A DNA stretch of 64,000 nt from an uncultured Saprospiraceae bacterium. Its GTDB lineage: Bacteria; Bacteroidota; Bacteroidia; Chitinophagales; Saprospiraceae. Location of the stretch: the NCBI GenBank assembly GCA_964441245.1, contig CAYTVR010000004.1, positions 15,119-79,118 on the forward strand, written 5' to 3'. This document shows, one piece after another, positions 1 through 64,000 of the stretch. A model generated the notes under the pieces. The model was not told the origin of the DNA. It did not search any database and saw nothing but the letters and a program-made list of their open reading frames with translations. The position numbers and the translations under genes are program-made. Numbering within the stretch: the first letter of the stretch is position 1; each line of letters opens with the position of its first letter.

Positions 1-1
1 C

Positions 2-811
2 GAAAATAGTATAGAGGGCATTCTTTTAGCGTCGATAAATCAAAGTACATTTTCTGATAATTCAACTGATAACCAAGGTGCTGCGATTTTCAATCAAGGG
101 GCGAATCAATTATTAATTGAAAATACATTAATGAATACTAGTAGTGGAGGGAATACAGGTGCAGTGATTACCAATAATGGGAATTTAACTTTACGAAATG
201 TCTCGATGGTTGATAATTTTGTAGGAATTCAACAATTAGAAAACGGAAGTGTAACTATACAAAACACCATTATAGATAGCCAAATCGGCAATTATATTGA
301 AACGCCAACATCCACTTTTATTAGTAAAGGAGGAAATATATCAAGCGATAACACTATGGCTAATGTACTTACTGGTTTTGAGACCTTTGCTGATTTCAAC
401 AATGTGTCTCCAATGTTAGATATGAATTATGTGCCACAGATCAATAGTCCATGTATCGATGCTGGTAATCCTACAGACATTGTAGCCACTACCGATCTTT
501 ATGGTGCAGATCGAATTCAAGGAACTCAAATTGATATCGGCGCAATTGAAAGTGCTTTTTCTGTTTCAGTGAAAACCGTTGAAAATAAAATCATTGATAT
601 TTTTCCAAACCCATTTCAAGATCATTTAAATTTATCCGATGTCGATGGAATCAAAAACATTCGTTTAATAGATGCAACAGGAAAAATAGTTCAACAATTT
701 TCGCCACAGCGACAACTGAACATTTCCAATCGTTTACCCAATGGATTTTATATCCTAGAATTGGATTTTGGCAAATATCAATTGCATGAACGAGTGAGTA
801 GAATCAAATGA
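2..811 (+). CDS. 5'-truncated secreted beta-helix / choice-of-anchor-Q-like protein with T9SS C-terminal sorting domain
   Basis: The frame of the 131..811 ORF stays open back to the window edge (ENSIEGILLASINQSTFSDNSTDNQGAAIFNQG...), so the gene starts upstream of the window. It has Asn/Gly-rich beta-helix-like repeats and an IDAGNP...DLYGADRIQGTQIDIGAIES motif. The C-terminus (IFPNPFQDHLNL...GFYILELDF) looks like a T9SS CTD. Confidence 0.6.
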   Translation, partial: ENSIEGILLASINQSTFSDNSTDNQGAAIFNQGANQLLIENTLMNTSSGGNTGAVITNNGNLTLRNVSMVDNFVGIQQLENGSVTIQNTIIDSQIGNYIETPTSTFISKGGNISSDNTMANVLTGFETFADFNNVSPMLDMNYVPQINSPCIDAGNPTDIVATTDLYGADRIQGTQIDIGAIESAFSVSVKTVENKIIDIFPNPFQDHLNLSDVDGIKNIRLIDATGKIVQQFSPQRQLNISNRLPNGFYILELDFGKYQLHERVSRIK

Positions 812-1055
812 TTAAAATGAATTTTCCTTAAAATCTCAAACGTTACAAATTGAAATAAAATATACATTAATTATTTTAACCAGATTGCTTTTCAGAGTAA
901 TCTCGTTATTTGATTCTTAATTACGGAATCAATCCATTCATTTATAATAGGAAGATCGTCAATTGTTTACTTGGCGGTCTTTCTGTTTTTTATAGGGCTT
1001 TACCATCAATTTATTTAAAATCCCTTATCTTTCGCACTCAACCAAAACCTAAATC

Positions 1056-2723
1056 ATGAAAAAGATCAATCACTTTCTTATTCCTTTATTAAGTCTAATC
1101 TTTTTTTGGAGCTGTAATCCAACAACGACCGATACCGACACAAAAACGGAAACAGAAACTTCTTCTGCAAGTAGTCCCGATGTAAAAAAACGATTAGCCA
1201 AATATACTCCAGTCAAACTGACTACAGATGTCACTTCTTTGACAGCTAAAGAAAAACAAATGGTTCCCATTCTAATTGAAGCTGGCCAGATTATGAATGG
1301 TTTGTTTTTATATGAAGCTTATGGCGATAATGCAGAGGCACTAAAAAAAGACAAGAGTGAAAGTTTGAAACAACTCATCGATATCAACTATGGTCCATGG
1401 GATCGTTTGGATGGGAATGCCCCTTTTGTAAAGGGGGTAGGACCAAAACCCGCAGGTGCTAACTACTACCCTACGGATATGACCAAGAAAGAATTTGAAG
1501 AGGCAAAAATCAAAGATAAAGAGAGTTTATACACTTTTATCCGAAGGGATAAAAATGGGAAATTAATGAGTGTTCCTTATCACAAACAATTTGAAGCGGA
1601 AGTAAAAAAAGTATCTGATTTATTGTTGAGTGCTGCGGAACTAGCAGATGATGCAGGTTTAAAAAATTACTTAATTCTTCGAGCAGCGGCCATGTTGGAT
1701 GATGAATACCAAGCTAGTGATTTTGCATGGCTAGATATGAAAACCAATAAAATTGATGTAGTCATCGGTCCTATTGAAAATTATGAAGATCAATTATATG
1801 GCTATAAAGCTGCTCATGAAGCTTATATCTTAATCAAGGATATGGAGTGGAGTAAGCGATTAGAAAAATTTGCCGCTTTTTTACCTGATCTACAAAAAGG
1901 ATTGCCTGTTGCTGCGGAGTATAAAAAAGAGACTCCAGGAAGAGATACAGAATTGAATGCTTATGATGTCGTTTTTTATGCCGGTGATTGTAATGCTGGT
2001 AGCAAAACGATTGCGATCAATCTTCCAAATGATGAAGAAGTTCAACTCAAAAAAGGGACTCGAAGATTACAATTGAAAAACGCGATGCGCGCGAAATTTG
2101 ATAAAATCCTAACGCCTATTTCTAAAATGTTGATCGCACCAGAACAACGAAAACACATTACTTTTGACGCTTTCTTTTCGAACACGATGTTCCATGAAGT
2201 CGCACATGGATTAGGAATTAAAAATACCATTGATGGGAAAACGACCGTTCGGAAAGCCTTGAAAGAACATTCTTCTGCACTGGAAGAAGGCAAAGCTGAT
2301 ATCCTCGGATTGTACATGATCAATCAATTACATGCACAAGGGGAAATCGATGGAGACCTTAAAGATTACTTGGTTACTTTTATGGCGAGTATCTTTCGTT
2401 CTGTTCGTTTTGGCGCGAGCAGCGCACATGGAAAAGCCAACATGATTCGTTTCAATTTTTTCAATGAAGCCGGTGCTTTTGAACGCAATGAGGCAGATGG
2501 TACTTATAAACTTAATTTTGAAAAATTTGCCGCCGCTGCAAAAGCGCTTTCTGAAAAAATCTTGACCCTCCAAGGTGATGGTAATTATGACAACGTTGCT
2601 CAATTAGTCAAAGACCAAGGCTTAATTAAAACACAACTCCAAAAAGATTTGGATCGATTGACAGAAGCCAATATTCCGGTAGATGTCGTTTTTGAACAAG
2701 GAGTCGAGGTACTGGGATTGTAG
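1056..2723 (+). CDS. M49 (DPP III)-like zinc metallopeptidase, lipoprotein
   Basis: Lipoprotein signal (LSLIFFWSC). HEVAHGLG zinc motif followed by EEGKADILG, matching the arrangement in DPP3-family / Nudix-hydrolase-3 C-terminal-like hydrolases. Confidence 0.65.
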   Translation: MKKINHFLIPLLSLIFFWSCNPTTTDTDTKTETETSSASSPDVKKRLAKYTPVKLTTDVTSLTAKEKQMVPILIEAGQIMNGLFLYEAYGDNAEALKKDKSESLKQLIDINYGPWDRLDGNAPFVKGVGPKPAGANYYPTDMTKKEFEEAKIKDKESLYTFIRRDKNGKLMSVPYHKQFEAEVKKVSDLLLSAAELADDAGLKNYLILRAAAMLDDEYQASDFAWLDMKTNKIDVVIGPIENYEDQLYGYKAAHEAYILIKDMEWSKRLEKFAAFLPDLQKGLPVAAEYKKETPGRDTELNAYDVVFYAGDCNAGSKTIAINLPNDEEVQLKKGTRRLQLKNAMRAKFDKILTPISKMLIAPEQRKHITFDAFFSNTMFHEVAHGLGIKNTIDGKTTVRKALKEHSSALEEGKADILGLYMINQLHAQGEIDGDLKDYLVTFMASIFRSVRFGASSAHGKANMIRFNFFNEAGAFERNEADGTYKLNFEKFAAAAKALSEKILTLQGDGNYDNVAQLVKDQGLIKTQLQKDLDRLTEANIPVDVVFEQGVEVLGL

Positions 2724-2730
2724 CATTGTC

Positions 2731-2792
2731 TTTGGGTGTTAATGTATTAATGTGTTAGACTTTTCACGCACTACACTACGTTAACACCCAAA
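2731..2792. terminator. Inverted repeat between convergent genes (possible bidirectional terminator)
   Basis: tttgggtgttaa (2731-2742) is the exact reverse complement of ttaacacccaaa (2781-2792). It lies between the stop codons of the 1056..2723 (+) and 2803..3216 (-) genes. The loop is long and there is no clean T-run. Confidence 0.35.
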
Positions 2793-2802
2793 TACATTAA
2801 CA

Positions 2803-3216
2803 TTAACTCGCAAATATCTGATCGAAGTCTTTAAAGGATTTAAACTCTAAGGCGTTGCCACTTGGATCTAAAAAAAACATGGTGCCTTGTTCGCCTACCT
2901 CTCCTTTAAACCGAACATAAGGTTCTATAATAAATTCTGTTCCATACTGGCGAAGCTTTTCTGCTAGTTGTTCCCACTCGGCCCATTTCAAAATAGCTCC
3001 AAAATGTTTGATCGGAACTTTCTTACCATCGACTCCATTACTCTTCGCTTCGGTAATCTCGTCTTCAGTGAGATGAGCGGTAATTTGGTTACCCCAAAAA
3101 TCAAAATCTATCCAATGATCAGAAGTACGCCCAACGCCACATCCTAATAAATCTTCATAAAATTTTCTAGTGACTGCTAAATCATAAACGGGAAATGCTA
3201 AATGAAAAGGTGACAT
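2803..3216 (-). CDS. VOC (glyoxalase/bleomycin-resistance/dioxygenase) family protein
   Basis: N-terminal [22 protein letters not shown] and C-terminal [13 protein letters not shown] are typical VOC beta-alpha-beta-beta-beta module signatures. Confidence 0.7.
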
Positions 3217-3566
3217 AGAACTGTTGGTTTGATCGTTATTAGTATTTTAATTGCTGGTTTTCGATTTGGATAATCGAAGAAAAGAAAATTTTATCTTTTT
3301 GTAAAATTCAAGGCAAGTCTATTTTAATGGAGATCATTAGAAATGAAGGGTTTTAAAACATTAACTTTTAAACAAATATAAAAATATTTTCAAGAAGGAA
3401 AACTTGTGGGTAGGTCAAAACTCAGTTTAGATATGTTCGATGGGACTATAAAATGTTGTTCAAAAGAATAGGTTTTTGGACTACAAATATAACGTTTTTC
3501 TTCATAGATATAAAAAATTAATTATTAAATTATACATATCTAAAAGCTTCATTAAAAACTAAAATA

Positions 3567-4694
3567 CTAACTTTTAAACAACATGCTCAATATTTCCTTG
3601 GCACCTTGGAAGGAGGTACGTTGTCCATTTAGGATCTCTTTTTCGATTTCTTTTAATCGTTTTTTTAAACTCTCATCTCTTTCTAATTTTTCACGGATAC
3701 CATTTTGGATGGTTTCGTAAAGCCAATATTTAGCTTGACGCAAACGCTTTTGGTCAAAATATTTATTTCTCTGTACCATCCTTTTGTAATCCTGGCTTTG
3801 CTCCCAAATTTCTTTAATTCCAATATTGTTGAGTCCTGAAGAAGTAACTACAGAAGGTATCCAACCACTTTCCGTTGGCGGAAATAAATGCAATGCATTT
3901 CTATATTCTTGTTTGGCCCTTTTAGCTAAAGTCATCCGATCTTCATCTGCTTTATTGACGGCAATCAAATCTGCCATTTCAACAATACCTCTTTTAATTC
4001 CTTGCAACTCATCACCTGCCCCTGGCAAAATCAATAATAGAAAAAAATCAACCATAGAATGAACAGCCGTTTCTGACTGCCCTACCCCGACGGTTTCAAT
4101 CAAAATGGTGTCGTATCCAGCTGCTTCGCAAAGGATGATCGTCTCTCTAGTTTTACGTGCGACACCACCCAATGAGTCACCCGCAGGAGAGGGTCGAATA
4201 AAAGCAGATTCATGAATGGATAATTGCCCCATTCTCGTTTTATCACCTAAAATACTTCCCTTGGTTCTTTGGCTGGTAGGGTCAATCGCCATCACTGCCA
4301 AACGATGATCGTTTTTACAAATATGTAAACCTAATGCTTCTATAAAGGTACTTTTTCCAACACCTGGAGTTCCTGTGATTCCAATTCTAAAACTCTGATG
4401 TGCGTGAGGTAAACAAGCTTCGATAATTTCTTGGGCAAGGCTTTGATCACTAACTTTGGTACTTTCTATTAAAGTAATGGCTTGACCTAATAAGATCCGA
4501 TTGCCATTTTTGATTCCTTCTACATACTCGCTGACACTTCTTCTTTTTTTCTTACGCAAATTTTTTCCCCAATCACCAGGCCGAAAATCAGATTTAGAAA
4601 TGGCTTCTTTACCTATTTCCTCCTTTTGCCCCGATTTATCCTCTTTTTTCATGAATTCTGGTGGGTTAAAGTTCTTAACAGTGTTAAGAAACAA
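3567..4694 (-). CDS. meaB: Methylmalonyl-CoA mutase-associated GTPase MeaB/ArgK
   Basis: P-loop GITGTPGVGKSTFIEALG, IETVGVGQSE and the VNKAD G4 motif are classic for the MeaB/ArgK G3E GTPase family. The true start may be the internal Met at 4652. Confidence 0.9.
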   Translation of the reverse strand: MFLNTVKNFNPPEFMKKEDKSGQKEEIGKEAISKSDFRPGDWGKNLRKKKRRSVSEYVEGIKNGNRILLGQAITLIESTKVSDQSLAQEIIEACLPHAHQSFRIGITGTPGVGKSTFIEALGLHICKNDHRLAVMAIDPTSQRTKGSILGDKTRMGQLSIHESAFIRPSPAGDSLGGVARKTRETIILCEAAGYDTILIETVGVGQSETAVHSMVDFFLLLILPGAGDELQGIKRGIVEMADLIAVNKADEDRMTLAKRAKQEYRNALHLFPPTESGWIPSVVTSSGLNNIGIKEIWEQSQDYKRMVQRNKYFDQKRLRQAKYWLYETIQNGIREKLERDESLKKRLKEIEKEILNGQRTSFQGAKEILSMLFKS

Positions 4695-5893
4695 AAATTA
4701 ACTAATATCTAATCAACTGTATATCAATGTTATAATCGTAAAGGTATTTAACATTTTTTAGCAAAACACCCAAATCAGTGTTAAAGATAAAGAATAAGGG
4801 TCAAATGAGTCGTTTCAGGGCATTAAGCGCTTGTTTTTACCCGCTATTTATATGTAGTTTTATGATAGAAATTAGATGGATAGGAAGTATAAAAAACAGT
4901 TCATCTACTTTTTATCATTACACAAAAAAGATTTCCAAAAGTGGAAAAAAACGGATTCTTTTTTTCCGAAACCCATTTATTTAATCATATAATTCAATAC
5001 AAAATAGGCTCAACACCTATATCAGAACACCAATTTTTAGCTATGAAAACAAATTCAGTATGGCGTAATAATTAATCTCCTCATTTGATTTAGTTTTTTA
5101 TTTCGGTTGACGTTTTTTTCAAACATTGACCACCTTAAAATAAAAATCAAAACCTAGGTCATAATTATTTAAGCTATACTTACTAGTACGGATATTTAAA
5201 ATACCCATTATTATTTTAAACATCCTGATTGAGCTTTGACGTTACTGAAACCTAGCACAAATGTGCTAAGCGCATGTTTAAATTTCCATTGAATTGAAAA
5301 CTAAACTAAAACATGCGCTAACGACCTACAAAATTACATGGACCTTGTAAAACCTCAAGGTTTCCGGGCGAACGATTTATATAAATCAAAAGATTTTTTA
5401 TTCGCTAGTGGCTGGTAGTTGCTAATAAATTATTTGCTAAATCAGGTGATTATTAGACTCTCTTACTTCTACCGGTCATTAGCGATTAAATAAGGATACC
5501 AGTCTTAGATTTTAGGTTTAGTTGCCCTTTTCTTCATTATTGGTAAATCTGTTTTAATATAAAAACTTCGTTTTAGCAATTTTTGAAACTCAAATCAAAA
5601 AAATGAGTCGTGAATGACAAAAAACTACGAACCAGTATCCAAAAACTAAATTCCATTTCCCTTTCCTGTTACATTTTCTCTTTAAAAATCCTAAACTTTC
5701 GTTAAAGTGGCACTATTTTTCGTTACCTAGAGCGCAGGCTTTAGTCATATGATTGAAAAAGACTATTTTTGCAAAAATTTAAGATTTCAGAGCCAACATA
5801 TAGCAATTTGAGAACGTTAGTGTTCTGTTTGATCCTAAATCAATTATTAATAACCTAAATATCATTTAATCATAAATTAAATATTTTTTTAAA

Positions 5894-7174
5894 ATGAAAA
5901 ATTTTTCCTTATTCCAAAAATCATTCTTTTTATTGCTAGCGATATCGCTATTTACCTTTACAGCATGTGAAGATGATCCAACAGGCCCAGGTGGAGGTGG
6001 TACCATTCCTCCGAGTGTTCGTTTAACAGATGATGGTGTTAGCTCTATTACAACTGATGCTACCGTTGCTTCTGAGGCTGTGATTGTATTAAATGTAGTT
6101 GCTTCTGAAGGTGATAGCCCAATGGCTAACTTAACCGTTACTGAAGATGGAGCTACTGTTGACATCGGTCGTTTTGTAACGGGTTATATTGGTGGTGCAA
6201 ATCCAGCTTTATTACTTGGAGATAATAAGACTTCTATTAATTGGAATGTTGCATTTACAGTACATGCTGATTCAGATACCCGTACTTATGCGGTTGTTAT
6301 CGTAGATGATGCAGGAGAATCTTCTTCTGTTGCTGTAGATATCACTGTAGAATCAACTCCTCCAACCTTCAGCTTGAATGGTCCTAATGCGATCACTGTA
6401 CCTGTAGGTTTGACAACTATCAAAGTATCTGCTACTGCTGGTGGTGCTAGATTAAATACCATCTCTGTTCAAGAAGATGGTGTGGACATCGATGCTGCTA
6501 GAGTATCTACTTTCAATGGTGCTGATTATGATGCTAACCCTTATACTTTATTAGAAGCTGATAAAGATGGTTTTACTGAAGCTCCACTAGTAATGAATAC
6601 TGTTACAGCAGAAGGTGAAACACACAGTTATACCATCACTTTAGAAGACGAAGCAGGTAACAGAGAAATAGTAAGCTTTGATATTACAACTGAAGTAACA
6701 GGTACTGCGATTACAGATGCTTTCAGTGGTATTTTATTCAACAGAGCTGGTCCTACCGGAACAGGTGGATTAAACTTAATCACTGGTCAAGGTTCTGGTT
6801 CAAGTGATCCTGATTCCCATATCAGAGATGAAGGTGTCAATACTGATTTAGTTCCTGATGTGAACTGGCTTCAACAAATTTCAGGTATCAATGGTTCTGT
6901 AATTAAAGCTGCTGATACGAATACGCTTCCTGAAGGTTTTAGCTTCACAAACGTTCAATTCAAAGAAGAAATTGAAGGGGCATTTGATACTGGTTTGTCT
7001 TTGACTGAAACCAATGATGATGGTGACTTAGTCACTGATAGAATTGAAGTAGGAGATTTATTCCTCGTTAGAAATGGTGATAATACCTTCTTGATTGAAA
7101 TAGTAGAAGTTAATATTGTAAATACTGTTGCTGAGCCTAACGGTGATAACTACGTGATCAATATCAAATACTAG
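5894..7174 (+). CDS. Hypothetical surface lipoprotein with internally repeated Ig-like modules
   Basis: Lipobox (FTFTAC). Two similar modules (NLTVTEDGATVDIGRF / NTISVQEDGVDIDAARV). Strong GGT/GCT/ACT/GTT and TTC/AAC/ATC codon preference. Followed by a terminator hairpin. No family recognised. Confidence 0.6.
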   Translation: MKNFSLFQKSFFLLLAISLFTFTACEDDPTGPGGGGTIPPSVRLTDDGVSSITTDATVASEAVIVLNVVASEGDSPMANLTVTEDGATVDIGRFVTGYIGGANPALLLGDNKTSINWNVAFTVHADSDTRTYAVVIVDDAGESSSVAVDITVESTPPTFSLNGPNAITVPVGLTTIKVSATAGGARLNTISVQEDGVDIDAARVSTFNGADYDANPYTLLEADKDGFTEAPLVMNTVTAEGETHSYTITLEDEAGNREIVSFDITTEVTGTAITDAFSGILFNRAGPTGTGGLNLITGQGSGSSDPDSHIRDEGVNTDLVPDVNWLQQISGINGSVIKAADTNTLPEGFSFTNVQFKEEIEGAFDTGLSLTETNDDGDLVTDRIEVGDLFLVRNGDNTFLIEIVEVNIVNTVAEPNGDNYVINIKY

Positions 7175-7222
7175 TCATTGACCTTATTTCGATAAGAAAA
7201 TGTTCTTTTAGAACATGAATAT

Positions 7223-7259
7223 AAAAAAGCTTGTCTCTTTCGAGGGACAAGCTTTTTTA
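7223..7259 (+). terminator. Rho-independent terminator
   Basis: The agcttgtc / gacaagct stem (7228-7235 / 7246-7253) is followed by a T-run (7254-7259), about 50 nt after the lipoprotein stop codon. Confidence 0.75.
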
Positions 7260-7610
7260 TTTCTATAAGATTTTTCTTTTGGTTTGAGATGGTGGAGATA
7301 TTGGTTGTTTTAATTCTATAAGCACTATCTTTTTCCATTCCATTTGATTTAGATACTCTTCATCAGAAATGATTTTACAATTGGCATATATCTATAAATT
7401 TTCCAGCCTCCCGTCCCGATAACCTAGCCCTCTTTCGTGATAGATCTCAAGCCCGCCACTTGTTTAAGTGATCCTTCAACTTAAGTATATTACCATGAGT
7501 TAGATTTCTCCACAAGGTCGAAATAGCATTCTATTTTAGTACTGTCTTCCTTCGACTTCTTCGTCGCTATCTATGACAAATTGAATTCCCAAAAATTATG
7601 TGATCGTTTA

Positions 7611-7746
7611 GAACACAGATTTAGCAGATTTCACAGGTTACGCGGATTTTCGTTCGATTGCACTGATTTCCCGCTATCGTATACGATCGAAGACTTCGTT
7701 AACGGGAGAATCTGCGCAATCCGCGCGATCTGTTAAATCTGTGTTC
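7611..7746. repeat. ~136-bp imperfect palindromic element
   Basis: gaacacagatttagcagat (7611-7629) versus atctgttaaatctgtgttc (7728-7746) has one mismatch as a reverse complement. There are nested inverted repeats (cgcggatt/aatccgcg) and a perfect central palindrome, atcgtatacgat. Confidence 0.6.
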
Positions 7747-7855
7747 AAAAATCTGCGGATCAGATAATTTTTGTCATTACTACAATTTCATGTGAAATAT
7801 AACATTGGGTTACTCAGGATGACAATTTCGGCTTTACAGCACCTAATGAATTTGC

Positions 7856-8974
7856 TTAGCTAATTTGTTGCCAAGCCTCTGTTCCAAACTTTTGAGTTAA
7901 CTTCTCGATGTAATAAGATCCAGCTGCGGGATCGACTACTCGATCTAGGTGGCTTTCCAATTTTAATAAATGTTGTACATTTCGAGCAATTCGACGAGTG
8001 AAATCTGTGGCCGTTTCAAAGCTTTCATTGGCTGGTAAAACGGTCAAACGATCAACTCCACCGAGTGCTGCAGACATGGCTTGTGTGGTGGCACGTATCA
8101 TGTTATGATGAGGATTGTCGCTTTGACTGTCCATTCGAAACTGAGCCGAAATGATCGGTACAGAAGGTGCTAATTCATAAGCGTTCAATAGATTTGCCCA
8201 TAATAATTTTAATGCTCGAATACGAGCAATTTCTACAAAGTAACTACAGCTGAGTCGAATCGTAAACTGGATTTTTGGGATGACTCGTGAGGGATTTAGT
8301 CCTAATTCCATCAATGCTATAATCGCTTTATTGGCATCCTCCATCATCTCTGCTAATCCTGCAGTAATGGATTTACCAACTGTTTTATCTTCGATAGTCA
8401 GTAATGAAAATTTTGATAAATGTATTTCCGCGAAAGCGATCCCTTTTTTAATCTGCTCCCAATCCTGTGTACCATTTCGGACTTGAACCGAACCGTTTAA
8501 ACTAGTGGTATCTTTTTTATTATCAATAGCCAATTCATGAAAATTTTCTAATAAAGTCCCCATATCACTTGATGCATTTTTCAAACGAAAATGAGTGGAA
8601 ATAAAATCCACTTCTATTCCTTTTAGCAATAGCGATAAATCTGTCTTTGATAAAGATTGATCTATCACAAAATGTAAAGCTTCTACTCCATTCATCAAAG
8701 CGTTCAAGGCTATTTGGTTGGCTTCTTTCAAATCTGTTCCAACAACAATTTGCTCTCCTATTTGCCAATGATTATTGGATCGATTTCCTTGTATAGGAAA
8801 TTGTTGTTGCTCCATGTCTTCAACATGATAAAAAGGGGGGATTGTAATTTGCTCATTTAAGTGCCAATTCAATTCTGTCAAAGCTCTTCCCTTTAGATCT
8901 TTTTCTACTTTTTTCAACCATTCTTCCTTAGAAATGGATGGAAATACTGCGAATAGATTTTCTTTATGATTCAT
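7856..8974 (-). CDS. mutA: Methylmalonyl-CoA mutase small (beta) subunit-like, apparently C-terminally shortened
   Basis: PPFYHVED, IARIRALKLLW, MIRATTQAMSAALGGVDRLTVLP and DPAAGSYYIEKLT are MCM-fold motifs. The ORF ends a few residues after the GSYYIE motif, and no large-subunit gene follows. Confidence 0.7.
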   Translation of the reverse strand: MNHKENLFAVFPSISKEEWLKKVEKDLKGRALTELNWHLNEQITIPPFYHVEDMEQQQFPIQGNRSNNHWQIGEQIVVGTDLKEANQIALNALMNGVEALHFVIDQSLSKTDLSLLLKGIEVDFISTHFRLKNASSDMGTLLENFHELAIDNKKDTTSLNGSVQVRNGTQDWEQIKKGIAFAEIHLSKFSLLTIEDKTVGKSITAGLAEMMEDANKAIIALMELGLNPSRVIPKIQFTIRLSCSYFVEIARIRALKLLWANLLNAYELAPSVPIISAQFRMDSQSDNPHHNMIRATTQAMSAALGGVDRLTVLPANESFETATDFTRRIARNVQHLLKLESHLDRVVDPAAGSYYIEKLTQKFGTEAWQQIS

Positions 8975-9100
8975 CGTTTATATTGATATTAATCGATTCT
9001 TTTTCACTCTTTAAGCGAGAACCCAAAAATAACTTAAATTTCCAAAACCTTTTTCAGTTGAAAACTTCTTTTTTCGAGAACTTTTTTGCTGGAATTTGGT

Positions 9101-9108
9101 TATATTTG
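9101..9108 (+). promoter_or_regulatory. Bacteroidota-type -7 promoter element (TAnnTTTG) upstream of iscS
   Basis: TATATTTG lies 49 nt upstream of the iscS ATG. TTTG tracts sit further upstream, but the spacing to a -33 element is not ideal. Confidence 0.4.
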
Positions 9109-9156
9109 CACTAATGTTTAACATTCTTTAGACTAAATCTAAATAATACAATTAAA

Positions 9157-10377
9157 ATGGACAAGCGCCTTATATATTTAGACAATAACGCTACTACTCC
9201 TTGTGACCCTAGAGTGGTAGATGAAATGATTCCGTTTTTCTATGAAAAACATGGAAATGCTGCGAGTAGAAATCATCCTTTTGGTTGGGCTGCGGAAGAA
9301 GCAGTTGATTATGCAAGAGATCAAGTTGCTCAATTATTGAATGTAGATGGTAAAGAAATCATCTTTACTTCTGGAGCTACAGAATCTGACAATCTAGCTC
9401 TCAAAGGTGTGTTTGAAATGTATCGCCGAAAAGGGAATCATATCATCACATTGAAGACGGAGCATAAAGCAGTTTTAGATGCTTGCCAAAAAATCGAGAC
9501 AATGGGTGGTGAGGTAACTTATCTAGATGTGGATAGAGAAGGCTTGGTTAATTTGGAAGAATTAGAAGCGGCAATCAAAGACAATACGATTTTGATTTCT
9601 ATCATGTGGGCCAATAATGAAACTGGAGTGATCCAGCCGATGAAAGCGATTGGTGATATTTGTAAAAAACATGGAGTACTTTTCATGAGTGATGCCACTC
9701 AAGCTGTTGGAAAGATTCCAACTAACCCAAAGGAAGTGGGTGTTCACTTAATGGCTTTTACTGGTCATAAAATGTATGGTCCTAAAGGTGTTGGTGCTCT
9801 ATTTGTGAATCGTAAAAATCCACGAGTAAAGGTAACGGCTCAAATGGATGGTGGTGGCCACGAAAGAGGCATGCGATCTGGAACCTTGAATGTACCTGGG
9901 ATTGTTGGGATGGGTAAAGCTGCTGAAATCGCAAGAAAAGAAATGGCGCAGGATGCAGAACGTTTATCTAAATTAAGAGACAAGTTGCAAACTGCTTTGC
10001 AAAATGCAATGGAAGAAGTTTATATCAACGGTAGCGAGGAACACCGAATGCCTCACGTTACCAATATATCTTTCAAACATGTCGAAGGAGAAGGCTTGAT
10101 GATGACCTTTAATCAAAATATTGGTCTGTCTTCTGGATCTGCTTGTACTTCAGCATCATTGGAACCATCCTATGTTTTGATTGCTTTAGGACTTGGAGAT
10201 GACTTAGCACATTCTTCTTTAAGATTTAGTTTGGGTCGTTTTACAACGGAAGAAGAAATTGATTATACGATCAAGGCAATTACTGACGGGGTAAATCACA
10301 TGCGTGAGTTGAGCCCAATTTGGGAAATGTATAAAGAAGGTATTGATTTAGAATCAATCGAATGGTCAGAGCACTAA
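9157..10377 (+). CDS. iscS: Cysteine desulfurase IscS (class I, PLP-dependent)
   Basis: [10 protein letters not shown] start, [10 protein letters not shown], the HK PLP-lysine region ([11 protein letters not shown]) and the active-site loop SSGSACTS. Confidence 0.92.
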
Positions 10378-10434
10378 TCTGTTCTGCCTTTCGGCAAACG
10401 AAATAAAATTTAAAATAATTTAAAAATATCAATC

Positions 10435-10851
10435 ATGGCTTATTCAAATAAAGTTTTAGAACACTTCAAAAATCCAAAAAACGTTGGAACTTTAGATAAA
10501 AGTAGCAAGACTGTTGGTACTGGTCTAGTAGGTGCACCTGAATGTGGTGACGTGATGCGATTACAAATCGAAGTGGATGATGAAAGCGGTGTGATCAAAG
10601 ATGCTAAATTCAAAACCTTTGGTTGTGGTTCAGCGATTGCTTCTTCTTCTTTAGCTACTGAATGGTTAAAAGGAAAGACAGTTGACGAAGCTTTGAAAAT
10701 CGACAATATGGATATCGTTGAAGAATTGGCTTTACCACCAGTGAAAATTCACTGTTCTGTATTAGCTGAGGATGCAATCAAAAGTGCCATTGCTGATTAT
10801 CAAACTAAAAATGGTATTGAAGTTTCTGAAGAAACAAAATCACATCATTAA
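10435..10851 (+). CDS. iscU: Fe-S cluster assembly scaffold IscU
   Basis: GAPECGDVMRLQI, FKTFGCGSAIASSS and IHCSVLAEDAIK carry the three conserved Cys and the LPPVK motif. Confidence 0.92.
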   Translation: MAYSNKVLEHFKNPKNVGTLDKSSKTVGTGLVGAPECGDVMRLQIEVDDESGVIKDAKFKTFGCGSAIASSSLATEWLKGKTVDEALKIDNMDIVEELALPPVKIHCSVLAEDAIKSAIADYQTKNGIEVSEETKSHH

Positions 10852-10956
10852 TTTAGTTTAGTGTTGAGGTGTTAATATATTTTGGTGTTCTAGTTCGTTC
10901 TTTCGAGAAAAACGTGAGCACTTGGAAATCTTAACAACACATGAAAATTTAATATT

Positions 10957-11286
10957 ATGGTTTTTGTAGCAGATAGTGCAAAAGATAAAATTACAGAACT
11001 CTTTCAACAAGAGAACTTGACGGATGATGGTTACTTCGTGCGGGTGAGCGTTGTGAGTGGTGGTTGTTCAGGTTTATCCTACAAGATGGATTTTGACAAT
11101 GAAAGTCAACCTAACGATCAAGTATTTGATGACAATGGAGTTAAAGTGGTTTGTGATTTAAAGAGTTTCTTATATCTCTGTAATACTACTTTGGAATTTT
11201 CTGGCGGACTGAACGGAAAAGGATTTTATTTTAATAATCCAAATGCGGCTCGGGAGTGTGGATGTGGCGAGAGTTTTGCGGTCTAA
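10957..11286 (+). CDS. iscA: A-type Fe-S cluster carrier (IscA/HesB family)
   Basis: VSGGCSGLSY and the C-terminal CGCGESF motif. Confidence 0.88.
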   Translation: MVFVADSAKDKITELFQQENLTDDGYFVRVSVVSGGCSGLSYKMDFDNESQPNDQVFDDNGVKVVCDLKSFLYLCNTTLEFSGGLNGKGFYFNNPNAARECGCGESFAV

Positions 11287-11310
11287 ATTTTTCCATTAAA
11301 ATATTGTTTT

Positions 11311-11347
11311 AAAAAAGCTATTTGGGATTTCCAAATAGCTTTTTTTA
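11311..11347. terminator. Bidirectional rho-independent terminator
   Basis: The agctatttgg / ccaaatagct stem (11316-11325 / 11331-11340) is flanked by an A-run and a T-run. It lies between convergent iscA (+) and the SDR gene (-). Confidence 0.75.
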
Positions 11348-11396
11348 TTGGCTAAGGATCATGAAAACAATAACTTATAACAGTTTGAATCGCGTT

Positions 11397-12197
11397 TTAA
11401 GTCACTGCTGAACGTCGGACCACTCGATGAAGTAAAGCAGGAAACCATCGTTTTAAATAAACCGCTAAAGTTTCTTTCCCTCCAATATAGGCTTCATATT
11501 TTTCTTCCCTTAAAGCAGCTGCAATTCTAGCTGCACATTCTGCTGGCGACATTCCTTTTCCAGTGGCATCATCCATTGAGTTTTGTGCAGATCCATCCTT
11601 GGTCAATGCATTCATCGAAATATTCGTCTTAATAAACCCAGGACAAATCAAAGTGACCTTGATATTATCGTCTTCGTGTTCCATTCGAATGGCATCAAAA
11701 AAACCATGAACAGCATGCTTGGCTCCACAATATCCGGAACGCATAGGAGACGCGAATTTCCCCATCAAACTAGTGACTGCTGCAAAATGACCACTTTGTT
11801 GTTTTATAAAAACAGGTAACACTGCTAAACTTAAAGCAACTGTTCCTAGATAATCAATATCGACCAATCGTTTGTATACAGAAAAGTCTGTGTCTTTGGC
11901 AAGAGATCTTTGGCTGATTCCACCATTGTTAATCAGTACATCAATTCGGCCAAAATGATCCATGGCTATTTTGACTTTATCTTTCATTTCCTCATGATTG
12001 GCTAAATCCAAAGGCAATACCAATACGTCTTCATCTGGTAAATCACAATTATCTTTGACTCGTTGCAACTCTTTTTCTCGCCGAGCGGATAAAATTAATT
12101 TACTACCACTTTTTACAAACTGAAGAGCTAATGCTTCACCAATTCCTGATGATGCTCCTGTAATCCAAACCACTTTATTTTTAAAGGTACTATCCAT
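11397..12197 (-). CDS. SDR family oxidoreductase
   Basis: TGASSGIGEA cofactor motif, NNGG, and the YCGAK catalytic Tyr-x3-Lys. Confidence 0.85.
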   Translation of the reverse strand: MDSTFKNKVVWITGASSGIGEALALQFVKSGSKLILSARREKELQRVKDNCDLPDEDVLVLPLDLANHEEMKDKVKIAMDHFGRIDVLINNGGISQRSLAKDTDFSVYKRLVDIDYLGTVALSLAVLPVFIKQQSGHFAAVTSLMGKFASPMRSGYCGAKHAVHGFFDAIRMEHEDDNIKVTLICPGFIKTNISMNALTKDGSAQNSMDDATGKGMSPAECAARIAAALREEKYEAYIGGKETLAVYLKRWFPALLHRVVRRSAVT

Positions 12198-12383
12198 AGA
12201 ATTCTAAAATTTTAATACGTTTATACAATTTCAAGTATCATAAAAACATTATTTTATCATAAGTAAAATTTTTCAACAAAATCATAAAGCATGAAATTAA
12301 AGAAAAAAATATTCCCTATCTCATTTATTAGCTGTCTTTTTCTTTCTTGCAGAAACAGATTTTCGTTGGAAATGATAGAGTGA

Positions 12384-13154
12384 TTATTTTTTCCTCGTCA
12401 ATCGGCCTTCTAAAAAGGTACGTGCTTTTTTTCTTCTGTTCAAAAAAAGTTGTTTTAACGAAAATAAATGCACCGCGAAAGCAAAGGGCAGAATAAAACC
12501 AGGAATCCAAATAAAAGGAAAATGAGCTATAAAGATATTGGCTGGCTCATTCATAAAGACTCGAAAGGAAGAAGGAGCAGAAAGAACCGCGATTAGAATT
12601 ACATTCAACAACAAAGTTAGTCCTGAGATATTCCAGATAATTGCTTCGGACCGTAAATATCGCCCTCTATAAAAAAAAGTAAAGCCTGCTAATAAGGCAG
12701 TTATCCCAACAAGTATATCAAAATTGAATCCTTCAAAAGTCATTTGAAAAGGTACAAAGCCTCCGAGATATCCCATCCACAATATCAATTCCATTGGAAT
12801 TCTAAATCCTTGGATATAGATCATCCAACTTATCGGCACCTCTTTTAGTAGTTCGTTGAAAAATTTTGAAAATAGTAGAAAAATGGTCAGTGCTACTGGT
12901 GGTACAACTGCCCAGATTATTCTTGAAGGTAGGTTAGTCGTGTCATAAAAAAATCCAGCATAAGACATTAAGCCCAGAAAAGACAACCAAAAGAAAAATC
13001 CTAAACCAACATAAATCAAGAGCTTTTTCAGCTTAAGCGCATCTGTCTCCTTTTTTGTGTAAACAAAATGAATCGCGTAAAGCACACTAGCAACCAAAGC
13101 CAATACTATAAGTACGACAAATACTTGAGATAAGAAGTAGATCCTTTGGTTCAT
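12384..13154 (-). CDS. Hypothetical polytopic membrane protein
   Basis: About 7 hydrophobic segments across 256 aa. No family recognised. Confidence 0.5.
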   Translation of the reverse strand: MNQRIYFLSQVFVVLIVLALVASVLYAIHFVYTKKETDALKLKKLLIYVGLGFFFWLSFLGLMSYAGFFYDTTNLPSRIIWAVVPPVALTIFLLFSKFFNELLKEVPISWMIYIQGFRIPMELILWMGYLGGFVPFQMTFEGFNFDILVGITALLAGFTFFYRGRYLRSEAIIWNISGLTLLLNVILIAVLSAPSSFRVFMNEPANIFIAHFPFIWIPGFILPFAFAVHLFSLKQLFLNRRKKARTFLEGRLTRKK

Positions 13155-13279
13155 TTAATCTTTGTACAAAATTGTCCTATTGATTGATGGTCGAAAAAAA
13201 TTATCAAGTATTCACTTTTAAAGCTTCACTTTATTAAAAAAAATGTTGGTTCGTCAAAATCCTTATGCTTTTCGTCTGT

Positions 13280-15352
13280 CTAATATTTCAACAAGGCTCC
13301 TATCGCTACGTCTACTTTTTCTATCGAAGGAATCATGGTCTCTTCTAAGATGGAATTCAATGGAATTGCAGGCATATTTTCAGAGCCAATCGTTCGCACA
13401 GGTGCATCTAAATATTCAAAGCAATGTTCTTGAATTCGAGCAGCAATGCTTTGTGAAAAAGAATTGTTGACAGGCTCTTCCGTAAGCACTAAACAACGAT
13501 GGTGTTTCCGAACAGATTCATAAATCGTTTCTTCATCCAATGGATGTAAAGTTCGTAAATCCACTATTTCTACTTGCCCTGGATAATTTTTTGAAGCATT
13601 CAAAGCCCAATGTACCCCCATTCCATAAGTGATAATGGTCATAGCATTTCCACTTTCAATATTTTCAGCATTAGCCTCTTGTACGATACGGGCTTTCCCA
13701 AAAGGAATCACATAATCTTCATCAGGCTCAATTGTTCGGGCTGCCTCTGTTCCGCTAATTTTTGACCAATACAGACCTTTGTGTTCAAAAATTACGACTG
13801 GGTTGGGATCATGATAAGCTGATTTCATCAAACCTTTCAAATCTGCACCATTGCTCGGATAGGCAATTTTCAAACCTCGGATATTACAAACTACAGACTC
13901 AACGCTAGAAGAATGATAAGGTCCTCCACTTCCATAAGCTCCAATCGGCACTCGTAAAATCATACTCACTGGCCATTTTCCATTGGACAAATAACAAGAC
14001 CGACTTACTTCCGTAAATAATTGATTTAAACCCGGCCAGATATAATCAGCAAATTGAACTTCCACTATTGGTTTTAATCCAACTGCAGACATACCAACGG
14101 TACTACCAATAATAAAAGCTTCTTGAATGGGTGTATTGAAAACACGATTGTCTCCAAATTTTTGCGCCAGTGTCGCCGCCTCTCTAAAGACACCACCTAA
14201 ACGGCCTCCAACATCTTGTCCATATAAAAGACATTCTGGATATTGTTTCATTAATTCTTCAACAGCGAATAGTGCACAGTCGACCATGACTACTTTATCT
14301 TTTTTTCCAACAGGCTCCCGGATTCCTTTTTCCTCAAGGATAGGAGTTGGCGCAAAATCATGGGTAAATAAATCCTCAGGTTGAGGATCATCGGCTTTCA
14401 TAGCTTTCACTAAATCTTCTTCCACTTTTTGACGTGCTTCTTTCTCTATCTTCTCAATAGCCTTTTTTGTGACTCCTTCTGATAACAATTGTTGAATGAA
14501 TAAAGGATAAGGATCACGCAAAGATTGTTCTTCCAAATCATCTCGGTACCATTCTTTTCGAACGCCTGAAGTATGGTGATTCAATAAAGGAACTTTTGCA
14601 TGAACTAAAAAGGGTCGTCGTTCTTTACGTATGGTGGCGATTACTTTTTTGATGGCTTGCCAAGATGCTACAAAATCACTTCCATTGATCGTTACCACTT
14701 CAATACCAGGAAAACCTTTGGCATATTCCGTGGCATCCGCGTGACGTATCTCAGCCGCATTCGCTGAAATATCCCATTCATTATCTTCTACTAAATAAAG
14801 AATGGGTAATTGTTTTAATGAGGCCATTTGAAATGCTTCCGACACTTCTCCTTCCGTAATGGAAGCATCACCAAAACAGCATACAACAATTGGGTTTTCT
14901 TTTTTGACTTTCGTCAAACCTGTTTTTTCTTTATACTGTAAACCCATAGCAATGCCCGTAGTCGGGATACCTTGCATCCCTGTGGCAGAAGATTGATGAG
15001 GTATTTTAGGTTTGTCTTCTTCCTTCAAGCTTGGATGAGCGTAGTAGGATCGCCCTGCAGAAAATGGGTCTGATTTTTTTGCAAGCAATTGCAACATTAG
15101 ATCGTAAGGCTCCATTCCTATAGCTAATAATAACGCATCATCTCTATAATAAGGAGAAACAAAATCCTGTGCTTTTAATTGTAGTCCCAAGGCTAATTGG
15201 ACTGCTTCATGTCCACGAGAAGTTGCATGAACGTATTTGGATACTACTTTGAAATTTTCTTCATATACCTCCGTCATTGATTTAGCCGTAGCCATCAATC
15301 GAAATCCTTTTAATAAAATGTCCTTAGCAATCATTCTTTTAGTCTTAATCAT
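13280..15352 (-). CDS. Fused alpha/beta E1 component of a 2-oxoacid (branched-chain-type) dehydrogenase, TPP-dependent
   Basis: The N-terminal half resembles E1-alpha (GDASITEGEVSEAFQ TPP motif). The C-terminal half resembles E1-beta (FNTPIQEAFIIGSTVGMS...EVQFADYIWP). This fused architecture is common in Bacteroidota. Confidence 0.85.
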   Translation of the reverse strand: MIKTKRMIAKDILLKGFRLMATAKSMTEVYEENFKVVSKYVHATSRGHEAVQLALGLQLKAQDFVSPYYRDDALLLAIGMEPYDLMLQLLAKKSDPFSAGRSYYAHPSLKEEDKPKIPHQSSATGMQGIPTTGIAMGLQYKEKTGLTKVKKENPIVVCCFGDASITEGEVSEAFQMASLKQLPILYLVEDNEWDISANAAEIRHADATEYAKGFPGIEVVTINGSDFVASWQAIKKVIATIRKERRPFLVHAKVPLLNHHTSGVRKEWYRDDLEEQSLRDPYPLFIQQLLSEGVTKKAIEKIEKEARQKVEEDLVKAMKADDPQPEDLFTHDFAPTPILEEKGIREPVGKKDKVVMVDCALFAVEELMKQYPECLLYGQDVGGRLGGVFREAATLAQKFGDNRVFNTPIQEAFIIGSTVGMSAVGLKPIVEVQFADYIWPGLNQLFTEVSRSCYLSNGKWPVSMILRVPIGAYGSGGPYHSSSVESVVCNIRGLKIAYPSNGADLKGLMKSAYHDPNPVVIFEHKGLYWSKISGTEAARTIEPDEDYVIPFGKARIVQEANAENIESGNAMTIITYGMGVHWALNASKNYPGQVEIVDLRTLHPLDEETIYESVRKHHRCLVLTEEPVNNSFSQSIAARIQEHCFEYLDAPVRTIGSENMPAIPLNSILEETMIPSIEKVDVAIGALLKY

Positions 15353-15561
15353 TCTTCAGATATTTTATTGTGATAAACTACTATACCTATATTGCTTTAA
15401 TACGTTGTAATTTGAATGACACACTCTTTCAGTTGTACCTCTATTTATAATTTTGAATGAAAAACAATCGAACTTTGGATAGCTCTGTAAGAGAGAAATA
15501 TAGCAAATTAGGACTATTCAAAATCCAGGCATTCAAAGTGAAAAATATAGCTTACAATGTA

Positions 15562-16335
15562 TTAGACTTTCTTTTTAAATTTATTAATTGCCTTTCGGCT
15601 AAATTCTGAGAGCACCAATTGTCCACTCATCGCTGCTCTTTCGTCTAGCAATTCATCCCAATGTTCAGTTCCTTGCCAAAAAGCTTTTTTCATTAATTTC
15701 ATGGATTCGGGATTTGATAAGGCCAACTTCTCTGCTAGTGTTTGAATGGCTTCATCCATTTCCTCGATGGAGTCATGTAGTTGAGCATATAATCCTTTGT
15801 CGAGTGCCCAATTAGCGGATTGCCATTCTGTAGCATTAATAGCCAATTGACTCATTGCGGAAACGCCCATTTTTCGTTTAACTGCAGGGCCAACAACAAA
15901 AGGACCGATTCCTATAGCTAACTCACTCAGTTTAACCGCTGCATATTTTGTAGCCAAGCAGTAATCTGTTGCAGAAGCGACTCCTACTCCTCCACCTACT
16001 GCTTTTCCTTGAACTCGTCCAATGATAAATTTAGGACATTTGCGACAAGCATTAATCACATTTGCAAAACCTAGAAAAAATTCCTTCCCTGTTTTTAAAT
16101 CGTTGAGTGCGATTAATTCATCAAAACTTGCACCGGCACAAAAAGTACGATCACCACTACTTTGTAGTATAATGACTTTAATGGCAGAATCCTTTCCAGC
16201 TAATTCAATAGCATTAGTCAGTTGAGCTAATATACTTCCAGGAAGAGCGTTATGAGAAGGATGAAAAAATGTAATACGGGCAATACCGTTGTGATCTATT
16301 GAGGTGTCAACAGATCCAAGTTGCGTTTTATTCAT
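15562..16335 (-). CDS. Enoyl-CoA hydratase/isomerase (crotonase) family protein
   Basis: Crotonase-fold motifs FCAGASFDEL and GKAVGGGVGVASATDY. Confidence 0.8.
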   Translation of the reverse strand: MNKTQLGSVDTSIDHNGIARITFFHPSHNALPGSILAQLTNAIELAGKDSAIKVIILQSSGDRTFCAGASFDELIALNDLKTGKEFFLGFANVINACRKCPKFIIGRVQGKAVGGGVGVASATDYCLATKYAAVKLSELAIGIGPFVVGPAVKRKMGVSAMSQLAINATEWQSANWALDKGLYAQLHDSIEEMDEAIQTLAEKLALSNPESMKLMKKAFWQGTEHWDELLDERAAMSGQLVLSEFSRKAINKFKKKV

Positions 16336-16725
16336 TTTACTTAGTTAGGTACTATATTTGTTGTAAAGATAACTATTGTAAGAACTATTTCTAAATTTGA
16401 AGACTCCTGTGACAAGTTTATTTTTAGTTTTTTTTGAAAAGTAAGTATTTTTTGAAAAGTTTATTTTAGTATAAACTGTAAAAAAATCGTGATATTCTCC
16501 TATATCTATTGGACTTTTCGTTCAAAACTGCTTGCTTATTTAACCATTTAAACGTGTAAAAAAATCAATTTCATCTAAATTATAACATTTTTTTTGGCAT
16601 ATTCTTTGCAACTTTTTAAGTATCCTACCCCTCACAAATTTACCCTCCTTCTTACCTCCCAAAGAAATTCGGAATTACATTAATTCTATCACCATATTAT
16701 TTCATTAAATCTAAAATCCCATGAC

Positions 16726-16908
16726 ATGAAAAGATTAGCAAACCTAAGAAAAGAACTTCCAAAGAAATCGAAGTTGAATTCATTTCAGGTTAAAAACCTC
16801 AAAGGAGGAGCAGATAAGAACAAAAGAAAAGTTCGAGCGTCAGGCACTACTGCAAGCTCAACTCCTAATCCAGGATCTTTTGGTTCATACACTAGCTCTG
16901 GAGGTTAA
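16726..16908 (+). CDS. Small peptide with a double-glycine-type leader (putative RiPP/bacteriocin-like or signalling peptide precursor)
   Basis: The leader KLNSFQVKNLKGG has hydrophobic residues at -4, -7 and -12 relative to GG, as in double-glycine leaders. The 32-aa tail is Ser/Thr/Gly-rich and ends SSGG. The gene has its own downstream hairpin. Confidence 0.5.
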   Translation: MKRLANLRKELPKKSKLNSFQVKNLKGGADKNKRKVRASGTTASSTPNPGSFGSYTSSGG

Positions 16909-16954
16909 TTCAACCTATTTAAACTTCTTAAGTTTAAAGGAAGTACAGTTTAGT

Positions 16955-16988
16955 AAACGAATTAGGGTATTCATACTCTAATTCGTTT
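16955..16988 (+). terminator. Hairpin downstream of the peptide gene
   Basis: The aaacgaattag / ctaattcgttt 11-bp stem is followed by T-rich sequence. Confidence 0.5.
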
Positions 16989-17067
16989 TACTTAGTTTTT
17001 GACAAAACACTTTTGATGAATATTCACCACCTAAGAACTCCAAAACATCCAATGAATCATTAGTGTA

Positions 17068-19263
17068 ATGAGCATGAAAAAAAATAAAGAACTCTCTACT
17101 TCAAATCAAAGCTATTATCTTTTTTTATTGATAATGGTATTTTGCTATTGTAGCACCTCTATTTATGGAAAGAATTTAGATAGTCTGAAAATAGTAATCG
17201 ATCGAGAAACAAAAGATCAAAGTATGCTCTCTTTAGTAAAGCATGCTGCCAACCATTCTCATAAAGATTTAGATCTTGCTTTAGCCTACCTGAGTCTTGC
17301 TCGCGAAAATGCTTTGAAAGCAAACAATTACCACGACCTATTTGATATACAAAGAGAAACTGGTTTTGTATATGAAGAAAATAATCAATTGGAATCTTCT
17401 CTGGCTTCTTTCCAAGAAGCATTAGAAACGGCAGAAAGACTTAATAATCAAATCCTCAAAATCACCATTTATACTGACATCGCTGTACTCAATGAAAAGC
17501 TTGGCAAATATGCTATTGCAAAAGATTATCATGTTAAATCGATAAAAATTGCTCAAGATGAACATGATCTAGAGACGGTAGAAAATGCCTATCATGGATT
17601 AGGCTCATTATATGAACGAGTTGGTGACTATGATAAAGCTATTGAATATTATTTTCAATCACTAAAAATTGCAGAAAATCGAAAATCTGGATCTGGTGTC
17701 ATTATCACATTACAAAGTATTGCCGATACCTATAATCAAATTGGGAATGAAAAATTAGCCTTACAAACAATTGAAAAAGCATATAATAATGCTGTCCACT
17801 TAAAAGATCAAGTACTAATAGCCAATACGGCCTATGATTTTGGAAAAATTCTAAATGATCATGGCTCTTTAGATAAAGCCTTAGAAATGCAAATGGCTTC
17901 TTTAGAAACTTATCAAAAAATTCAAGATAAACCAGCTATCGCTAGAGGTTTAGTCAACGTTGGTGAAATATACACCAAGAAAAAAATGTTTATCCAAGCA
18001 AAAATGTATTTCAAAGAAGCCACCAAAGAAAAAGAATATCTTTCTATTTTAAATGATGCTGACTTGAATCATAAACTTGGTAATCTTTATTTGGAATTAA
18101 ATGATATCAATAAAAGCGAAGCTTCGTTTAAGAAAAGTTTAGAAATATCAACTGCAAACGAATTAAAAGAATTAGAATTAAAGAACAATTATAGCCTTTA
18201 TCAAATCAATGCAGACAAAGGAAATCATAAGGAATCATTAGCTTATCTGGAGACCTATATTGAGCATAACAATTACATGCTTAACCAGGAAAAAACTAAG
18301 CGAATTATTGAGATGCAGTTTAAATTTGACGTAGAGAAAAGTGATAAAGAAATTCAAAGTTTAATGCTTCGACAAAATAGGATATTCCTTTTAGGAACTG
18401 TACTAATGTTTACTTTTTTAATCTTATTCTTGATTTACATTATCAGATTAAAAGGTCAAAACAATACCAAACTTTTAAGAAAAAGCGAAGAGATCAAAGA
18501 TCAAAACATCCGTCTAGAAGAATCCAATGAAGTTTTAAAACAATTTGCTTACGTAGCAGCACACGATTTAAAAGAACCGCTCAGAAATATCGGAAGCTTT
18601 GTCAGTTTGATTCAAAAAAGATTTGGACATGAATTAAGTGATGAGGCCAATGAGTATATGAACTTTGTAACTAAAGGAGTCAAACGGATGAATAATCTTC
18701 TAGGAGACTTGCTACGCTACTCAAGAATAACAGAACAATCGGCAGAACAAGAGTTAATTGAACTTGATGATATACTAGAGGAAGTAACTTGTAATTTAAG
18801 AGAAAGAATTATCACAAGCAATGCTGTCGTTAAAACGCCACCACCTCTTCCACCTATTCGCATGAGTCGGATTCACTTGGTTCAAATTTTCCAAAACTTG
18901 ATGAGTAATGCTTTAAAATTTGTAGAAAAAGATCCTGTTATCATTATTGATGGAAATGTCAAAGACAATGAATTTATCATCAGTATCAGTGACAATGGAA
19001 TTGGGATTAACAAAGAATATGAGCATAAAATATTCAATCTATTTCATCAACTCAATAAACGAAAACAATACGAAGGAACTGGAATTGGTCTAACCATTTG
19101 TAAAAACATTGTAGACAAATACAATGGAAAAATCTGGTTTGAATCTGAGCAAGGAAAAGGAACTACCTTCTTTATTAGTTTGCCAATTAGTGTCATACAA
19201 AGCGAAGAAGAAAAGGCCAATAATGCGCAAGAACTGAAGTTAGAATTAGCGAAAGCTAATTAG
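17068..19263 (+). CDS. TPR-repeat sensor histidine kinase (single TM, HisKA + HATPase_c)
   Basis: Long TPR region, a TM helix (IFLLGTVLMFTFLILFLIYII), the H-box FAYVAAHDLKEPLR, N-box and G-boxes (DNGIGI, GTGIGL). No response regulator lies adjacent. Confidence 0.88.
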   Translation: MSMKKNKELSTSNQSYYLFLLIMVFCYCSTSIYGKNLDSLKIVIDRETKDQSMLSLVKHAANHSHKDLDLALAYLSLARENALKANNYHDLFDIQRETGFVYEENNQLESSLASFQEALETAERLNNQILKITIYTDIAVLNEKLGKYAIAKDYHVKSIKIAQDEHDLETVENAYHGLGSLYERVGDYDKAIEYYFQSLKIAENRKSGSGVIITLQSIADTYNQIGNEKLALQTIEKAYNNAVHLKDQVLIANTAYDFGKILNDHGSLDKALEMQMASLETYQKIQDKPAIARGLVNVGEIYTKKKMFIQAKMYFKEATKEKEYLSILNDADLNHKLGNLYLELNDINKSEASFKKSLEISTANELKELELKNNYSLYQINADKGNHKESLAYLETYIEHNNYMLNQEKTKRIIEMQFKFDVEKSDKEIQSLMLRQNRIFLLGTVLMFTFLILFLIYIIRLKGQNNTKLLRKSEEIKDQNIRLEESNEVLKQFAYVAAHDLKEPLRNIGSFVSLIQKRFGHELSDEANEYMNFVTKGVKRMNNLLGDLLRYSRITEQSAEQELIELDDILEEVTCNLRERIITSNAVVKTPPPLPPIRMSRIHLVQIFQNLMSNALKFVEKDPVIIIDGNVKDNEFIISISDNGIGINKEYEHKIFNLFHQLNKRKQYEGTGIGLTICKNIVDKYNGKIWFESEQGKGTTFFISLPISVIQSEEEKANNAQELKLELAKAN

Positions 19264-19316
19264 GGCTTCTCTAAATTTTAACTTTCTAAGAACCAATTTT
19301 TCATGAACCTCGCCTT

Positions 19317-19357
19317 ATAAAAAATAATATTCTCGATTTATCGAGAATATTATTTTT
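19317..19357. terminator. Bidirectional rho-independent terminator
   Basis: Long perfect stem aaaaaataatattctcga / tcgagaatattatttttt between the convergent kinase (+) and MBL (-) genes. Confidence 0.75.
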
Positions 19358-19426
19358 TAGTTCACCAGAACCATAGGCTATTGATTTTTGATGAAAAAAA
19401 TTTAAACAAGCTTTTAAAGAAAACCA

Positions 19427-20380
19427 TCAAAGCGAATACTGCTTCATTTCCTTTGCGATATTAAATCCAGCATCCTCAACTATTTTTTGAATAACTGGAT
19501 CTTGCAAAACAGGATTGGTATGATTGAAATGAATGAAGAAAATTTTTTCTTTCTCTTTCCTTTCTAATGATTCAAAAAGCGACATCGATTCTTGGATAAA
19601 AGGATGTGGAATCTGACTCATATTTCTTCCAGGTATTTCCCCATCAGCAAAAAAAGTTCCATCCAGAAAAGCATAATCTACCTGATGTATTTCTTTTGTA
19701 ATTTCTCTTTCCCATGATTGCCATTTATTGATATCAGGGATAAACAATAATTTCTTTTTTGGGCCCATGATTTTAAATCCTACTGTTTCAGAATATTCAT
19801 CTCGATGAGGAACTAAGATTGGTTGTATTTGCAATTGTTCATTAAGTACGATTATAGAATCTTCTTTCAAATCATTCAATTCAATATTTTTCAATTTTAC
19901 TAATTGACTCCAAGGACCATTTTTACGTAAGTAGTCTTCCATTCGTGGCATCGCGTAAACAGGCATTTGTTTGGCGCCCATCACCTCTCGACCAAGTTGC
20001 ATCAATCCCGTATAATGACCGATATGCGCATGTGTCAAAAAGATACCCATCAAATTTATTTTGTCCGTTCCTCTATGGTTTTGCAATCTATATAATTGTT
20101 CTCGAAAATCTGGGGTAGCATCAATCATCCAAGCTTCATGAGTTATTGGATCTACTACTGCTATGCAAGAAACTAGCTTTCGCAAAGCAGCATTTTTCCA
20201 AACAGCTTTACAACATTTTTTCTTGCAATCTGCTTGAGGAAAACCAGCATCTTGTGCGATTCCCAAAACGATTGCATAAGGTTTATTTAATTTTTTAGAT
20301 TCGGCATTTTCCTGGACAGGTTGATCTGATGAAGTACAAGTTATTAAAAAGAAGATAGGGAAAAAGAGGAGGTATTTCAT
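19427..20380 (-). CDS. MBL-fold metallo-hydrolase (PqqB-like), lipoprotein
   Basis: Lipobox (LITC). The THAHIGHYTG metal-binding motif and overall pattern resemble the PqqB/PhnP-type beta-lactamase fold. Confidence 0.65.
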   Translation of the reverse strand: MKYLLFFPIFFLITCTSSDQPVQENAESKKLNKPYAIVLGIAQDAGFPQADCKKKCCKAVWKNAALRKLVSCIAVVDPITHEAWMIDATPDFREQLYRLQNHRGTDKINLMGIFLTHAHIGHYTGLMQLGREVMGAKQMPVYAMPRMEDYLRKNGPWSQLVKLKNIELNDLKEDSIIVLNEQLQIQPILVPHRDEYSETVGFKIMGPKKKLLFIPDINKWQSWEREITKEIHQVDYAFLDGTFFADGEIPGRNMSQIPHPFIQESMSLFESLERKEKEKIFFIHFNHTNPVLQDPVIQKIVEDAGFNIAKEMKQYSL

Positions 20381-20405
20381 CGTGTTATTTATTGGCTTTT
20401 GGTTA

Positions 20406-20459
20406 AAATAAAAAACGCGGATAAATGGACTATGTTTTAATACAGTCTTTATCCGCGTT
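20406..20459 (-). terminator. Rho-independent terminator after the BI-1 family gene
   Basis: The aacgcggataaa / tttatccgcgtt stem has a T-run on the minus strand. Confidence 0.65.
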
Positions 20460-20482
20460 TTCTTTAGATGCTTAAACGATTA

Positions 20483-21235
20483 TTAATCGCCTCCTGCAAA
20501 GGCTGAAATTAAGTATAGGATTTCTAAGTATAACCATACTAAGGTAAACAATAATCCCATTCCATAATACCATTCCATGTAAGATGGCGTTTTCATTTCT
20601 TCTCCTTTATCAAAATTGTCAAAATCAACTAACAATTTCATAGAGGCAACACCTACAATCACTAAGCTGATCCCAATTCCGATGGGTGATTGATCATGTA
20701 AAAAGGGTACGTCTACTCCAAAGAAATATAAAACAAACTCTACCAAATATAGCAGCATGATTCCACCAACTGCAGTCATGATGATACTTCTAAACCGTTC
20801 TGTTACTTTAATGACACCTGATTTATACAACATCAACATGGTAAACAAAATTGCCAAAGTCAACGTAACGGCTTGGAAGATAATACCTCCATAAAAAGAA
20901 CTATAAATGGCTGATGCTCCTCCGACTACTAATCCTTCAAAGACCGCAAAAAGTGGTGCCAACATAGGAGACTTATCTAGATTACGACCAGCTATAAAAC
21001 TAACTGCCGCACCTCCAATTACGCCACCAATCATCAGAAATTTACTGGCAAATACATAACCACCCAAAGCTGCAATAGTCATAATACCCAAAAGCATTAC
21101 TGTTTTATTGACTGCTCCATTGACTGTCATTAATTCACCAGAATATACCATTTCAGAATCCAAGACATTGGTATTGCGTTCTATCGCTTCTTCCTTAATC
21201 ATTGGATTATTAGATTCGAAAATATTTCTACTCAT
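20483..21235 (-). CDS. Bax inhibitor-1/YccA family membrane protein
   Basis: Seven hydrophobic helices with a C-terminal EILYLISAFAGGD-type tail typical of the BI-1 family. Confidence 0.75.
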   Translation of the reverse strand: MSRNIFESNNPMIKEEAIERNTNVLDSEMVYSGELMTVNGAVNKTVMLLGIMTIAALGGYVFASKFLMIGGVIGGAAVSFIAGRNLDKSPMLAPLFAVFEGLVVGGASAIYSSFYGGIIFQAVTLTLAILFTMLMLYKSGVIKVTERFRSIIMTAVGGIMLLYLVEFVLYFFGVDVPFLHDQSPIGIGISLVIVGVASMKLLVDFDNFDKGEEMKTPSYMEWYYGMGLLFTLVWLYLEILYLISAFAGGD

Positions 21236-21620
21236 AATTTTAATACTTAATTGAAATAAAATTTTTCTTTTTTTGATTCCTAAATATAATGCTTTTACAT
21301 TATTTCAGGGTATATGTTATTTGAAATTCTTCCTTTTTATATAAACACTAAGGAAATCTTTCATTTTATTAGACGAAGAATCAAGCCAAAAGTACCGTTT
21401 CCTTAATAAAACATTAACACTAAATATACTGGTTTTTTGATACTAATCATATTTCATCACTTAAAACAACAGAATTGAAAGATTTGTTCTAGTACATAGT
21501 TTTACAGGTGATTACTTACTTTTTTAATCCTTTTCGGGAAAAAGAATCATTTTGTAATCCGTGAGTGATAACTAAGCACCTCCCTTGGAGGAACAATCTC
21601 AATATTTTTAAACCAATCTT

Positions 21621-22829
21621 TTACACGCGTTCTAAAATTGTCGCATAGCCCTGCCCTACTCCAATACACATGGTCACCAATGCATATTTTTTTTGCTGTT
21701 GATGTAGCTCCAAGGCTGCTGTTTGTAAAATTCGAGTACCTGACATTCCTAGTGGATGACCAATTGCAATTCCTCCGCCATTAGGATTGATTCGAGGATC
21801 ATCACCATCAATGCCCCATTCCTTGCAACAAGCCAAAACTTGCGCAGCAAAAGCTTCATTGATTTCAAGAATGTCCATATCTTCTAAAGTCAAACCTACT
21901 TTTGCCAATGCTTTGTTAGAAGCGAAAACTGGACCGATTCCCATGATTCGAGGTTCTACTCCAGCAACTGCTGAAGAGACAATTCTTGCCAATGGTTTTA
22001 AGTCATATTTTTTGATGGCATCTTCAGAAGCGATTAACATAGCTGCAGCTCCATCATTTAATCCAGAAGCATTTCCAGCGGTAACTGATCCGCCTTCTTT
22101 TTTAAAGGCTGGTCGTAATTTGGTTAAACCTTCCATGGTTGAATTAGAGCGAATAAATTCATCTTGTTCAAATACAATAGGATCTTTTTTCCTTTGCGGA
22201 ATTTCAACTGCAACAATCTCTTTCGCTAAGCGACCTGATGCTTGTGCTCTGGCTGCTTTCATTTGAGACCAAAGTGCGAATTGATCTTGTGCTTCTCTTG
22301 AGATGTCATATTTTTCTACCAAGTTCTCAGCAGTAATTCCCATCCCATCTGTTCCATATAATTCTTTCATTTTTGAATTGACAAAACGCCAACCAAAACT
22401 TGAATCATGCATTTTTGCATCTCGACCAAAGGCTTTAGATACTTTTGAAATCACCCAGGGGCCACGGGTCATATGTTCGACTCCACCAGAAATAAACAAA
22501 TCTCCATCACCAGTTTGAATGGCTCGATGTGCATGAATCACGGATGACATGCCAGAAGAGCATAATCGATTCACCGTTTCTCCTGGAACTGTCCATGGTA
22601 AGCCCGCTAGTAACAAAGCCATTCGAGCAACATTCCGATTGTCTTCTCCAGCTTGATTCGCACAACCTAAGATAACATCTTCAATTGCTGCTGGCGGAAC
22701 ATTTGGATTTCGTTTCATTAATTCTCGAATAACATGTGCTGCCAAATCATCGCAACGGATGCTTGATAGTGTTCCGGTAAATTTTCCTATTGGTGTTCGT
22801 ATGGCGTCTATGATGTAAGTGTTTTTCAT
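21621..22829 (-). CDS. paaJ: 3-oxoadipyl-CoA / acetyl-CoA C-acyltransferase (thiolase)
   Basis: Thiolase motifs VNRLCSSGM (active-site Cys), NEAFAAQ and GHPLGMSGTR...CIGVGQG. The start was moved to MKNTYIIDAIRTPIGKF (22829). The 43-aa upstream extension is basic junk overlapping the next gene. Confidence 0.88.
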   Translation of the reverse strand: MKNTYIIDAIRTPIGKFTGTLSSIRCDDLAAHVIRELMKRNPNVPPAAIEDVILGCANQAGEDNRNVARMALLLAGLPWTVPGETVNRLCSSGMSSVIHAHRAIQTGDGDLFISGGVEHMTRGPWVISKVSKAFGRDAKMHDSSFGWRFVNSKMKELYGTDGMGITAENLVEKYDISREAQDQFALWSQMKAARAQASGRLAKEIVAVEIPQRKKDPIVFEQDEFIRSNSTMEGLTKLRPAFKKEGGSVTAGNASGLNDGAAAMLIASEDAIKKYDLKPLARIVSSAVAGVEPRIMGIGPVFASNKALAKVGLTLEDMDILEINEAFAAQVLACCKEWGIDGDDPRINPNGGGIAIGHPLGMSGTRILQTAALELHQQQKKYALVTMCIGVGQGYATILERV

Positions 22830-22911
22830 TTTTTTAGTTAGCGTCGTAGTCTTTAGTTTTATCCATAATAATTTTCCAAGGCTCTGTCTGTGGCGATTTC
22901 TATTAAAAATC

Positions 22912-23184
22912 CTATCCTCCTGAGAGTGCTTGCATGATGTAAACTTCCGTTTTTTCATTCAAGGGATCACTTAAGCTTTGTCGATCTTTTATCATATTCC
23001 CATCGACAAAAATATTGACATGTTTGCGCAATTCTCCTTGGTCATTAACCAAGTAACTACTGATTCCTGGATGTTTTTCTTCTATCTTTTCAATGACCTC
23101 TTTGACTGTCGTTACCTCCAAATCCAAAGGTTCTAGATTTGGGTAAAAACGTTTGAGCGCTTGAGTGAATTTGACTAGAGGCAT
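22912..23184 (-). CDS. MoaD/ThiS-like ubiquitin-fold (beta-grasp) protein ending in Gly-Gly
   Basis: A 90-aa protein ending ...YIMQALSGG, with the length and pattern of sulfur-carrier/ubiquitin-like beta-grasp proteins. It is embedded between paaH and the thiolase. Confidence 0.6.
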   Translation of the reverse strand: MPLVKFTQALKRFYPNLEPLDLEVTTVKEVIEKIEEKHPGISSYLVNDQGELRKHVNIFVDGNMIKDRQSLSDPLNEKTEVYIMQALSGG

Positions 23185-23327
23185 TTTTATAATTTTATTA
23201 TTATTTATTTCTCCTTACGGAAAAGTCCATTCTTTTTTATTCGATAAGCAATCTATTTAAACAAAATTATTTTTTCTGAATTCTGATTGACGGCTGAAAT
23301 GTTGTCAATCGAAATTCAATTAAATAA

Positions 23328-24482
23328 TTAATAAAAGGTCTTTTTATCTCTGGCCTTTTTTCTGAGTAAAGGACTGCAGCGATAACGATCTTCTAAATAT
23401 TCTTGGTGCAATTTATCCATCATCTTAACACACTTTCCTATTCCAATTTCATCAGCCCAGGCTAATAAACCTTTTGGATAATTGACTCCTTTGGTCATCG
23501 CTAAATCAATGTCATCACGAGAAGCAATATTCCAATAACAAGCATCGGCAGCTTCATTGATCAACATAATGATGATTCGGTCAAGAATTTGCTTTCCTAT
23601 TTTTTTATTTTTTCTAGGCTCTGGATTTTTTGCATGTTCTTGATAGTCATAAAAACCTCGGCCACTTTTTCTACCTAAATAACCTGCTTCTGACAGCCGC
23701 TTTTGCGTAAAAGAGGGTTTGTATCTTGGATCGTAATAGAAAGCTTTAAAAACCGTTTCAGTAACGACATAATTTACATCATGGCCAATGTAATCCATCA
23801 AAGTAAAAGGCCCCATTCTAAAACCACCTAAATCCGTCATTGCCCAGTCGATGGTGGGTACATCTGCTATACCTTCTTCTAAAATTCGTAAAGCTTCTCC
23901 ATAAAAAGGTCGAGCGACTCGATTAACAATAAAGCCTGGTGTATCTTTTGCTTGCACGGTCAACTTTCCCCAATCATCTATTTGTCGTCGAGCTTTTTCC
24001 ATGATGCTTTGATCAGTTTGAACCGCAGGAATGATCTCTACCAATTTCATCAAAGGTGCTGGATTGAAAAAATGAATTCCGAGTACTCGCTCTGGATTTT
24101 CGCAGGCAGCTGCAATGGAGGCAATCGATAAGGAGGAAGTATTACTGGCTAAAATACAATCCTCTGAAACGATTTTTTCTAGTTGACTAAAAACAGATTT
24201 TTTGATTTCTAGATTTTCAATAATTGCTTCGATCACCATGCCACAATCTGCAAAGCCTTCCATTTTGTCCATAAAATAAATTCTACCAAAAATGGCCTTT
24301 GCAGTCGGATCATCTATTCGTCCTTTTTCAACCAAACGATTGAGGATCTTTTGCAATTTATTGCTCGCATTTTCTAAAGCTTTAGGATTGTTGTCACAAA
24401 GCACTACTTTATGTCCAGCCGTTGCGGCGATTTGTGCAATGCCGCTTCCCATTGATCCGCTTCCTAAGACGCCTACTTTCAT
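23328..24482 (-). CDS. paaH: 3-hydroxyacyl-CoA dehydrogenase (PaaH-like)
   Basis: N-terminal Rossmann motif VGVLGSGSMGSGIA, NTSSLSI and the HFFNPAPLMKLVE motif. Confidence 0.85.
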   Translation of the reverse strand: MKVGVLGSGSMGSGIAQIAATAGHKVVLCDNNPKALENASNKLQKILNRLVEKGRIDDPTAKAIFGRIYFMDKMEGFADCGMVIEAIIENLEIKKSVFSQLEKIVSEDCILASNTSSLSIASIAAACENPERVLGIHFFNPAPLMKLVEIIPAVQTDQSIMEKARRQIDDWGKLTVQAKDTPGFIVNRVARPFYGEALRILEEGIADVPTIDWAMTDLGGFRMGPFTLMDYIGHDVNYVVTETVFKAFYYDPRYKPSFTQKRLSEAGYLGRKSGRGFYDYQEHAKNPEPRKNKKIGKQILDRIIIMLINEAADACYWNIASRDDIDLAMTKGVNYPKGLLAWADEIGIGKCVKMMDKLHQEYLEDRYRCSPLLRKKARDKKTFY

Positions 24483-24504
24483 TGTTGTTGGTTAATCGTT
24501 GTAC

Positions 24505-25281
24505 TTATGCTCCTTTAAATTCGGGTTTTCTTTTTTCTAGGAATGCTTGTACACCTTCTTGGTAATCCGATGTGTTACTTGCTGTAGTTTGTAATTGCTC
24601 TTCGATTCCCAATTGTGTCGTGAGGTCATTGTGAACAGAATAGTTAAGTGCTCTTTTGGTTAAGCCTAATCCTCTTGTTGGCATCTTGGCTAATTTTTGA
24701 GTGACTTTCATGGTCTCCTCTTCGAATACATCATCAGCAAAATATTTATAAATCATGCCCATTGTTTCGGCATCTTTGGCGTATACTTTTTCTCCAAGCA
24801 TCATCAATGCTGTGGCTCGCTGGAAGCCAATAATTCTGGGGAGAAAAAAGGTGCCTCCACTATCAGGAATGAGGCCAATTTTACTAAAAGCTTGTAAAAA
24901 ATAGGCGGACTCTGTGGCCATCACAATATCACAGGCTAAAGCAATATTGGCTCCTGCACCAGCTGCCACTCCGTTGACTGCAGCAATCACAGGTTTTTCG
25001 ATGGCTCGAATGGATTCAATGATTGGGTTATAATGTTCTGCAACAATAGTGGTGAGGTCAGGTCCTTCTGAATCTATAGCTTCTTGCAAATCTTGTCCTG
25101 CACAAAAAGCTTTACCATTTCCAGTGACATATAGAGCTCGAACATCGGAATTCGTTTTACATTCTTTTAAATAATGCTGAAAGGTTAGCGCCATTTCCCG
25201 ATTGAAACTATTGTACTTATCAGGACGATTGAACGTAATCTTGGCGATACCATTTTCTAATGAAAATAAAATACTATCCAT
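24505..25281 (-). CDS. paaG: Enoyl-CoA hydratase/isomerase, PaaG-like
   Basis: Crotonase motifs FCAGQDL and GVAAGAGANIALACD. Location within the paa cluster. Confidence 0.8.
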   Translation of the reverse strand: MDSILFSLENGIAKITFNRPDKYNSFNREMALTFQHYLKECKTNSDVRALYVTGNGKAFCAGQDLQEAIDSEGPDLTTIVAEHYNPIIESIRAIEKPVIAAVNGVAAGAGANIALACDIVMATESAYFLQAFSKIGLIPDSGGTFFLPRIIGFQRATALMMLGEKVYAKDAETMGMIYKYFADDVFEEETMKVTQKLAKMPTRGLGLTKRALNYSVHNDLTTQLGIEEQLQTTASNTSDYQEGVQAFLEKRKPEFKGA

Positions 25282-25388
25282 TGGAGGTATAAATTATGTT
25301 TGAAATAATGAACGTGAAATTAAGCATTCGGTATGATACAAAAAATATTTTTTGTGCCTTTCGAATTTAGAGCGTGTTTATAAAAATT

Positions 25389-25513
25389 GGTTCTTCGACA
25401 AATCGGGTGTGCATAGACATTCAAAATTGAAATTCAACGCTTCCTCTGGTCGCTTTTTCATCTCACTTTATGAATGTCCATACATGCGTACGTACAGAAT
25501 TTATCGAAGAAGG
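25389..25513 (+). mobile_element. MITE copy A (125 bp), with imperfect terminal inverted repeats and an 8-bp TSD
   Basis: The ends GGTTCTTCGACAAAT ... ATTTATCGAAGAAGG form an imperfect TIR. Identical TAAAAATT flanks lie at 25381-25388 and 25514-25521. Copies B and C are near-identical. Confidence 0.85.
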
Positions 25514-25520
25514 TAAAAAT

Positions 25521-26006
25521 TTAATGACATTTGAAATAATCAAAAGGTTCTAGACAATCTTTACAACGATACAAAGATTTACAGGCGGTAGAACCAAACT
25601 GGCTTAACATTTCTGTTTTATAAGAATCACATTGTGGACACTGTATTTTTTTACTTTCACCAAACAAAGCTAACTTATCCACAACTTTACCAACAGGTGG
25701 TGCAATTCCGTAAGCTTTTAATTTTTTCTTACCTTCTTCTGACATCCAATCTGTAGTCCATGCAGGACTCAGGATGGTACTTACTTTTATTTGGTCAAAA
25801 CCATATTCTTGTAAAATAGCTTTGATGTTTACTTCGATCATATTCATAGCAGGACAGCCTGAGTAAGTTGGGGTGATGATTACTTCATAACTTTCTCCAA
25901 TTTGCTTTACATCACGTACGACTCCTAGATCAAGAATGGTCAACACGGGGACTTCTGGATCACAGACTTTTGATAATAATTGCCATATTTTTTTTACCTG
26001 TTCCAT
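25521..26006 (-). CDS. paaD: Phenylacetyl-CoA epoxidase subunit PaaD (PaaJ in the newer nomenclature)
   Basis: N-terminal DPEVPVLTILDLGVV (MIP18/SufT-like) domain plus a C-terminal CPQCDS...CKDC zinc ribbon. Confidence 0.85.
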   Translation of the reverse strand: MEQVKKIWQLLSKVCDPEVPVLTILDLGVVRDVKQIGESYEVIITPTYSGCPAMNMIEVNIKAILQEYGFDQIKVSTILSPAWTTDWMSEEGKKKLKAYGIAPPVGKVVDKLALFGESKKIQCPQCDSYKTEMLSQFGSTACKSLYRCKDCLEPFDYFKCH

Positions 26007-26020
26007 CTTTAGGATGTTGG

Positions 26021-26803
26021 TTACTGGGTTAGTGTCACTCGTATGTTTTCTGTGTTGATTCTTGATAATTCTTTTAGAGCGTCCTTTTCATATAATTGAT
26101 CAAAATTGAAAACGTCTCGACTATCTTCTTTGGGTTTATAATTGATGTAATCGACAAAACGAATGCCATCAACTATCCTAGCATTGTAGGCTGCTCGAAA
26201 TCGGGCGCCTCCTCCATTGACTAAAAAATTATAGGCTAAATAATCCATAGTATGGGTCGTCTGATCAAACCAATACATGTAAACATCATCATGATCCTTT
26301 CCGCCACCTTCTTCTTGAAAACGGACTTCGACTTTATCGTATTTTCTACTTTTAATGGTTGACTCTCCAACGTATTTTTTGATGACTGCTCCATCATTTA
26401 GCCGGTAAGGCAGTTGTACAAAATAATGCACAGAATTCACGGAACCTGACCAGCCTGTTTTTTGTTTTTCCGTCAAGGAAATTCGTTGACCATTTTCCTC
26501 TCTATAAAATTCATTATTAGTTAAAACGTCTTTTATTTTTTGTCCCTTTTTATCGATAAAACGTCGCTCATATTGAAAATCAGTGCCTTTATGAATCGCA
26601 ACATATTCTTTGGCTCGAAAATTAAATTCTAAAATTGCATGGCTAAGTAAATGTGCTCCATGAGTTTTTATGGATTGATCAACAATTTTTTGGGCTTTGG
26701 TAAATTCTGTTTCAGGGACTACTTTTGGAGCTTTCGTTTTACAGCTGAATAAAATGACTACAAACAATAGAATAGAAAAAACAAAGGTCAGTTGTTGCAT
26801 CAC
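26021..26803 (-). CDS. Hypothetical lipoprotein encoded inside the paa cluster
   Basis: Lipobox (ILFSC). No family recognised. It is 14 nt upstream of paaD and 109 nt downstream of paaC. Confidence 0.6.
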   Translation of the reverse strand: MMQQLTFVFSILLFVVILFSCKTKAPKVVPETEFTKAQKIVDQSIKTHGAHLLSHAILEFNFRAKEYVAIHKGTDFQYERRFIDKKGQKIKDVLTNNEFYREENGQRISLTEKQKTGWSGSVNSVHYFVQLPYRLNDGAVIKKYVGESTIKSRKYDKVEVRFQEEGGGKDHDDVYMYWFDQTTHTMDYLAYNFLVNGGGARFRAAYNARIVDGIRFVDYINYKPKEDSRDVFNFDQLYEKDALKELSRINTENIRVTLTQ

Positions 26804-26912
26804 TTTTTTTTAGTAAGGTTTAAAAATTAAAAAATAGTACAAAATGCACAACTATAAATTCAATTCATTTGTTCAAATGAATTGGTCAAATGTTCAACTA
26901 AAAAATCTTAAA

Positions 26913-27671
26913 CTACCATTCTTGACCAGGATAGGCTCTTTGTAGATATTGTAATTCTGAAAGAATATATCCAAAATGTTCGGAATGTAAACCTTCTTTT
27001 CCTCCTGTTTGCATGAAAACATTTTCTGGCTTTTCTATATTGGCTTCCGCCAAAACACTTTCCATTTTTTTCTCACAGTCATTTTTCAGATTTGATAAAT
27101 CTACCGCAATTCCTTCAGATAATAATGCTTCTTCTATTTTGCTCATTTGCAATAACTCACCACTATACATCCAAAGGTCATTGACTGCTTTTTGGATTTT
27201 CTGATGACTTAGCTCCGTACCATCTCCTAATCTAATCATCCATTCTGAGCTCCATCGTACATGATAGCTTACCTCTTTTAATGATTTTTCAGCAATAGCC
27301 GCTAATTGTTGATCAGAACTTTCTTTTAGTTGGGTATAAAAATGAAAGCTGTATATATCGTACAAGAATTGACGGACAACGGTGTATGCAAAATCCTCGT
27401 TTGGTTGTTCTACTAATAATACATTTCGATATTCTGTCACGGTACGTAGATAAGCTAGGTCATCTTCCGTTTTTCCTTTGCCTTCTACTGCTGCAGCATA
27501 TTGGTATAAGCTTCTTGCTTGACCAACCAAATCTAATGCTATATTAGTCATGGCCATATCTTGCTCTAAGATGGGCCCATGTCCACACCATTCAGAAAGG
27601 CGATGACCAAGAATCAATGCGTTGTCGGCTAGTTGGAGGAGATAGATATGGAGTGCTTCTTTATTGTTCAT
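26913..27671 (-). CDS. paaC: Phenylacetyl-CoA epoxidase subunit PaaC (PaaI in the newer nomenclature)
   Basis: LQLADNALILGHRLSEWCGHGPILEQDMAMTNIALDLVGQAR is the characteristic PaaC N-terminal ferritin-like region. Confidence 0.85.
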   Translation of the reverse strand: MNNKEALHIYLLQLADNALILGHRLSEWCGHGPILEQDMAMTNIALDLVGQARSLYQYAAAVEGKGKTEDDLAYLRTVTEYRNVLLVEQPNEDFAYTVVRQFLYDIYSFHFYTQLKESSDQQLAAIAEKSLKEVSYHVRWSSEWMIRLGDGTELSHQKIQKAVNDLWMYSGELLQMSKIEEALLSEGIAVDLSNLKNDCEKKMESVLAEANIEKPENVFMQTGGKEGLHSEHFGYILSELQYLQRAYPGQEW

Positions 27672-27933
27672 TGAAAATTTATTATTTACGATCTTATTGT
27701 TTTTTGAATGTAGAGGGCGTGAATTTTATTAATGATTGATGACGGTTACATATTCATTTTTAAACCTTTTTGATTTGGCCTTCGGCAACTGACTTTTTCA
27801 GTCGAAAAAAGTCGGCAAAATTCTTGGCAAAACAAAAGCCATACTCACTGCCTCTCTTCCGCGCTCTCCTATTTTGCCATTCCAAACCCGCCACTTGATA
27901 GATAATCCTAAATTATTCGTAAGCCTCTATTAA

Positions 27934-28221
27934 CTACATGTGTTTGATCTCGTCGGGTAGATCGTAGAAGGTTGGATGCCGATAAATTTTGTCGTTGGCC
28001 GGATCGTAAAAGGCTTCGCTATCTTCTGGACTTGATGCGGTAATGTTTTTAGATTCGACTACCCAAATACTCACTCCTTCACTTCTACGGGTATAAACAT
28101 CTCTGGCATTTTCGATGGCCATTTGTTCATCGGTTGCATGAAGACTTCCAACGTGTTTGTGATGCAAACCTTGACGACTTCGAATGAATATTTCCCATAA
28201 GGGCCAATTTTTCTTTTCCAT
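27934..28221 (-). CDS. paaB: Phenylacetyl-CoA epoxidase subunit PaaB
   Basis: WPLWEIFIRSRQGLHHKHVGSLHA...YTRRSEGVSIWVV...YRHPTFY aligns along its whole length with E. coli PaaB. The start was set at MEKKNWPLWE (28221); an alternative upstream Met lies at 28278. Confidence 0.9.
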   Translation of the reverse strand: MEKKNWPLWEIFIRSRQGLHHKHVGSLHATDEQMAIENARDVYTRRSEGVSIWVVESKNITASSPEDSEAFYDPANDKIYRHPTFYDLPDEIKHM

Positions 28222-28285
28222 TTTATTATTTATTGGTTTCGTAGTTCTTAGTTTTTGGTATAGAGTTTTTGGTGACAAAAAAAGT

Positions 28286-29242
28286 TTAGGCTACTTTGTC
28301 TTTTGCAGCTTTTCGCTTTTCTTTCTTTTCGGCGTAAGCCATAGCTGCTTCTCTTACCCAAGCGCCTTCTTCCCAAGCATCAACTCTTGCTTTCAAACGT
28401 TGTTTATTGCAAGGTCCATTTCCTTTCACTACGTTCCAAAACTCATCCCAATTGATTTCACCAAAATCGTAATGACCACGTTCTTCATTCCATTTGATAT
28501 CTGGATCAGGTAATGTCGCATTTAATAACTTGACTTGTTCAAAACAAACATCTACAAATTTTTGACGGAGCTCATCATTGGTGAATCGTTTGATTTTCCA
28601 AGCCATTGATTGCACCGTATTTGGAGAATCTGCATCACCAGGACCGAACATCATCATGGAAGGCCACCACCATCGGTTAATCGCATCTTGCAACATTTTT
28701 CTTTGTCCTTCTGATCCTTTACTTAAGGTCAATAAAATTTCGAATCCTTGTCTTTGGTGGAAACTTTCTTCTTTACAGACGCGCACCATTGCTCTAGCAT
28801 ATGGACCATAAGAACATCGACAAAGTGGTACTTGATTCATGATTGCTGCGCCATCTACTAGCCAACCAATGGCTCCGATATCTGCCCAGGTCAAGGTTGG
28901 ATAATTGAATATACTTGAATACTTAGCTTTTCCGGTGTGCAATTGATCGAACAATTCATCGCGCTCGATTCCTAAGGTTTCGCAAGCAGCATAAAGATAT
29001 AAGCCATGGCCCGCCTCGTCTTGAACCTTGGCTAACAATCCCAATTTTCGACGAAGACTTGGTGCTCGAGTGATCCAATTGCCTTCGGGTAACATCCCCA
29101 CAATCTCAGAATGAGCATGCTGGGATATTTGTCGGATTAGGGTCTTTCGATATTTTTCTGGCATCCAGTCTTTGGGCTCAATCTTGATTTCTGCATCTAT
29201 CTTTTGCTGGAATTTTTCTTCTAAGGAATGTTCTAGACTCAT
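28286..29242 (-). CDS. paaA: Phenylacetyl-CoA epoxidase catalytic subunit PaaA
   Basis: [39 protein letters not shown] and [11 protein letters not shown] are di-iron motifs near-identical to E. coli PaaA. The start was chosen by alignment to PaaA; an alternative Met lies at 29293. Confidence 0.92.
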
Positions 29243-29361
29243 AATTATTGGTTTATGAACAATTGAATGCCCTTCAATGGGATCTAAAGTCATGGACTTT
29301 TAGACTAAATTTTAAGGTCTTTTCAAAAATAAGGTATTTTGAGGAGTCCTCAAAGAAAGAA

Positions 29362-29377
29362 ACGAACATTTGTTCGT
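29362..29377. promoter_or_regulatory. Perfect palindrome ACGAACATTTGTTCGT upstream of paaA (candidate operator)
   Basis: 7-bp arms with a 2-nt spacer, 69-120 nt upstream of the alternative paaA start codons. A second small palindrome, GAGGAGTCCTC, lies at 29341-29351. Confidence 0.35.
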
Positions 29378-29477
29378 ATTGTTTGGTAAAAGGGAAAATT
29401 TATTGGGAATTTGGTTTTTGAACCTGATTTTTAGTTGAATTCTGAATAAGATTAGCAGCCTTAATAAAAGGAGGAGC

Positions 29478-29684
29478 TTATTTTTGGATAGGACTTTTTA
29501 GCAGTTTGCCCGTTCCATTGCAACGGTTGCACTTTTCTTTGGATCGGACACCATCCCATGAGCCTTTTCCTAGGCAACGAGGACAATTGAGTTCTTTATC
29601 TGATCGAAGGAAGTAGGCAAAAAATTGATATAATGCGAAGCCTATTAAGGCAAAAATGATAAGTCGTATAATTATAAAAACCAT
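29478..29684 (-). CDS. Small membrane-anchored protein with a DnaJ-type zinc finger (2 x CxxCxGxG)
   Basis: An N-terminal TM helix followed by CPRCLGKG...CNRCNGTG. It lies 13 nt downstream of the CBM48 gene. Confidence 0.6.
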   Translation of the reverse strand: MVFIIIRLIIFALIGFALYQFFAYFLRSDKELNCPRCLGKGSWDGVRSKEKCNRCNGTGKLLKSPIQK

Positions 29685-29697
29685 AATTCGGTGAATT

Positions 29698-30669
29698 TTA
29701 TCTTACAAATAAAACGGAATTGACATAACCTCGCCAATCATGTTCTGTCATGATATTGTCGGGGTCGGTCATCCATTCGCCATCGACTATAAATTTGTAA
29801 AAATGCTTGCCTCCTACCAAATTTGTTTTGAAGGTCCAGCCTTCTTGTGATTTTTCCATCATCCAATGATTGCTGTCATTCCAATCATTAAAAGATCCTG
29901 CTAACTCTACTCTACTAGCGTCTGGAAATCCTTTTAGGGTAAAAACAACTTCTTGGGTGATTTCTAAAATAGAATTGAAGGTATTATGTTCGTTTTTGAC
30001 TTTTTTAGTATTATCAGGATCATCTAACCATTCGCCGTCAGCAATGAATTTGTATTCGTAACGGCCTGGATCTAAATCAAGTTGACAAGACCAACCATCC
30101 GCAACTCTTGTCATTTTTAATTGATGCTCATCCCAGCCGATGAAATCTCCGGTGAGGATTACTTGTCTGGTATTGTTCCATCCCTTTAGAAAGAAAAGGG
30201 CATTTCCGTTAGAGTCTGGTTTTACATCATACATTTTGACATTAAAGACTTCTTCCCAAAAAGGATCACTTTCTTTTCGTAAAGAATTGGAGTCATAATC
30301 CGGTGGCTTGATCCAATAGTCTTGATTGATCAAAAACTTTAGATCGCCAAAAAAAGGATCATCAAAATCTTTAATTGGTTTGCGCAGTTGGTAAATAAAC
30401 TGACTGACTTTTTTCATTTTCCAATGGTCTCGACTCCAATCATTGAATGATCCCGAAACAATGATTTCATTAATTTCAAAATCTTCAAATTCGAGTACAC
30501 CTTCTTCTGTTTCTCCGATTAGAAAATATTGTCGAATATCAAATTCAAAAACGACTTCCTCTCCTTCAAAATAATACGTTTTTAAAGAATCTATATCTTG
30601 AGCATTTGTCTCTATTACAAAAGAGAAACAAAATAAAATCATTGATATCAAAATTAAAAAACACCTCAT
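29698..30669 (-). CDS. Secreted protein with three CBM48/AMPK-beta-like (glycogen-binding, early-set) modules
   Basis: The signature occurs three times: GSFNDW...KF; GDFIGWDEH...YEYKFIADGEWLDDPDN; GSFNDWNDS...FYKFIVDGEWMTDPDN. An N-terminal signal peptide is present. Confidence 0.7.
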   Translation of the reverse strand: MRCFLILISMILFCFSFVIETNAQDIDSLKTYYFEGEEVVFEFDIRQYFLIGETEEGVLEFEDFEINEIIVSGSFNDWSRDHWKMKKVSQFIYQLRKPIKDFDDPFFGDLKFLINQDYWIKPPDYDSNSLRKESDPFWEEVFNVKMYDVKPDSNGNALFFLKGWNNTRQVILTGDFIGWDEHQLKMTRVADGWSCQLDLDPGRYEYKFIADGEWLDDPDNTKKVKNEHNTFNSILEITQEVVFTLKGFPDASRVELAGSFNDWNDSNHWMMEKSQEGWTFKTNLVGGKHFYKFIVDGEWMTDPDNIMTEHDWRGYVNSVLFVR

Positions 30670-31631
30670 GGTCGAAAATTACGTTGATAAAGATACACTT
30701 GTTTCCTTTTATAGTTAATAGCGACACGCAAAGGAAATAAAAATTCAAATCCTAGAACTCCATCTAATTGAACAGAACTTGTTTTATTGATTTGATTCAT
30801 GCTCATCAATAGGGTTCGCATGGGCTTACATTTTAATTGGCCACATTCTAAATCTTTTAAAAGACCTGCCAATACTTCGACTTTTCGGTTTCCCGTTCCA
30901 GATAAGTTAGCTCGCTTTCGAATCTCAAAATGATCCAATACTTTTCGATTCACTTTATGATGTAAAAGATTGAATTCTGCTCCAGAGTCCAAACCTAACA
31001 TTAGTTTTTTCTTACCTACTTTTGCCCGAACGATTAGGATATGATTTCGAACTTGTATTTTTAAACTATCCTCTGGACGCTCTTGATAAATATTTCCATC
31101 AATTTTTAATCCATTCTTATTGGTTCGTGAGAAAGTCAATTGTTTTTTGGCATAATCGATCATTATTTCAAAATCTTCATAGACTTTTGCGCCAAGCAGA
31201 CCCAAAATTTTTGTCTTCTTCTTTTCTTCAATATGAGTCATGTTAAATACTTCCACTAACTTATCAACGATTAAGTATGACTCCAATCGAAAGGTATCTA
31301 TTTGACCGTTATAAACTTCATCAATTCCACCAGTGACTCCTCCACGTTTATTACTAGTTAACAAGGCACTTCCTTTAAAATGATTGCTATTCAAAATCAA
31401 ATCTGGTGCACCAGTATCAAAAATAAAATTACCACTTTGGCCATCAATCATGGCCTGAACGATGATCAATCGACCTGCATTTTTAAAAGGTACGCGAAAG
31501 GTATTGGGACTTAATTGTTCTCGCTCAGTGAAGTGAAAAGACTGGATAGGAATAAACGTGTATTCCTTTTTTCCAGCTACTTCTCCAATGATAAATAGCG
31601 ATAATAAAATATTTAAGACAATGGTTTTCAA
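30666..31631 (-). CDS. Secreted tandem retropepsin-like aspartic protease (pseudo-dimer)
   Basis: Two catalytic motifs, FIFDTGAPD and LGLDSGAEF. Each is followed by a G-LG...ID/NY...L dimer-interface-like segment. Signal peptide present. 4-bp overlap with the downstream gene. Confidence 0.7.
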   Translation of the reverse strand: MKTIVLNILLSLFIIGEVAGKKEYTFIPIQSFHFTEREQLSPNTFRVPFKNAGRLIIVQAMIDGQSGNFIFDTGAPDLILNSNHFKGSALLTSNKRGGVTGGIDEVYNGQIDTFRLESYLIVDKLVEVFNMTHIEEKKKTKILGLLGAKVYEDFEIMIDYAKKQLTFSRTNKNGLKIDGNIYQERPEDSLKIQVRNHILIVRAKVGKKKLMLGLDSGAEFNLLHHKVNRKVLDHFEIRKRANLSGTGNRKVEVLAGLLKDLECGQLKCKPMRTLLMSMNQINKTSSVQLDGVLGFEFLFPLRVAINYKRKQVYLYQRNFRP

Positions 31632-33659
31632 TTAAATTTTTCTAAGAACAATTTGCTCTGAATTTTTTTGTATGATTAAGTTATAAAATTCTTGGAGTGC
31701 TTTATAATCTTCGTAAGTAAAAATAGTTCTATTAATTTGAAATTTACTAACAATCTGAATGGCTTCTTCTGTTTTGGTGACATGAAAAGTATATTTTGCA
31801 GCTTTCTCTGGTAAAGCAACGATAGAAATTTCGGGCAATTCTTCTACTTGATAGCCTTCAGGAATCATATACTTTACAGCAATCTTGTTATTTATAGGTA
31901 CTCCATAATCAATAGGATATTTTCGATCTTCCATTTTAAAAGGATTCTCAGTTGTCGACCACAATAATAATGGATTCAAATAAATAAAATCGCCATTCGC
32001 ATTGATTTGATCACTAATTTCTATGCTGTACTCTTCTCTAATATCTTTGGAGAGATCATTTTCATTTTCACAACTATATTCTTTTACTTCTAAGCCTTCG
32101 TATTTTTCTTCCAAATATTTTGTGTAACCTGCATCGTCTCCTTTTTCTTTTTTTCTTTTTCTAAAATAATAGGCAGAATAATCTTTTCGAACCGTTTTTA
32201 GTACTCCCGTTAATTGACCTTCCTCTTGTATTTCTACATTGACTTGGATGGTTTCTTTTTTTCCTGCTAAAGGTTCTATGGGGATCCAGTTGCCCTGTCC
32301 TTTTTGAATTAATCGACCTTGACCATTAAAACAACGTTCTGGAAGTAAAGAGGCTGGTAATAGTGGATCGGTTGCATCTAGTAGATAATCATTTTCACCA
32401 ATGGTCACTCTTGCGATCACATAATTGAGTTGCGACTCTGTTGGATGGGCAGGGTTGATGTATCCATGTGAACGAGTACTTAAACAAACTGGCTTTACTT
32501 CTAATCCTACTTCTTTCAACATTAGAATCAATAATAAATTAATGTCAGCTGAAGTTCCTTTACCTTTCTCATAAGATTTTTTCATATATCGTGTTCCAGA
32601 GGTCATTCGTTTATTCCATTTCACTTTGGTTTTTACAAAATTATGAACGGCCAACATTTTTTCTTCTGGAGTAGTATATTTTTCGGAAATTTGAGCAGCA
32701 TCCTCTTTGATCAATTTTCGTTTTTTTAAATTTTCTCCAAAGTAAGAGGATCCTAAAAATCTTGTATTGATCGCTTTCCAATCCAAGGTATAATGATCAA
32801 TTGACGATTGAGGATATTTAATCCAAGACAATTCAAAAGTCATAGCGGTTAGAAAATTTTGCTTGGAAGTCATATAAGCTTCCGATTTAAAAGCTGGCAT
32901 GTTTTCTACTACCCAACGAGAAAAGTTTGAAGTATAATTAACTTCTTCTATCCTTGCAGGCTGACCGACTCCTCGTCGAGCTACTTTATAATTAAATTTT
33001 TCAGGTTTTTCTCTACTCTCATTGACCACCATCTTATCCATTTCATATCCTTTAAGCGTCTTATTATAATTAAAATATTCAGGGATGTCTGTACGATATT
33101 CGCTTCGTCTTGTTGGAATGGTACTTTGAAATTTCCATTGTTGGAGATTAAAGAGAAAGTCTGACAAAAGGTTATATTTCACCTCTAAGATTGATCCTAC
33201 TTTCACCTCAGGCATCGCAAATTGTAGTACATCATAATTCTTACTGTGCTCTTCTTCAAATACTTGTTTTGAGCTTAGTTTCTTTTTGACCATTTTTCCA
33301 TTTTCCATGTTATGGGTGTAAGCCTTTAAGCCCACTATCTTTTCCTTTCCTCTTCCAGAGTTATATAAAAAGAATTTAAAATCAGACCATTCTTCCAAAC
33401 CTCTTTGATCTAAAATCTTGATTCTCACATGGCGATAAAAATTTAAATAAAATCCCTTATCTCCGCTTACATCATATTTAAATTCTGAATATCCAAAATC
33501 ATCCAAGATGACTGCATGCGCAGAGGAGTCTTGATCGTAAACGGTCATTTCTAAATCTTCTTTTTTAATTTTCCCAAATTTCATTGGGAATTTTTGACCA
33601 TATAAAAAAGTGCCTAAGAATAAAAAAAGTAAGGTAATGTAGATTGATTTAAAAGTCAT
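31632..33659 (-). CDS. DUF3857 / transglutaminase-like / DUF3858-type secreted protein
   Basis: Architecture and motifs typical of Bacteroidota DUF3857 proteins (the GTSADINLLLILMLKEVG transglutaminase-like core with Ser in the Cys position). The start was set at MTFKSIY (signal peptide). The stop codon abuts the next gene's start codon. Confidence 0.6.
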   Translation of the reverse strand: MTFKSIYITLLFLFLGTFLYGQKFPMKFGKIKKEDLEMTVYDQDSSAHAVILDDFGYSEFKYDVSGDKGFYLNFYRHVRIKILDQRGLEEWSDFKFFLYNSGRGKEKIVGLKAYTHNMENGKMVKKKLSSKQVFEEEHSKNYDVLQFAMPEVKVGSILEVKYNLLSDFLFNLQQWKFQSTIPTRRSEYRTDIPEYFNYNKTLKGYEMDKMVVNESREKPEKFNYKVARRGVGQPARIEEVNYTSNFSRWVVENMPAFKSEAYMTSKQNFLTAMTFELSWIKYPQSSIDHYTLDWKAINTRFLGSSYFGENLKKRKLIKEDAAQISEKYTTPEEKMLAVHNFVKTKVKWNKRMTSGTRYMKKSYEKGKGTSADINLLLILMLKEVGLEVKPVCLSTRSHGYINPAHPTESQLNYVIARVTIGENDYLLDATDPLLPASLLPERCFNGQGRLIQKGQGNWIPIEPLAGKKETIQVNVEIQEEGQLTGVLKTVRKDYSAYYFRKRKKEKGDDAGYTKYLEEKYEGLEVKEYSCENENDLSKDIREEYSIEISDQINANGDFIYLNPLLLWSTTENPFKMEDRKYPIDYGVPINNKIAVKYMIPEGYQVEELPEISIVALPEKAAKYTFHVTKTEEAIQIVSKFQINRTIFTYEDYKALQEFYNLIIQKNSEQIVLRKI

Positions 33660-34003
33660 TTTTTTGTGTTTTGTGTATGAACTCACTTTCGTGATTTTGA
33701 TCACTAATTTTGGAAAACAAATAATTATATCTTTTTAAGAAAAGAAAATCAGATAGCAAAGTATTCGTAATAACAATACTCTGCCAATCCATTCTATAGC
33801 TGTAAACAATTTTTAGGTGGATAGTCTGCTGACCTTATAAAAAGGTAAATATTTTTTAAAAATAGGGCGGTTATAAAATCAAATATATGATTTATGTAAA
33901 AAAAGAAGAAAATAAAGTGTTATTAATTCAGGATTTTCTCAACAAATAGTTCGGTTTTATATCGGTAGTGCTCAGGCGTCTTCCCGTTTCCATAAAAGAA
34001 CGG

Positions 34004-34561
34004 TTAGAATATAGGTTCCCATATATTCATGACTCTCATCAATGCAGAAAGGGTATGTGGATGTTGAATTTTATTTTCTTGAACTAGTTTTTTCACTTCT
34101 GATATTGTAATTTCTAATAGGTCAATCGACTCTCCATCATCTAATTCAGTATCGTTTGTTCGTTCTACATTTAGCGCAAGCCAATGATGTATTTTACTAT
34201 CCATAAAAACAGGATTGCTCTGTACTGCTCCTAAATATTTCCAATCATTCGAAGTGAATCCGGTCTCTTCGCTCAATTCACGGATGGCTGCTTGCTGATG
34301 GTTTTCGCCTGCATCAACTAATCCACCTGGTAACTCAATAGTTTCTTCTTGTACTCCAAAACGTAATTGTTGTACCAAGAGCATTCGCTGCTTTGATGTC
34401 ATAGCGATCACATTTACTGAGTCCTGACTTTCTAATACCAATGCTTTGATTACTTTTCCGTTGCGTTTGTTTTTTTGAAAATCATATCGAATTTTGAAGA
34501 GCGGAATTTCTGGTCCTTCTTCACTTTTTAAAAGTTGCCAATTTTCTTTTTCGGGTAGCAT
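34004..34561 (-). CDS. NUDIX hydrolase (ADP-ribose pyrophosphatase-like)
   Basis: Nudix box GGLVDAGENHQQAAIRELSEETGF. Confidence 0.85.
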   Translation of the reverse strand: MLPEKENWQLLKSEEGPEIPLFKIRYDFQKNKRNGKVIKALVLESQDSVNVIAMTSKQRMLLVQQLRFGVQEETIELPGGLVDAGENHQQAAIRELSEETGFTSNDWKYLGAVQSNPVFMDSKIHHWLALNVERTNDTELDDGESIDLLEITISEVKKLVQENKIQHPHTLSALMRVMNIWEPIF

Positions 34562-34724
34562 GGTGTTATGGTGTTTTGATGTCCAACCTTTGATTGCCTT
34601 TCGGCGGGATCTACGATTTTGGTGCTAATGATAGGGAATATTTTTATAAATGGGAAACTAATTTTCTTATAAATGGGCAAAGGCAGGCTGACTTGATTTT
34701 AAGTACCCAGATCAGTCTCTAATA

Positions 34725-34766
34725 AAAACTGTCAAATTCAGTACTTGGACTAAATCTGACAGTTTT
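34725..34766 (-). terminator. Rho-independent terminator of the large T9SS phosphoesterase gene
   Basis: The aaaactgtca / tgacagtttt stem has a T-run on the minus strand. Confidence 0.7.
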
Positions 34767-34801
34767 AGAAAAATGATCTTCTTTGAAATTCCTCTGAAAA
34801 A

Positions 34802-37800
34802 TTATCGCACAACTAAGATTTTTTCGCTTAATGTACCGCCTTCCGTTTCTAGTTTTACTACGTAGATTCCAAGTTCTAATTCCTCCGTTGGGATTTCGAT
34901 AAAAGGTGCTCTTGGATTGGAAACCTTGTACATTTTTTGCATCACACCTAATCTATCATAGACATAAATTCGTAAAAATCTTCTGGCTCCTGTTACATCT
35001 AGATGTAGTGCCTCTCCTGCAATAATTGGATTGGGATAAACATTGGCACTAAACTCATTGGATAGACTCGCTTGATCCGCTTCATCAGGATCAAAATTAC
35101 TTCGACTTCCAGCGCTAAAGCAAGCTTCTAATTTGAGATCATCAATAAAGACCATGTCTTCATCACAGGAGGCATCGCATCTGATTCGGATAACCGTTTC
35201 ATCTGTAAAATTAAAGCCAGAGATTTCGATAAGCGCTTCTTGTCGAATTAGATTTTCAAAATCACGACCTGAATTCCATTCTTCTACGATCTCAAAGTTA
35301 TCGCCTCCATCAAGTGAGACTTCTAATAAAAAATCTTCTCCATATTCCATATCATCAGCAATAAAAGTGAAATTAACGATGGCTGAATTGAAGGCAGATA
35401 GATCCAAAGGATCAGTATAAATGGAAGAAACGGATTTATTACCATCTCTCAATTCTATGGAAGTCTCTCCGCTTTTTGCCATATCGGAATCCCAATAATT
35501 TCGAATGCAATCCTCTCCTCCATCTCTCCATAATCCCCATCCACTTTCGAAGTCTACATATTCAACAGTTAGACAAGCCAGCTCTGGATCACATCCTCCT
35601 CGATCCTCATCCGGATCACAAGGATCATTATCATTGGGGTCATCACTGACACAAAATCCATCTCCATCTGCATCAACAAAAACACCTTCACAATTACATG
35701 CGGTATCATAGATATCATTGATCGTACAATCATCTCCATCATCACAGGCATTTTCGACAATAAGTCCATCACAGTCATCGCAACTATCAGGAATTCCATC
35801 TTCATCATCATCTATTCTATCATCAAAACCTGGGCAAAGATCTTGTGCGTTACAAACTCCATCATTGTCTGTATCTACAAATGTTCCTTGACAATTACAA
35901 TAATCATCTGTTTTGTCATTGATGGTACAAGGGTCGTTATCATCACAAGCAGAACCAGCTACTGGACAGGCACTGTAAGTCACACAAATCATCGGTGCTT
36001 TGCTGGAAGATTTATCATAAGATCTGGCTGTTCGTTCTCCTTCTCCTTTGATGATCAAACTGATCGCAGAGTTTTCGCTATAACTAGGCCGACTAACGAC
36101 TTCTTGAATAATAGAGGAAAGGTCAGGAGTTCGTTGATCTGGGCCAGCCTCATCTTTTGAAGTCCATGGAGCGGGTTCCCAATTTACTCGAGCATTGGTA
36201 GAAGATCTTTCGGTCAATTCATATCTTTCATCACTAAAAGAAACGGAATGATTAGCTGCTTCTCCATAAATTTGAAGTTTGGTAAAGACTGAATTTTTTT
36301 CATCAACCGTAAACTGGACTGATGCTTCTTCGATAGCGGCTCCTTGTGGAATTCTAAGATTTGGATATCTCAATCCAACAATCTGATTACTATTTCCGTT
36401 TTTCGAATCATAAGTCAATTCCAAATCAGAACTATTGTCTTCCATTTTCCCATTTTCGCCATTTTCTTCAACGTCATCTTTACTACTCGATATTCTTTGG
36501 CAAATCGTCGTATTTCCATTTGGAATTCCTTTACAGTTACAGTTGCCATCCTCTACATCATTAATGGTATTGCTGTCACCATCATCACAGCTAGTACCTT
36601 CTGGTGGGCAATTGGCTTCTAATTTTGAAATCGTAAAATAATCATCGATATTTCCATTTTCATTTAAAAACTGTACAGTCAATTCAGATCCTTCAACTTC
36701 TACAATCGTAGATCCTTCTGGATTGTCACTATAGTACATAATGGGATGATCAAAATCTCCACTCGATGTTTTTCCGGCAGTACCGGTAACGATATAAACC
36801 GTACCATCATCTACAGATTTTCTTTTTCGGTAACTACCATCTTCGTCTTTTCTTCCATTACCATTATCTAAAATCATAGAAGATTCTAAAGTATTCGATT
36901 TTCCATAATGTCCATGTGCCATGTGCGACCTTTCGTAAGAATGACTGTGTCCAGAAAGAACTAGATCAACTTTATATTTTTCTAGAATTGGAATTACATT
37001 TTCTCTCATATCTCGCATTCGTCCGCCGCTATCACCAGTATCATCCGAGTCATGACTTCCTTTCGTAAAAGGTGGATGATGAAAAAATACAATGATCCAT
37101 TCCTGATTGGTTGTTGATAAATCATTTTTCAACCAAGTCAACATAGGACCATCGACCTCTCGACTGACATCATCGGAGTCCAAAGAAATGAAATGTATAT
37201 TTCCATAATCGAATGAATAGAACGCTTCCGAACCTGAGGCAAGGCCACCTGCTTCAGCATTTTTAGGAAAACTAAAAATATCGTAATAAGGGCCAGTCTG
37301 GTTATATCCATCTGTGTAACCGTTGTCATAATCATGATTTCCTGGGCTAGCCCAAAGAACGGAATTGATTAATTTATCAACATACATATCTTCAAAAATA
37401 GCATCTTGATAATCGGAGTCGGTGCCATCCGGGTAAGCATTATCTCCAGTCATCAAGATCATATCCGTATGACCATCACCAACGTATTCGTAATAGGCAT
37501 CACGAACATCTCGTGCAGTACTACCACCCGTTCCACAATCTCCTAACACCCAAGCTCTATAAGCACCTCTTTCTCCTATTTGTGGTGATGTTTTAAAATA
37601 ATACGCTCTCTCTCCTCCAGCCAAAACTTCATCTTCATTACCAATGGCATAGTAATATTTTGTTTTGGAGTTTAATCCATCAATTAATATTTCATGATCT
37701 TTTACATTTTCGGAAAGATAGACTGTTCTGTTTAATGATTCAGGATTGGTCCCATACCAAACTTTTGAAGATGTTTTATCATCTGTTCTCCATTTGATGA

Positions 37801-37924
37801 TGATGCTGGAAGCTGTTCCACTTTGTAAATAGGGCCCTCGCTCCACCTTTTGTGCGTAAAGACTGGTGATTCCAGCCAATATCGTAACAATTAAAATACA
37901 TAATGTGTGCTTAAAAAAATTCAT
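34802..37924 (-). CDS. Secreted purple-acid-phosphatase-like metallophosphoesterase with Cys-rich/TSP3-like Ca-binding repeats, a MAM-like domain and a T9SS CTD
   Basis: Metallophosphatase motifs GDCG, GDNAY, GNHD, FFHHPPF and GHSHSYER. Three CDDGD..TINDxxDxxCNCxG modules. DxDxDG acidic repeats. A VDFESGWGLWRDGGEDC MAM-like segment. A C-terminal YPNP...VVKLE...ILVVR sorting domain. Confidence 0.8.
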   Translation of the reverse strand: MNFFKHTLCILIVTILAGITSLYAQKVERGPYLQSGTASSIIIKWRTDDKTSSKVWYGTNPESLNRTVYLSENVKDHEILIDGLNSKTKYYYAIGNEDEVLAGGERAYYFKTSPQIGERGAYRAWVLGDCGTGGSTARDVRDAYYEYVGDGHTDMILMTGDNAYPDGTDSDYQDAIFEDMYVDKLINSVLWASPGNHDYDNGYTDGYNQTGPYYDIFSFPKNAEAGGLASGSEAFYSFDYGNIHFISLDSDDVSREVDGPMLTWLKNDLSTTNQEWIIVFFHHPPFTKGSHDSDDTGDSGGRMRDMRENVIPILEKYKVDLVLSGHSHSYERSHMAHGHYGKSNTLESSMILDNGNGRKDEDGSYRKRKSVDDGTVYIVTGTAGKTSSGDFDHPIMYYSDNPEGSTIVEVEGSELTVQFLNENGNIDDYFTISKLEANCPPEGTSCDDGDSNTINDVEDGNCNCKGIPNGNTTICQRISSSKDDVEENGENGKMEDNSSDLELTYDSKNGNSNQIVGLRYPNLRIPQGAAIEEASVQFTVDEKNSVFTKLQIYGEAANHSVSFSDERYELTERSSTNARVNWEPAPWTSKDEAGPDQRTPDLSSIIQEVVSRPSYSENSAISLIIKGEGERTARSYDKSSSKAPMICVTYSACPVAGSACDDNDPCTINDKTDDYCNCQGTFVDTDNDGVCNAQDLCPGFDDRIDDDEDGIPDSCDDCDGLIVENACDDGDDCTINDIYDTACNCEGVFVDADGDGFCVSDDPNDNDPCDPDEDRGGCDPELACLTVEYVDFESGWGLWRDGGEDCIRNYWDSDMAKSGETSIELRDGNKSVSSIYTDPLDLSAFNSAIVNFTFIADDMEYGEDFLLEVSLDGGDNFEIVEEWNSGRDFENLIRQEALIEISGFNFTDETVIRIRCDASCDEDMVFIDDLKLEACFSAGSRSNFDPDEADQASLSNEFSANVYPNPIIAGEALHLDVTGARRFLRIYVYDRLGVMQKMYKVSNPRAPFIEIPTEELELGIYVVKLETEGGTLSEKILVVR

Positions 37925-38905
37925 CGATTTTTGATTTATTTAAGTGATATAATTGTGTAATTATCTCGTAAGTCTGTTTAGGTCATTGCTATTTCAATAT
38001 TTTGCCTCAACTGAAAATAGCCTGTAAGACTTTGCTTAATAAATTGTAGAATCGTTGCACTTTAGTTTGTCATAAGATCAAGTCCTAATTATTTGATCTT
38101 GTATGTCTGTTAATGATCATTCATGTTGTTGATTTTTGGTTGTAAATTATTAATTATCGCTTACCTAGTTATTGATTTACTATCGATCGGGAGTTAATTA
38201 ATCAAGAGTTAATCAAATTTAAACATGGGCAGTTTTATGTATCTTTTAGTTTCAATATGGTGTGTGTTTTTGATTAAAAAATGGTTATGTTTTGGTCAGG
38301 GGCATAGGAATATTGTTAACATGAAAGACCATTAAAAATCATTCATATTTGAAAATAAGGTTTCAAAATCTACTGGTAGACTTTGGTTATAATTCCAATA
38401 AAAGCTAGGGGTTAATAAAAGAAACTTTGGTACACCAATATTCAGATCTCCAATCTTTCTGCAAGATTTAGAGAGAAAGAAACAAAGTGTATAAGTATAA
38501 TTGTAGTATTAGGGAAATAGACCATTTTCGTAAAATGATCCTTTATTCAACAGAAGAGGTCATTAAAACGCAGGCAATAGATATTTTATTTTATTATTGT
38601 TAATAAAATGTTTTAATTTTTCATTCCTTCAATGCTTGGCCCATCAAGAGATCTTTAGTTTTCCTTTAGGCTTGTTACAAATGAATGGCTTTATATTCAT
38701 TAAGTCTTTCATTTTTTTTACCTTAGATGTATTGTCTTTTTTATGACATCTATTCTGTTTTATTATTAATAAAGTCTTCGTGCGGACTGTTTAGTCGGAT
38801 ATGTAACATATCCTCGATTAGCAGATTAAAGATTCATCATAATTCTTAACTAATCCTTATTATTGACTCCGCTTTATTTTATCATCTTTTTTAAAACTAG
38901 ACAAA

Positions 38906-39694
38906 ATGAAAAAAATTTTTACGCTTGCTCTTATTTTTACATTAACTTGGACTTCTGGCTATAGCCAAACGGCTCCAGATTTCACTTTCACAGATACGAA
39001 TGGAGACTCACATACCTTGTCTGAGGCGCTTGCTGAAGGAAAAGTGATTTTATTAGATTTCTTTTTTGTCAATTGTGGTTCTTGTATTAGTCTTGCTCCA
39101 GAAATTGACCAAATCATCGAAGATTATGAAGGGACTACGCTTGAAGTTTGGGCCATAAGTGATCGAGATTCTGATGTGGCCATCGAAAACAGTATTTTCA
39201 AATCTACTCACGAACACCACTTTACTGGTGGAAGTGCTGGAGGAGGAGCTGCTGCTGTCAATTTATTTGCAGGTAATTTCAATTTCACAGGATTTCCTAC
39301 TTATGCTGTTGTTTGTAATGATAATTCTATTACATGGGATATCTGGCCATTAACTGCCGGTGCAAATCAAATCAGAAGCAGATTAACTCCTGAGTGTGGT
39401 GTAGTGGAAACTTTGACCGCTGTATCCACTATTGAAGGAATGAGCGGTACTCAACTTTTTCCTAATCCAACCTCTACAGCCGCTACACTTGAATTTAATT
39501 TAGAAGAAAAAACGACTATCAGTATTGAGTTGGTCAATACTCTTGGCCAAGTGGTTCAGTCTATTTCTTCTCAAAATTATGACGCTGGAATGCAAAGCAT
39601 CAATATTGATGTTTCTTCTTTAGCAAAAGGAATTTATGCAGTAAACATGCGATCAAAAACGGGTACTCACACTATCCAGTTATCTACTCTTTAG
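38906..39694 (+). CDS. Thioredoxin-fold (TlpA/redoxin-like) protein with a T9SS C-terminal sorting domain
   Basis: Signal peptide, VILLDFFFVNCGSC (CxxC) and a C-terminal LFPNPTSTAATLEF...GIYAVNM CTD. Confidence 0.75.
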   Translation: MKKIFTLALIFTLTWTSGYSQTAPDFTFTDTNGDSHTLSEALAEGKVILLDFFFVNCGSCISLAPEIDQIIEDYEGTTLEVWAISDRDSDVAIENSIFKSTHEHHFTGGSAGGGAAAVNLFAGNFNFTGFPTYAVVCNDNSITWDIWPLTAGANQIRSRLTPECGVVETLTAVSTIEGMSGTQLFPNPTSTAATLEFNLEEKTTISIELVNTLGQVVQSISSQNYDAGMQSINIDVSSLAKGIYAVNMRSKTGTHTIQLSTL

Positions 39695-39730
39695 GACTTG
39701 AATTAGATGTAATCATAATAACATATTGTA

Positions 39731-39766
39731 AAAAATCCCTTTCGATCATGATCGAAAGGGATTTTT
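39731..39766 (+). terminator. Rho-independent terminator
   Basis: Long stem aaaaatccctttcgatc / gatcgaaagggattttt. Confidence 0.8.
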
Positions 39767-39790
39767 AGTTAAGGCATATTTAATATTTTT

Positions 39791-39915
39791 GGTTCTTCGA
39801 CAAACCCTGTGTGTATAGACATTCTAAATTGAAATTCAACGCTTTCTCTGGTCGCTTTTTCATCTCACTTTATGAATGTCCATACATACGTACGTACAGA
39901 ATTTATCGAGGAAAG
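39791..39915 (+). mobile_element. MITE copy B (125 bp) with an 8-bp TSD
   Basis: Near-identical to copy A. Flanked by ATATTTTT at 39783-39790 and 39916-39923. Confidence 0.85.
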
Positions 39916-39932
39916 ATATTTTTAAAATGAGT

Positions 39933-41405
39933 TTATACCACCCTTTTCGATACCGTATGTTTTGCTAAAATCCTTAGAGATTCTTTGAGTACTTCCGGAT
40001 CTTTTTGCATGGCCCAAAGTACATCTCTGGCGTATTTAGAACTTTTTTGATAATCAATAATAGGTGGCGGATAGGAACAATCTTCCAACTGGTAAAAAGT
40101 TCGCTCCATCAAGGTTACTTTCCAAGGTTCATGAATAAAAGCATCAGGCATCACTTTCAATTCTGGAACCCATTTTTTGATAAAAATCCCAGTTGGATCT
40201 TGCTCCTTCGATTGTTTGACAGGATTATAAATACGGACGGTATTGATTCCTGTCTCACCTGCTTGCATTTGTAATTGTGGAAAATGAATACCAGGTTCAA
40301 AATCTAAAAAAAGGCTAGCTAAATAAGGAGCGATGGCCTGCCAAGGAAGCCATAATTGTTGCACTGCAAAGGAAACAATCATGGCACGCATTCTAAAATT
40401 AATATATCCCGTTTCGATCAGACAACGCATCACTGCATCTACCAAAGGATAGCCCGTGTTTCCCGTTTTCCATGCCATTAGTTTTTTTTCATCAACTGAC
40501 TTTTCTAGTTTTGCGTAAGCTCGATTGACTGGACGAAATTCCATTTCACATTCCATTTCAAATTTTTGAATGAAGTGTCCTTGCCAACTCAAGCGAGACA
40601 TAAAAGCTGACAATTGTTTCTTGTGTTGTCCAGCTTTATACCTTTTTATACTCTGTTGATAAACTTGTCGGATTGACAAATTTCCCCAAGCCAAATAAGG
40701 AGACAATCGACTACATCCAGTTCTACTTTCTCGTGGTTTGGAAATACTACTCATATAATTTTCGACTCGATCGGTCAAAAACGAATCAAGCGTTTCCATT
40801 GCTTTTGTCATTCCTCCTTCTTGAAAGCGAATGGACTTTTCTTTAGTCGCCAATTCAAACGGATCAAATAAGGTCTCCAGGTTATGGATTCGGCTGTTGT
40901 TGACAAAAAGATGCGGTTCACCGACAAAAGTTAAGATGGGTTGATTCATATATTTGGACCAACTTTTTTTCCACCCATCTCGATTTTTCAAACCTCGAAT
41001 AACTCCATTATTTTGAAATTCTTGCCACTCAATTTTCTTTTTTTGACAAAATGTTTTAAACGACTTATCCCGATCATAGGTAATCTTCAATCCCGTTTCT
41101 TCACTTGAGTATACCGATTGTATATCTAAATATTGATCCAATGTTTCCATGGCCTCAGTCACTTCTAAATGCAGGGTCAATATTTTTGTATCATAAGCTG
41201 ATAAAGTTTGATTCATATCTTCAAGCGATTGCTGAATGAATCGAAAGTGACGTTCACTATAATGCTCATCTTTCATCAAAGAAGGTTCAAAACAATACAG
41301 CAACAAAACTGCATGACCATCCAATGCAGCATGATGTAAAGGAGGATGATCCTCTAATCGCAAATCTCTTTTTAACCAAACAATATTGACTTTCGCTTTT
41401 GGCAT
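39933..41405 (-). CDS. Cryptochrome/photolyase family protein (FAD-binding)
   Basis: The N-terminal [16 protein letters not shown] photolyase alpha/beta domain, [13 protein letters not shown], and the C-terminal FAD-binding region ([18 protein letters not shown]...NPVKQS). The subclass is not resolved. Confidence 0.8.
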
Positions 41406-41564
41406 AAGGAATTAGGTTCTCTTAATCTTTTGTTTTCTAAAAACACTCAACAAATATACACAAAATGTTTTAGACTTAAAACAAATTATTTCATCCCTAG
41501 TCCTAGATTTTGTATGAATAATTCGTTCTCTTTGTTTATATAAAGTCAATTTTTGAGTTAAATG

Positions 41565-41596
41565 CAAAAAAGCCTTACAAAATAAATTGTAAGGCT
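41565..41596 (-). terminator. Rho-independent terminator after tRNA-Leu
   Basis: The agccttacaa / ttgtaaggct stem has a T-run on the minus strand. Confidence 0.7.
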
Positions 41597-41620
41597 AATA
41601 ACAAAACGGTTTTGTTGTTG

Positions 41621-41703
41621 TACCCACGACTGGAGTCGAACCAGCACGTCCGTAGGACACTACCCCCTCAAGGTAGCACGTCTACCAATTCCGTCACGTG
41701 GGT
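41621..41703 (-). tRNA. tRNA-Leu (anticodon GAG), class II with a long variable arm
   Basis: Manually folded. Acceptor ACCCACG/CGTGGGT, U8, the AATTGGTAGA D-loop, anticodon stem CTACC/GGTAG with loop TTGAGGG, variable arm GTCC-TAC-GGAC, and the GGTTCGACTCC T-arm. CCA is not encoded. Confidence 0.9.
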
Positions 41704-41830
41704 AAATCTAAAGTGGTGACAAATTTACAAACAATATCTGGAAATAGAATAGTTCCCTTCAATAATTTAAATTTTACTAGGCTCCTCTAAAAATAAAATA
41801 GTATCTTGAAGTATAAATGACGTAATTTCT

Positions 41831-43825
41831 ATGTACCTAATCGGATATGACATCGGAAGTTCGAGTATCAAAACGGCTTTGATTCGTGCTGATAATCAAA
41901 AAGTTATTGGAATCACTAAATATCCAGAACAAGAAATGGATATGATTTCTCGGCAACGAGGTTGGGCAGAACAAGAACCCGAAATCTGGTGGCGTAATTT
42001 GTGTCTCGGTACAAAAAAATTGATTGCAAAACATAAAATCAATCCTAAAAAAATAAAGGGAATTGGGATCTCTTATCAAATGCATGGCTTGGTAGCCGTC
42101 AATAGTGATTTGCAAGTTTTGAGGCCATCGATTATTTGGTGCGATAGTCGTGCTGTTTCCATTGGCCAACAAGCTTTTAAGGAATTAGGTGAAGAATATT
42201 GTTTAAAAAATTTCCTCAATTCTCCTGGAAATTTTACTGCCTCCAAAATCAAATGGGTCAAAGACAACGAACCGACCGTCTATCAAAAAATTCATAAAAT
42301 TTTGCTCCCTGGTGATTTCATCGCTATGAAATTAACAGGCGAATTGAATACCACTATTTCAGGATTATCCGAAGGAGTACTTTGGGATTTTAAAAAGAAA
42401 AAATTAGCCACACCAATACTCAGTCATTTTGAAATTGATCCCTCACTTATTGCGGATATCACACCTACTTTTTCCCTTAGCGGAAAAGTTCATCAAACGG
42501 CTTCTGAGCAGACAGGTTTGGCCATCGGCACACCCGTTACTTATCGTGCAGGAGACCAACCTAACAATGCACTTTCATTAAATGTTTTGAATCAAGGTGA
42601 AGTCGCTGCGACCAGTGGTACTTCAGGAGTTGTTTATGGAATTGTAGACAAACCCGTTTATGACGAGCAATCAAGAGTCAATGCATTTGCACATGTCAAT
42701 TATGAAAATAATTTTGACCGCATCGGCATATTACTTTGTATTAATGGAGCAGGGATTCAATACAGTTGGATCAAACAACAAATCGCTCTAAGCGGTAAAC
42801 ATTACAATGATATGGAACGAATGGCGAGTACCGTTCCTGTAGGATCGGAAGGCATTTGTTTACTTCCTTTCGGGAATGGTTCAGAACGTATTTTCAATGA
42901 TCGAAATTTAGATGCACATATTTCCAATATTGCTTTTAATCGCCATACTCGGGCACATCTTTATCGCGCTTCTTTGGAAGGAGTTGCCTTCTCTTTTGTC
43001 CATGGAATTAATTTGCTAAAAAGCATGGGACTAAAGGTAGATGTTTTAAAAGTGGGGAATGATAACATGTTCCAATCAAAAATATTTTCAGATACGATCG
43101 CCACCTTGCTCGGCATTCAAATTGAAGTTTTCAATACCACTGGTGCAATTGGAGCAGCACATGCTGCTGGAGTGGCCATTGGCGTTTATGATACCATAGA
43201 AAATGCACTAAAAGAAACTCAACCAGAAACTGTTTTTGAGCCTACGCTCAACTATGGAATGTGTTCTCAAGCCTACAACTATTGGTTAGCTTCCTTAAAT
43301 AAAGTCTTAAACAAAACAAGTGGAAAAAACAATCCATCTATCGCTCAAAAGCTGCGAGATGAAAATCAAAATTATAAAAAAGAATTAAAAATAAAACATC
43401 AACTGATCACTTCTCAAGCTGCTCAGATTGATGGCCAAAATCAGTTATTGAGTTCCATCAAAAAGTCGATTGCGAATTTAGAAAAATCAAGCCAAGATCC
43501 AGACGTTTTACAAGAAGTAAAAAATCTAAAAAAAATAATTCGAAAAGAACAAAGTATCGATAAAACACAGGATATTTTTGAAGAGCATTTTGATTTATTA
43601 AATGATCAATTCATTCATCACATTAGTACTTCTTTTCCTTCACTTTCCTTTGAAGAATTGAAGATGTGTGCCCTTCTAAAACTCAAATTATCGACCAAAG
43701 AAATGGCTACTCAACTTAATATCTCCACTCGAGGAGTAGAAACAAAACGGTATCGCTTACGCAAAAAGCTAAACTTACCAAAAGGAATTAAGCTTGTTCA
43801 ATATTTTAAAAATCTTCCTTCTTAG
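41831..43825 (+). CDS. FGGY-family kinase (xylulokinase paralog) fused to a coiled-coil linker and a C-terminal LuxR/GerE-type HTH
   Basis: Residues 1-~495 align colinearly with the downstream XylB (MYLIGYDIGSSSIK, GWAEQEPE, RPSIIWCDSRA, YRAGDQPNNALS, GILLCINGAGIQYSW, NTTGAIGAA). Residues ~505-600 are heptad-like and Lys/Gln-rich. The C-terminus FPSLSFEELKMCALLKLKLSTKEMATQLNISTRGVETKRYRLRKKLNL is the Bacteroidota LuxR-type output module. Confidence 0.85.
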   Translation: MYLIGYDIGSSSIKTALIRADNQKVIGITKYPEQEMDMISRQRGWAEQEPEIWWRNLCLGTKKLIAKHKINPKKIKGIGISYQMHGLVAVNSDLQVLRPSIIWCDSRAVSIGQQAFKELGEEYCLKNFLNSPGNFTASKIKWVKDNEPTVYQKIHKILLPGDFIAMKLTGELNTTISGLSEGVLWDFKKKKLATPILSHFEIDPSLIADITPTFSLSGKVHQTASEQTGLAIGTPVTYRAGDQPNNALSLNVLNQGEVAATSGTSGVVYGIVDKPVYDEQSRVNAFAHVNYENNFDRIGILLCINGAGIQYSWIKQQIALSGKHYNDMERMASTVPVGSEGICLLPFGNGSERIFNDRNLDAHISNIAFNRHTRAHLYRASLEGVAFSFVHGINLLKSMGLKVDVLKVGNDNMFQSKIFSDTIATLLGIQIEVFNTTGAIGAAHAAGVAIGVYDTIENALKETQPETVFEPTLNYGMCSQAYNYWLASLNKVLNKTSGKNNPSIAQKLRDENQNYKKELKIKHQLITSQAAQIDGQNQLLSSIKKSIANLEKSSQDPDVLQEVKNLKKIIRKEQSIDKTQDIFEEHFDLLNDQFIHHISTSFPSLSFEELKMCALLKLKLSTKEMATQLNISTRGVETKRYRLRKKLNLPKGIKLVQYFKNLPS

Positions 43826-43896
43826 ACAAAATCTTTAAGACTTTAGTTTTTTTTAATGAGTCCATTATTTTGTTTTCTAATTTCTTTCGATATCAG

Positions 43897-43904
43897 TAAT
43901 TTTG
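43897..43904 (+). promoter_or_regulatory. TAnnTTTG (-7-like) element upstream of the multihaem/TPR gene
   Basis: TAATTTTG lies 43 nt upstream of the ATG at 43947. A TTTG sits at 43869-43872. Confidence 0.35.
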
Positions 43905-43946
43905 ACCATAAATCCAAGCTGATGATGTTATCTAAATAATCCATAA

Positions 43947-45881
43947 ATGTTTAAAAATCAAAAAATCATTTATTGTATTCTACTCCTTAGTGCATTTGTT
44001 TTGATGTACTGTGGTCGATTCAATTCTCAACAGGTTGATGTGAGTCAATTCAAAAATATCAGAGACTCCGTGGATTATGTTGGCATGAATACTTGTCGTT
44101 CTTGTCATAATGAGATTCACCAAACATTTATACATACTGGAATGGGCCGTTCTATAGATCGGGCTTCCGCCGAAAAAAGTGACGCAACTTATACGGGGCA
44201 TGAATTAGTCTACGATGAAAACAAGAATTTATATTATCGCCCTTTTTTCAAAGATAGCATCATGTATATCACCGAATTTAGAATTGAAAATGGGGATACC
44301 ACGCATCAACGAACAGAAAAAATCAGCTACATTATTGGTTCAGGTCATCATACCAATTCTCATATTATCGATATCAATGGTTATATTTTTCAAGCGCCCA
44401 TCACCTATTACACCCAAAAAGGAGAATGGGATTTAGCACCCAGTTTTGATAAAGAAAATACCCGCTTCAATCGGACACTTACCCCTGAATGTATTACCTG
44501 CCACAATCATTTCCCAAAGTTTGTCGAAGGTTCCATCAATCGTTTTTCTGATATGCCAACAGGTATTGAGTGTGAAAGATGTCATGGTCCTGGTGAAGTA
44601 CATGTCAAAGAAAAACTAGCTGGAAATATCATCGATACTTCTAAATACATTGATTATAGTATTGTTAATCCTAGGCATTTACCGCGAGACCTTCAAATGG
44701 ATTTATGCCAGCGGTGTCACCTACAAGGAGTCGCTGTTTTGGAAGAAGGAAAAAGCTTTTTTGATTTTCGCCCAGGTATGAAATTAGAAGAAGTCGTCAA
44801 TGTATTTTTGCCCAGAATGACCAACTCTGATGAAAAATTTATAATGGCTTCTCAAGCAGATCGATTGCGACTCAGTCCATGTTATCAATTATCAGAAATG
44901 AGTTGCTTGACTTGCCACAATCCACACATAAGTGTCCAACAAAGCACTGCTCAAAATTATAACCAGACTTGTAATTCTTGTCATACTACTGACCAACAAA
45001 TCAAATGTAGTGCTGCTCAAAATATTCGAAACGAAAAGGCTGATAATTGCATCGCTTGCCATATGCCACCTTCTGAAAGCATCGATATTCCACACGTCAA
45101 TATTACTGATCATTACATTAGCAAATTTGCAGCACAGCGCGGAGAAAAAATAGCGCAAGAAGAGCAAGAAAAAATTGTCCAATTTTTAGAACTAGAAATT
45201 TTGACTAAAGATAATCCAACAGATTTAGACATGGCCAGAGGCTACATTGCACTTTATGATAAATTTCTTTCATCGCCAGCCATGCTTGATTCTGCCGCAC
45301 ATTATTTGTCTTTGATTTCTCAAGAATCTTATCCTATTTTTAAAACCAAAATTCATTACTTCTTTTCCAAACAAGACTATGCTAAAATCGTCAACCTAGC
45401 TACTGATCATCCTAATGAAAGTATAAAAGATGGCTGGACAGCTTATCGAATTGGAGAGGCATTAGTCAATCAGAATGAACAAACCAAAGCCTTACTCTAT
45501 TTTAAAAGAGCCATCCAATTAGACAAATATAATTTAGAATTTCAAGAAAAACTAGGATCACAATACATGGAATTAAGATACCTACAAGAAGCCAAAAAAA
45601 CTTTTGAATTTATTTTACAAGAAAATCCAAAGCGAAAATTAGCACTCAATAATCTTGGTTTCACCAATGTACTTTTAGGCAATTTGACTAAAGGACTAGA
45701 CCTTTATGACCAAGCCATCGCACTAGATCCAGATTACGAAATCGCACTAATGAATAAAGTAGCCATCCTCATACAAGACAAGAATAATATCAATACCGTA
45801 AAAAAATTGATTCAAAATATTCTCAAAATAAACCCAGAAAACAAACAAGCACAAGAAGTCCTCAATCAACTCAGTTTATAA
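43947..45881 (+). CDS. Exported multihaem c-type cytochrome domain (7 CxxCH) fused to TPR repeats
   Basis: The CxxCH motifs are CRSCH, CITCH, CERCH, CQRCH, CLTCH, CNSCH and CIACH. N-terminal signal/anchor. The C-terminal ~200 aa are TPR-like (ALLYFKRAIQLDKYN, LDLYDQAIALDPDYE). Confidence 0.8.
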   Translation: MFKNQKIIYCILLLSAFVLMYCGRFNSQQVDVSQFKNIRDSVDYVGMNTCRSCHNEIHQTFIHTGMGRSIDRASAEKSDATYTGHELVYDENKNLYYRPFFKDSIMYITEFRIENGDTTHQRTEKISYIIGSGHHTNSHIIDINGYIFQAPITYYTQKGEWDLAPSFDKENTRFNRTLTPECITCHNHFPKFVEGSINRFSDMPTGIECERCHGPGEVHVKEKLAGNIIDTSKYIDYSIVNPRHLPRDLQMDLCQRCHLQGVAVLEEGKSFFDFRPGMKLEEVVNVFLPRMTNSDEKFIMASQADRLRLSPCYQLSEMSCLTCHNPHISVQQSTAQNYNQTCNSCHTTDQQIKCSAAQNIRNEKADNCIACHMPPSESIDIPHVNITDHYISKFAAQRGEKIAQEEQEKIVQFLELEILTKDNPTDLDMARGYIALYDKFLSSPAMLDSAAHYLSLISQESYPIFKTKIHYFFSKQDYAKIVNLATDHPNESIKDGWTAYRIGEALVNQNEQTKALLYFKRAIQLDKYNLEFQEKLGSQYMELRYLQEAKKTFEFILQENPKRKLALNNLGFTNVLLGNLTKGLDLYDQAIALDPDYEIALMNKVAILIQDKNNINTVKKLIQNILKINPENKQAQEVLNQLSL

Positions 45882-45990
45882 ATAACATTTGGATATTGAG
45901 TAAAAGATGCTGAATGACCTTTATAAGGATAAAACGCGTTATAGAAGCATTCAAAATTCTCGCATTCAAATCATTCAACCACTCACCCTG

Positions 45991-46009
45991 TTGACGTAGT
46001 TTTGACGTA
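45991..46009 (+). promoter_or_regulatory. Tandem direct repeat TTGACGTA-N3-TTGACGTA upstream of xylB (candidate regulator binding site)
   Basis: Two exact 8-mers with an 11-bp period (45991-45998 and 46002-46009), about 165 nt upstream of the xylB ATG. Confidence 0.35.
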
Positions 46010-46174
46010 TAAAATTAAAATTTAGGCGTGTTTTTGCAGTAGCAAAAGATTTTAGAACTCCCACTTAATCCCCTTTCTTTGTTTTGTATTTATTCAATCT
46101 TTCAAAATAATATTTAGAGAATCAGTCATTATCCTAGATTAATTTTGAATTATCTAACATCTAATCTGAAAACT

Positions 46175-47680
46175 ATGTATTTAATAGGATACGATATAGG
46201 AAGCTCCTCCATTAAAGCCGCATTGATTGAAGCCAAAAGTGGTAAAACGCTGGATTTAGTTCAACATCCTTCTCAAGAAATGAACATCATTTCAAAACAA
46301 ACGGGTTGGGCAGAACAAGAACCTGAACTTTGGTGGGAATCTGTTTGTATCGCCACCAAAATGTTATTAAAAAATACGCAGATTGATCCTAACAAAATAA
46401 CAAGTATTGGAATCGCTTATCAAATGCACGGTTTGGTCGTCGTAGACGAAAACCAAGAAGTATTGCGACCTTCTATTATTTGGTGTGACAGTCGAGCTGT
46501 CGAAATTGGTAATGATGCGTTTGAAAATATTGGCCCAGAAAAATGTTTAGCCACTTATCTTAATTCACCCGGAAATTTTACGGCTTCTAAACTCAAATGG
46601 GTCAAAGAAAATGAACCTGAACGGTATAGCAAGATTCATAAAATAATGTTGCCCGGAGATTTCATTGCCATGAAACTAACGGGTAAAATTTGTACCACTC
46701 CTTCTGGTTTATCTGAAGGCGTTTTATGGGATTTTAAAAATAACAGCACTGCAGATGTTTTGTTGAATCATTATGGTATTTCAAAAAACCTTATTCCTGA
46801 CATAGTCGATACTTTTTCCGTCCAAGGACAACTTACCAAAAAAGCAGCTGAAGCTACAGGACTAAGTACACAAACAGTAGTGGCCTATCGTGCAGGTGAC
46901 CAACCCAACAATGCCTTATCTCTAGGTGTTCATCAACCCAATGAAGTCGCTGCGACTTGCGGTACATCTGGCGTAATCTATGGCATTGCAGATCAATATA
47001 AATATGATCCACAATCTAGAGTAAATAGTTTTGCGCACGTCAATCATAGTCCAAACGCACCACGCGTCGGCATATTGTTGTGTATCAATGGAGCAGGCAT
47101 CCAATACTCATGGGTAAAACAACAAATGGCTTTGGATGGAACCACTTATGATGACATGGAAAAGATACTCAGTGAAATCCCAATTGGTTCCGATGGACTG
47201 AGAATTATTCCTTTCGGAAATGGTGCTGAACGAATGTTATCCAATAAGGAAACCGGCGCACAAATGAACAACTTACAATTCAACAGACACACCAGAGCAC
47301 ACTCTTTTAGAGCTGCGGTGGAAGGAGTTGCTTTTTCTTTTTGTTACGGCTTTCAATTGATGCGCCCACTGGGATTAGAACCCAAAGTGATCAAAGTAGG
47401 CAACGACAATTTATTTCAATCTGCTACTTTTTCTAATACGATTGCGAACTTATTGAATTGTAAAATTGAAGTCGTCAACACCACTGGAGCTATTGGAGCA
47501 GCCAAAGCATCGGGTGTCGCACCGGGTATTTATACTTCATTAGAAGGCGCTTTTCAGCAAATGGAAGTTATCAAAACTTATCAAGCTTCTGAACAAAGAT
47601 CAGCTTATCAGCAAGCTTATGAACTATGGCATCAAGACTTAAAACATTTACTAAATGGAAAAACAAATCAAGATGCTTAA
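46175..47680 (+). CDS. xylB: Xylulokinase
   Basis: FGGY kinase motifs throughout, located directly upstream of xylA. The ATG at 46175 (MYLIGYDIG) is preferred over the TTG at 46145. Confidence 0.9.
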   Translation: MYLIGYDIGSSSIKAALIEAKSGKTLDLVQHPSQEMNIISKQTGWAEQEPELWWESVCIATKMLLKNTQIDPNKITSIGIAYQMHGLVVVDENQEVLRPSIIWCDSRAVEIGNDAFENIGPEKCLATYLNSPGNFTASKLKWVKENEPERYSKIHKIMLPGDFIAMKLTGKICTTPSGLSEGVLWDFKNNSTADVLLNHYGISKNLIPDIVDTFSVQGQLTKKAAEATGLSTQTVVAYRAGDQPNNALSLGVHQPNEVAATCGTSGVIYGIADQYKYDPQSRVNSFAHVNHSPNAPRVGILLCINGAGIQYSWVKQQMALDGTTYDDMEKILSEIPIGSDGLRIIPFGNGAERMLSNKETGAQMNNLQFNRHTRAHSFRAAVEGVAFSFCYGFQLMRPLGLEPKVIKVGNDNLFQSATFSNTIANLLNCKIEVVNTTGAIGAAKASGVAPGIYTSLEGAFQQMEVIKTYQASEQRSAYQQAYELWHQDLKHLLNGKTNQDA

Positions 47681-47834
47681 CACATTTTTAAATATAAGAC
47701 TTAGTAATTCGATACTTTCAATCTTTTTCTTAATTTTTGCCTTTTAAATAAGCATAGACAGCAATTGATTATAGATTCAACTCAAAGAATAGTAGTTTTA
47801 AAAAAATTATTTCAAATAAATAAAAACGTTACAA

Positions 47835-49142
47835 ATGGCCTATTTTCCCAAAATAAAGAAAATCCCATATCTCGGTCCTGATTCAAAAGAAATGATGGCA
47901 TTCACACACTACGATGAAAATAAAGTGGTGCTAGGAAAAACGATGAAAGAACATTTTAGATTCGCCGTTTCCTATTGGCATAGTTTCAACGGAACAGGAG
48001 CTGACCCATTCGGACCTGGCACAAGAATTTTACCTTGGAATAAAGGTAGAGATGCTTACAAAAGGGCCAAGAATAAAATGGATGCTGCGTTCGAATTCAT
48101 CAGCAAATTAGGTATTCCTTTCTATTGTTTTCATGATGTAGATTTGATCGATGAAGGGGGCAGCATTGCTGAATATGAAAAACGAATGAAGTTCATTACA
48201 GATTATGCTTTGAAAAAACAAAAGGAAACAGGCATCCAACTATTATGGGGAACGGCTAATTTATTTTCTCATCCACGTTATATGAATGGTGCTTCTACCA
48301 ATCCTGATTTTAATGTGGTGGCTTACGCCGGAACACAAGTCAAAGCATGTATCGATGCAACCATCAAATTGGGTGGACAAAATTATGTTTTCTGGGGTGG
48401 CCGAGAAGGTTATATGTCTTTGCTCAATACAGACATGAAACGAGAAAAAGATCACTTGGCGACCTTCCTAAAAATGGCTCGTGACTACGGTCGAAAAAAA
48501 GGATTCAAAGGAACTTTCTTGATCGAACCTAAGCCAATGGAACCCTCCAAACACCAATATGATTTTGATGCGGCTACCTGTATTTCATTTTTACAAGAGT
48601 ATGACCTCATGGATGATTTCAAACTCAACATTGAAGTCAATCATGCTACCTTAGCTAGCCATACTTTTGAACATGAGTTACAAGTTTCTGCGGATGCAGG
48701 AGTATTGGGAAGTATCGACGCCAACAGAGGAGATTATCAAAATGGTTGGGATACCGATCAATTTCCTGTTGATTTATTTGAATTAGTCCAAGCGATGTTG
48801 GTCATTGCTCAACATGGTTTAGGAACTGGAGGGGTCAATTTTGATGCAAAAGTTAGAAGAAATTCAACAGACATGGCAGATATGTTTGTCGCACATATTT
48901 CAGGAATGGACGTTTTTGCCAGAGCATTGTTAATCACTGAAGATTTACTGAACAACAGCGATTTTTCTAAAATGAGAAAAGAGCGTTATGCTAGTTTTGA
49001 TAAAGGCAATGGCGCTAAATTCGAAAAAGGAAAAATGACCTTAGATACTTTGCGTAAACATGCCATGAAAAATGGAGAACCCAATCAGATCAGCGGTCAA
49101 CAAGAAATCTACGAACGATTGATTAATATGTATATTAAATAA
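47835..49142 (+). CDS. xylA: Xylose isomerase
   Basis: [34 protein letters not shown] and [10 protein letters not shown] are canonical class II XylA motifs. Confidence 0.95.
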
Positions 49143-49343
49143 GATAATAATGATTGATGTGAAAAATTCTAAACAAGAAAATTTTGCATCTCCCTGTATA
49201 TACCTAAGAATCCTTATGTGACGAATGATATTTTTTTCGAAAAGTATTATTCGTCCACAATTTTACTCCTTAACTAAGAGCTTGTCGAAAATATTGATTT
49301 TCAATTAAAAAAATTAGACAGACTCTAAAGCAATACATCAACT

Positions 49344-50972
49344 ATGAATGAAGCAACTCCATTATTTGAAACCCTAGATTGGGTCGTTTTAGGACTGTAC
49401 TTTTGTGCGCTTTTAGCCATCGCAGTATGGGTCATGAGACAAAAAAATGAAAACACAGAAGATTACTTTTTAGCAGGAAAAAATGTCGGTTGGTTTGTAA
49501 TCGGTGCTTCTATCTTTGCTTCTAATATTGGATCTGAACATGTAGTCGGACTTGCAGGTACCGGTGCAGAATCCGGAATGCCAATGGCACATTACGAACT
49601 CCATGCTTGGATTGTACTCTTGCTTGGTTGGCTCTTTCTCCCCTTCTATATGCGCAGCGGTGTTTTTACCATGCCCGAATTTTTGGAAAAAAGATTTGAC
49701 TCTAGATCTAGATGGTTCCTTTCTATTCTATCCATTGTTGGTTATGTTTTGACGAAAGTTTCTGTAACCATTTATGCAGGAGGAATTGTTGTTTCTCAAT
49801 TATTAGATATTCCATTTTTATATGGAGCTTTTGGAACGGTCATCATCACCGGACTCTATACCATACTTGGAGGAATGCGAGCAGTGGTTTATACCGAAGC
49901 ATTACAAACGGTAGTTTTGATCGTCGGATCACTGATTATTACTGCATTAGGTTTGAATGCCATTGGTGGTTTTGCTGAATTAAAAGCAACCGTAGGTAGC
50001 GAACATTTTAATATGTGGCGACCTGCTTCTGATCCTGAATATCCTTGGACGGGAATGGTCTTTGGTGGAACAATTGTAGGCATCTGGTATTGGTGTACCG
50101 ATCAATATATTGTACAAAGAACCTTAGCCGCTGCTGATATCGAAATTGGAAGGCGAGGAGCTATTTTTGGTGCCTATCTGAAAATTTTGCCAATCTTTAT
50201 TTTCTTAGTACCTGGCATCATTGCTTATGGTTTGAAGCAAAAAGGATTAATGACTTACGAAAAAAGTGATCAGGTATTTCCAGCATTGGTGGCTTATCTT
50301 CTACCAGTTGGTTTGAAAGGATTAGTTGCTGGTGGATTGATGGCCGCGTTGATGAGTTCATTGGCTTCTGTTTTCAATTCCTCTTCTACGCTATTCACTG
50401 TTGATATTTTTAAAAAATTATATCCAGATACCCCTGAAAAAAAATTAGTTAATATTGGTCGACTATCCACTGTCTTTGTCGTTATATTAGGAATGCTTTG
50501 GATTCCCATCATGCAAAAAATTGGTGGAGGAACCTTGTATAAATATTTGCAAAGTGTACAATCTTATATTGCTCCACCAATCACCACGGTTTTCCTTCTA
50601 GGAATTTTGTGGAAACGAGTCAACGCACAAGGAGCCATTGCTACTTTGCTATTTGGATTAATCATGGGAACCTTGAGAATCATGGCTGAACTGAGTGTCG
50701 TAGAAGGCGGAAGTGGATTCATACATACTTTTGCGACCATCAATTTTGCACACATGGCCATCATCATGTTCCTTTGTTGTGTTGTGGTTTGTATCGGTGT
50801 GAGTTTGGCAACGCCTCCTCCATCACAAGCGCAGATAGCTGGTTTAACTTTTGGTACATTGACCGAAGAACAAAAAGCTTCAGCTAAAAATAGTTATTCA
50901 AAAGTAGACTTGATCGCTTCAGCAGTATTGGTCATAGTGATCATTGGTATCCTTGCTTATTTTACTGGATAA
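49344..50972 (+). CDS. Sodium:solute symporter (SGLT/SSF family), probable xylose/glucose transporter
   Basis: About 13-14 TM segments with SSF motifs (YFLAGKNVGWFVIGASIFASNIGSEH, GGMRAVVYTEALQ). Located next to xylA. Confidence 0.85.
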   Translation: MNEATPLFETLDWVVLGLYFCALLAIAVWVMRQKNENTEDYFLAGKNVGWFVIGASIFASNIGSEHVVGLAGTGAESGMPMAHYELHAWIVLLLGWLFLPFYMRSGVFTMPEFLEKRFDSRSRWFLSILSIVGYVLTKVSVTIYAGGIVVSQLLDIPFLYGAFGTVIITGLYTILGGMRAVVYTEALQTVVLIVGSLIITALGLNAIGGFAELKATVGSEHFNMWRPASDPEYPWTGMVFGGTIVGIWYWCTDQYIVQRTLAAADIEIGRRGAIFGAYLKILPIFIFLVPGIIAYGLKQKGLMTYEKSDQVFPALVAYLLPVGLKGLVAGGLMAALMSSLASVFNSSSTLFTVDIFKKLYPDTPEKKLVNIGRLSTVFVVILGMLWIPIMQKIGGGTLYKYLQSVQSYIAPPITTVFLLGILWKRVNAQGAIATLLFGLIMGTLRIMAELSVVEGGSGFIHTFATINFAHMAIIMFLCCVVVCIGVSLATPPPSQAQIAGLTFGTLTEEQKASAKNSYSKVDLIASAVLVIVIIGILAYFTG

Positions 50973-51046
50973 TGTCATTTCGATCCTATTTAATCGATAG
51001 GAGTTGCTTTCGCAAAATGGGTAAACACTCATTTCTAGAAACTTAA

Positions 51047-51157
51047 CCTTCTTCGACAAATTCTGTGGACATTCATAAAATGAGATGAAAAAGCGACCAA
51101 AGGAAGCGTTGAATCTCAATTTTGAATGTCTATACACAAAGGATTTGTCGAAGAACC
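51047..51157 (-). mobile_element. MITE copy C (111 bp, inverted orientation, internal ~14-bp deletion) with an 8-bp TSD
   Basis: Its reverse complement matches copies A and B. Flanked by AAACTTAA at 51039-51046 and 51158-51165. Confidence 0.85.
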
Positions 51158-51163
51158 AAACTT

Positions 51164-51211
51164 AAAAAGGATAGAAAGTCCCCAAATTCTAGGGTTTTCT
51201 ATCCTTTTTTT
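51164..51211 (+). terminator. Rho-independent terminator downstream of the xyl operon
   Basis: The aaaaaggatagaaa / tttctatccttttt stem is followed by a T-run. Confidence 0.7.
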
Positions 51212-51684
51212 ATGAAAAACTATTCTTTAAACACCGGTTTGATGCAACAAGAATGCTGATAAAAAACACAATCCAGAAGCTTCTCTAGGCTAAAAAATCA
51301 TAATTGTTTAAGCTTAAATGTTAAAATTTGAAAAAAAATAAAGCTTAGAATGTCACAATATGATTTATTCTTATCTTTTTTTATTCAATATCTAATTCTC
51401 CTATAATCAGGCAATTTTACCGTATATCCTTCTAATAGTACACTTCCCTTCGTTTTATATCCGTTTACTGTCTTTAATTTTCTCATCCTTTCTCTTAAAC
51501 CTTTAACCTATTTTGCTCATTCATAGGTATTTTCATTGTCACAGTAGATTTTCCCAAAACTTGCGTTCATATATTATTTTTTAATATATTTGACTCAGAA
51601 TTCAGACTTAGAGAAATTATAATCCAATACCTTGAACATTTGGTTTAATTCCAAAAGCCGATTAAACCTTCAAAACTAGAGCCT

Positions 51685-51939
51685 ATGCCGCTAATGTTAC
51701 TTTATGTAATAGCAATCACTTTGATTTGCTTTATTTCAATAATACTTACGGAAACACCTCAAAATTTTACTGCAAATTCTAATAGCGATCCAGAGAATCA
51801 ATTTTCTCCTAATCCAGCCATGGACAATTTCAATTCTAGAATAGATCGCCTGGGGATAACCTCTCTTTCTAATAATGAATTAGAAGAGCATACAACATCT
51901 GCTGACGAACCTGTCGCAGAAACCTATCATTATTTTTAA
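51685..51939 (+). CDS. Hypothetical small membrane protein (weak call)
   Basis: ORF only. One N-terminal hydrophobic helix and no recognisable family. Confidence 0.25.
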   Translation: MPLMLLYVIAITLICFISIILTETPQNFTANSNSDPENQFSPNPAMDNFNSRIDRLGITSLSNNELEEHTTSADEPVAETYHYF

Positions 51940-52184
51940 TGAAATAAAAAATTGAAATGTTGACAGAACATCCGAAATGTTCAACGCATATTTCAATGAA
52001 AACTAGAAATTTTACAATCGAATAATGTTCTACTTAACAACTTAGACTATTTAGTTTGAGTTATAGCAAATCATTGCATGACTTTGAGCTATTCAGAGGA
52101 TGAATAATTATTTCGATTTCTAAAAATATTTTTACTACAAACATACTTGAAAACATTTAGTTTCTGAGAAACTAAACAATCTAT

Positions 52185-52225
52185 GCCTATTCAGAAGTTT
52201 TCCTATCTCTGAATAGGCTTTTTTT
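52185..52225 (+). terminator. Rho-independent terminator (plus strand)
   Basis: The gcctattcag / ctgaataggc stem is followed by TTTTTTT. Confidence 0.65.
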
Positions 52226-52326
52226 ATGCTCCCCATAATGATTTACTAAAGGATGGAAATAAGAACGAACGTTGCTCCTTGAAGGAACAACGTTCGTTGT
52301 ATTTAGTCCAAAAAAAATCGTAGAAT

Positions 52327-53088
52327 CTATTTAGATAAGGCTGCCTTTCGGAGTTTTTGTAAAAAAGGAGAAGCAAATATAAAATCTTGCAACAATTCAT
52401 TATCACTGTCCAAGACTTCCGTTTTATTTCCTTTCCAAGCTAATTTGCCCAGATGAAGAAAAGCAATATTATCTCCAATCTCCATAACGGAATTCATATC
52501 GTGGGTATTAATCACCGTGGTCATATTTTGTTCATAAGTCAAACTTTTGATCAAATCATCAATCAACAAAGCCGTCTTGGGATCTAAACCAGAATTCGGT
52601 TCATCACAAAACAAGTATTTGGGCTCTAGCACAATGGCTCTCGCAATACCGACCCGTTTTTGCATCCCACCACTTGTTTCTGAGGGATACTTTTTATTTG
52701 CCCCTTCCAGATTCACTCGCTCCAAACAATAGTTGACTCGCTCCAATTTTTCCTTTTTGGTTTTATTGGTAAACATGTCCAAAGGAAAGCGAATGTTTTC
52801 TTCTACCGTCATAGAATCAAATAAAGCAGAACCTTGAAATAACATCCCCACATCCATTCGGATCTCTCGCTTTTCCTTTTTTCCCAGCTGATGAAAATCA
52901 ATATCACCGTACCACACATTTCCTTTCGTAGGAGTCATCAAGCCTACCAATAATTTCAATAAAACAGTTTTACCCGCTCCACTCTTTCCAATGATCAAGT
53001 TGGTCTTACCTTGTTCAAAAGTATAGTCGATCCCTTTTAAAACTTCCGTTTCATCAAAAGATTTGAATATATTTTCTGCTCGAATCAT
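52327..53088 (-). CDS. ABC transporter ATP-binding protein (MlaF-like)
   Basis: Walker A GKSGAGKT, signature SGGMQKR and Walker B LFCDEP. Adjacent to an MlaE-like permease gene. Confidence 0.85.
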   Translation of the reverse strand: MIRAENIFKSFDETEVLKGIDYTFEQGKTNLIIGKSGAGKTVLLKLLVGLMTPTKGNVWYGDIDFHQLGKKEKREIRMDVGMLFQGSALFDSMTVEENIRFPLDMFTNKTKKEKLERVNYCLERVNLEGANKKYPSETSGGMQKRVGIARAIVLEPKYLFCDEPNSGLDPKTALLIDDLIKSLTYEQNMTTVINTHDMNSVMEIGDNIAFLHLGKLAWKGNKTEVLDSDNELLQDFIFASPFLQKLRKAALSK

Positions 53089-53136
53089 TTTTTTATTGGT
53101 GTTAAGGTCACTTGAATGTGAATACTATGACACTGC

Positions 53137-53883
53137 TTACTGAGTTAACAACATTACGATCATATAATCTGCTAATAGAATTAAAATATCGCTATACACT
53201 ACCGCCTGAGTACTGGCTTGGCCTAACTCAATACTTCCACCTTTTACATAATAGCCTTGATAGCAAGAAACGCTAGTCAAAATAAAGGCAAATACAATCG
53301 CTTTGACAAACATCATATAAACATTGTAAGGCAAAAAGAAGGATCGGATTCCTAGGACATATTCAGCATCTGTGATCAAACCTCCATAAACACTCGCGAT
53401 ATATCCCCCCATAATACTTACAAAAGCTGCTATAGATACCAACAAAGGAATCACAAATACAGCAGCAATAATTTTAGGCATGATCAAGTATGCCGCAGTA
53501 TTGACTCCCATAATTTCCATCGCATCAATGTGTTCTTTTTGTCGCATACCACCAATTTCGGAGGCCATATTCGATCCGACTTTTCCGGCAAGGACCAAAC
53601 AAGTCACCATCGGTGCCATTTCAATAATCGTCGTATCTCTGACGATATATCCAATATAAAATGCGGGAACAAAACTATCTTCTAACTGGTAAGCAAACTG
53701 CAATGCCGTCACTGCACCGATGAATACGGATATCAAAATAACAATGATTAGTGAACCAATTCCTATATCATTCATTTGCCTCATTGTCTCTTTCCAGTAC
53801 ATGGAAAACTTCTCTGGGCGAGACCAAACTGTTTTCATCAACAGTAAATAGCGGCCAACATGATATAAAACGTTTAAATTCAT
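53137..53883 (-). CDS. MlaE-family ABC transporter permease
   Basis: MlaE-like pattern (MRQMNDIGIGSLIIV..., GGMRQKEHIDAMEIMGVN). The start was set at MNLNVLYHVGR. Confidence 0.8.
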   Translation of the reverse strand: MNLNVLYHVGRYLLLMKTVWSRPEKFSMYWKETMRQMNDIGIGSLIIVILISVFIGAVTALQFAYQLEDSFVPAFYIGYIVRDTTIIEMAPMVTCLVLAGKVGSNMASEIGGMRQKEHIDAMEIMGVNTAAYLIMPKIIAAVFVIPLLVSIAAFVSIMGGYIASVYGGLITDAEYVLGIRSFFLPYNVYMMFVKAIVFAFILTSVSCYQGYYVKGGSIELGQASTQAVVYSDILILLADYMIVMLLTQ

Positions 53884-54023
53884 ACGTGCAAAAGCAATAT
53901 TAAATGAGGCGCAAAAATAGTTTAATTTAGTAGGATTGCAAAGACAATTATAATTCACACCAAAATTTAAACTAGATACTTCCTTATTTAAAACTCTTTT
54001 TCCCTATTATTGTTCCTAAAAAT

Positions 54024-54725
54024 ATGAATATAATTATCACTGGAGGTACCAAGGGCATCGGTCTAGCTATAGCTGAAAAATTTGCGCAAAATGGATTTAA
54101 CCTAGCAATTTGCTCTAGAAATTACAAAGATCTGCAAGCGATGAAAAAGGATTTTTCAAGTCGCTTTCCCAAGATTGAGTTTTTGATAAAAAAAACCGAT
54201 ATGTCTAAGCAGAAGGAGGTCATGGCTTTCGCCAAACATATTCAGTCCAAATGGAAAAAAGTAGATGTGTTGATCAATAACGCCGGAGTATTTTTACCTG
54301 GCGCCATTCATCTAGAGGAAGAAGGAACACTTGAAAAACAAATCAATACCAACCTTTATAGCGCTTATCACTTGACGCGTGCCATTTTACCTTTGATGTT
54401 AAAACGCAAAAGTGGTTATATCTTCAATATGTGTTCCATTGCCAGTATCATGGCTTATCCAAATGGCGGTTCCTATAGTATTTCCAAATTTGCTTTATAT
54501 GGTTTTTCAAAAGTCCTTCGGGAGGAAATGAAAGACAAAGGGATTCGAGTCAGTGCTGTTTTGCCAGGAGCCACTTGGTCTAATTCCTGGGCTGGCGTAG
54601 ATCTGCCTGTCGAACGATTGATGCAAGCTAGCGATGTGGCCGATGCTATTTGGAGTGCTTATAATATGACTCCCTCAGCAGTTATGGAAGAAATCATTTT
54701 ACGACCACAGTTGGGGGATCTTTGA
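54024..54725 (+). CDS. SDR family oxidoreductase
   Basis: TGGTKGIGLA, NNAG and YSISK catalytic motifs. Confidence 0.85.
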   Translation: MNIIITGGTKGIGLAIAEKFAQNGFNLAICSRNYKDLQAMKKDFSSRFPKIEFLIKKTDMSKQKEVMAFAKHIQSKWKKVDVLINNAGVFLPGAIHLEEEGTLEKQINTNLYSAYHLTRAILPLMLKRKSGYIFNMCSIASIMAYPNGGSYSISKFALYGFSKVLREEMKDKGIRVSAVLPGATWSNSWAGVDLPVERLMQASDVADAIWSAYNMTPSAVMEEIILRPQLGDL

Positions 54726-54923
54726 TGATTGGTTATCCCGACTTCCAGTTGCTCTAATGACGGGAACCGGTCGGGATCTTTACTGCGTTTCGATTGAATA
54801 TTGATTATTCATTACTGGATATTGGTTATTTACCAGTCCCCAATTTCGTTTAATTTTTTAATATAAATCAGGTGTCAGGAGCGCGCGATCCTAAGAACCG
54901 AGTGCTCCTTACACCTCTTCCCC

Positions 54924-55808
54924 CTAAAACAATTTCACCACCTTTCCCTCATCTTCCGCTTTTACTTCATAAATTAAAGTCTTTGTTCCCAACTTACCTT
55001 TCTTATACAACTTTGTACCGATAGACCAATTCTCTTTTCTCGTCATCATTGGAAAAAGATTCAAGCCATAGCTAAAATAATTACCATCAGGTTTAGGACC
55101 TTTTACGTAAGCATGAATTCGATTGAGACTATTATTTTTTATTTCAAATTGGATAAATCTCGTATCAATTGGCTGTGTTTGGGTATCTACAATTCCTTGA
55201 GAAGAAAGGCCTTCAATCAGACTAGGGCTTCCAGTATATTTGACGACACCATCTTCTTTCACTTTGGCTTTTAATGATTCATTAGCATTGACATATACTT
55301 TGCCATCTTCTGTGATTTTCACTTTTACTTTTTGAGCAGATAAATCATAAGCATCGATAATCGAACTTTCAGAGATAATCTCTAAATCATCGACTCGACC
55401 AGATAGTTTAATTCGACTAATACTAGAGGCTACCTCTAATGCCGACTGATCCAAATTGGTCACCTTTATTTCCGACCATGAATCATTATAAAGTGCTTTT
55501 AATTCTTTGGTATAAATGACCAGACCGATTTCTTTGGTTCCTTCGATCCATTTTTTTTGACCGATTTCAATGAAGCCTCTTTTTCGATCTGTGGAAACAT
55601 AATCAACAATATTTTCATCATAACTGATCTCAATCCGATTTTCAGTAGCTCCTGAAATGATCTCCACTTTTCCGTTGATGTTAATTAAGATCTTATCTAG
55701 TTTTTGAAAGGTTCTAGTTTGTGTCGTTCGTTTGCCGTTGCCATTGATTTGAGCGTTCAATTGAGCAAATAGAATGAGCGATAGGCAAAGCACTAATATC
55801 TTTTTCAT
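54924..55808 (-). CDS. Secreted DUF2807-like (adhesin-head GIN-type beta-solenoid) protein
   Basis: Signal peptide. A GNGKRTTQTRTFQKLDKI...VEIISG start and repeated beta-strand pattern resemble DUF2807. The C-terminal ~80 aa are unassigned. Confidence 0.5.
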   Translation of the reverse strand: MKKILVLCLSLILFAQLNAQINGNGKRTTQTRTFQKLDKILININGKVEIISGATENRIEISYDENIVDYVSTDRKRGFIEIGQKKWIEGTKEIGLVIYTKELKALYNDSWSEIKVTNLDQSALEVASSISRIKLSGRVDDLEIISESSIIDAYDLSAQKVKVKITEDGKVYVNANESLKAKVKEDGVVKYTGSPSLIEGLSSQGIVDTQTQPIDTRFIQFEIKNNSLNRIHAYVKGPKPDGNYFSYGLNLFPMMTRKENWSIGTKLYKKGKLGTKTLIYEVKAEDEGKVVKLF

Positions 55809-55983
55809 AATCTTTTATTTAATGGTTTTTAAAATTCGAAATGATTTATTCCGATTGACCAGTCAAAGGTGCTTTAAAAAGTAATAAATGTCGTCTCAAA
55901 TTTATTTGGTACTGGCTCAAATCATAATTTGAGTCGCCCAAGCAACTGATTATCAACTATTTAGTCGTTTTACACCAAAAGAC

Positions 55984-57159
55984 TTATTTTTCTATATTTT
56001 GAACAAATGTGCTTGGCGATTGGCCGGTGAGTTTTTTAAAAGTACGGTTAAAAGTCGCTTTACTATTGAATCCGCTTTCAAATGCAATAGCCAAGAGGGA
56101 ATAGGTAGAAGTTTTACCTTCTTTGATTTCATTTTTAACTCGCTGAACGCGGAATGAATTCACATAATCATTAAAATTCATCCCTGCTTCATGATTGATT
56201 ATCCTGGACAAAATTCCTGGTGGCATTTCCATCATTTTTGCCAATCCAGCTAAAGTCAATCGAGCATCTAAGTAAGGGGTTTCTTTTTCCATCAACTGAT
56301 TCAAGATTTGCATTTGTTGACTAAATATGGGAAGATCGACCTTTTCTAAACTGGTTTCATCCTCTCTTTTCAAATCCATTCCTCCAGCCTCAATATTATG
56401 TTGATGTAATTTATTCACATCAAATAAAAATCCATAAACACCCAAATAAATTAAGGAAAGTCCCGCAACCAAATGTCCCCACCAATATCCTTTATATCCC
56501 AAATTAATGATTCGATCATTGATCTCGTCTAAAACAAACATTAAAAAAAACAGAGAGGTAAACGTAGCTAGAAAATTTTGAAGCCAACGCAATTCGACCT
56601 CAAATTGATTGGAAAATAATTCTTGAGTTTTCTTCCGATAATCTAAATAAATCCAAATGGCCAGCACCAAATAAATCCCCACTGACACATCCATTAAAAT
56701 ACTGAATCCAAAACCAATATAATTAGCCATTTGGCTAGAAAATAATTCTCCATTCTGTACTTCATCAAAACCACTTTGATTTACATCATAGGCATAAATA
56801 CTAAGTCGGTAAATGACAAATAACAACTGAGGTACAAAATGCCAAACATCTTTTTTTGTGAACTTAAAGTCTGGTCGAATCACACTTTTCACATAAAAAT
56901 AAATCAGAGGACCAATGATCAAAAAACTCGAAATCAAAAAATAATTAATTTTTGTATTCGGATAATTATCGTACCAAGCCATAAAACCAATCGTATACGT
57001 TGTTAGCTCATAGGTATGCAGTAGGAGCACTCCTCCCAACAGAAAATCAGAGATGTTTTTTTTACGAAAGTACCTCGTAAATAATAGTGCACTAAAAACA
57101 AGGCCACATACATAGAGTATCGCTAATGGTGTACTGTACCAACTAAAAGTAGGAAACAT
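55984..57159 (-). CDS. Membrane-anchored AraC-family transcriptional regulator
   Basis: The N-terminal ~250 aa are polytopic and hydrophobic. The C-terminal AraC HTH reads LAGLAKMMEMPPGILSRIIN...IAFESGFNSKATFNRTFKKLTGQSP. Confidence 0.8.
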   Translation of the reverse strand: MFPTFSWYSTPLAILYVCGLVFSALLFTRYFRKKNISDFLLGGVLLLHTYELTTYTIGFMAWYDNYPNTKINYFLISSFLIIGPLIYFYVKSVIRPDFKFTKKDVWHFVPQLLFVIYRLSIYAYDVNQSGFDEVQNGELFSSQMANYIGFGFSILMDVSVGIYLVLAIWIYLDYRKKTQELFSNQFEVELRWLQNFLATFTSLFFLMFVLDEINDRIINLGYKGYWWGHLVAGLSLIYLGVYGFLFDVNKLHQHNIEAGGMDLKREDETSLEKVDLPIFSQQMQILNQLMEKETPYLDARLTLAGLAKMMEMPPGILSRIINHEAGMNFNDYVNSFRVQRVKNEIKEGKTSTYSLLAIAFESGFNSKATFNRTFKKLTGQSPSTFVQNIEK

Positions 57160-57479
57160 AAAAATAAATTAAACGCATAATTTTATCCAAAATGAAAATC
57201 TAATTTTTTAATTCCAAAGTATTGTTTTTTTAGATTTCTTATAAACATCAACTGAAGGTAATAGTTTTTGAACATTATTTTTTTATTTTGACCTTGTTCA
57301 TCTAATTTACATTGAGGCTCATCTATAAAATTTCATTCCGCTTCTTAGAATGTGGCATTTTTCTTTCAAAAATATTTTTCACTATTTTTAAAGTAATTTC
57401 GAATCTTATCCGTCTACATAATTAAGTGCTAAGACAAAAGAAAGAAAAAAGAGGGATAAAAGGCAGAAAGCCACAAAGA

Positions 57480-58031
57480 ATGACCGAAAAACAACAGCGA
57501 ACCATTACCGGAGTCATCAAAGAATATAACCGAAAGCTATTTGGTTTTATTCGAGGGCGTGTATCCAATCCTGCAGATGCGGAGGATATACTTCAAGATG
57601 TATGGTATCAATTGAGCCGTGTAGGAAATATTGATTCGATTGAACAAATAAGTGGATGGCTTTTTCGAGTGGCTCGAAATAGATTAACCGATGATTATCG
57701 AAAACAAAAACCGGATTTAATTGAAGACCAAGCTTATGAAAACGACGACGAAGATCTTTATTTGAAAGATATTTTAATGGCGGACTCGCCAAGTCCAGAA
57801 GAAGAAAATTTAAAAGAATTGTTCTGGGAAGAGTTGTTCGAAGCCCTAGGTGAGTTACCTGAAAACCAACGGAATATTTTTGTTTGGAATGAATTGGAAG
57901 ACCAAACTTTTCAGGAGATCGCAGATCGAACGGGGACGAATATAAAAACCTTAATTTCAAGAAAAAGATACGCTGTTCAACATTTGCGAGAACGCTTGGA
58001 AAGCTTGTATCAGGAATTTAATATCGACTAG
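57480..58031 (+). CDS. ECF-type RNA polymerase sigma-70 factor
   Basis: Region 2 (AEDILQDVWYQL...WLFRVARNRLTDDYRK) and region 4 (LPENQRNIFVWNELEDQTFQEIADRTGTNIKTLISRKRYA). The ATG at 57480 is preferred over the GTG at 57426. Confidence 0.85.
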   Translation: MTEKQQRTITGVIKEYNRKLFGFIRGRVSNPADAEDILQDVWYQLSRVGNIDSIEQISGWLFRVARNRLTDDYRKQKPDLIEDQAYENDDEDLYLKDILMADSPSPEEENLKELFWEELFEALGELPENQRNIFVWNELEDQTFQEIADRTGTNIKTLISRKRYAVQHLRERLESLYQEFNID

Positions 58032-58079
58032 AATCAAAGCAATATCTAAAACTAAAAACAAGAAGTTAAATACAATATT

Positions 58080-58421
58080 ATGCATAGCGAAAACAGACAT
58101 TTTCGGGTAAAATACAAAGCGAAGAAATTTTTATTTTTTGCTATTGCCATCATTTTATTTGGATTGGTTGTCGGTACCATAGTCATGTTGTTATGGAATG
58201 CCATCATTCCTAATATTTTAAATACACGGCCTATCAAATTTTGGGAAGCAGTTGGTCTATTGGCGCTTTGCCGTCTTTTAACTGGTGGATTTAATCGAGG
58301 GCGCTTTAGAAAAAAATATCGACGTAAAAAGCACCGATGGAAAGAAAAATGGATGAATATGTCGGAAGAGGAAAAAGCTGAATTCAAAGCACGCTGGAAA
58401 GAACGATGTGGACGAAGATAG
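58080..58421 (+). CDS. Small membrane protein with a highly basic C-terminal tail (possible anti-sigma/accessory factor)
   Basis: Two TM helices followed by RFRKKYRRKKHRWKEKWMNMSEEEKAEFKARWKERCGRR. It starts 48 nt after the sigma factor gene. Confidence 0.55.
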   Translation: MHSENRHFRVKYKAKKFLFFAIAIILFGLVVGTIVMLLWNAIIPNILNTRPIKFWEAVGLLALCRLLTGGFNRGRFRKKYRRKKHRWKEKWMNMSEEEKAEFKARWKERCGRR

Positions 58422-58825
58422 ACTACCTTTCGTAAAATCCATTTTTAAATAAAACAATACAACTCCTTGATGTCAACATCAGGGATGTTTTTAATTTGAG
58501 ACCTTTCTGGTCGCTAATTTTAGATCAATCAAATAGCCTATCAATAAGCTTAAATCATTAGTAAGAAATCACTTTAGCTATTTCACTATTGTGGTCTTTT
58601 ACGAAAGAAGGCTTATATGTCCTTTTGTGCCTTAAATGGTTCGAAAAAATCAGATTCAAGCAGCAATTCTAAAAAAAATAAAAAAAACTTTAAATAATTT
58701 AAAGTAATTCTAAAGCTCACCCGTCTTCTTAAATGTAAACAGTAGAAAACCGGATTCTACGATATTTAAATGAACCTATTTTATAACTAAGAAGTTGTTT
58801 AAAATTTCTACATAAAAAATAAATC

Positions 58826-59119
58826 ATGCGACAACCATTTAGAAAAATATTCGCCCTTTCATTAGGAATCATGGTATTCCTTCTATTGGCAAAAGTATTC
58901 GTTTCTGCCTTGTTTTTAGCCGTACTGATCAGCATTCCATATCTCTTTTTTAGAGGTCTTCGATCTGCATTAGTCAACGACCATTACCAGTCACGATCCT
59001 ACGATTACAATTTGTCCAGAAGTTATTCAGATGATGAACCCTTATTTTATTCCGACAACTATCGAGATCGAATTCAATTTGGGAAAAGACCAAGTTATCA
59101 TTTTGTAGAAGTCCAATAA
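58826..59119 (+). CDS. Hypothetical small membrane protein
   Basis: ORF with two hydrophobic helices and a Tyr/Ser/Asp-rich tail. No family recognised. Confidence 0.4.
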   Translation: MRQPFRKIFALSLGIMVFLLLAKVFVSALFLAVLISIPYLFFRGLRSALVNDHYQSRSYDYNLSRSYSDDEPLFYSDNYRDRIQFGKRPSYHFVEVQ

Positions 59120-59199
59120 ATGAGGGACAAAAATCATCATCATTAACCTGTAGGTAAAACTTACACCTACAATTTTACAACCTTTAAAAAATAATTATT

Positions 59200-59643
59200 A
59201 TGTGTCAACGATTTGAAAATAAACGAAGAGGCCATCATAGAGGCCACAACCGATGGGCTGCTAAACAAGCATTCAAAAGAAAACGTCGAGGAATGAAAGG
59301 TTTCTCAGGAAGTTGGAATTTTCCACCAGTGAATGTACGTGAACACGATGATCAATATGAGCTATATGTTTATGCTCCCGGATTTTCGAAAGAGGCTTTA
59401 CAAGTAGCCGTTGCAGATGGTGTACTCATCATCAAAACGGATCAACAAAATGAAGCAGGAGAACCTAAGCAACACTGGCGTCGACAAGAATTTAATCCTA
59501 CTGGCTTCAAACGACGATTTGAATTACCCGAGGGTATCGATGCAGAAAACATTGGAGCCAAATATGAAAATGGAGTACTCCTAATCACCTTACCAAAACT
59601 AGAGGATTTTCAGACTCAAAGACGAACCGTAGAGGTAAAATAG
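59200..59643 (+). CDS. Hsp20/alpha-crystallin family small heat-shock protein with a basic N-terminal extension
   Basis: The alpha-crystallin domain reads VNVREHDDQYELYVYAPGFSKEAL...FKRRFELPEGIDAENIGAKYENGVLLITLPK. The start is uncertain; an alternative Met lies at residue 32. Confidence 0.8.
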   Translation: MCQRFENKRRGHHRGHNRWAAKQAFKRKRRGMKGFSGSWNFPPVNVREHDDQYELYVYAPGFSKEALQVAVADGVLIIKTDQQNEAGEPKQHWRRQEFNPTGFKRRFELPEGIDAENIGAKYENGVLLITLPKLEDFQTQRRTVEVK

Positions 59644-59796
59644 TTATGATAGAATAACTAATGAAGAAGGCCGCTTAATCATTAAGTGGCCTTTTTCAAT
59701 TTTAAAATAGACCATCTAGAAAAAAAAGAAACGGAAACTCGCTAAGCGAATTCCCGTCATTCTGTGAATTGTTAATTATAATGGTCAAATGATTTT

Positions 59797-61095
59797 TTAT
59801 TTTTTCCCTTTAGATGCAAAGACTGATTTGTCATTAGATTTAAATAAATAAATCCCTCCAGATGCACTTCCCATATCATCATCCTTGTAGGCTCCGACAA
59901 ACACATCTTGCCCAAATATCGCTACACTCGAACCGAATAAATCACCTGGCTCTGCATCCGTAGCCATCAACTTTCCTGTATTTCCCCAATTATCCATTCC
60001 GCCTTTTTCCTTCTTATACATATATACAGCACCAGCTTTCATAAAGTGGCCTTCACTTCCTACAATCAAACAATTTTCTGATAAAGAAATATGACGGCCA
60101 AATTGATCATTCATATCTCCATCGATTGCCTTCATTTTTTTCAATTCTCCCCAGTTATTTGTTCCTCCTAAACTTTCTTTAAATAAATAAACCGTACCTG
60201 AACTGCCATCCGTACGCGGTGCGCCCACAGCCATATAATGACCATTGATCGCTACTGATCTACCAAATCTAGCTTTTCGCTGTCGGTCTGATGCTAAAAT
60301 TTGTACTTGTTCTCCCCAATTATCCATTCCGCCTTTTGCTTTAGCAAAAATCGTAATTGACCCTACTCCATTGTCATTGTCCGCACCAATCACTGCCCGA
60401 TCATTATCCAAGGCAACACTTACCCCAAATTGATCATTTGCACTATTACTTTTAGCTGATAATTTTTTTAACTCATTCCATTCGATTTCTCCTTTTTTAA
60501 AAAGGTAAGCCGCTCCTGATTTATTTCCATTTTGATCATTACCGTAAGCACCAATCAAAAGATACTGATCAGTCATCGCAATACTATTTCCAAAATAATC
60601 TCCTTCAACACCATCATGAGCAATTACTTTTTTGGTCTCTCCCCAATTATCCATTCCGCCTTGATCTTTTTTGAAAATATATACTGCTCCGGTAAAGTCA
60701 TCATTACCCGGTGCACTTACGGCAACTTCGTTTTTGTGAATAAAAACACTCGTTCCAAAGTTATTAAATGCCGCTCCATCACTTGCAGTTAATTTTTTAA
60801 TCAAGGCCCAATCATCTTTACCTTCATCGGCCCGATGAAAGAGATAAGCCGCCCCTGCTTCAGCTCCTTTTTCATCTTCAGTCCAAGCGCCTACGACAGC
60901 AAAATTTCCATAAACAGAAACGCTTTTACCAAAGTTATCAGAACCTTCGCTTTCCTGAATGACTTTTTTGATACCTTCATTATTTTCTTGTGCTTTTAGT
61001 GTACCCACACTAAACAACAATAATAAGGCTAGACTAAATAATTTAAGAGGATCAGTCGACAAGAAGAACCCTTGTCTTTTGTATTCATTTTTCAT
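59797..61095 (-). CDS. Secreted FG-GAP-like repeat (7-bladed propeller-type) protein
   Basis: Seven ~55-aa repeats of the form FG.SV.i.g....VGA......G..SGAaYlF.k..GG.DNWGE..K. Signal peptide present. Confidence 0.7.
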   Translation of the reverse strand: MKNEYKRQGFFLSTDPLKLFSLALLLLFSVGTLKAQENNEGIKKVIQESEGSDNFGKSVSVYGNFAVVGAWTEDEKGAEAGAAYLFHRADEGKDDWALIKKLTASDGAAFNNFGTSVFIHKNEVAVSAPGNDDFTGAVYIFKKDQGGMDNWGETKKVIAHDGVEGDYFGNSIAMTDQYLLIGAYGNDQNGNKSGAAYLFKKGEIEWNELKKLSAKSNSANDQFGVSVALDNDRAVIGADNDNGVGSITIFAKAKGGMDNWGEQVQILASDRQRKARFGRSVAINGHYMAVGAPRTDGSSGTVYLFKESLGGTNNWGELKKMKAIDGDMNDQFGRHISLSENCLIVGSEGHFMKAGAVYMYKKEKGGMDNWGNTGKLMATDAEPGDLFGSSVAIFGQDVFVGAYKDDDMGSASGGIYLFKSNDKSVFASKGKK

Positions 61096-61363
61096 GGTTA
61101 TGTATTTACATTCCTTTGAGGAAATTGGTTTTCATTGATTCATTCTGATAATTCTAAAAAGAATTATTTCAAAATAATCTACTCAACTAATAGGAGTTTT
61201 TTTTGAGAGGTGTTAATGTTGGTTGGAGGGAAATTACTTGAAACTATACTTAGGAAGGATATTATTTTTACACCAATTTTTATGCCGAAATTGATTTATT
61301 GTATCAAATGGTAAAAAAAAATTATTAACTAGTTTGACAAAAAACTCAACTTTGAGATCAACG

Positions 61364-61403
61364 AAAAAATCTCTTTTAACATAAAAATTACGTTAAAAGA
61401 GAT
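61364..61403 (-). terminator. Rho-independent terminator
   Basis: The 12-bp stem atctcttttaac / gttaaaagagat has a T-run on the minus strand. Confidence 0.75.
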
Positions 61404-61435
61404 TCCCCAATAAAGTGAGCCTTATGAAGGCAAAA

Positions 61436-63874
61436 CTATTCTTTACTAATTACCATTTTTTGTTGAAAAACCTTTCCATTGGCTTCTACTTTTAGATGGT
61501 AAATTCCGGCACTTAGTTTCGAAGAAGGTACATTAGCGATGGTCAGACCTTCGTCTAAATATAATTGTTGCGTCAATACCAATTGCCCTATATTGTTGTG
61601 CAATGACATCATCGCTTTTTGTTCTCCAGGCGCATAAATTTGGAAATGCGCATCTTTGCCAAAATTAATTGGATTAGGTGTAATCAATCCCACTTCGATT
61701 TCTGCTCGTTTAAAGATATGTACCAAATTAGAATACTCCATTTCATTATTAAAATCAACTTGACGTAAGCGATAATAACTATTTCCCGTCAAGGGCTGAC
61801 TATCAATAAAGGTATAATTTATTTGTTCTGTACTGTTTCCACGAGAATCGACAAATCCTATTTCTTCCCAGTTGGAAACGTCGCCAGCTCTTTCTATTAC
61901 AAAACCACGATTGTTGACTTCACTGGCTGTTGCCCAATCCAAAATGACTTTTGTCTTTTGATATTTTCCACGAAAGTGGAGTAACTCAACAGGTAATGCA
62001 GATCCATTACTACCGGCTCCGCCTCCACCTCCCGAGAAAGAAGTCACTTTAAATTCTGCATAATAATCAGTAGCTCCTTGCATACCCATCATCCACTTAG
62101 AAGTAGATGGAGTAGCATCATTGATCAACAATACTACATCCGAGCTGGTCACGGTATTGACTGCCGGATGATTGCCCAAAGCGTCATTAGTCACTTTATA
62201 AAAACTCAATTGATCCGCAGTACTCAGCGGCGTCAAACTTTGATTAGTCAGCTCCGCATTCAATGCATCAAACTCTGTATCTGTAAAGTAAAATCGAACA
62301 TCCACTGTTTGTCCAGGACTTGGCTGAACGTTTGGCGCTACTTCCCAACTCCGATTAAAAATAACTGCACCCGTTGGATTCTTGATAAAACAATCTCCGG
62401 CCACGCCACAATCTTTTTCATAAAAACTTGCGATTGGATTTTGTGTTTCAACACTTATTCCATTTACAGGAATAACGGCTCCAGAACTACCTGTTTTTAA
62501 AGACAATAATAATTCTCCTGTACAGCTACAATAGTGAGTCCATCCATTTGCATCGGTGTTGACATAATCTGAGCCAGTCTGTCCTGTTGTTGAAGCAATA
62601 GTTGCTAGACTTGGATCACAAACCAATCCCAACCAATATGCAGAACCAGATGTACTTCCTTTATCATCATCTTCATAAGCTCCGGCAAAAACGTTGCTAC
62701 TATTTATAGATACACTTTCTCCAAACTGATCATCAATAGCAGCATCTGCAGCCGTTACTTTTTTAAGTTGCCCCCAGTTACTCGGTCCTCCAAAATTTTG
62801 TTCATAAAAATAGGCTGCACCTTTATTACTATCATTTCCTGGTGCCCCAACTACTAAATCGGTATTCTCGATGGAAACGCTTCTTCCAAAAAAGTCATTC
62901 GCAACTCCATCACTTCCTGTTACTTTTGCGACTTGTCCCCAATTACTGAATCGAAAAAAGGTATAAGCAGCTCCTTTATTCGAAGAATCTCCGTCGGCAC
63001 CTACTGCTAAATTAATGAGAGAAATAGAAACACTCACTCCAAAGTTATCACCAGGATTCGCATCAGCAGCATTCAGTTTTTTAACCATGCCCCAATTATC
63101 CGTTCCACCTTGATCTTTGCTATGAATAAAAACAGAACCAGTATTGCTATCATCTCCTTTTGAACCAATGGCAGCATATGTTCCAAAAATAGAGACGCTA
63201 AAACCAAAATTATCATCGACAGCTCCCGTTGACTCTGTTAGCTTTACTAGTTGTCCCCAGTTGTCCGCTCCACCTTCATCCTTTTCAAAAATATAAGCAG
63301 AACCAGATTCACTTCCTTTATCGTCATCACCATAAGCCCCTACTATAATATGGTCTCCATTCAAACTTAGGCTAGCGCCAAAATAATCATCCGAATCAGC
63401 ATCAGCTGCAACTAATATTTTAAATTCTCCCCAATTATCGGTTCCGCCTTCATCCTTTTTAAAAATATAAACAGCACCTGCACCTGAAGTTTTTTCATGA
63501 GCACCTACGATTACATAATCACCAGAAATGAAAACGGCATGTCCGAAAGCATCTCCAGCAGCTCCATCAGAAGCCGTTAGTTTTTTAAGCATTCCCCAGT
63601 TATCCGTTCCTCCTTGGTTGCGCGCCAATAAATAAGCCGCACCTGCATTGGAGCCATTGTCATCATCAGCCCAAGCGCCAATAATAGCATAGTCACCATA
63701 AATGGAAACACTTTTTCCATAATTGTCTTCAGCCTCGCCATCTGTAGCGATTTGCTTTAGTTTTTGACTCCAACCTTGAGCCGAAGAGATTGAGATATTA
63801 AAAAAGAAGCAAGAACAAAGGAAGGTAAATACAGTAAATGTAAAGTTAATCTGAGTGTGTAAATTTTTTCTCAT
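61436..63874 (-). CDS. Secreted FG-GAP-like repeat propeller protein with a central beta-rich region and a T9SS C-terminal sorting domain
   Basis: The same DNWG/FG..V repeat family as 59797..61095 (about 7 repeats). A GGGGGAG linker. The C-terminus ITPNPINFGKDAHF...GIYHLKVEANGKVFQQKMVISKE looks like a T9SS CTD. Confidence 0.75.
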   Translation of the reverse strand: MRKNLHTQINFTFTVFTFLCSCFFFNISISSAQGWSQKLKQIATDGEAEDNYGKSVSIYGDYAIIGAWADDDNGSNAGAAYLLARNQGGTDNWGMLKKLTASDGAAGDAFGHAVFISGDYVIVGAHEKTSGAGAVYIFKKDEGGTDNWGEFKILVAADADSDDYFGASLSLNGDHIIVGAYGDDDKGSESGSAYIFEKDEGGADNWGQLVKLTESTGAVDDNFGFSVSIFGTYAAIGSKGDDSNTGSVFIHSKDQGGTDNWGMVKKLNAADANPGDNFGVSVSISLINLAVGADGDSSNKGAAYTFFRFSNWGQVAKVTGSDGVANDFFGRSVSIENTDLVVGAPGNDSNKGAAYFYEQNFGGPSNWGQLKKVTAADAAIDDQFGESVSINSSNVFAGAYEDDDKGSTSGSAYWLGLVCDPSLATIASTTGQTGSDYVNTDANGWTHYCSCTGELLLSLKTGSSGAVIPVNGISVETQNPIASFYEKDCGVAGDCFIKNPTGAVIFNRSWEVAPNVQPSPGQTVDVRFYFTDTEFDALNAELTNQSLTPLSTADQLSFYKVTNDALGNHPAVNTVTSSDVVLLINDATPSTSKWMMGMQGATDYYAEFKVTSFSGGGGGAGSNGSALPVELLHFRGKYQKTKVILDWATASEVNNRGFVIERAGDVSNWEEIGFVDSRGNSTEQINYTFIDSQPLTGNSYYRLRQVDFNNEMEYSNLVHIFKRAEIEVGLITPNPINFGKDAHFQIYAPGEQKAMMSLHNNIGQLVLTQQLYLDEGLTIANVPSSKLSAGIYHLKVEANGKVFQQKMVISKE

Positions 63875-64000
63875 CGATATTAAGGGTTTATTCGTCTTTC
63901 TTTTGCTAGAACTAATTTCTGCAAATTTTATTTGTCAAATTACCACTTCAAAATATTAGGTTTTGAAATGTTTTATAAAAAGTTATTGCGCTTTTCGAAA

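Follow-up and report, generated by a model that had tools for sequence, protein, structure and literature searches.

In the Firmicutes circuits ComC/ComD/ComE (with ComAB), BlpC/H/R and PlnA/B/C/D, a gene for a double-glycine-leader peptide adjoins the gene for a membrane kinase, export goes through a C39-peptidase ABC transporter, and a small, separately terminated transcript is autoinduced. In the RRNPP family (Rap, NprR, PlcR and PrgX with their Phr/PapR-type peptides), a TPR receptor is encoded next to a short peptide, but these receptors are cytoplasmic and bind peptides that were exported by Sec and re-imported. Within Bacteroidota, FimS of Porphyromonas gingivalis, which acts with its regulator FimR, is a periplasmic eight-TPR kinase. 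The authors who studied it report its ligand as unknown and suggest that it could be a polypeptide (PMC11053733). A peptide gene adjacent to fimS has not been described. In the literature that we searched, we found neither published peptide-based cell-to-cell signaling in Bacteroidota nor modules that relate a peptide to a TPR kinase.

Here we analyze 64,000 nucleotides of DNA from an uncultured Saprospiraceae bacterium (the window), in which a small double-glycine-leader gene precedes an orphan TPR histidine kinase gene on the same strand (Table 1). We tentatively favor a reading in which the peptide would be exported and sensed by the adjacent kinase, with its expression driven via an NtrC-type regulator. 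A preliminary description had raised the idea of a secreted peptide-sensor pair; it gains support from the conservation of the gene, its pairing with the kinase, the presence of C39-peptidase ABC exporters (PCATs) in the genome and the independent transcription unit, and none of the outcomes that it had listed as refuting was observed; export, cleavage and sensing are steps that we infer. The arrangement of leader-peptide gene and membrane kinase gene, the expected route of export and the logic of an autoinduced, separately terminated small transcript are those of the ComCDE-type circuits. Unlike in those circuits, the sensor is not a polytopic HPK10 kinase but a HisKA kinase with a periplasmic TPR superhelix, the pair has neither a LytTR regulator nor an exporter linked to it (19 loci, 10 kb), the promoter is of the sigma-54 type, the host is a Gram-negative member of the Bacteroidota, and conservation is limited to the first ~8-10 residues of the mature peptide. 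With RRNPP systems the locus shares a TPR receptor and an adjacent short peptide gene; it differs in that the TPR domain is part of a kinase and lies in the periplasm, and in that its peptide bears a double-glycine leader.

Table 1. Features of the peptide-kinase locus (nucleotide positions in the window; amino acid positions in the kinase)
Feature	Position	Strand	Basis or remarks
Upstream gap without a credible ORF			390 nt, between the peptide ORF and a divergent crotonase gene (ends 16335)
Two direct repeats AGT(T/A)TTTTTTGAAAAGT	16426..16460	+	~150 nt upstream of the -24 element
Sigma-54-type -24/-12 promoter TGGCATATTCTTTGCA	16595..16610	+	GG-N10-GC spacing; 131 nt before the peptide ATG
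Predicted 5' leader, ~105-115 nt	16622..16725	+	C/U/A-rich, G-poor, unstructured
Peptide ORF	16726-16908	+	60 codons; translation exactly as first quoted
Double-glycine leader, residues 1-28, C-terminal LKGG	16726..16809	+	Residue conservation, PF14406 similarity, dN/dS
Conserved start of the predicted mature peptide, ADKNKRKVR	16810..16836	+	Family motif x-[DE]-K-R-x-x-R-P; dN/dS
Low-complexity Ser/Thr/Gly tail and stop codon	16837..16908	+	dN/dS; identity among congeners
Intrinsic terminator, hairpin and T-run	16952..17000	+	Folding energy, conservation in loci
Orphan histidine kinase, 731 aa, TPR + HisKA + HATPase_c	17068..19263	+	Domain search, topology
Kinase signal peptide or TM1	aa ~16-34
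Kinase periplasmic TPR domain	aa ~36-436
Kinase TM2	aa 437-463
Kinase HisKA	aa 491-556
Kinase HATPase_c	aa 601-707

The small ORF is a real gene whose protein sequence is constrained. The 60-residue frame with its Gly-Gly leader is present with the translation first given for it, and in homologues from many relatives, as in the database homologues whose sequences were retrieved, neither the frame nor the place of Gly-Gly has shifted, which marks the ORF as more than a product of chance. Against a local synonymous rate of dS 1.2-1.5 in the neighboring kinase and SDR genes, comparison of five congeners gave dN 0.03 and dN/dS ~0.15 for the leader and dN 0.13 and dN/dS 0.27 for the conserved motif after Gly-Gly; conservation of the ORF, which the preliminary description had named as a check, is thus borne out, with the leader under strong purifying selection and dN/dS not near 1. 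The Ser/Thr tail behaves differently, with dN/dS ~0.7, a dS equal to that of the neighboring genes and only 35-37% nucleotide identity among congeners, so that it is hypervariable and unalignable. Positive selection on the tail was ruled out since its dN does not exceed local dS, and co-diversification of tail and sensor was likewise ruled out, the TPR domains being ~91% identical among congeners whose tails do not align. The 32-residue product first predicted is probably not itself the functional unit: just the first ~8-10 residues are conserved, and the tail is near-neutral while the sensor domain stays that similar. The ADKNKRKVR segment is our candidate for the active part of the peptide. 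In the homologue alignments the family motif (Table 1) directly follows Gly-Gly. The core is hydrophilic, Cys-free and Ser/Thr-rich, and the shortest homologue has just EGDKRKPRPSNGG, 13 residues, after Gly-Gly.

Part of the constraint may act on RNA rather than on the peptide, because synonymous sites of the leader and the 5' leader are conserved as well: dS in the leader-coding part is only ~0.3-0.4, and the 5' leader and first ~38 codons share 88-98% nucleotide identity, far beyond neutral expectation. Is the unit then an intracellular one, a 37-residue cytoplasmic micro-protein or a regulatory or dual-function RNA, in which Gly-Gly would not be a cleavage site? These nucleotide-level signals would suit it, as would the tight sigma-54 promoter and strong terminator, which resemble a small-RNA gene and delimit a transcript of ~370 nt by our estimate, and the sub-threshold scores of all leader family matches. 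We nonetheless judge this reading quite unlikely. The double-glycine pattern persists at the amino acid level across genera whose nucleotide sequences are past alignment, the retrieved database homologues hold to frame and Gly-Gly position, and with its periplasmic domain the adjacent sensor suits a partner outside the cytoplasm. We also ruled out that the 5' leader contains a structured or known RNA: its fold is not significant (z = 0.13), and the one Rfam match is sub-threshold, on the opposite strand (E 0.1) and not credible.

The leader resembles, as far as its residues tell, known Bacteroidota-type double-glycine leaders. M1, L17, K26, G27 and G28 are invariant and L4, L7 and L11 at least 90% conserved in an alignment of 21 homologues (A2), as are L25 and P12 (at least 90%) in one of 11 sequences (A1). 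Counted back from the putative cleavage site, the family alignment always has Leu, Ile or Val at -4, invariant Leu at -12, invariant Lys at -3 and mostly Gln or Glu at -8; the hydrophobic pattern first proposed at -4, -7 and -12 therefore holds for -4 and -12, and fails at -7, which is variable. PCAT substrates would have hydrophobic residues at -4, -7, -12 and -15 and an acidic or polar one at -8; position -15 of the window's own peptide is not hydrophobic. Gly-Gly at -2/-1 closes the N-terminal leader, as in PCAT substrates. The search with models of double-glycine precursors that had been suggested earlier did reveal leader similarity, yet every match lies below its cut-off. The window peptide scores 15.3 bits against PF14406 (cut-off 25), a weak similarity over residues 1-39, and has no match in NCBIfam; 12 of the 21 homologues match PF14406 (best E 4.8e-4) and 5 of 21 match TIGR04194 (best E 2.9e-4), and no family member reaches the threshold of these or other curated models. 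The likeness to PF14406 (Bacteroid_pep) and TIGR04194 (grasp-with-spasm peptide A) thus lies in the leader type and is limited to the leader; unlike the double-glycine RiPP precursors of Bacteroidota, the pair has no linked radical-SAM, ATP-grasp or other maturase gene, and its core is Cys-free and unconstrained.

That the gene forms an independent small transcription unit, as the preliminary description had supposed from its hairpin terminator and ~390 bp of upstream non-coding DNA (both present), is now backed by a promoter and a terminator that are conserved in the closest clades. The promoter is the single exact match to TGGCAYN5TTGCW in the window (0.15 expected) and recurs with at most one mismatch in 12 of 19 orthologous upstream regions (shuffle mean 0.09). 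Genome-wide, 11 strict matches compare with ~11 predicted by base composition (our own estimate), so the case for the promoter rests on its position and conservation. The element is exact or near-exact in the closest clades only and weak or absent before more distant modules. The genome encodes rpoN (contig C95) and seven strong PF00158 proteins, which are sigma-54 activators. The direct repeats upstream of the promoter could possibly bind an activator, an uncertain assignment in AT-rich sequence; none were seen in relatives, the closest one included, and an activator site shared among the loci was rejected on that ground, the repeats being seen in the window alone. Downstream, the start context TAAAATCCCATGACATG is conserved, a 2-codon mini-ORF (ATG ACA TGA) overlaps the start codon, and congeners share 89-98% identity over the 70 nt that precede the ATG although neutral sites are saturated.

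The terminator is a 15-bp hairpin with a T-run (16955-16988; -18.5 kcal/mol, z = -5.8 against shuffles), found at the equivalent place in 18 of 19 loci; in near relatives 10 of its base pairs never vary, and compensatory changes occur in the inner pairs. Because ORF, conserved hairpin and kinase gene follow one another in a single orientation, the ORF could in principle be a leader peptide whose translation controls terminator read-through into the kinase gene. This we hold to be highly improbable: the stop codon lies ~45 nt before the hairpin, so the ribosome would not reach it, and several lineages have promoter-like elements beyond the terminator. Attenuator peptides show conservation confined to regulatory codons; in this family it extends over a 37-residue export-type sequence. 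The window has no sigma-54 element before the kinase gene; some lineages have one there, with an atypical -24 element.

The kinase has no receiver domain of its own. Its TPR domain is periplasmic by topology, the signal peptide before it and the one transmembrane helix after it placing it outside the cytoplasm, and orthologues have clear signal peptides and a DSLK motif. By sequence, the nearest solved relatives of the TPR domain are peptide-binding superhelices of the LGN/Pins type, and Rap phosphatases of the RRNPP family are a weaker match (E ~4e-4). The order of elements, from TM1 or signal peptide through a periplasmic TPR array and TM2 to HisKA and HATPase, is that of FimS, a kinase of the same phylum. 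The window kinase is not a FimS orthologue, with 103.5 bits on NF053520 (cut-off 600), and unlike FimS with FimR it is an orphan with no regulator adjacent.

Across relatives the peptide gene keeps its pairing with this kinase clade. It immediately precedes the kinase orthologue in 8 of 9 sampled congeners, and the pair recurs in ~15 other genera, all in one family (Saprospirales, Bacteroidota), with a distance of 95-400 nt on the same strand; the suggested check of the pairing in related genomes thus came out positive across many genera. The TPR domain of this clade occurs in 23 of 201 family genomes, and by inspection ~23 kinase loci have a Gly-Gly-leader ORF just upstream, only 2 with enough DNA lacking one. 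Flanking genes vary between lineages, which makes the peptide-kinase pair the conserved unit. The type of peptide core agrees with the sensor-domain tree, with class B a single clade and the core-type labels more clustered than in any of 500 shuffles. The peptide family was not found in 270 genomes from 25 other families of the order, and database homologues amount to only 41 clusters among 5.8 billion, one of them from Phaeodactylibacter luteus (Saprospirales).

The partners found in ComCDE-type circuits are not encoded nearby. For ~5 kb in both directions from the pair the neighbors are metabolic genes, with no C39-peptidase ABC exporter or maturase among them, as first noted; within 10 kb, none of 19 loci has a response regulator, exporter or maturase. 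The first description of the same-strand neighbor as a TPR-sensor kinase without a cognate response regulator is accurate. Of the 107 receiver domains found in this genome, none lies on the window's contig. A profile made from 32 of them, which detected receiver domains correctly in other loci, found none within 10 kb of the pair in 19 loci, and a linked response regulator was ruled out on this basis. A linked exporter, maturase or immunity-like gene was sought among conserved and lineage-specific neighbors, and none was found.

PCAT exporters do exist in this genome, as the genome-wide search proposed earlier showed. Two of them, on contigs C31 and C21, have an intact catalytic motif (DAMDCG and His) and are each followed by a HlyD gene, and are by these features predicted to be active; no substrate gene lies beside either. 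A third, on contig C46, is degenerate. In the family sample, a PCAT occurs in 16 of 16 credible peptide-positive genomes and in 134 of 201 overall; because PCATs are that common (67%), their co-occurrence with the peptide is weak evidence.

A double-glycine leader and unlinked PCAT/HlyD pairs would also fit a peptide that is exported without being the kinase's ligand, for example a microcin, a bacteriocin-like effector or a secreted factor of the matrix or biofilm, with the adjacent kinase merely regulating it or co-inherited. Tandem copies of the peptide whose tails differ occur in some genomes, the low-complexity tail is hypervariable, and there is precedent for a non-antibiotic role of secreted GG-motif proteins in a Gram-negative, the EbfG matrix/biofilm proteins of Synechococcus (PMC4997328). 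We consider a non-ligand role unlikely, since the sensor kinase is the only conserved partner across ~20 genera and peptide type tracks sensor-domain phylogeny. Class II bacteriocins and microcins have an amphipathic, hydrophobic or Cys-bearing core; here the core is hydrophilic, lacks Cys and is for the most part unconstrained, which sets it apart from pore-forming or modified toxins, the shortest homologue has just 13 residues after Gly-Gly, and neither a conserved immunity-like gene, a maturase nor a dedicated exporter adjoins the pair amid its metabolic neighbors.

How might the favored ligand-sensor reading work? The small gene would be transcribed alone from its sigma-54 promoter, stopping at its own terminator, and its product would bear the Bacteroidota-type double-glycine leader. 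An unlinked PCAT with its HlyD partner would cut after Gly-Gly and export the peptide, which would then start with the basic motif x-D-K-R-x-x-R-P, the Ser/Thr tail being probably dispensable or trimmed. In the periplasm, the TPR superhelix of the kinase may bind this conserved N-terminal motif, and the kinase would pass its signal on to a regulator encoded elsewhere. The likeliest candidate is a sigma-54 activator of the NtrC type, the type to which the sigma-54 promoter points. This regulator would switch the peptide promoter on, giving autoinduction, and the loop may extend to an output regulon. The need of sigma-54 promoters for an activator is the one hint at autoinduction. The whole as a self-contained autoinduction circuit, with an unlinked PCAT, a DKRKxRP motif read by the TPR domain and re-activation by an NtrC-type regulator, we regard as doubtful. 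The one NtrC-type regulator without a neighboring kinase, on contig C26, was considered as the partner and set aside: it is present in 41 of 41 genomes across the order, and being universal it shows no co-variation with the module, which makes its distribution uninformative.

Periplasmic-TPR sensor kinases are abundant in Bacteroidota, and their ligands, that of FimS included, are reported as unknown. If our reading is true, the module would be, as far as we found, the first peptide quorum-sensing system described in Bacteroidota and would name a ligand class for FimS-type TPR sensor kinases. It offers a testable candidate ligand-receptor pair for peptide signaling, with a short synthesizable motif, an expressible soluble periplasmic domain and a sigma-54 promoter usable as a reporter. 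Double-glycine peptides of this group would be wired to sensors and not to maturases, which would change how "orphan" small ORFs of the double-glycine type should be annotated.

Two observations are new in this analysis, the sigma-54 promoter 131 nt upstream of the peptide gene and a second peptide-kinase module on another contig of the same genome. A Gly-Gly ORF is not a general feature of TPR kinases, and this was ruled out by its occurrence before just 2 of the 19 TPR kinases of this genome. The peptide of the second module, on contig C235, was found before its neighbor was known, as the best non-self match of the leader profile among 52,157 small ORFs. Its core, AYYCCVRNQWYW, is unrelated to that of the window peptide, and the module repeats the arrangement of the first, with a sigma-54-like element (at -121) and the shared start context, then a Gly-Gly-leader peptide, followed by a terminator and a TPR kinase.

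The Gly-Gly-leader peptide gene and the TPR histidine kinase gene that follows it form a conserved pair. The evidence throughout is comparative, and the best explanation that we can offer for it, tentatively, is that the peptide would be exported and sensed by the adjacent kinase through a periplasmic TPR domain, with sigma-54-dependent peptide expression. The 60-codon reading frame of the preliminary description was recovered with an identical translation, together with the roughly 390 bp of upstream non-coding DNA (390 nt without a credible ORF) and the peptide gene's own hairpin terminator. The kinase has at least five TPR matches in Pfam, an array of roughly 400 residues, and the Pfam domain search returned no receiver domain within it. 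Its description as lacking a cognate response regulator holds for the window's contig, which carries none of the 107 receiver domains counted in the genome, an 8.4-Mb draft of 637 contigs that is 85% complete. The MBL-fold gene convergent with the kinase is a conserved neighbor in six loci from several genera.

Features of the peptide-kinase pair, its surroundings and related loci (positions are those of the window unless a locus, L, is named; C, other contigs of the same genome; G, genomes of relatives)
Feature	Location	Strand	Description
Predicted sigma-54 element	16595-16610	+	131 nt 5' of ATG; exact TGGCAYN5TTGCW match
Start context	16716-16730		TAAAATCCCATGACATG; conserved in relatives
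Peptide gene	16726-16908	+	60 aa; Gly-Gly leader
Hairpin terminator	16955-16988	+	15-bp stem + T-run, -18.5 kcal/mol, z = -5.8
Terminator stem words	16957-16988; L010, L024, L025		CGAATTAG/CTAATTCG
Sensor kinase gene	17068-19263	+	731 aa; TPR, HisKA, HATPase_c (Pfam)
MBL-fold gene	19427-20380	-	Lactamase_B_2
Metabolic neighbors	~5 kb each side of pair		crotonase, fused E1 dehydrogenase, SDR, MBL-fold, BaxI-like, phenylacetate (paa) genes
Second module	C235, L067:7718-10003		peptide and TPR kinase
Sigma-54 consensus and 39-aa ORF	C20, about 20726 on the reverse strand	-	TGGCATTATCTTTGCA, 171 nt 5' of ORF
Gly-Gly-leader ORFs	C185, L065:5322-5934		one or two, e.g. ...LGKIKGGFIGITDLVGG
PCAT-like ABC protein	C46, L064:9965-12427		820 aa; HlyD-type gene next
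66-aa EYC-x-x-W peptide class	L030, L151, L145, L155		relatives G208, G047, G163 (C3), G100
Kinase, peptide, kinase	L047, L048, L051		G079, G136, G084
TPR-CHAT protein	L052:6815-10127		G163; 957 aa; immediately 5' of pair

The pairing raised in the preliminary description is conserved among relatives. Same-frame homologs of 41-66 aa occur in eight of nine sampled congeners and in a second genus, and within the family a profile of the peptide matched 17 of 201 genomes. Outside it, the 270 genomes searched, which represent 25 further families in the order, had no match. At every peptide locus with enough DNA, the gene lies 95-400 nt 5' of a same-strand kinase with a signal peptide, a DSLK motif and a TPR array. 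Searching the other way round, with only the TPR domain as query, placed the kinase clade in 23 of the 201 genomes, and inspection of these loci revealed Gly-Gly-leader ORFs overlooked by the first peptide profile. About 23 kinase loci in total have such an ORF upstream, and those without one are two loci having enough DNA and two second copies of tandem kinases; because the genomes share ancestry, these counts overstate independence, and many of the genomes are incomplete MAGs. Genes of the paa group and for an E1 dehydrogenase surround the pair in the window and in most of the other genera, and in most congeners it lies between an SDR gene and MsrA and TonB-receptor genes; since the flanking genes vary by lineage, the pair itself is the conserved unit. 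No conserved receiver domain, PCAT (C39-peptidase-containing ABC exporter), maturase or immunity-like gene lies within 10 kb of it at the loci compared, in line with the earlier observation of no C39 exporter or maturase near the peptide gene. Among the 5.8 billion clusters of one database, the peptide family counts just 41 members, all source-named members being labeled 'hypothetical protein'; one homolog, of another peptide class, comes from Phaeodactylibacter luteus and sets the group within the Saprospirales. In three relatives, tandem kinase duplicates flank a single peptide gene, and in the two where both kinases are complete (G079 and G084) the upstream copy is far more divergent. In another relative, a TPR-CHAT protein is encoded next to the pair.

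How is the peptide gene transcribed? The strict sigma-54 pattern has one exact match in the 64-kb window against 0.15 expected, and an element with at most one mismatch is present in 12 of the 19 orthologous upstream regions, mostly 130-145 nt 5' of the ATG (shuffled regions: mean 0.09, maximum 1 such matches). Genome-wide, the strict pattern has 11 matches and the base-composition estimate is about 11; more distant modules are preceded by a weak -24/-12 element or none. Of 19 loci, 18 have a hairpin and T-run 3' of the peptide gene, the stem sequence differing between genera and the inner pairs showing compensatory changes among close relatives. The conserved element and terminator thus mark the gene as a tightly controlled, separately terminated unit with a predicted transcript of roughly 370 nt, which supports the independent small transcription unit first proposed; that the small ORF is an attenuator controlling kinase expression is very improbable. 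Sigma-54 promoters require an activator, and the genome carries rpoN and seven sigma-54 activators, six with receiver domains. Given this requirement, an NtrC-type regulator would be the most economical partner for the orphan HisKA kinase. The sole NtrC-type regulator without a neighboring kinase was considered and set aside: present throughout the order, it provides no specific signal. Two words of the terminator stem are kept across several genera (CGAAATAG in one) and persist despite saturated neutral sites, conservation beyond what a terminator needs; the stem may thus be a protein- or RNA-binding site.

Within the peptide, conservation is concentrated toward the N terminus. Across 21 aligned homologs, M1, L17 (position -12, counted back from the end of the Gly-Gly), K26 (-3), G27 and G28 are invariant and L4, L7 and L11 are at least 90% conserved, as are P12 and L25 (-4) in a smaller alignment of 11 sequences; position -4 is Leu, Ile or Val without exception, and -8 is Gln or Glu in most. 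Most members continue after the Gly-Gly with the motif x-[DE]-K-R-x-x-R-P, beyond which a low-complexity tail varies in length and composition; in the shortest member, EGDKRKPRPSNGG is all that remains after the Gly-Gly. Among five congeners, dN and dS are 0.03 and 0.37 for the leader, 0.13 and 0.31 for the post-Gly-Gly motif and 0.82 and 1.17 for the tail, alongside about 0.06 and 1.4 for the kinase gene and about 0.05 and 1.2 for the SDR neighbor. Strong purifying selection acts on both the leader and the motif, and the tail evolves almost neutrally, with no sign of positive selection in dN/dS across these congeners; the ORF, for which the preliminary description had asked whether dN/dS is near 1, is a conserved one. 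A tail that co-evolves with the sensor as its specificity determinant is ruled out because the TPR domains of the same congeners are about 91% identical, and the conserved N-terminal motif is a candidate for the active part of the peptide.

The synonymous sites of the leader and the 70 nt 5' of the ATG are also unusually conserved (88-98% identity), which leaves room for function at the RNA level. A micro-protein acting inside the cell, or a dual-function RNA, is an alternative that we consider unlikely. A mini-ORF of two codons (ATG ACA TGA) overlaps the start codon of the peptide.

Searches with models of Gly-Gly precursors gave matches to the proposed leader, every one of them below cut-off: residues 1-39 of the window's peptide align with Pfam PF14406 (Bacteroid_pep) at 15.3 bits (cut-off 25), and among 21 family members 12 match PF14406 and five match TIGR04194. 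The PCAT exporters sought genome-wide are present as three C39 + ABC proteins; an HlyD-type gene comes next in every case, and no substrate gene lies beside any of them. Two retain the catalytic Cys and His and the third is degenerate. PCATs occur in 134 of the 201 sampled genomes, including 16 of 16 credible peptide carriers (a hypergeometric estimate of nominally ~1e-3, with kinship ignored). The degenerate PCAT-like protein has a C39 domain without the catalytic Cys motif.

The kinase begins with a signal-type hydrophobic segment and has a single strong transmembrane helix, at residues 437-463, which separates the TPR array from HisKA, and its orthologs have textbook signal peptides; by these predictions the TPR domain, which spans residues 36-436, must be periplasmic. 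Its nearest solved relatives by sequence are consensus TPRs and the peptide-wrapping LGN/Pins superhelices, with Rap phosphatases of the RRNPP family a weaker match. RRNPP systems use a TPR receptor, as the window's kinase would, but their defining receptor is cytoplasmic and the candidate here is periplasmic. ComCDE-type circuits follow a similar logic, but their HPK10 kinase and LytTR regulator are absent here. FimS of P. gingivalis, whose ligand is reported as unknown (PMC11053733), has the same architecture, a likeness that is architectural only, the window's kinase being no FimS ortholog. None of the literature searched describes, for Bacteroidota, the pairing of a Gly-Gly-leader peptide with a TPR kinase.

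A genome-wide search for paralogous peptides uncovered a second module. Over 52,157 small ORFs, the best non-query match to the leader profile, on contig C235, is a peptide of 43/45 aa with a Gly-Gly leader and the core AYYCCVRNQWYW. It is preceded by a sigma-54-like element (TGGAATTGTTTTTGCT at -121), followed by a hairpin terminator and a 690-aa TPR-HisKA-HATPase kinase, and shares the start context of the window's peptide (TCATGACCATG; TCATGAC(C)ATG); contig C235 has no receiver-domain match. Only 2 of the genome's 19 TPR kinases have a Gly-Gly-leader partner beside them. Other subclades of the kinase clade are paired with other peptide cores, a sister subclade with a 66-aa Gly-Gly-leader peptide whose conserved 38-aa core ends in EYC-x-x-W. 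Peptide classes cluster on the sensor-domain tree, class B as a single clade, and equal clustering arose in 0 of 500 shuffles; relatedness alone explains part of this clustering. That the exported peptide has another role, and the kinase merely regulates or is co-inherited, is a somewhat unlikely reading next to sensing by the kinase; what probability remains goes to explanations outside these four. On contig C20, an exact sigma-54 consensus precedes a 39-aa ORF (...KIKRNDGGYTWVG), which has a terminator to itself and no adjacent kinase and may be a further sigma-54-driven small peptide gene. On contig C185, Gly-Gly-leader ORFs are divergent from genes for a 995-aa Y_Y_Y/propeller histidine kinase and a 246-aa receiver-domain protein.

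Follow-up and report, generated by a model that had tools for sequence, protein, structure and literature searches.

Results

The locus and its neighbourhood

We analysed a stretch of 64,000 nucleotides (the 64-kb window) from an uncultured Saprospiraceae bacterium, in which the following genes make up the locus of interest.

41831..43825, + strand: xylulokinase-GerE fusion gene, a single open frame of 664 aa
43947-45881: multihaem cytochrome c/TPR gene of 644 aa, between the fusion gene and xylB
46175..47680, + strand: stand-alone xylulokinase gene xylB, a predicted regulated target (Pfam, BLASTP, motifs)
47835..49142, + strand: xylose isomerase gene xylA, a predicted regulated target (Pfam AP_endonuc_2 / xylose isomerase-like TIM barrel)
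49344..50972, + strand: sodium:solute symporter gene (SSF family), a predicted regulated target (Pfam SSF, 287.9 bits)

An earlier note on this DNA had read the fusion as a kinase-derived one-component regulator of the xylose locus, a reading that the present analysis supports in all parts that could be checked. It had also placed the fusion gene at the head of the xylB-xylA-SSF cluster; the two do not adjoin here, as the cytochrome c/TPR gene, which is unrelated, intervenes. The likely start of xylB is the ATG at 46175, the mechanical ORF opening at TTG 46145. The window xylA is 63-70% identical to the xylA genes that adjoin fusion genes in other loci, and the SSF symporter is the probable xylose transporter, a gene for which was found co-linear with xylA at 14 of the 46 well-flanked fusion loci.

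No other regulator adjoins the cluster, in keeping with the earlier note; an AraC-type gene and an ECF sigma factor gene, 5-6.5 kb past the symporter, come nearest. No NrtR was found near the xyl cluster in the 64-kb window, the sole NUDIX protein of which (34004-34561, 185 aa) is too short to include a winged HTH and is encoded 7 kb away. An Rfam scan of 41300-49500 returned only a tRNA, so the conserved intergenic elements of the region do not represent a known riboswitch or leader. Scanning for sigma-70-type promoters and terminators gave counts no different from those of shuffled sequences, which is expected with Bacteroidota promoters and is uninformative.

When the neighbourhoods of fusion genes in other genomes were compared, xyl genes were present within 10 kb in 31 of the 46 well-flanked loci (directly downstream in 22) and absent over that distance from the other 15. 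A stand-alone XylB is encoded within 10 kb of the fusion gene in 25 of the 46, the window included, and one clade has the order (GH3)-fusion-xylA-symporter without a second xylB within 10 kb. There is no second copy of the C-terminal output module described below in the window, nor within 10 kb on either side of any fusion locus.

Domain layout of the fusion protein

Pfam searches and an AF2 model give the domain order as FGGY xylulokinase, coiled-coil/helical segment and GerE/LuxR-type HTH, and the encoding DNA can be divided as follows.

41831..43315, + strand: xylulokinase (FGGY) sensor/enzyme domain, aa 1-495 (Pfam FGGY_N/FGGY_C, PDB alignment, Foldseek)
43337..43489, + strand: long helix, a putative dimeric coiled coil, aa 503-553 (AF2, hydrophobic periodicity, homology)
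43499..43633, + strand: conserved three-helix segment, aa 557-601, containing FEEHFDLLNDQF...FPSLS (FEEHFDLL...) (AF2, conservation)
43640..43810, + strand: GerE/LuxR-type four-helix HTH, aa 604-660, with recognition helix STRGVETKRYRLRKKL (Pfam, AF2 superposition)

It can be seen that all three expected domains lie in one open frame and that each scores over its own Pfam cutoff: FGGY_N at aa 2-245 (151.7 bits), FGGY_C at aa 259-449 (43.7 bits) and GerE (PF00196) at aa 604-658, with 25.5 bits, the gathering cutoff being 23.5. The C-terminal segment thus scores as an HTH, and it also has the LuxR/GerE fold. Precomputed Pfam assignments give GerE for only some of the relatives, and the GerE sequence match is therefore marginal. 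The N-terminal 495 aa are the FGGY kinase, and Pfam gave no Reg_prop or Y_Y_Y match in the fusion, which is without a signal peptide, propeller or transmembrane helix. Likewise, no hydrophobic transmembrane segment is apparent in the AF2 secondary structure, where the kinase fold begins at the N-terminus. Neither a ROK match nor a Nudix domain was detected with Pfam, the kinase being of the FGGY type and the HTH C-terminal and GerE-type.

The C-terminal output module

The kinase is followed by a segment that had been described as a heptad-like linker of about 100 aa and for which a dimeric coiled coil had been suggested. We found that it is real and helical. Residues 503-553 form one long helix in the AF2 model, with a hydrophobic period that peaks at 3.5 residues, as for a putative dimeric coiled coil; this helix carries the conserved signature KNKELA...KNELL..IK and has its homologue in the juxtamembrane helix of Y_Y_Y-GerE proteins. 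Three further helices (557-573, 577-590 and 593-601) make up a segment that is conserved throughout the fusion family and in its BguR-type relatives. The description as a linker nevertheless falls short, as the whole is a conserved signalling module of BguR-type regulators. A Foldseek search with a model of the tail alone gave no structural relative in the PDB for the coiled coil plus three-helix segment.

The helices of the HTH are at 607-617, 622-629, 633-646 and 655-660 in the AF2 model, which superposes on the DNA-binding domains of LiaR, DosR, VraR, NarL, RcsB and GerE at 2.1-2.5 A over 56-58 columns (TM 0.70-0.80). Residues S632, R634, G635, E637, T638, R640, R642 and K646 of the HTH are invariant in the fusion family. 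Sequence-specific DNA binding by the fusion is predicted, indirectly, from the co-occurrence of the module with a conserved heptamer operator (see below).

Residues 506-660 are homologous to the cytoplasmic part of Y_Y_Y/TPR/PHO4/GyrI-GerE proteins (13,745 representative proteins at E<=1e-3) and align with the C-terminal ~150 aa of Y_Y_Y proteins of 950-990 aa with E values of 1e-19 to 1e-24. This bears out the statement that such an HTH module usually terminates TPR/transmembrane regulators of Bacteroidota, those of the Y_Y_Y type among them. Motifs kept between the fusion tail and these relatives are KNKELA..., W..F..HFD..H..F and RGVET.RYRLRKK, and in the relatives the transmembrane helix sits just ahead of the homologous coiled coil. 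We conclude that, as judged by homology, the tail is the entire output portion that BguR-type one-component regulators have on the cytoplasmic side of the membrane.

The kinase domain is a XylB paralogue with intact catalytic motifs

An identity of 55-65% with XylB had been estimated by eye, and BLASTP of the fusion against the XylB ORF at 46145-47680 gave 59% over 501 aa with 3 gaps. The junction between kinase and tail coincides exactly with the end of the XylB homology. The domain is a full-length XylB paralogue, and the DIGSS and AGDQPNN motifs are kept, as had been claimed; both are near-invariant among 121 family members. In the window copy D7, QMHG (83-86), GDQPNN (241-246), TSGTSG (261-266) and GNDNMFQS (409-416) are intact, and QMHG, GDQPNN, TSGTSG, GNDNMFQS and TTGAIGA agree with stand-alone XylBs except for G262S and L413M. 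The nearest sequence in the PDB is E. coli XylB (2ITM), in which the catalytic Asp pair D6 and D233 corresponds to D7 and D242 of the fusion. Xylulokinases (3IFR, 2ITM and 5VM1) were also the best Foldseek matches, with TM 0.83-0.87, the alignment obtained with the full-length query covering the kinase part only.

The fusion scored 293.2 bits against TIGR01312, the NCBIfam XylB equivalog model with a cutoff of 380.25 bits; however, the neighbouring bona fide XylB, at 304.1 bits, was also below it, so that the model gives XylBs of this Bacteroidota lineage scores that are too low. Fusions keep 120 of the 141 positions that are conserved in stand-alone XylBs, and only two positions discriminate the groups. 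At position 262, in the phosphate-2 loop, fusions have S or C where stand-alone XylBs have G. The fusion kinase is probably still an enzyme in the window organism.

Three sub-clades of fusions have altered phosphate-1/phosphate-2 loops (D7E/Q with TSAESG; ISDTSG; TSSASG), a change seen in none of 26 stand-alone XylBs. Only the ATP/phosphate loops are degraded in these sub-clades, the sugar motifs and the tail being kept, and in the one that was checked for it, that of Reichenbachiella, the operator-like box upstream of the gene (see below) is kept also. Retention of these features alongside degraded loops argues that the selected function is sensing and regulation.

Distribution and origin of the family

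The same architecture occurs in at least 120 protein clusters and in about 63 species genomes, the carriers being many marine and soil Bacteroidota. Flavilitoribacter nigricans DSM 23189, Fulvivirga kasyanovii JCM 16186, Marinoscillum furvescens DSM 4134 and Reichenbachiella carrageenanivorans are among them, and closed genomes with the fusion include CP106735, OZ244943 and OZ257241. The 120 listed clusters are of 643-664 aa and cover 96-100% of the query, and the nearest relative among the matches listed is 85% identical. In the databases these proteins are always annotated simply as "carbohydrate kinase". The kinase domains of the fusions are monophyletic (63/63) against 26 stand-alone XylBs, with a mean identity of 65% as opposed to 58% for the stand-alone enzymes. 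The fusions are a conserved family of single origin, linked to xyl genes in 31 of 46 well-flanked loci.

The possibility that the gene is an artefact, with a frameshift, a missed stop or an assembly join bringing xylB together with a separate regulator gene, is refuted by the conservation of the fusion. No point in its favour was found, and the architecture is uninterrupted in the 120 listed clusters and in dozens of independent assemblies that include cultured strains, type strains and closed chromosomes; the coincidence of the junction with the point where the XylB homology stops and the monophyly of the family also stand against it.

We found no characterised FGGY-HTH fusion in the searchable literature, in line with the earlier note, which knew of no FGGY-LuxR example, and a review of hemicellulase regulation (PMC10766802) does not mention one. 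A paper on xylan regulation in Vibrio (PMC12125979) was set aside as not relevant, since its regulator XylRA is an AraC/LacI-type XylR.

A tandem-heptamer candidate operator

Upstream of the fusion gene and of xylB there are direct repeats of a heptamer resembling TGACGTA, with a period of 11 bp.

41807..41824, + strand: candidate operator at the fusion gene, TGAAGTA-taaa-TGACGTA, 11-bp period, ending 6 nt before the ATG
45992..46009, + strand: candidate main operator of xylB-xylA-symporter, TGACGTA-gttt-TGACGTA, a perfect pair ~165 nt upstream of the xylB ATG
46024..46041, + strand: second, weaker pair, AGGCGTG-tttt-TGCAGTA, overlapping the conserved TTTTTGCAGTAG element

The weaker pair starts 32 bp after the first and is in helical phase with it. 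With up to two mismatches allowed, exactly two tandem boxes were found in the 64-kb window, one at the fusion gene and one at xylB, against a mean of 0.2 in block-shuffled sequence. TGACGTA was the top 7-mer of an unbiased count in both sets of upstream sequences; 90 of 94 sites have the orientation of the gene, and the flanks at +/-11 repeat the motif. Across 66 loci there were 85 tandem pairs at a spacing of 11 but only 3-10 at other spacings between 7 and 15, and 69 of the 85 fall in the two target regions. Nearly all pairs are at the fusion gene, xylB/xylA, GH3 or SusC genes.

In 40 of 62 loci there is an equivalent box no more than 120 bp ahead of the fusion ATG, and in 37 of 41 loci the end of the box and the ATG are 0-29 nt apart. 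Boxes right after the fusion stop codon or upstream of xylB/xylA were seen in 23 of 64 loci, together with most of the matches scored as 'elsewhere', and boxes are also found upstream of GH3 and SusC genes. At target operons the boxes are found 116-383 nt before the start codon, where they precede conserved promoter-like elements and do not cover them. A TGRCGWA-N4-TGCAGTA pair is conserved in many loci, the TGnAGTA heptamer starting 43-44 bp after the first heptamer in 16 of 22 cases and 32-34 bp after it in 4 of 22. We considered whether the tandem box might be the Bacteroidota -7 element (TAnnTTTG) and rejected this, the spacer fitting only ~15 of 36 boxes upstream of the fusion gene.

Fusion genes that have no xyl gene nearby also have the box, which is thus tied to the fusion gene itself, and the same box flanks Y_Y_Y-GerE genes that encode the same recognition helix without a kinase. 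In 18 of the 66 loci no box was detectable. Box-less clades have SYRGAET or SIRGMET in the recognition helix as against S[VIT]RGVET elsewhere, but this co-variation with the operator is only partial: locus L035 (SYRGTET) has a four-heptamer array upstream of a GH3-fusion-xylA operon, and a box is present at L057 (RGMET). An alternative operator for the box-less clades could not be defined, the sequences being too few or too similar. Independent comparative support for a regulatory role comes from the xyl linkage described above and from the conserved tandem-heptamer operator before both the fusion gene and xylB/xylA.

Discussion

The fusion is probably a cytoplasmic one-component regulator of xylose/xylan utilisation that has as its sensor a whole, and probably still catalytic, xylulokinase. 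It would have originated when an ancient xylB duplicate was joined end to end with all of the cytoplasmic output module from a membrane regulator of the BguR type. The coiled coil would keep the protein dimeric or higher-oligomeric, allowing its HTH domains to bind head-to-tail TGACGTA heptamers that, at 11-bp steps, would lie on one face of the DNA. We infer that the ligand is xylulose/ATP: D-xylulose, the product of XylA, would together with ATP bring about the lobe closure known from other FGGY kinases, and this closure of the two lobes may alter the presentation of the HTH domains to the DNA. Such coupling of kinase sensing to HTH output is unlikely to proceed by a rigid helical relay, residues 496-502 at the join between kinase and coiled coil being variable and of low confidence in the model.

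Most likely the fusion represses its own gene and activates xylB-xylA-symporter. Since the box abuts the fusion start codon, its occupancy should block RNA polymerase and result in negative autoregulation. At xylB-xylA-symporter the phased four-heptamer array, upstream of promoter-like elements, would instead lead to activation, by analogy with BguR, and the GH3 and SusC genes of other genomes may be activated in the same way. It should be noted that promoter positions were read from sequence only, so that the choice between activation and repression is uncertain. A symmetric coiled-coil dimer fits inverted repeats more naturally than direct repeats, which counts against the proposed model, as do the 18 of 66 loci in which no box was detectable and the 15 of 46 well-flanked loci that lack a xyl gene over 10 kb. 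MalT of E. coli, which likewise has a LuxR-type C-terminal HTH and is activated by a sugar plus ATP, acts as an oligomer on asymmetric direct-repeat boxes upstream of sugar-utilisation promoters. Its sensor, however, is a STAND NTPase with a TPR-like domain and not a metabolic kinase, and its boxes differ in sequence and spacing.

A rather unlikely alternative is that the kinase domain is a pseudo-enzyme that binds xylulose (or xylose) and nucleotide without catalysis in vivo, the stand-alone XylB taking all of the flux. The proximity of a stand-alone XylB in 25 of the 46 well-flanked loci, including the window, would fit, as would the systematic difference at position 262 and the independent alteration of the phosphate loops in three fusion sub-clades with their sugar motifs preserved, one of which, that of Reichenbachiella, retains its upstream box. 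However, every catalytic motif is kept in the window copy and in most family members, conservation is higher in the kinase domain of the fusions than in the true enzyme, and in the (GH3)-fusion-xylA-symporter clade the fusion may be the only xylulokinase. It is unlikely that the fusion is a classical repressor everywhere, sitting on the heptamers in the absence of sugar and released by xylulose/ATP to de-repress its own gene and the xyl operon. The box close before the fusion ATG (37/41 loci) is in a repressive position, and most sugar regulators that derive from enzymes, ROK and NrtR for example, are repressors; but the boxes of target operons are ahead of the promoter-like elements, and BguR, the only characterised protein with such an output module, is an activator with >80-fold induction.

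The heptamer and the recognition helix are common to many paralogous regulators, and a paralogue encoded at another place in the genome could occupy the boxes as well. In its full form, this would make the fusion mainly an enzyme with a tail for oligomerisation or localisation, its gene being a target of a BguR-type paralogue encoded elsewhere. We regard this as very unlikely, even though other genomes have identical boxes next to Y_Y_Y-GerE regulator genes and the module is so abundant in Bacteroidota (13,745 representative proteins), because the invariant HTH residues of the family are hard to explain without DNA binding, the box accompanies the fusion gene even where xyl genes are lacking nearby, and neither the window nor the 10 kb around any fusion locus encodes another copy of the module. 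A bolder extension of the regulator model, possible but put forward tentatively, is that the fusion is a flux-sensing bifunctional xylulokinase/transcription factor in which turnover of xylulose and ATP, and not occupancy, sets the oligomeric state of a coiled-coil-tethered GerE array on phased TGACGTA, with repression of its own gene and activation of xylose/xylan genes as the outcome; this heptamer might then be the long-missing operator of thousands of BguR-, TPR- and transporter-linked GerE regulators of Bacteroidota.

Several known systems resemble parts of the regulator we propose. BguR is an experimentally shown activator of glycan-utilisation genes (BguR preprint) in which an alpha-helical linker followed by a GerE HTH forms the cytoplasmic output. 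The resemblance is drawn through proteins of BguR architecture (Reg_prop/Y_Y_Y, transmembrane helix, linker, GerE), which align to aa 506-660 of the fusion with the E values given above, and not through the sequence of BguR itself; such proteins also have a TGACGTA/TGAAGTA tandem box beside their genes, as at the fusion. BguR, however, is membrane-anchored and senses in the periplasm by tandem beta-propellers and Y_Y_Y, whereas the fusion is cytoplasmic, with an ATP-dependent sugar kinase as sensor. RbkR (PMC5397151) is an archaeal bifunctional riboflavin kinase/regulator whose dual function has been shown experimentally and whose DNA binding is modulated by the substrate and product of the kinase; it regulates its own gene as well as the pathway in which its substrate is used, with operators predicted by comparative genomics. 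It differs in having a CTP-dependent riboflavin kinase, of unrelated fold, in place of an FGGY/ASKHA kinase, and a winged helix in place of GerE, and it lacks a coiled-coil module; the dual function of the archaeal protein is proven, whereas that of the fusion is only inferred.

ROK regulators (NagC, Mlc and Bacillus XylR; PMC3553997), some of which control xylose genes, also use a sugar-kinase-like ASKHA fold as the ligand sensor for sugar catabolism. They belong to another kinase family, carry a winged HTH at the N-terminus and are in general no longer catalytic, whereas the fusion keeps its catalytic motifs intact and has a C-terminal HTH of the LuxR type, placed after a coiled coil. The NrtR-type XylR of Bacteroides/Flavobacteria (PMC2330246) occupies the equivalent position (regulator-xylB-xylA-transporter) in the same phylum and combines an enzyme-derived (Nudix) sensor with a DNA-binding domain in pentose control; its Nudix sensor and winged helix are unrelated to the domains of the fusion, and the operators differ. 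This XylR was not seen at the xylose locus in Saprospiria/Cytophagia. The fusion may also belong with the bifunctional enzyme-regulators or 'trigger enzymes' (RbkR, BirA, NadR, PutA), which unite a competent enzyme and a DNA-binding domain in a single polypeptide that regulates the pathway of the enzyme; its architecture, intact motifs and pathway-linked candidate operator would fit.

The xylulokinase-GerE fusion is most likely a sugar-sensing switch for xylose-utilisation genes, and we found no earlier description of such a switch. If the model is correct, a regulator of xylose catabolism in Saprospiria and Cytophagia has been identified, and the "carbohydrate kinase" annotation of the fusions in databases could be corrected. 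It would also define a new route to a regulator, in which the periplasmic sensor and transmembrane helix of a membrane one-component regulator were exchanged for a whole metabolic enzyme to give a cytoplasmic protein, and would clearly illustrate, in nature, both the modular exchange of sensors and the evolution of enzymes into regulators. A compact xylulose/xylose-responsive protein with a defined operator would be a candidate biosensor or inducible switch for Bacteroidota. Finally, the predicted TGACGTA 11-bp tandem repeat is apparently common to BguR-type regulators, which are abundant, barely studied and concerned with the use of marine and soil glycans.

A xylulokinase fused to a GerE-type output module

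The fusion gene is a single ORF whose 664-residue product was described in the earlier note as a full FGGY kinase domain joined to a C-terminal helix-turn-helix (HTH), with an estimated 55-65% identity to the XylB encoded 2.3 kb downstream and with the DIGSSS and AGDQPNNALS regions kept. All of this was borne out: FGGY_N, FGGY_C and GerE each score above their Pfam cutoffs, all kinase motifs are intact, and in a 501-aa BLASTP alignment containing three gaps the two proteins are 59% identical, the homology stopping exactly at the end of XylB. The placement of the gene at the head of a xylB-xylA-SGLT cluster calls for one correction: a 644-aa cytochrome gene intervenes.

Features of the fusion, its product (aa) and its neighbourhood
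38906-39694, +, neighbouring gene, thioredoxin-like protein with T9SS sorting tail
39933-41405, -, neighbouring gene, photolyase
41571-41596, terminator-like hairpin after the tRNA-Leu(GAG) gene
41620-41703, -, tRNA-Leu(GAG), 104 nt upstream of the predicted operator at the fusion gene
41831-43825, +, xylulokinase-GerE fusion gene, single ORF, 664 aa
aa 2-245, FGGY_N, Pfam 151.7 bits, above curated cutoff
aa 259-449, FGGY_C, Pfam 43.7 bits, above curated cutoff
aa 503-553, long helix, AF2
aa 557-601, three short helices, AF2
aa 604-658, GerE, Pfam 25.5 bits against a cutoff of 23.5
aa 607-660, four-helix HTH, AF2
43947-45881, +, multihaem cytochrome c/TPR gene (Pfam), 644 aa, between the fusion and xylB-xylA-symporter
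55984-57159, -, neighbouring gene, AraC-type regulator
57426-58031, +, neighbouring gene, ECF sigma factor

The cytochrome is lipoprotein-like, with seven CXXCH haem motifs counted in the translation and a C-terminal TPR domain. No link to the xyl cluster was seen for the thioredoxin-like, photolyase, AraC-type or ECF sigma neighbours in the window.

The fusion is widespread and forms a single clade

A similarity search of 5.8 billion proteins returned at least 120 clusters of fusion homologues of 643-664 aa. Among the matches listed, query coverage was 96-100% and identity 57-85%; the sources were Saprospiraceae, Lewinellaceae, Chitinophagales MAGs, Reichenbachiella, Cyclobacteriaceae, Flavilitoribacter and Phaeodactylibacter, and every one was named merely 'FGGY family carbohydrate kinase' or 'xylulokinase'. 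Scanning one genome per species with the alignment of the fusion's C-terminal tail (aa ~506-660) as query gave 80 loci, about 63 of which carry a complete fusion, type strains and closed chromosomes among them. The architecture is thus widespread, and the frameshift or assembly join considered in the earlier note does not account for it.

In a neighbour-joining tree of 63 fusion kinase domains and 26 stand-alone XylBs, all 63 fusions form one clade apart from the XylBs. Mean identity is 65% between fusion orthologues versus 58% between stand-alone XylBs, the fusion being the higher in 97% of locus pairs. Together these results point to one ancient duplication and fusion, kept by strong purifying selection.

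The tail is related to the output module of BguR-type regulators

An AF2 model (mean pLDDT 83.9) places a long helix with a hydrophobic period of 3.5 residues ahead of three short helices and the HTH, which superposes on the NarL, LiaR, DosR, VraR, RcsB and GerE domains at 2.1-2.5 A; this agrees with the GerE score in identifying the C-terminal segment as an HTH. No PDB structure resembling the helical part preceding the HTH was found. The proposed ~100-aa heptad-like linker is consistent with the modelled helix, but homology to other regulators spans the entire tail, beyond the HTH, so that the whole is an output module and not just a linker.

An exhaustive search found 13,745 representative proteins with tail homology at E<=1e-3. 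These include proteins of 950-1000 aa that have Reg_prop/Y_Y_Y sensors and a single TM helix, in which the module forms the cytoplasmic end, and TPR proteins, as had been supposed for this HTH. A PHO4/PiT phosphate transporter and a GyrI-like small-molecule-binding domain also carry the coiled-coil/GerE module (P0198, 615 aa, and P0253, 306 aa), and would represent a transporter-regulator and another cytoplasmic version of the module. BguR of Formosa agariphila, a Y_Y_Y/TM/linker/GerE protein, is an essential transcriptional activator of the laminarin PUL, with >80-fold induction (2026 preprint). The tail homology argues that the fusion is a cytoplasmic derivative of this class, with a xylulokinase in place of the periplasmic sensor and TM helix.

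A tandem heptamer is the candidate operator

In an unbiased k-mer count, TGACGTA ranked top both upstream of the fusion gene (40 of 64 loci) and upstream of the downstream xyl gene (24 of 39 loci), and 90 of the 94 exact heptamers in these target regions lie in gene orientation. Because the flanks at -11 and +11 have the same consensus, the element is a tandem direct repeat with an 11-bp period. When pairs were counted on both strands of 1.06 Mb from 66 non-redundant loci, allowing up to two mismatches, 85 were found at spacing 11 versus 3-10 at each other spacing from 7 to 15; 42 of the 85 fall in the 120 bp before the fusion ATG (in 40 of 62 loci), 27 within 450 bp past its stop, and the other 16 mostly upstream of stand-alone xylB. 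The window has just two such boxes, against a mean of 0.2 in block shuffles.

Predicted operators in the window
41807-41824, predicted operator of the fusion gene, TGAAGTAtaaaTGACGTA, ending 6 nt before the ATG
45992-46009, predicted operator of xylB, TGACGTAgtttTGACGTA, ~165 nt before the xylB ATG
46024-46041, weaker heptamer pair, 32 bp beyond the pair at 45992-46009

TTG 46145 is the start of the mechanical xylB ORF, but with MYLIGYDIGSS as the conserved N-terminus the real start is likely to be ATG 46175. Upstream of the fusion, the tRNA and hairpin confine the promoter to roughly 41704-41806. In related loci the operator lies immediately 3' of the fusion stop codon, and for this reason the cytochrome gene resembles a lineage-specific insertion in the regulator-xylB spacer. 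Across loci a TGnAGTA heptamer recurs 43-44 or 32-34 bp past the first heptamer, a spacing that puts four heptamers on one helix face. Where xylAB are not adjacent, the boxes lie upstream of genes for SusC-like transporters and GH3 glycosidases. The box-bearing intergenic regions matched no known RNA family.

The same TGACGTA/TGAAGTA tandem box with 11-bp period occurs beside Y_Y_Y-GerE (BguR-type) regulator genes, at loci chosen solely for encoding such a tail relative and not for the box: in intergenic regions of Flammeovirga (L064-L068, L071), Chitinophaga (L078, L081) and Ferruginibacter (L079). The Flammeovirga box is in the intergenic region common to the regulator, an MFS sugar transporter and a GH43 beta-xylosidase, with a further box upstream of a SusC; that of Chitinophaga is upstream of a GH5/CBM6 gene. 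It is thus the HTH module, with its almost unchanging recognition helix RGVET[KRS]RYRLRKK, that the box tracks, and not the sensor. Fusion genes with no xyl gene nearby also have the box, and no other carrier of the output module is encoded in the window or within 10 kb of any fusion locus. We conclude that there is strong comparative evidence that the fusion HTH binds the box, which may be the family-wide operator of the BguR-type class.

The kinase domain ranges from intact to altered

The nearest solved sequence to the fusion kinase is E. coli XylB (2ITM, E 3e-39), and its nearest folds by Foldseek are the xylulokinases 3IFR, 2ITM and 5VM1 (TM 0.83-0.87); D7 and D242 align with the Asp pair D6 and D233 of E. 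coli XylB. Fusions retain 120 of the 141 positions that are at least 95% conserved in stand-alone XylBs, and only positions 262 (phosphate-2 loop) and 413 discriminate the two groups. On balance, we lean towards catalysis being retained.

In three independent sub-clades the ATP/phosphate loops alone are altered (D7E/Q with TSAESG; ISDTSG; TSSASG), at loci L018, L024, L021, L042 and L014 (the Reichenbachiella sub-clade), L061, L076 and L082-L084, and L023 and L026. In each of the three, the tail and both sugar motifs, QMHG and GDQPNN, are preserved, and the upstream box is still present in the Reichenbachiella sub-clade. No stand-alone XylB among the 26 shows comparable changes. The three sub-clades may represent natural steps by which an enzyme-regulator becomes a pure sensor. 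Another clade (L033, L035, L041, L046, L047, L052, L060) has the order (GH3)-fusion-xylA-symporter (SSF), with the fusion at the usual place of xylB and no second xylB within 10 kb. Here the recognition helix begins SYRGAET or SYRGTET, not S[VIT]RGVET, and a heptamer array occurs in L035 only, upstream of the GH3 gene. Set against each other, these clades suggest a graded family, from probably bifunctional to probably sensor-only, whose common denominator seems to be a regulatory role.

Proposed mechanism

In 37 of 41 loci the ATG of the fusion gene follows the end of its box by 0-29 nt, a placement that must overlap the core promoter or leader and implies negative autoregulation, whereby the protein would repress its own gene. 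At xylB/xylA the array is separated from the start codon by 116-383 nt and is followed by the conserved promoter-like elements TTTTTGCAGTAG and TTTCTTTGTT; this placement, with the activator role of BguR, favours activation of xylB/xylA from the upstream array. Resting on geometry and analogy, these signs of regulation are held with modest confidence. The signal would be D-xylulose plus ATP, acting through FGGY lobe closure, an assignment we regard as somewhat favoured. E. coli XylB and glycerol kinase are established examples of such closure. At the junction, residues 496-502 vary and are modelled by AF2 with low confidence; coupling by quaternary rearrangement seems likelier than through a rigid helical relay. 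Head-to-tail sites would be an unexpected target for a coiled-coil dimer.

Comparison with known regulators

The searchable literature holds no description of an FGGY-HTH fusion, in line with the earlier note, which knew of no characterised FGGY-LuxR protein. Known or predicted xylose regulators of Bacteroides and Flavobacteria are of the NrtR type, in the order nrtR-xylB-xylA-xylT (PMC2330246), and those of other phyla are AraC/LacI- or ROK-type; none of these is encoded beside the xyl cluster of the window, which upholds the view that no other regulator is recognisable at the cluster. By descent, the fusion is nearest to BguR-type proteins in its output module and to XylB in its sensor, although the sensor and TM features that define BguR are missing from it. 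By logic it resembles MalT and the ROK regulators, but it falls outside the definition of the latter, as it does that of NrtR. It is also like RbkR, in which a kinase doubles as a regulator and both substrate and product affect DNA binding (PMC5397151). The fusion is best classed as a new architecture among one-component regulators derived from enzymes.

The proposal that it regulates the xylose locus is strengthened by conservation, phylogeny and the predicted operator, and we consider it likely that the fusion binds DNA and regulates the xylose regulon. Although widespread, the architecture is undescribed, and it supplies predicted DNA sites that are directly testable; its predicted operator may reveal the operator code used by a class of regulators that is very large and has scarcely been studied.
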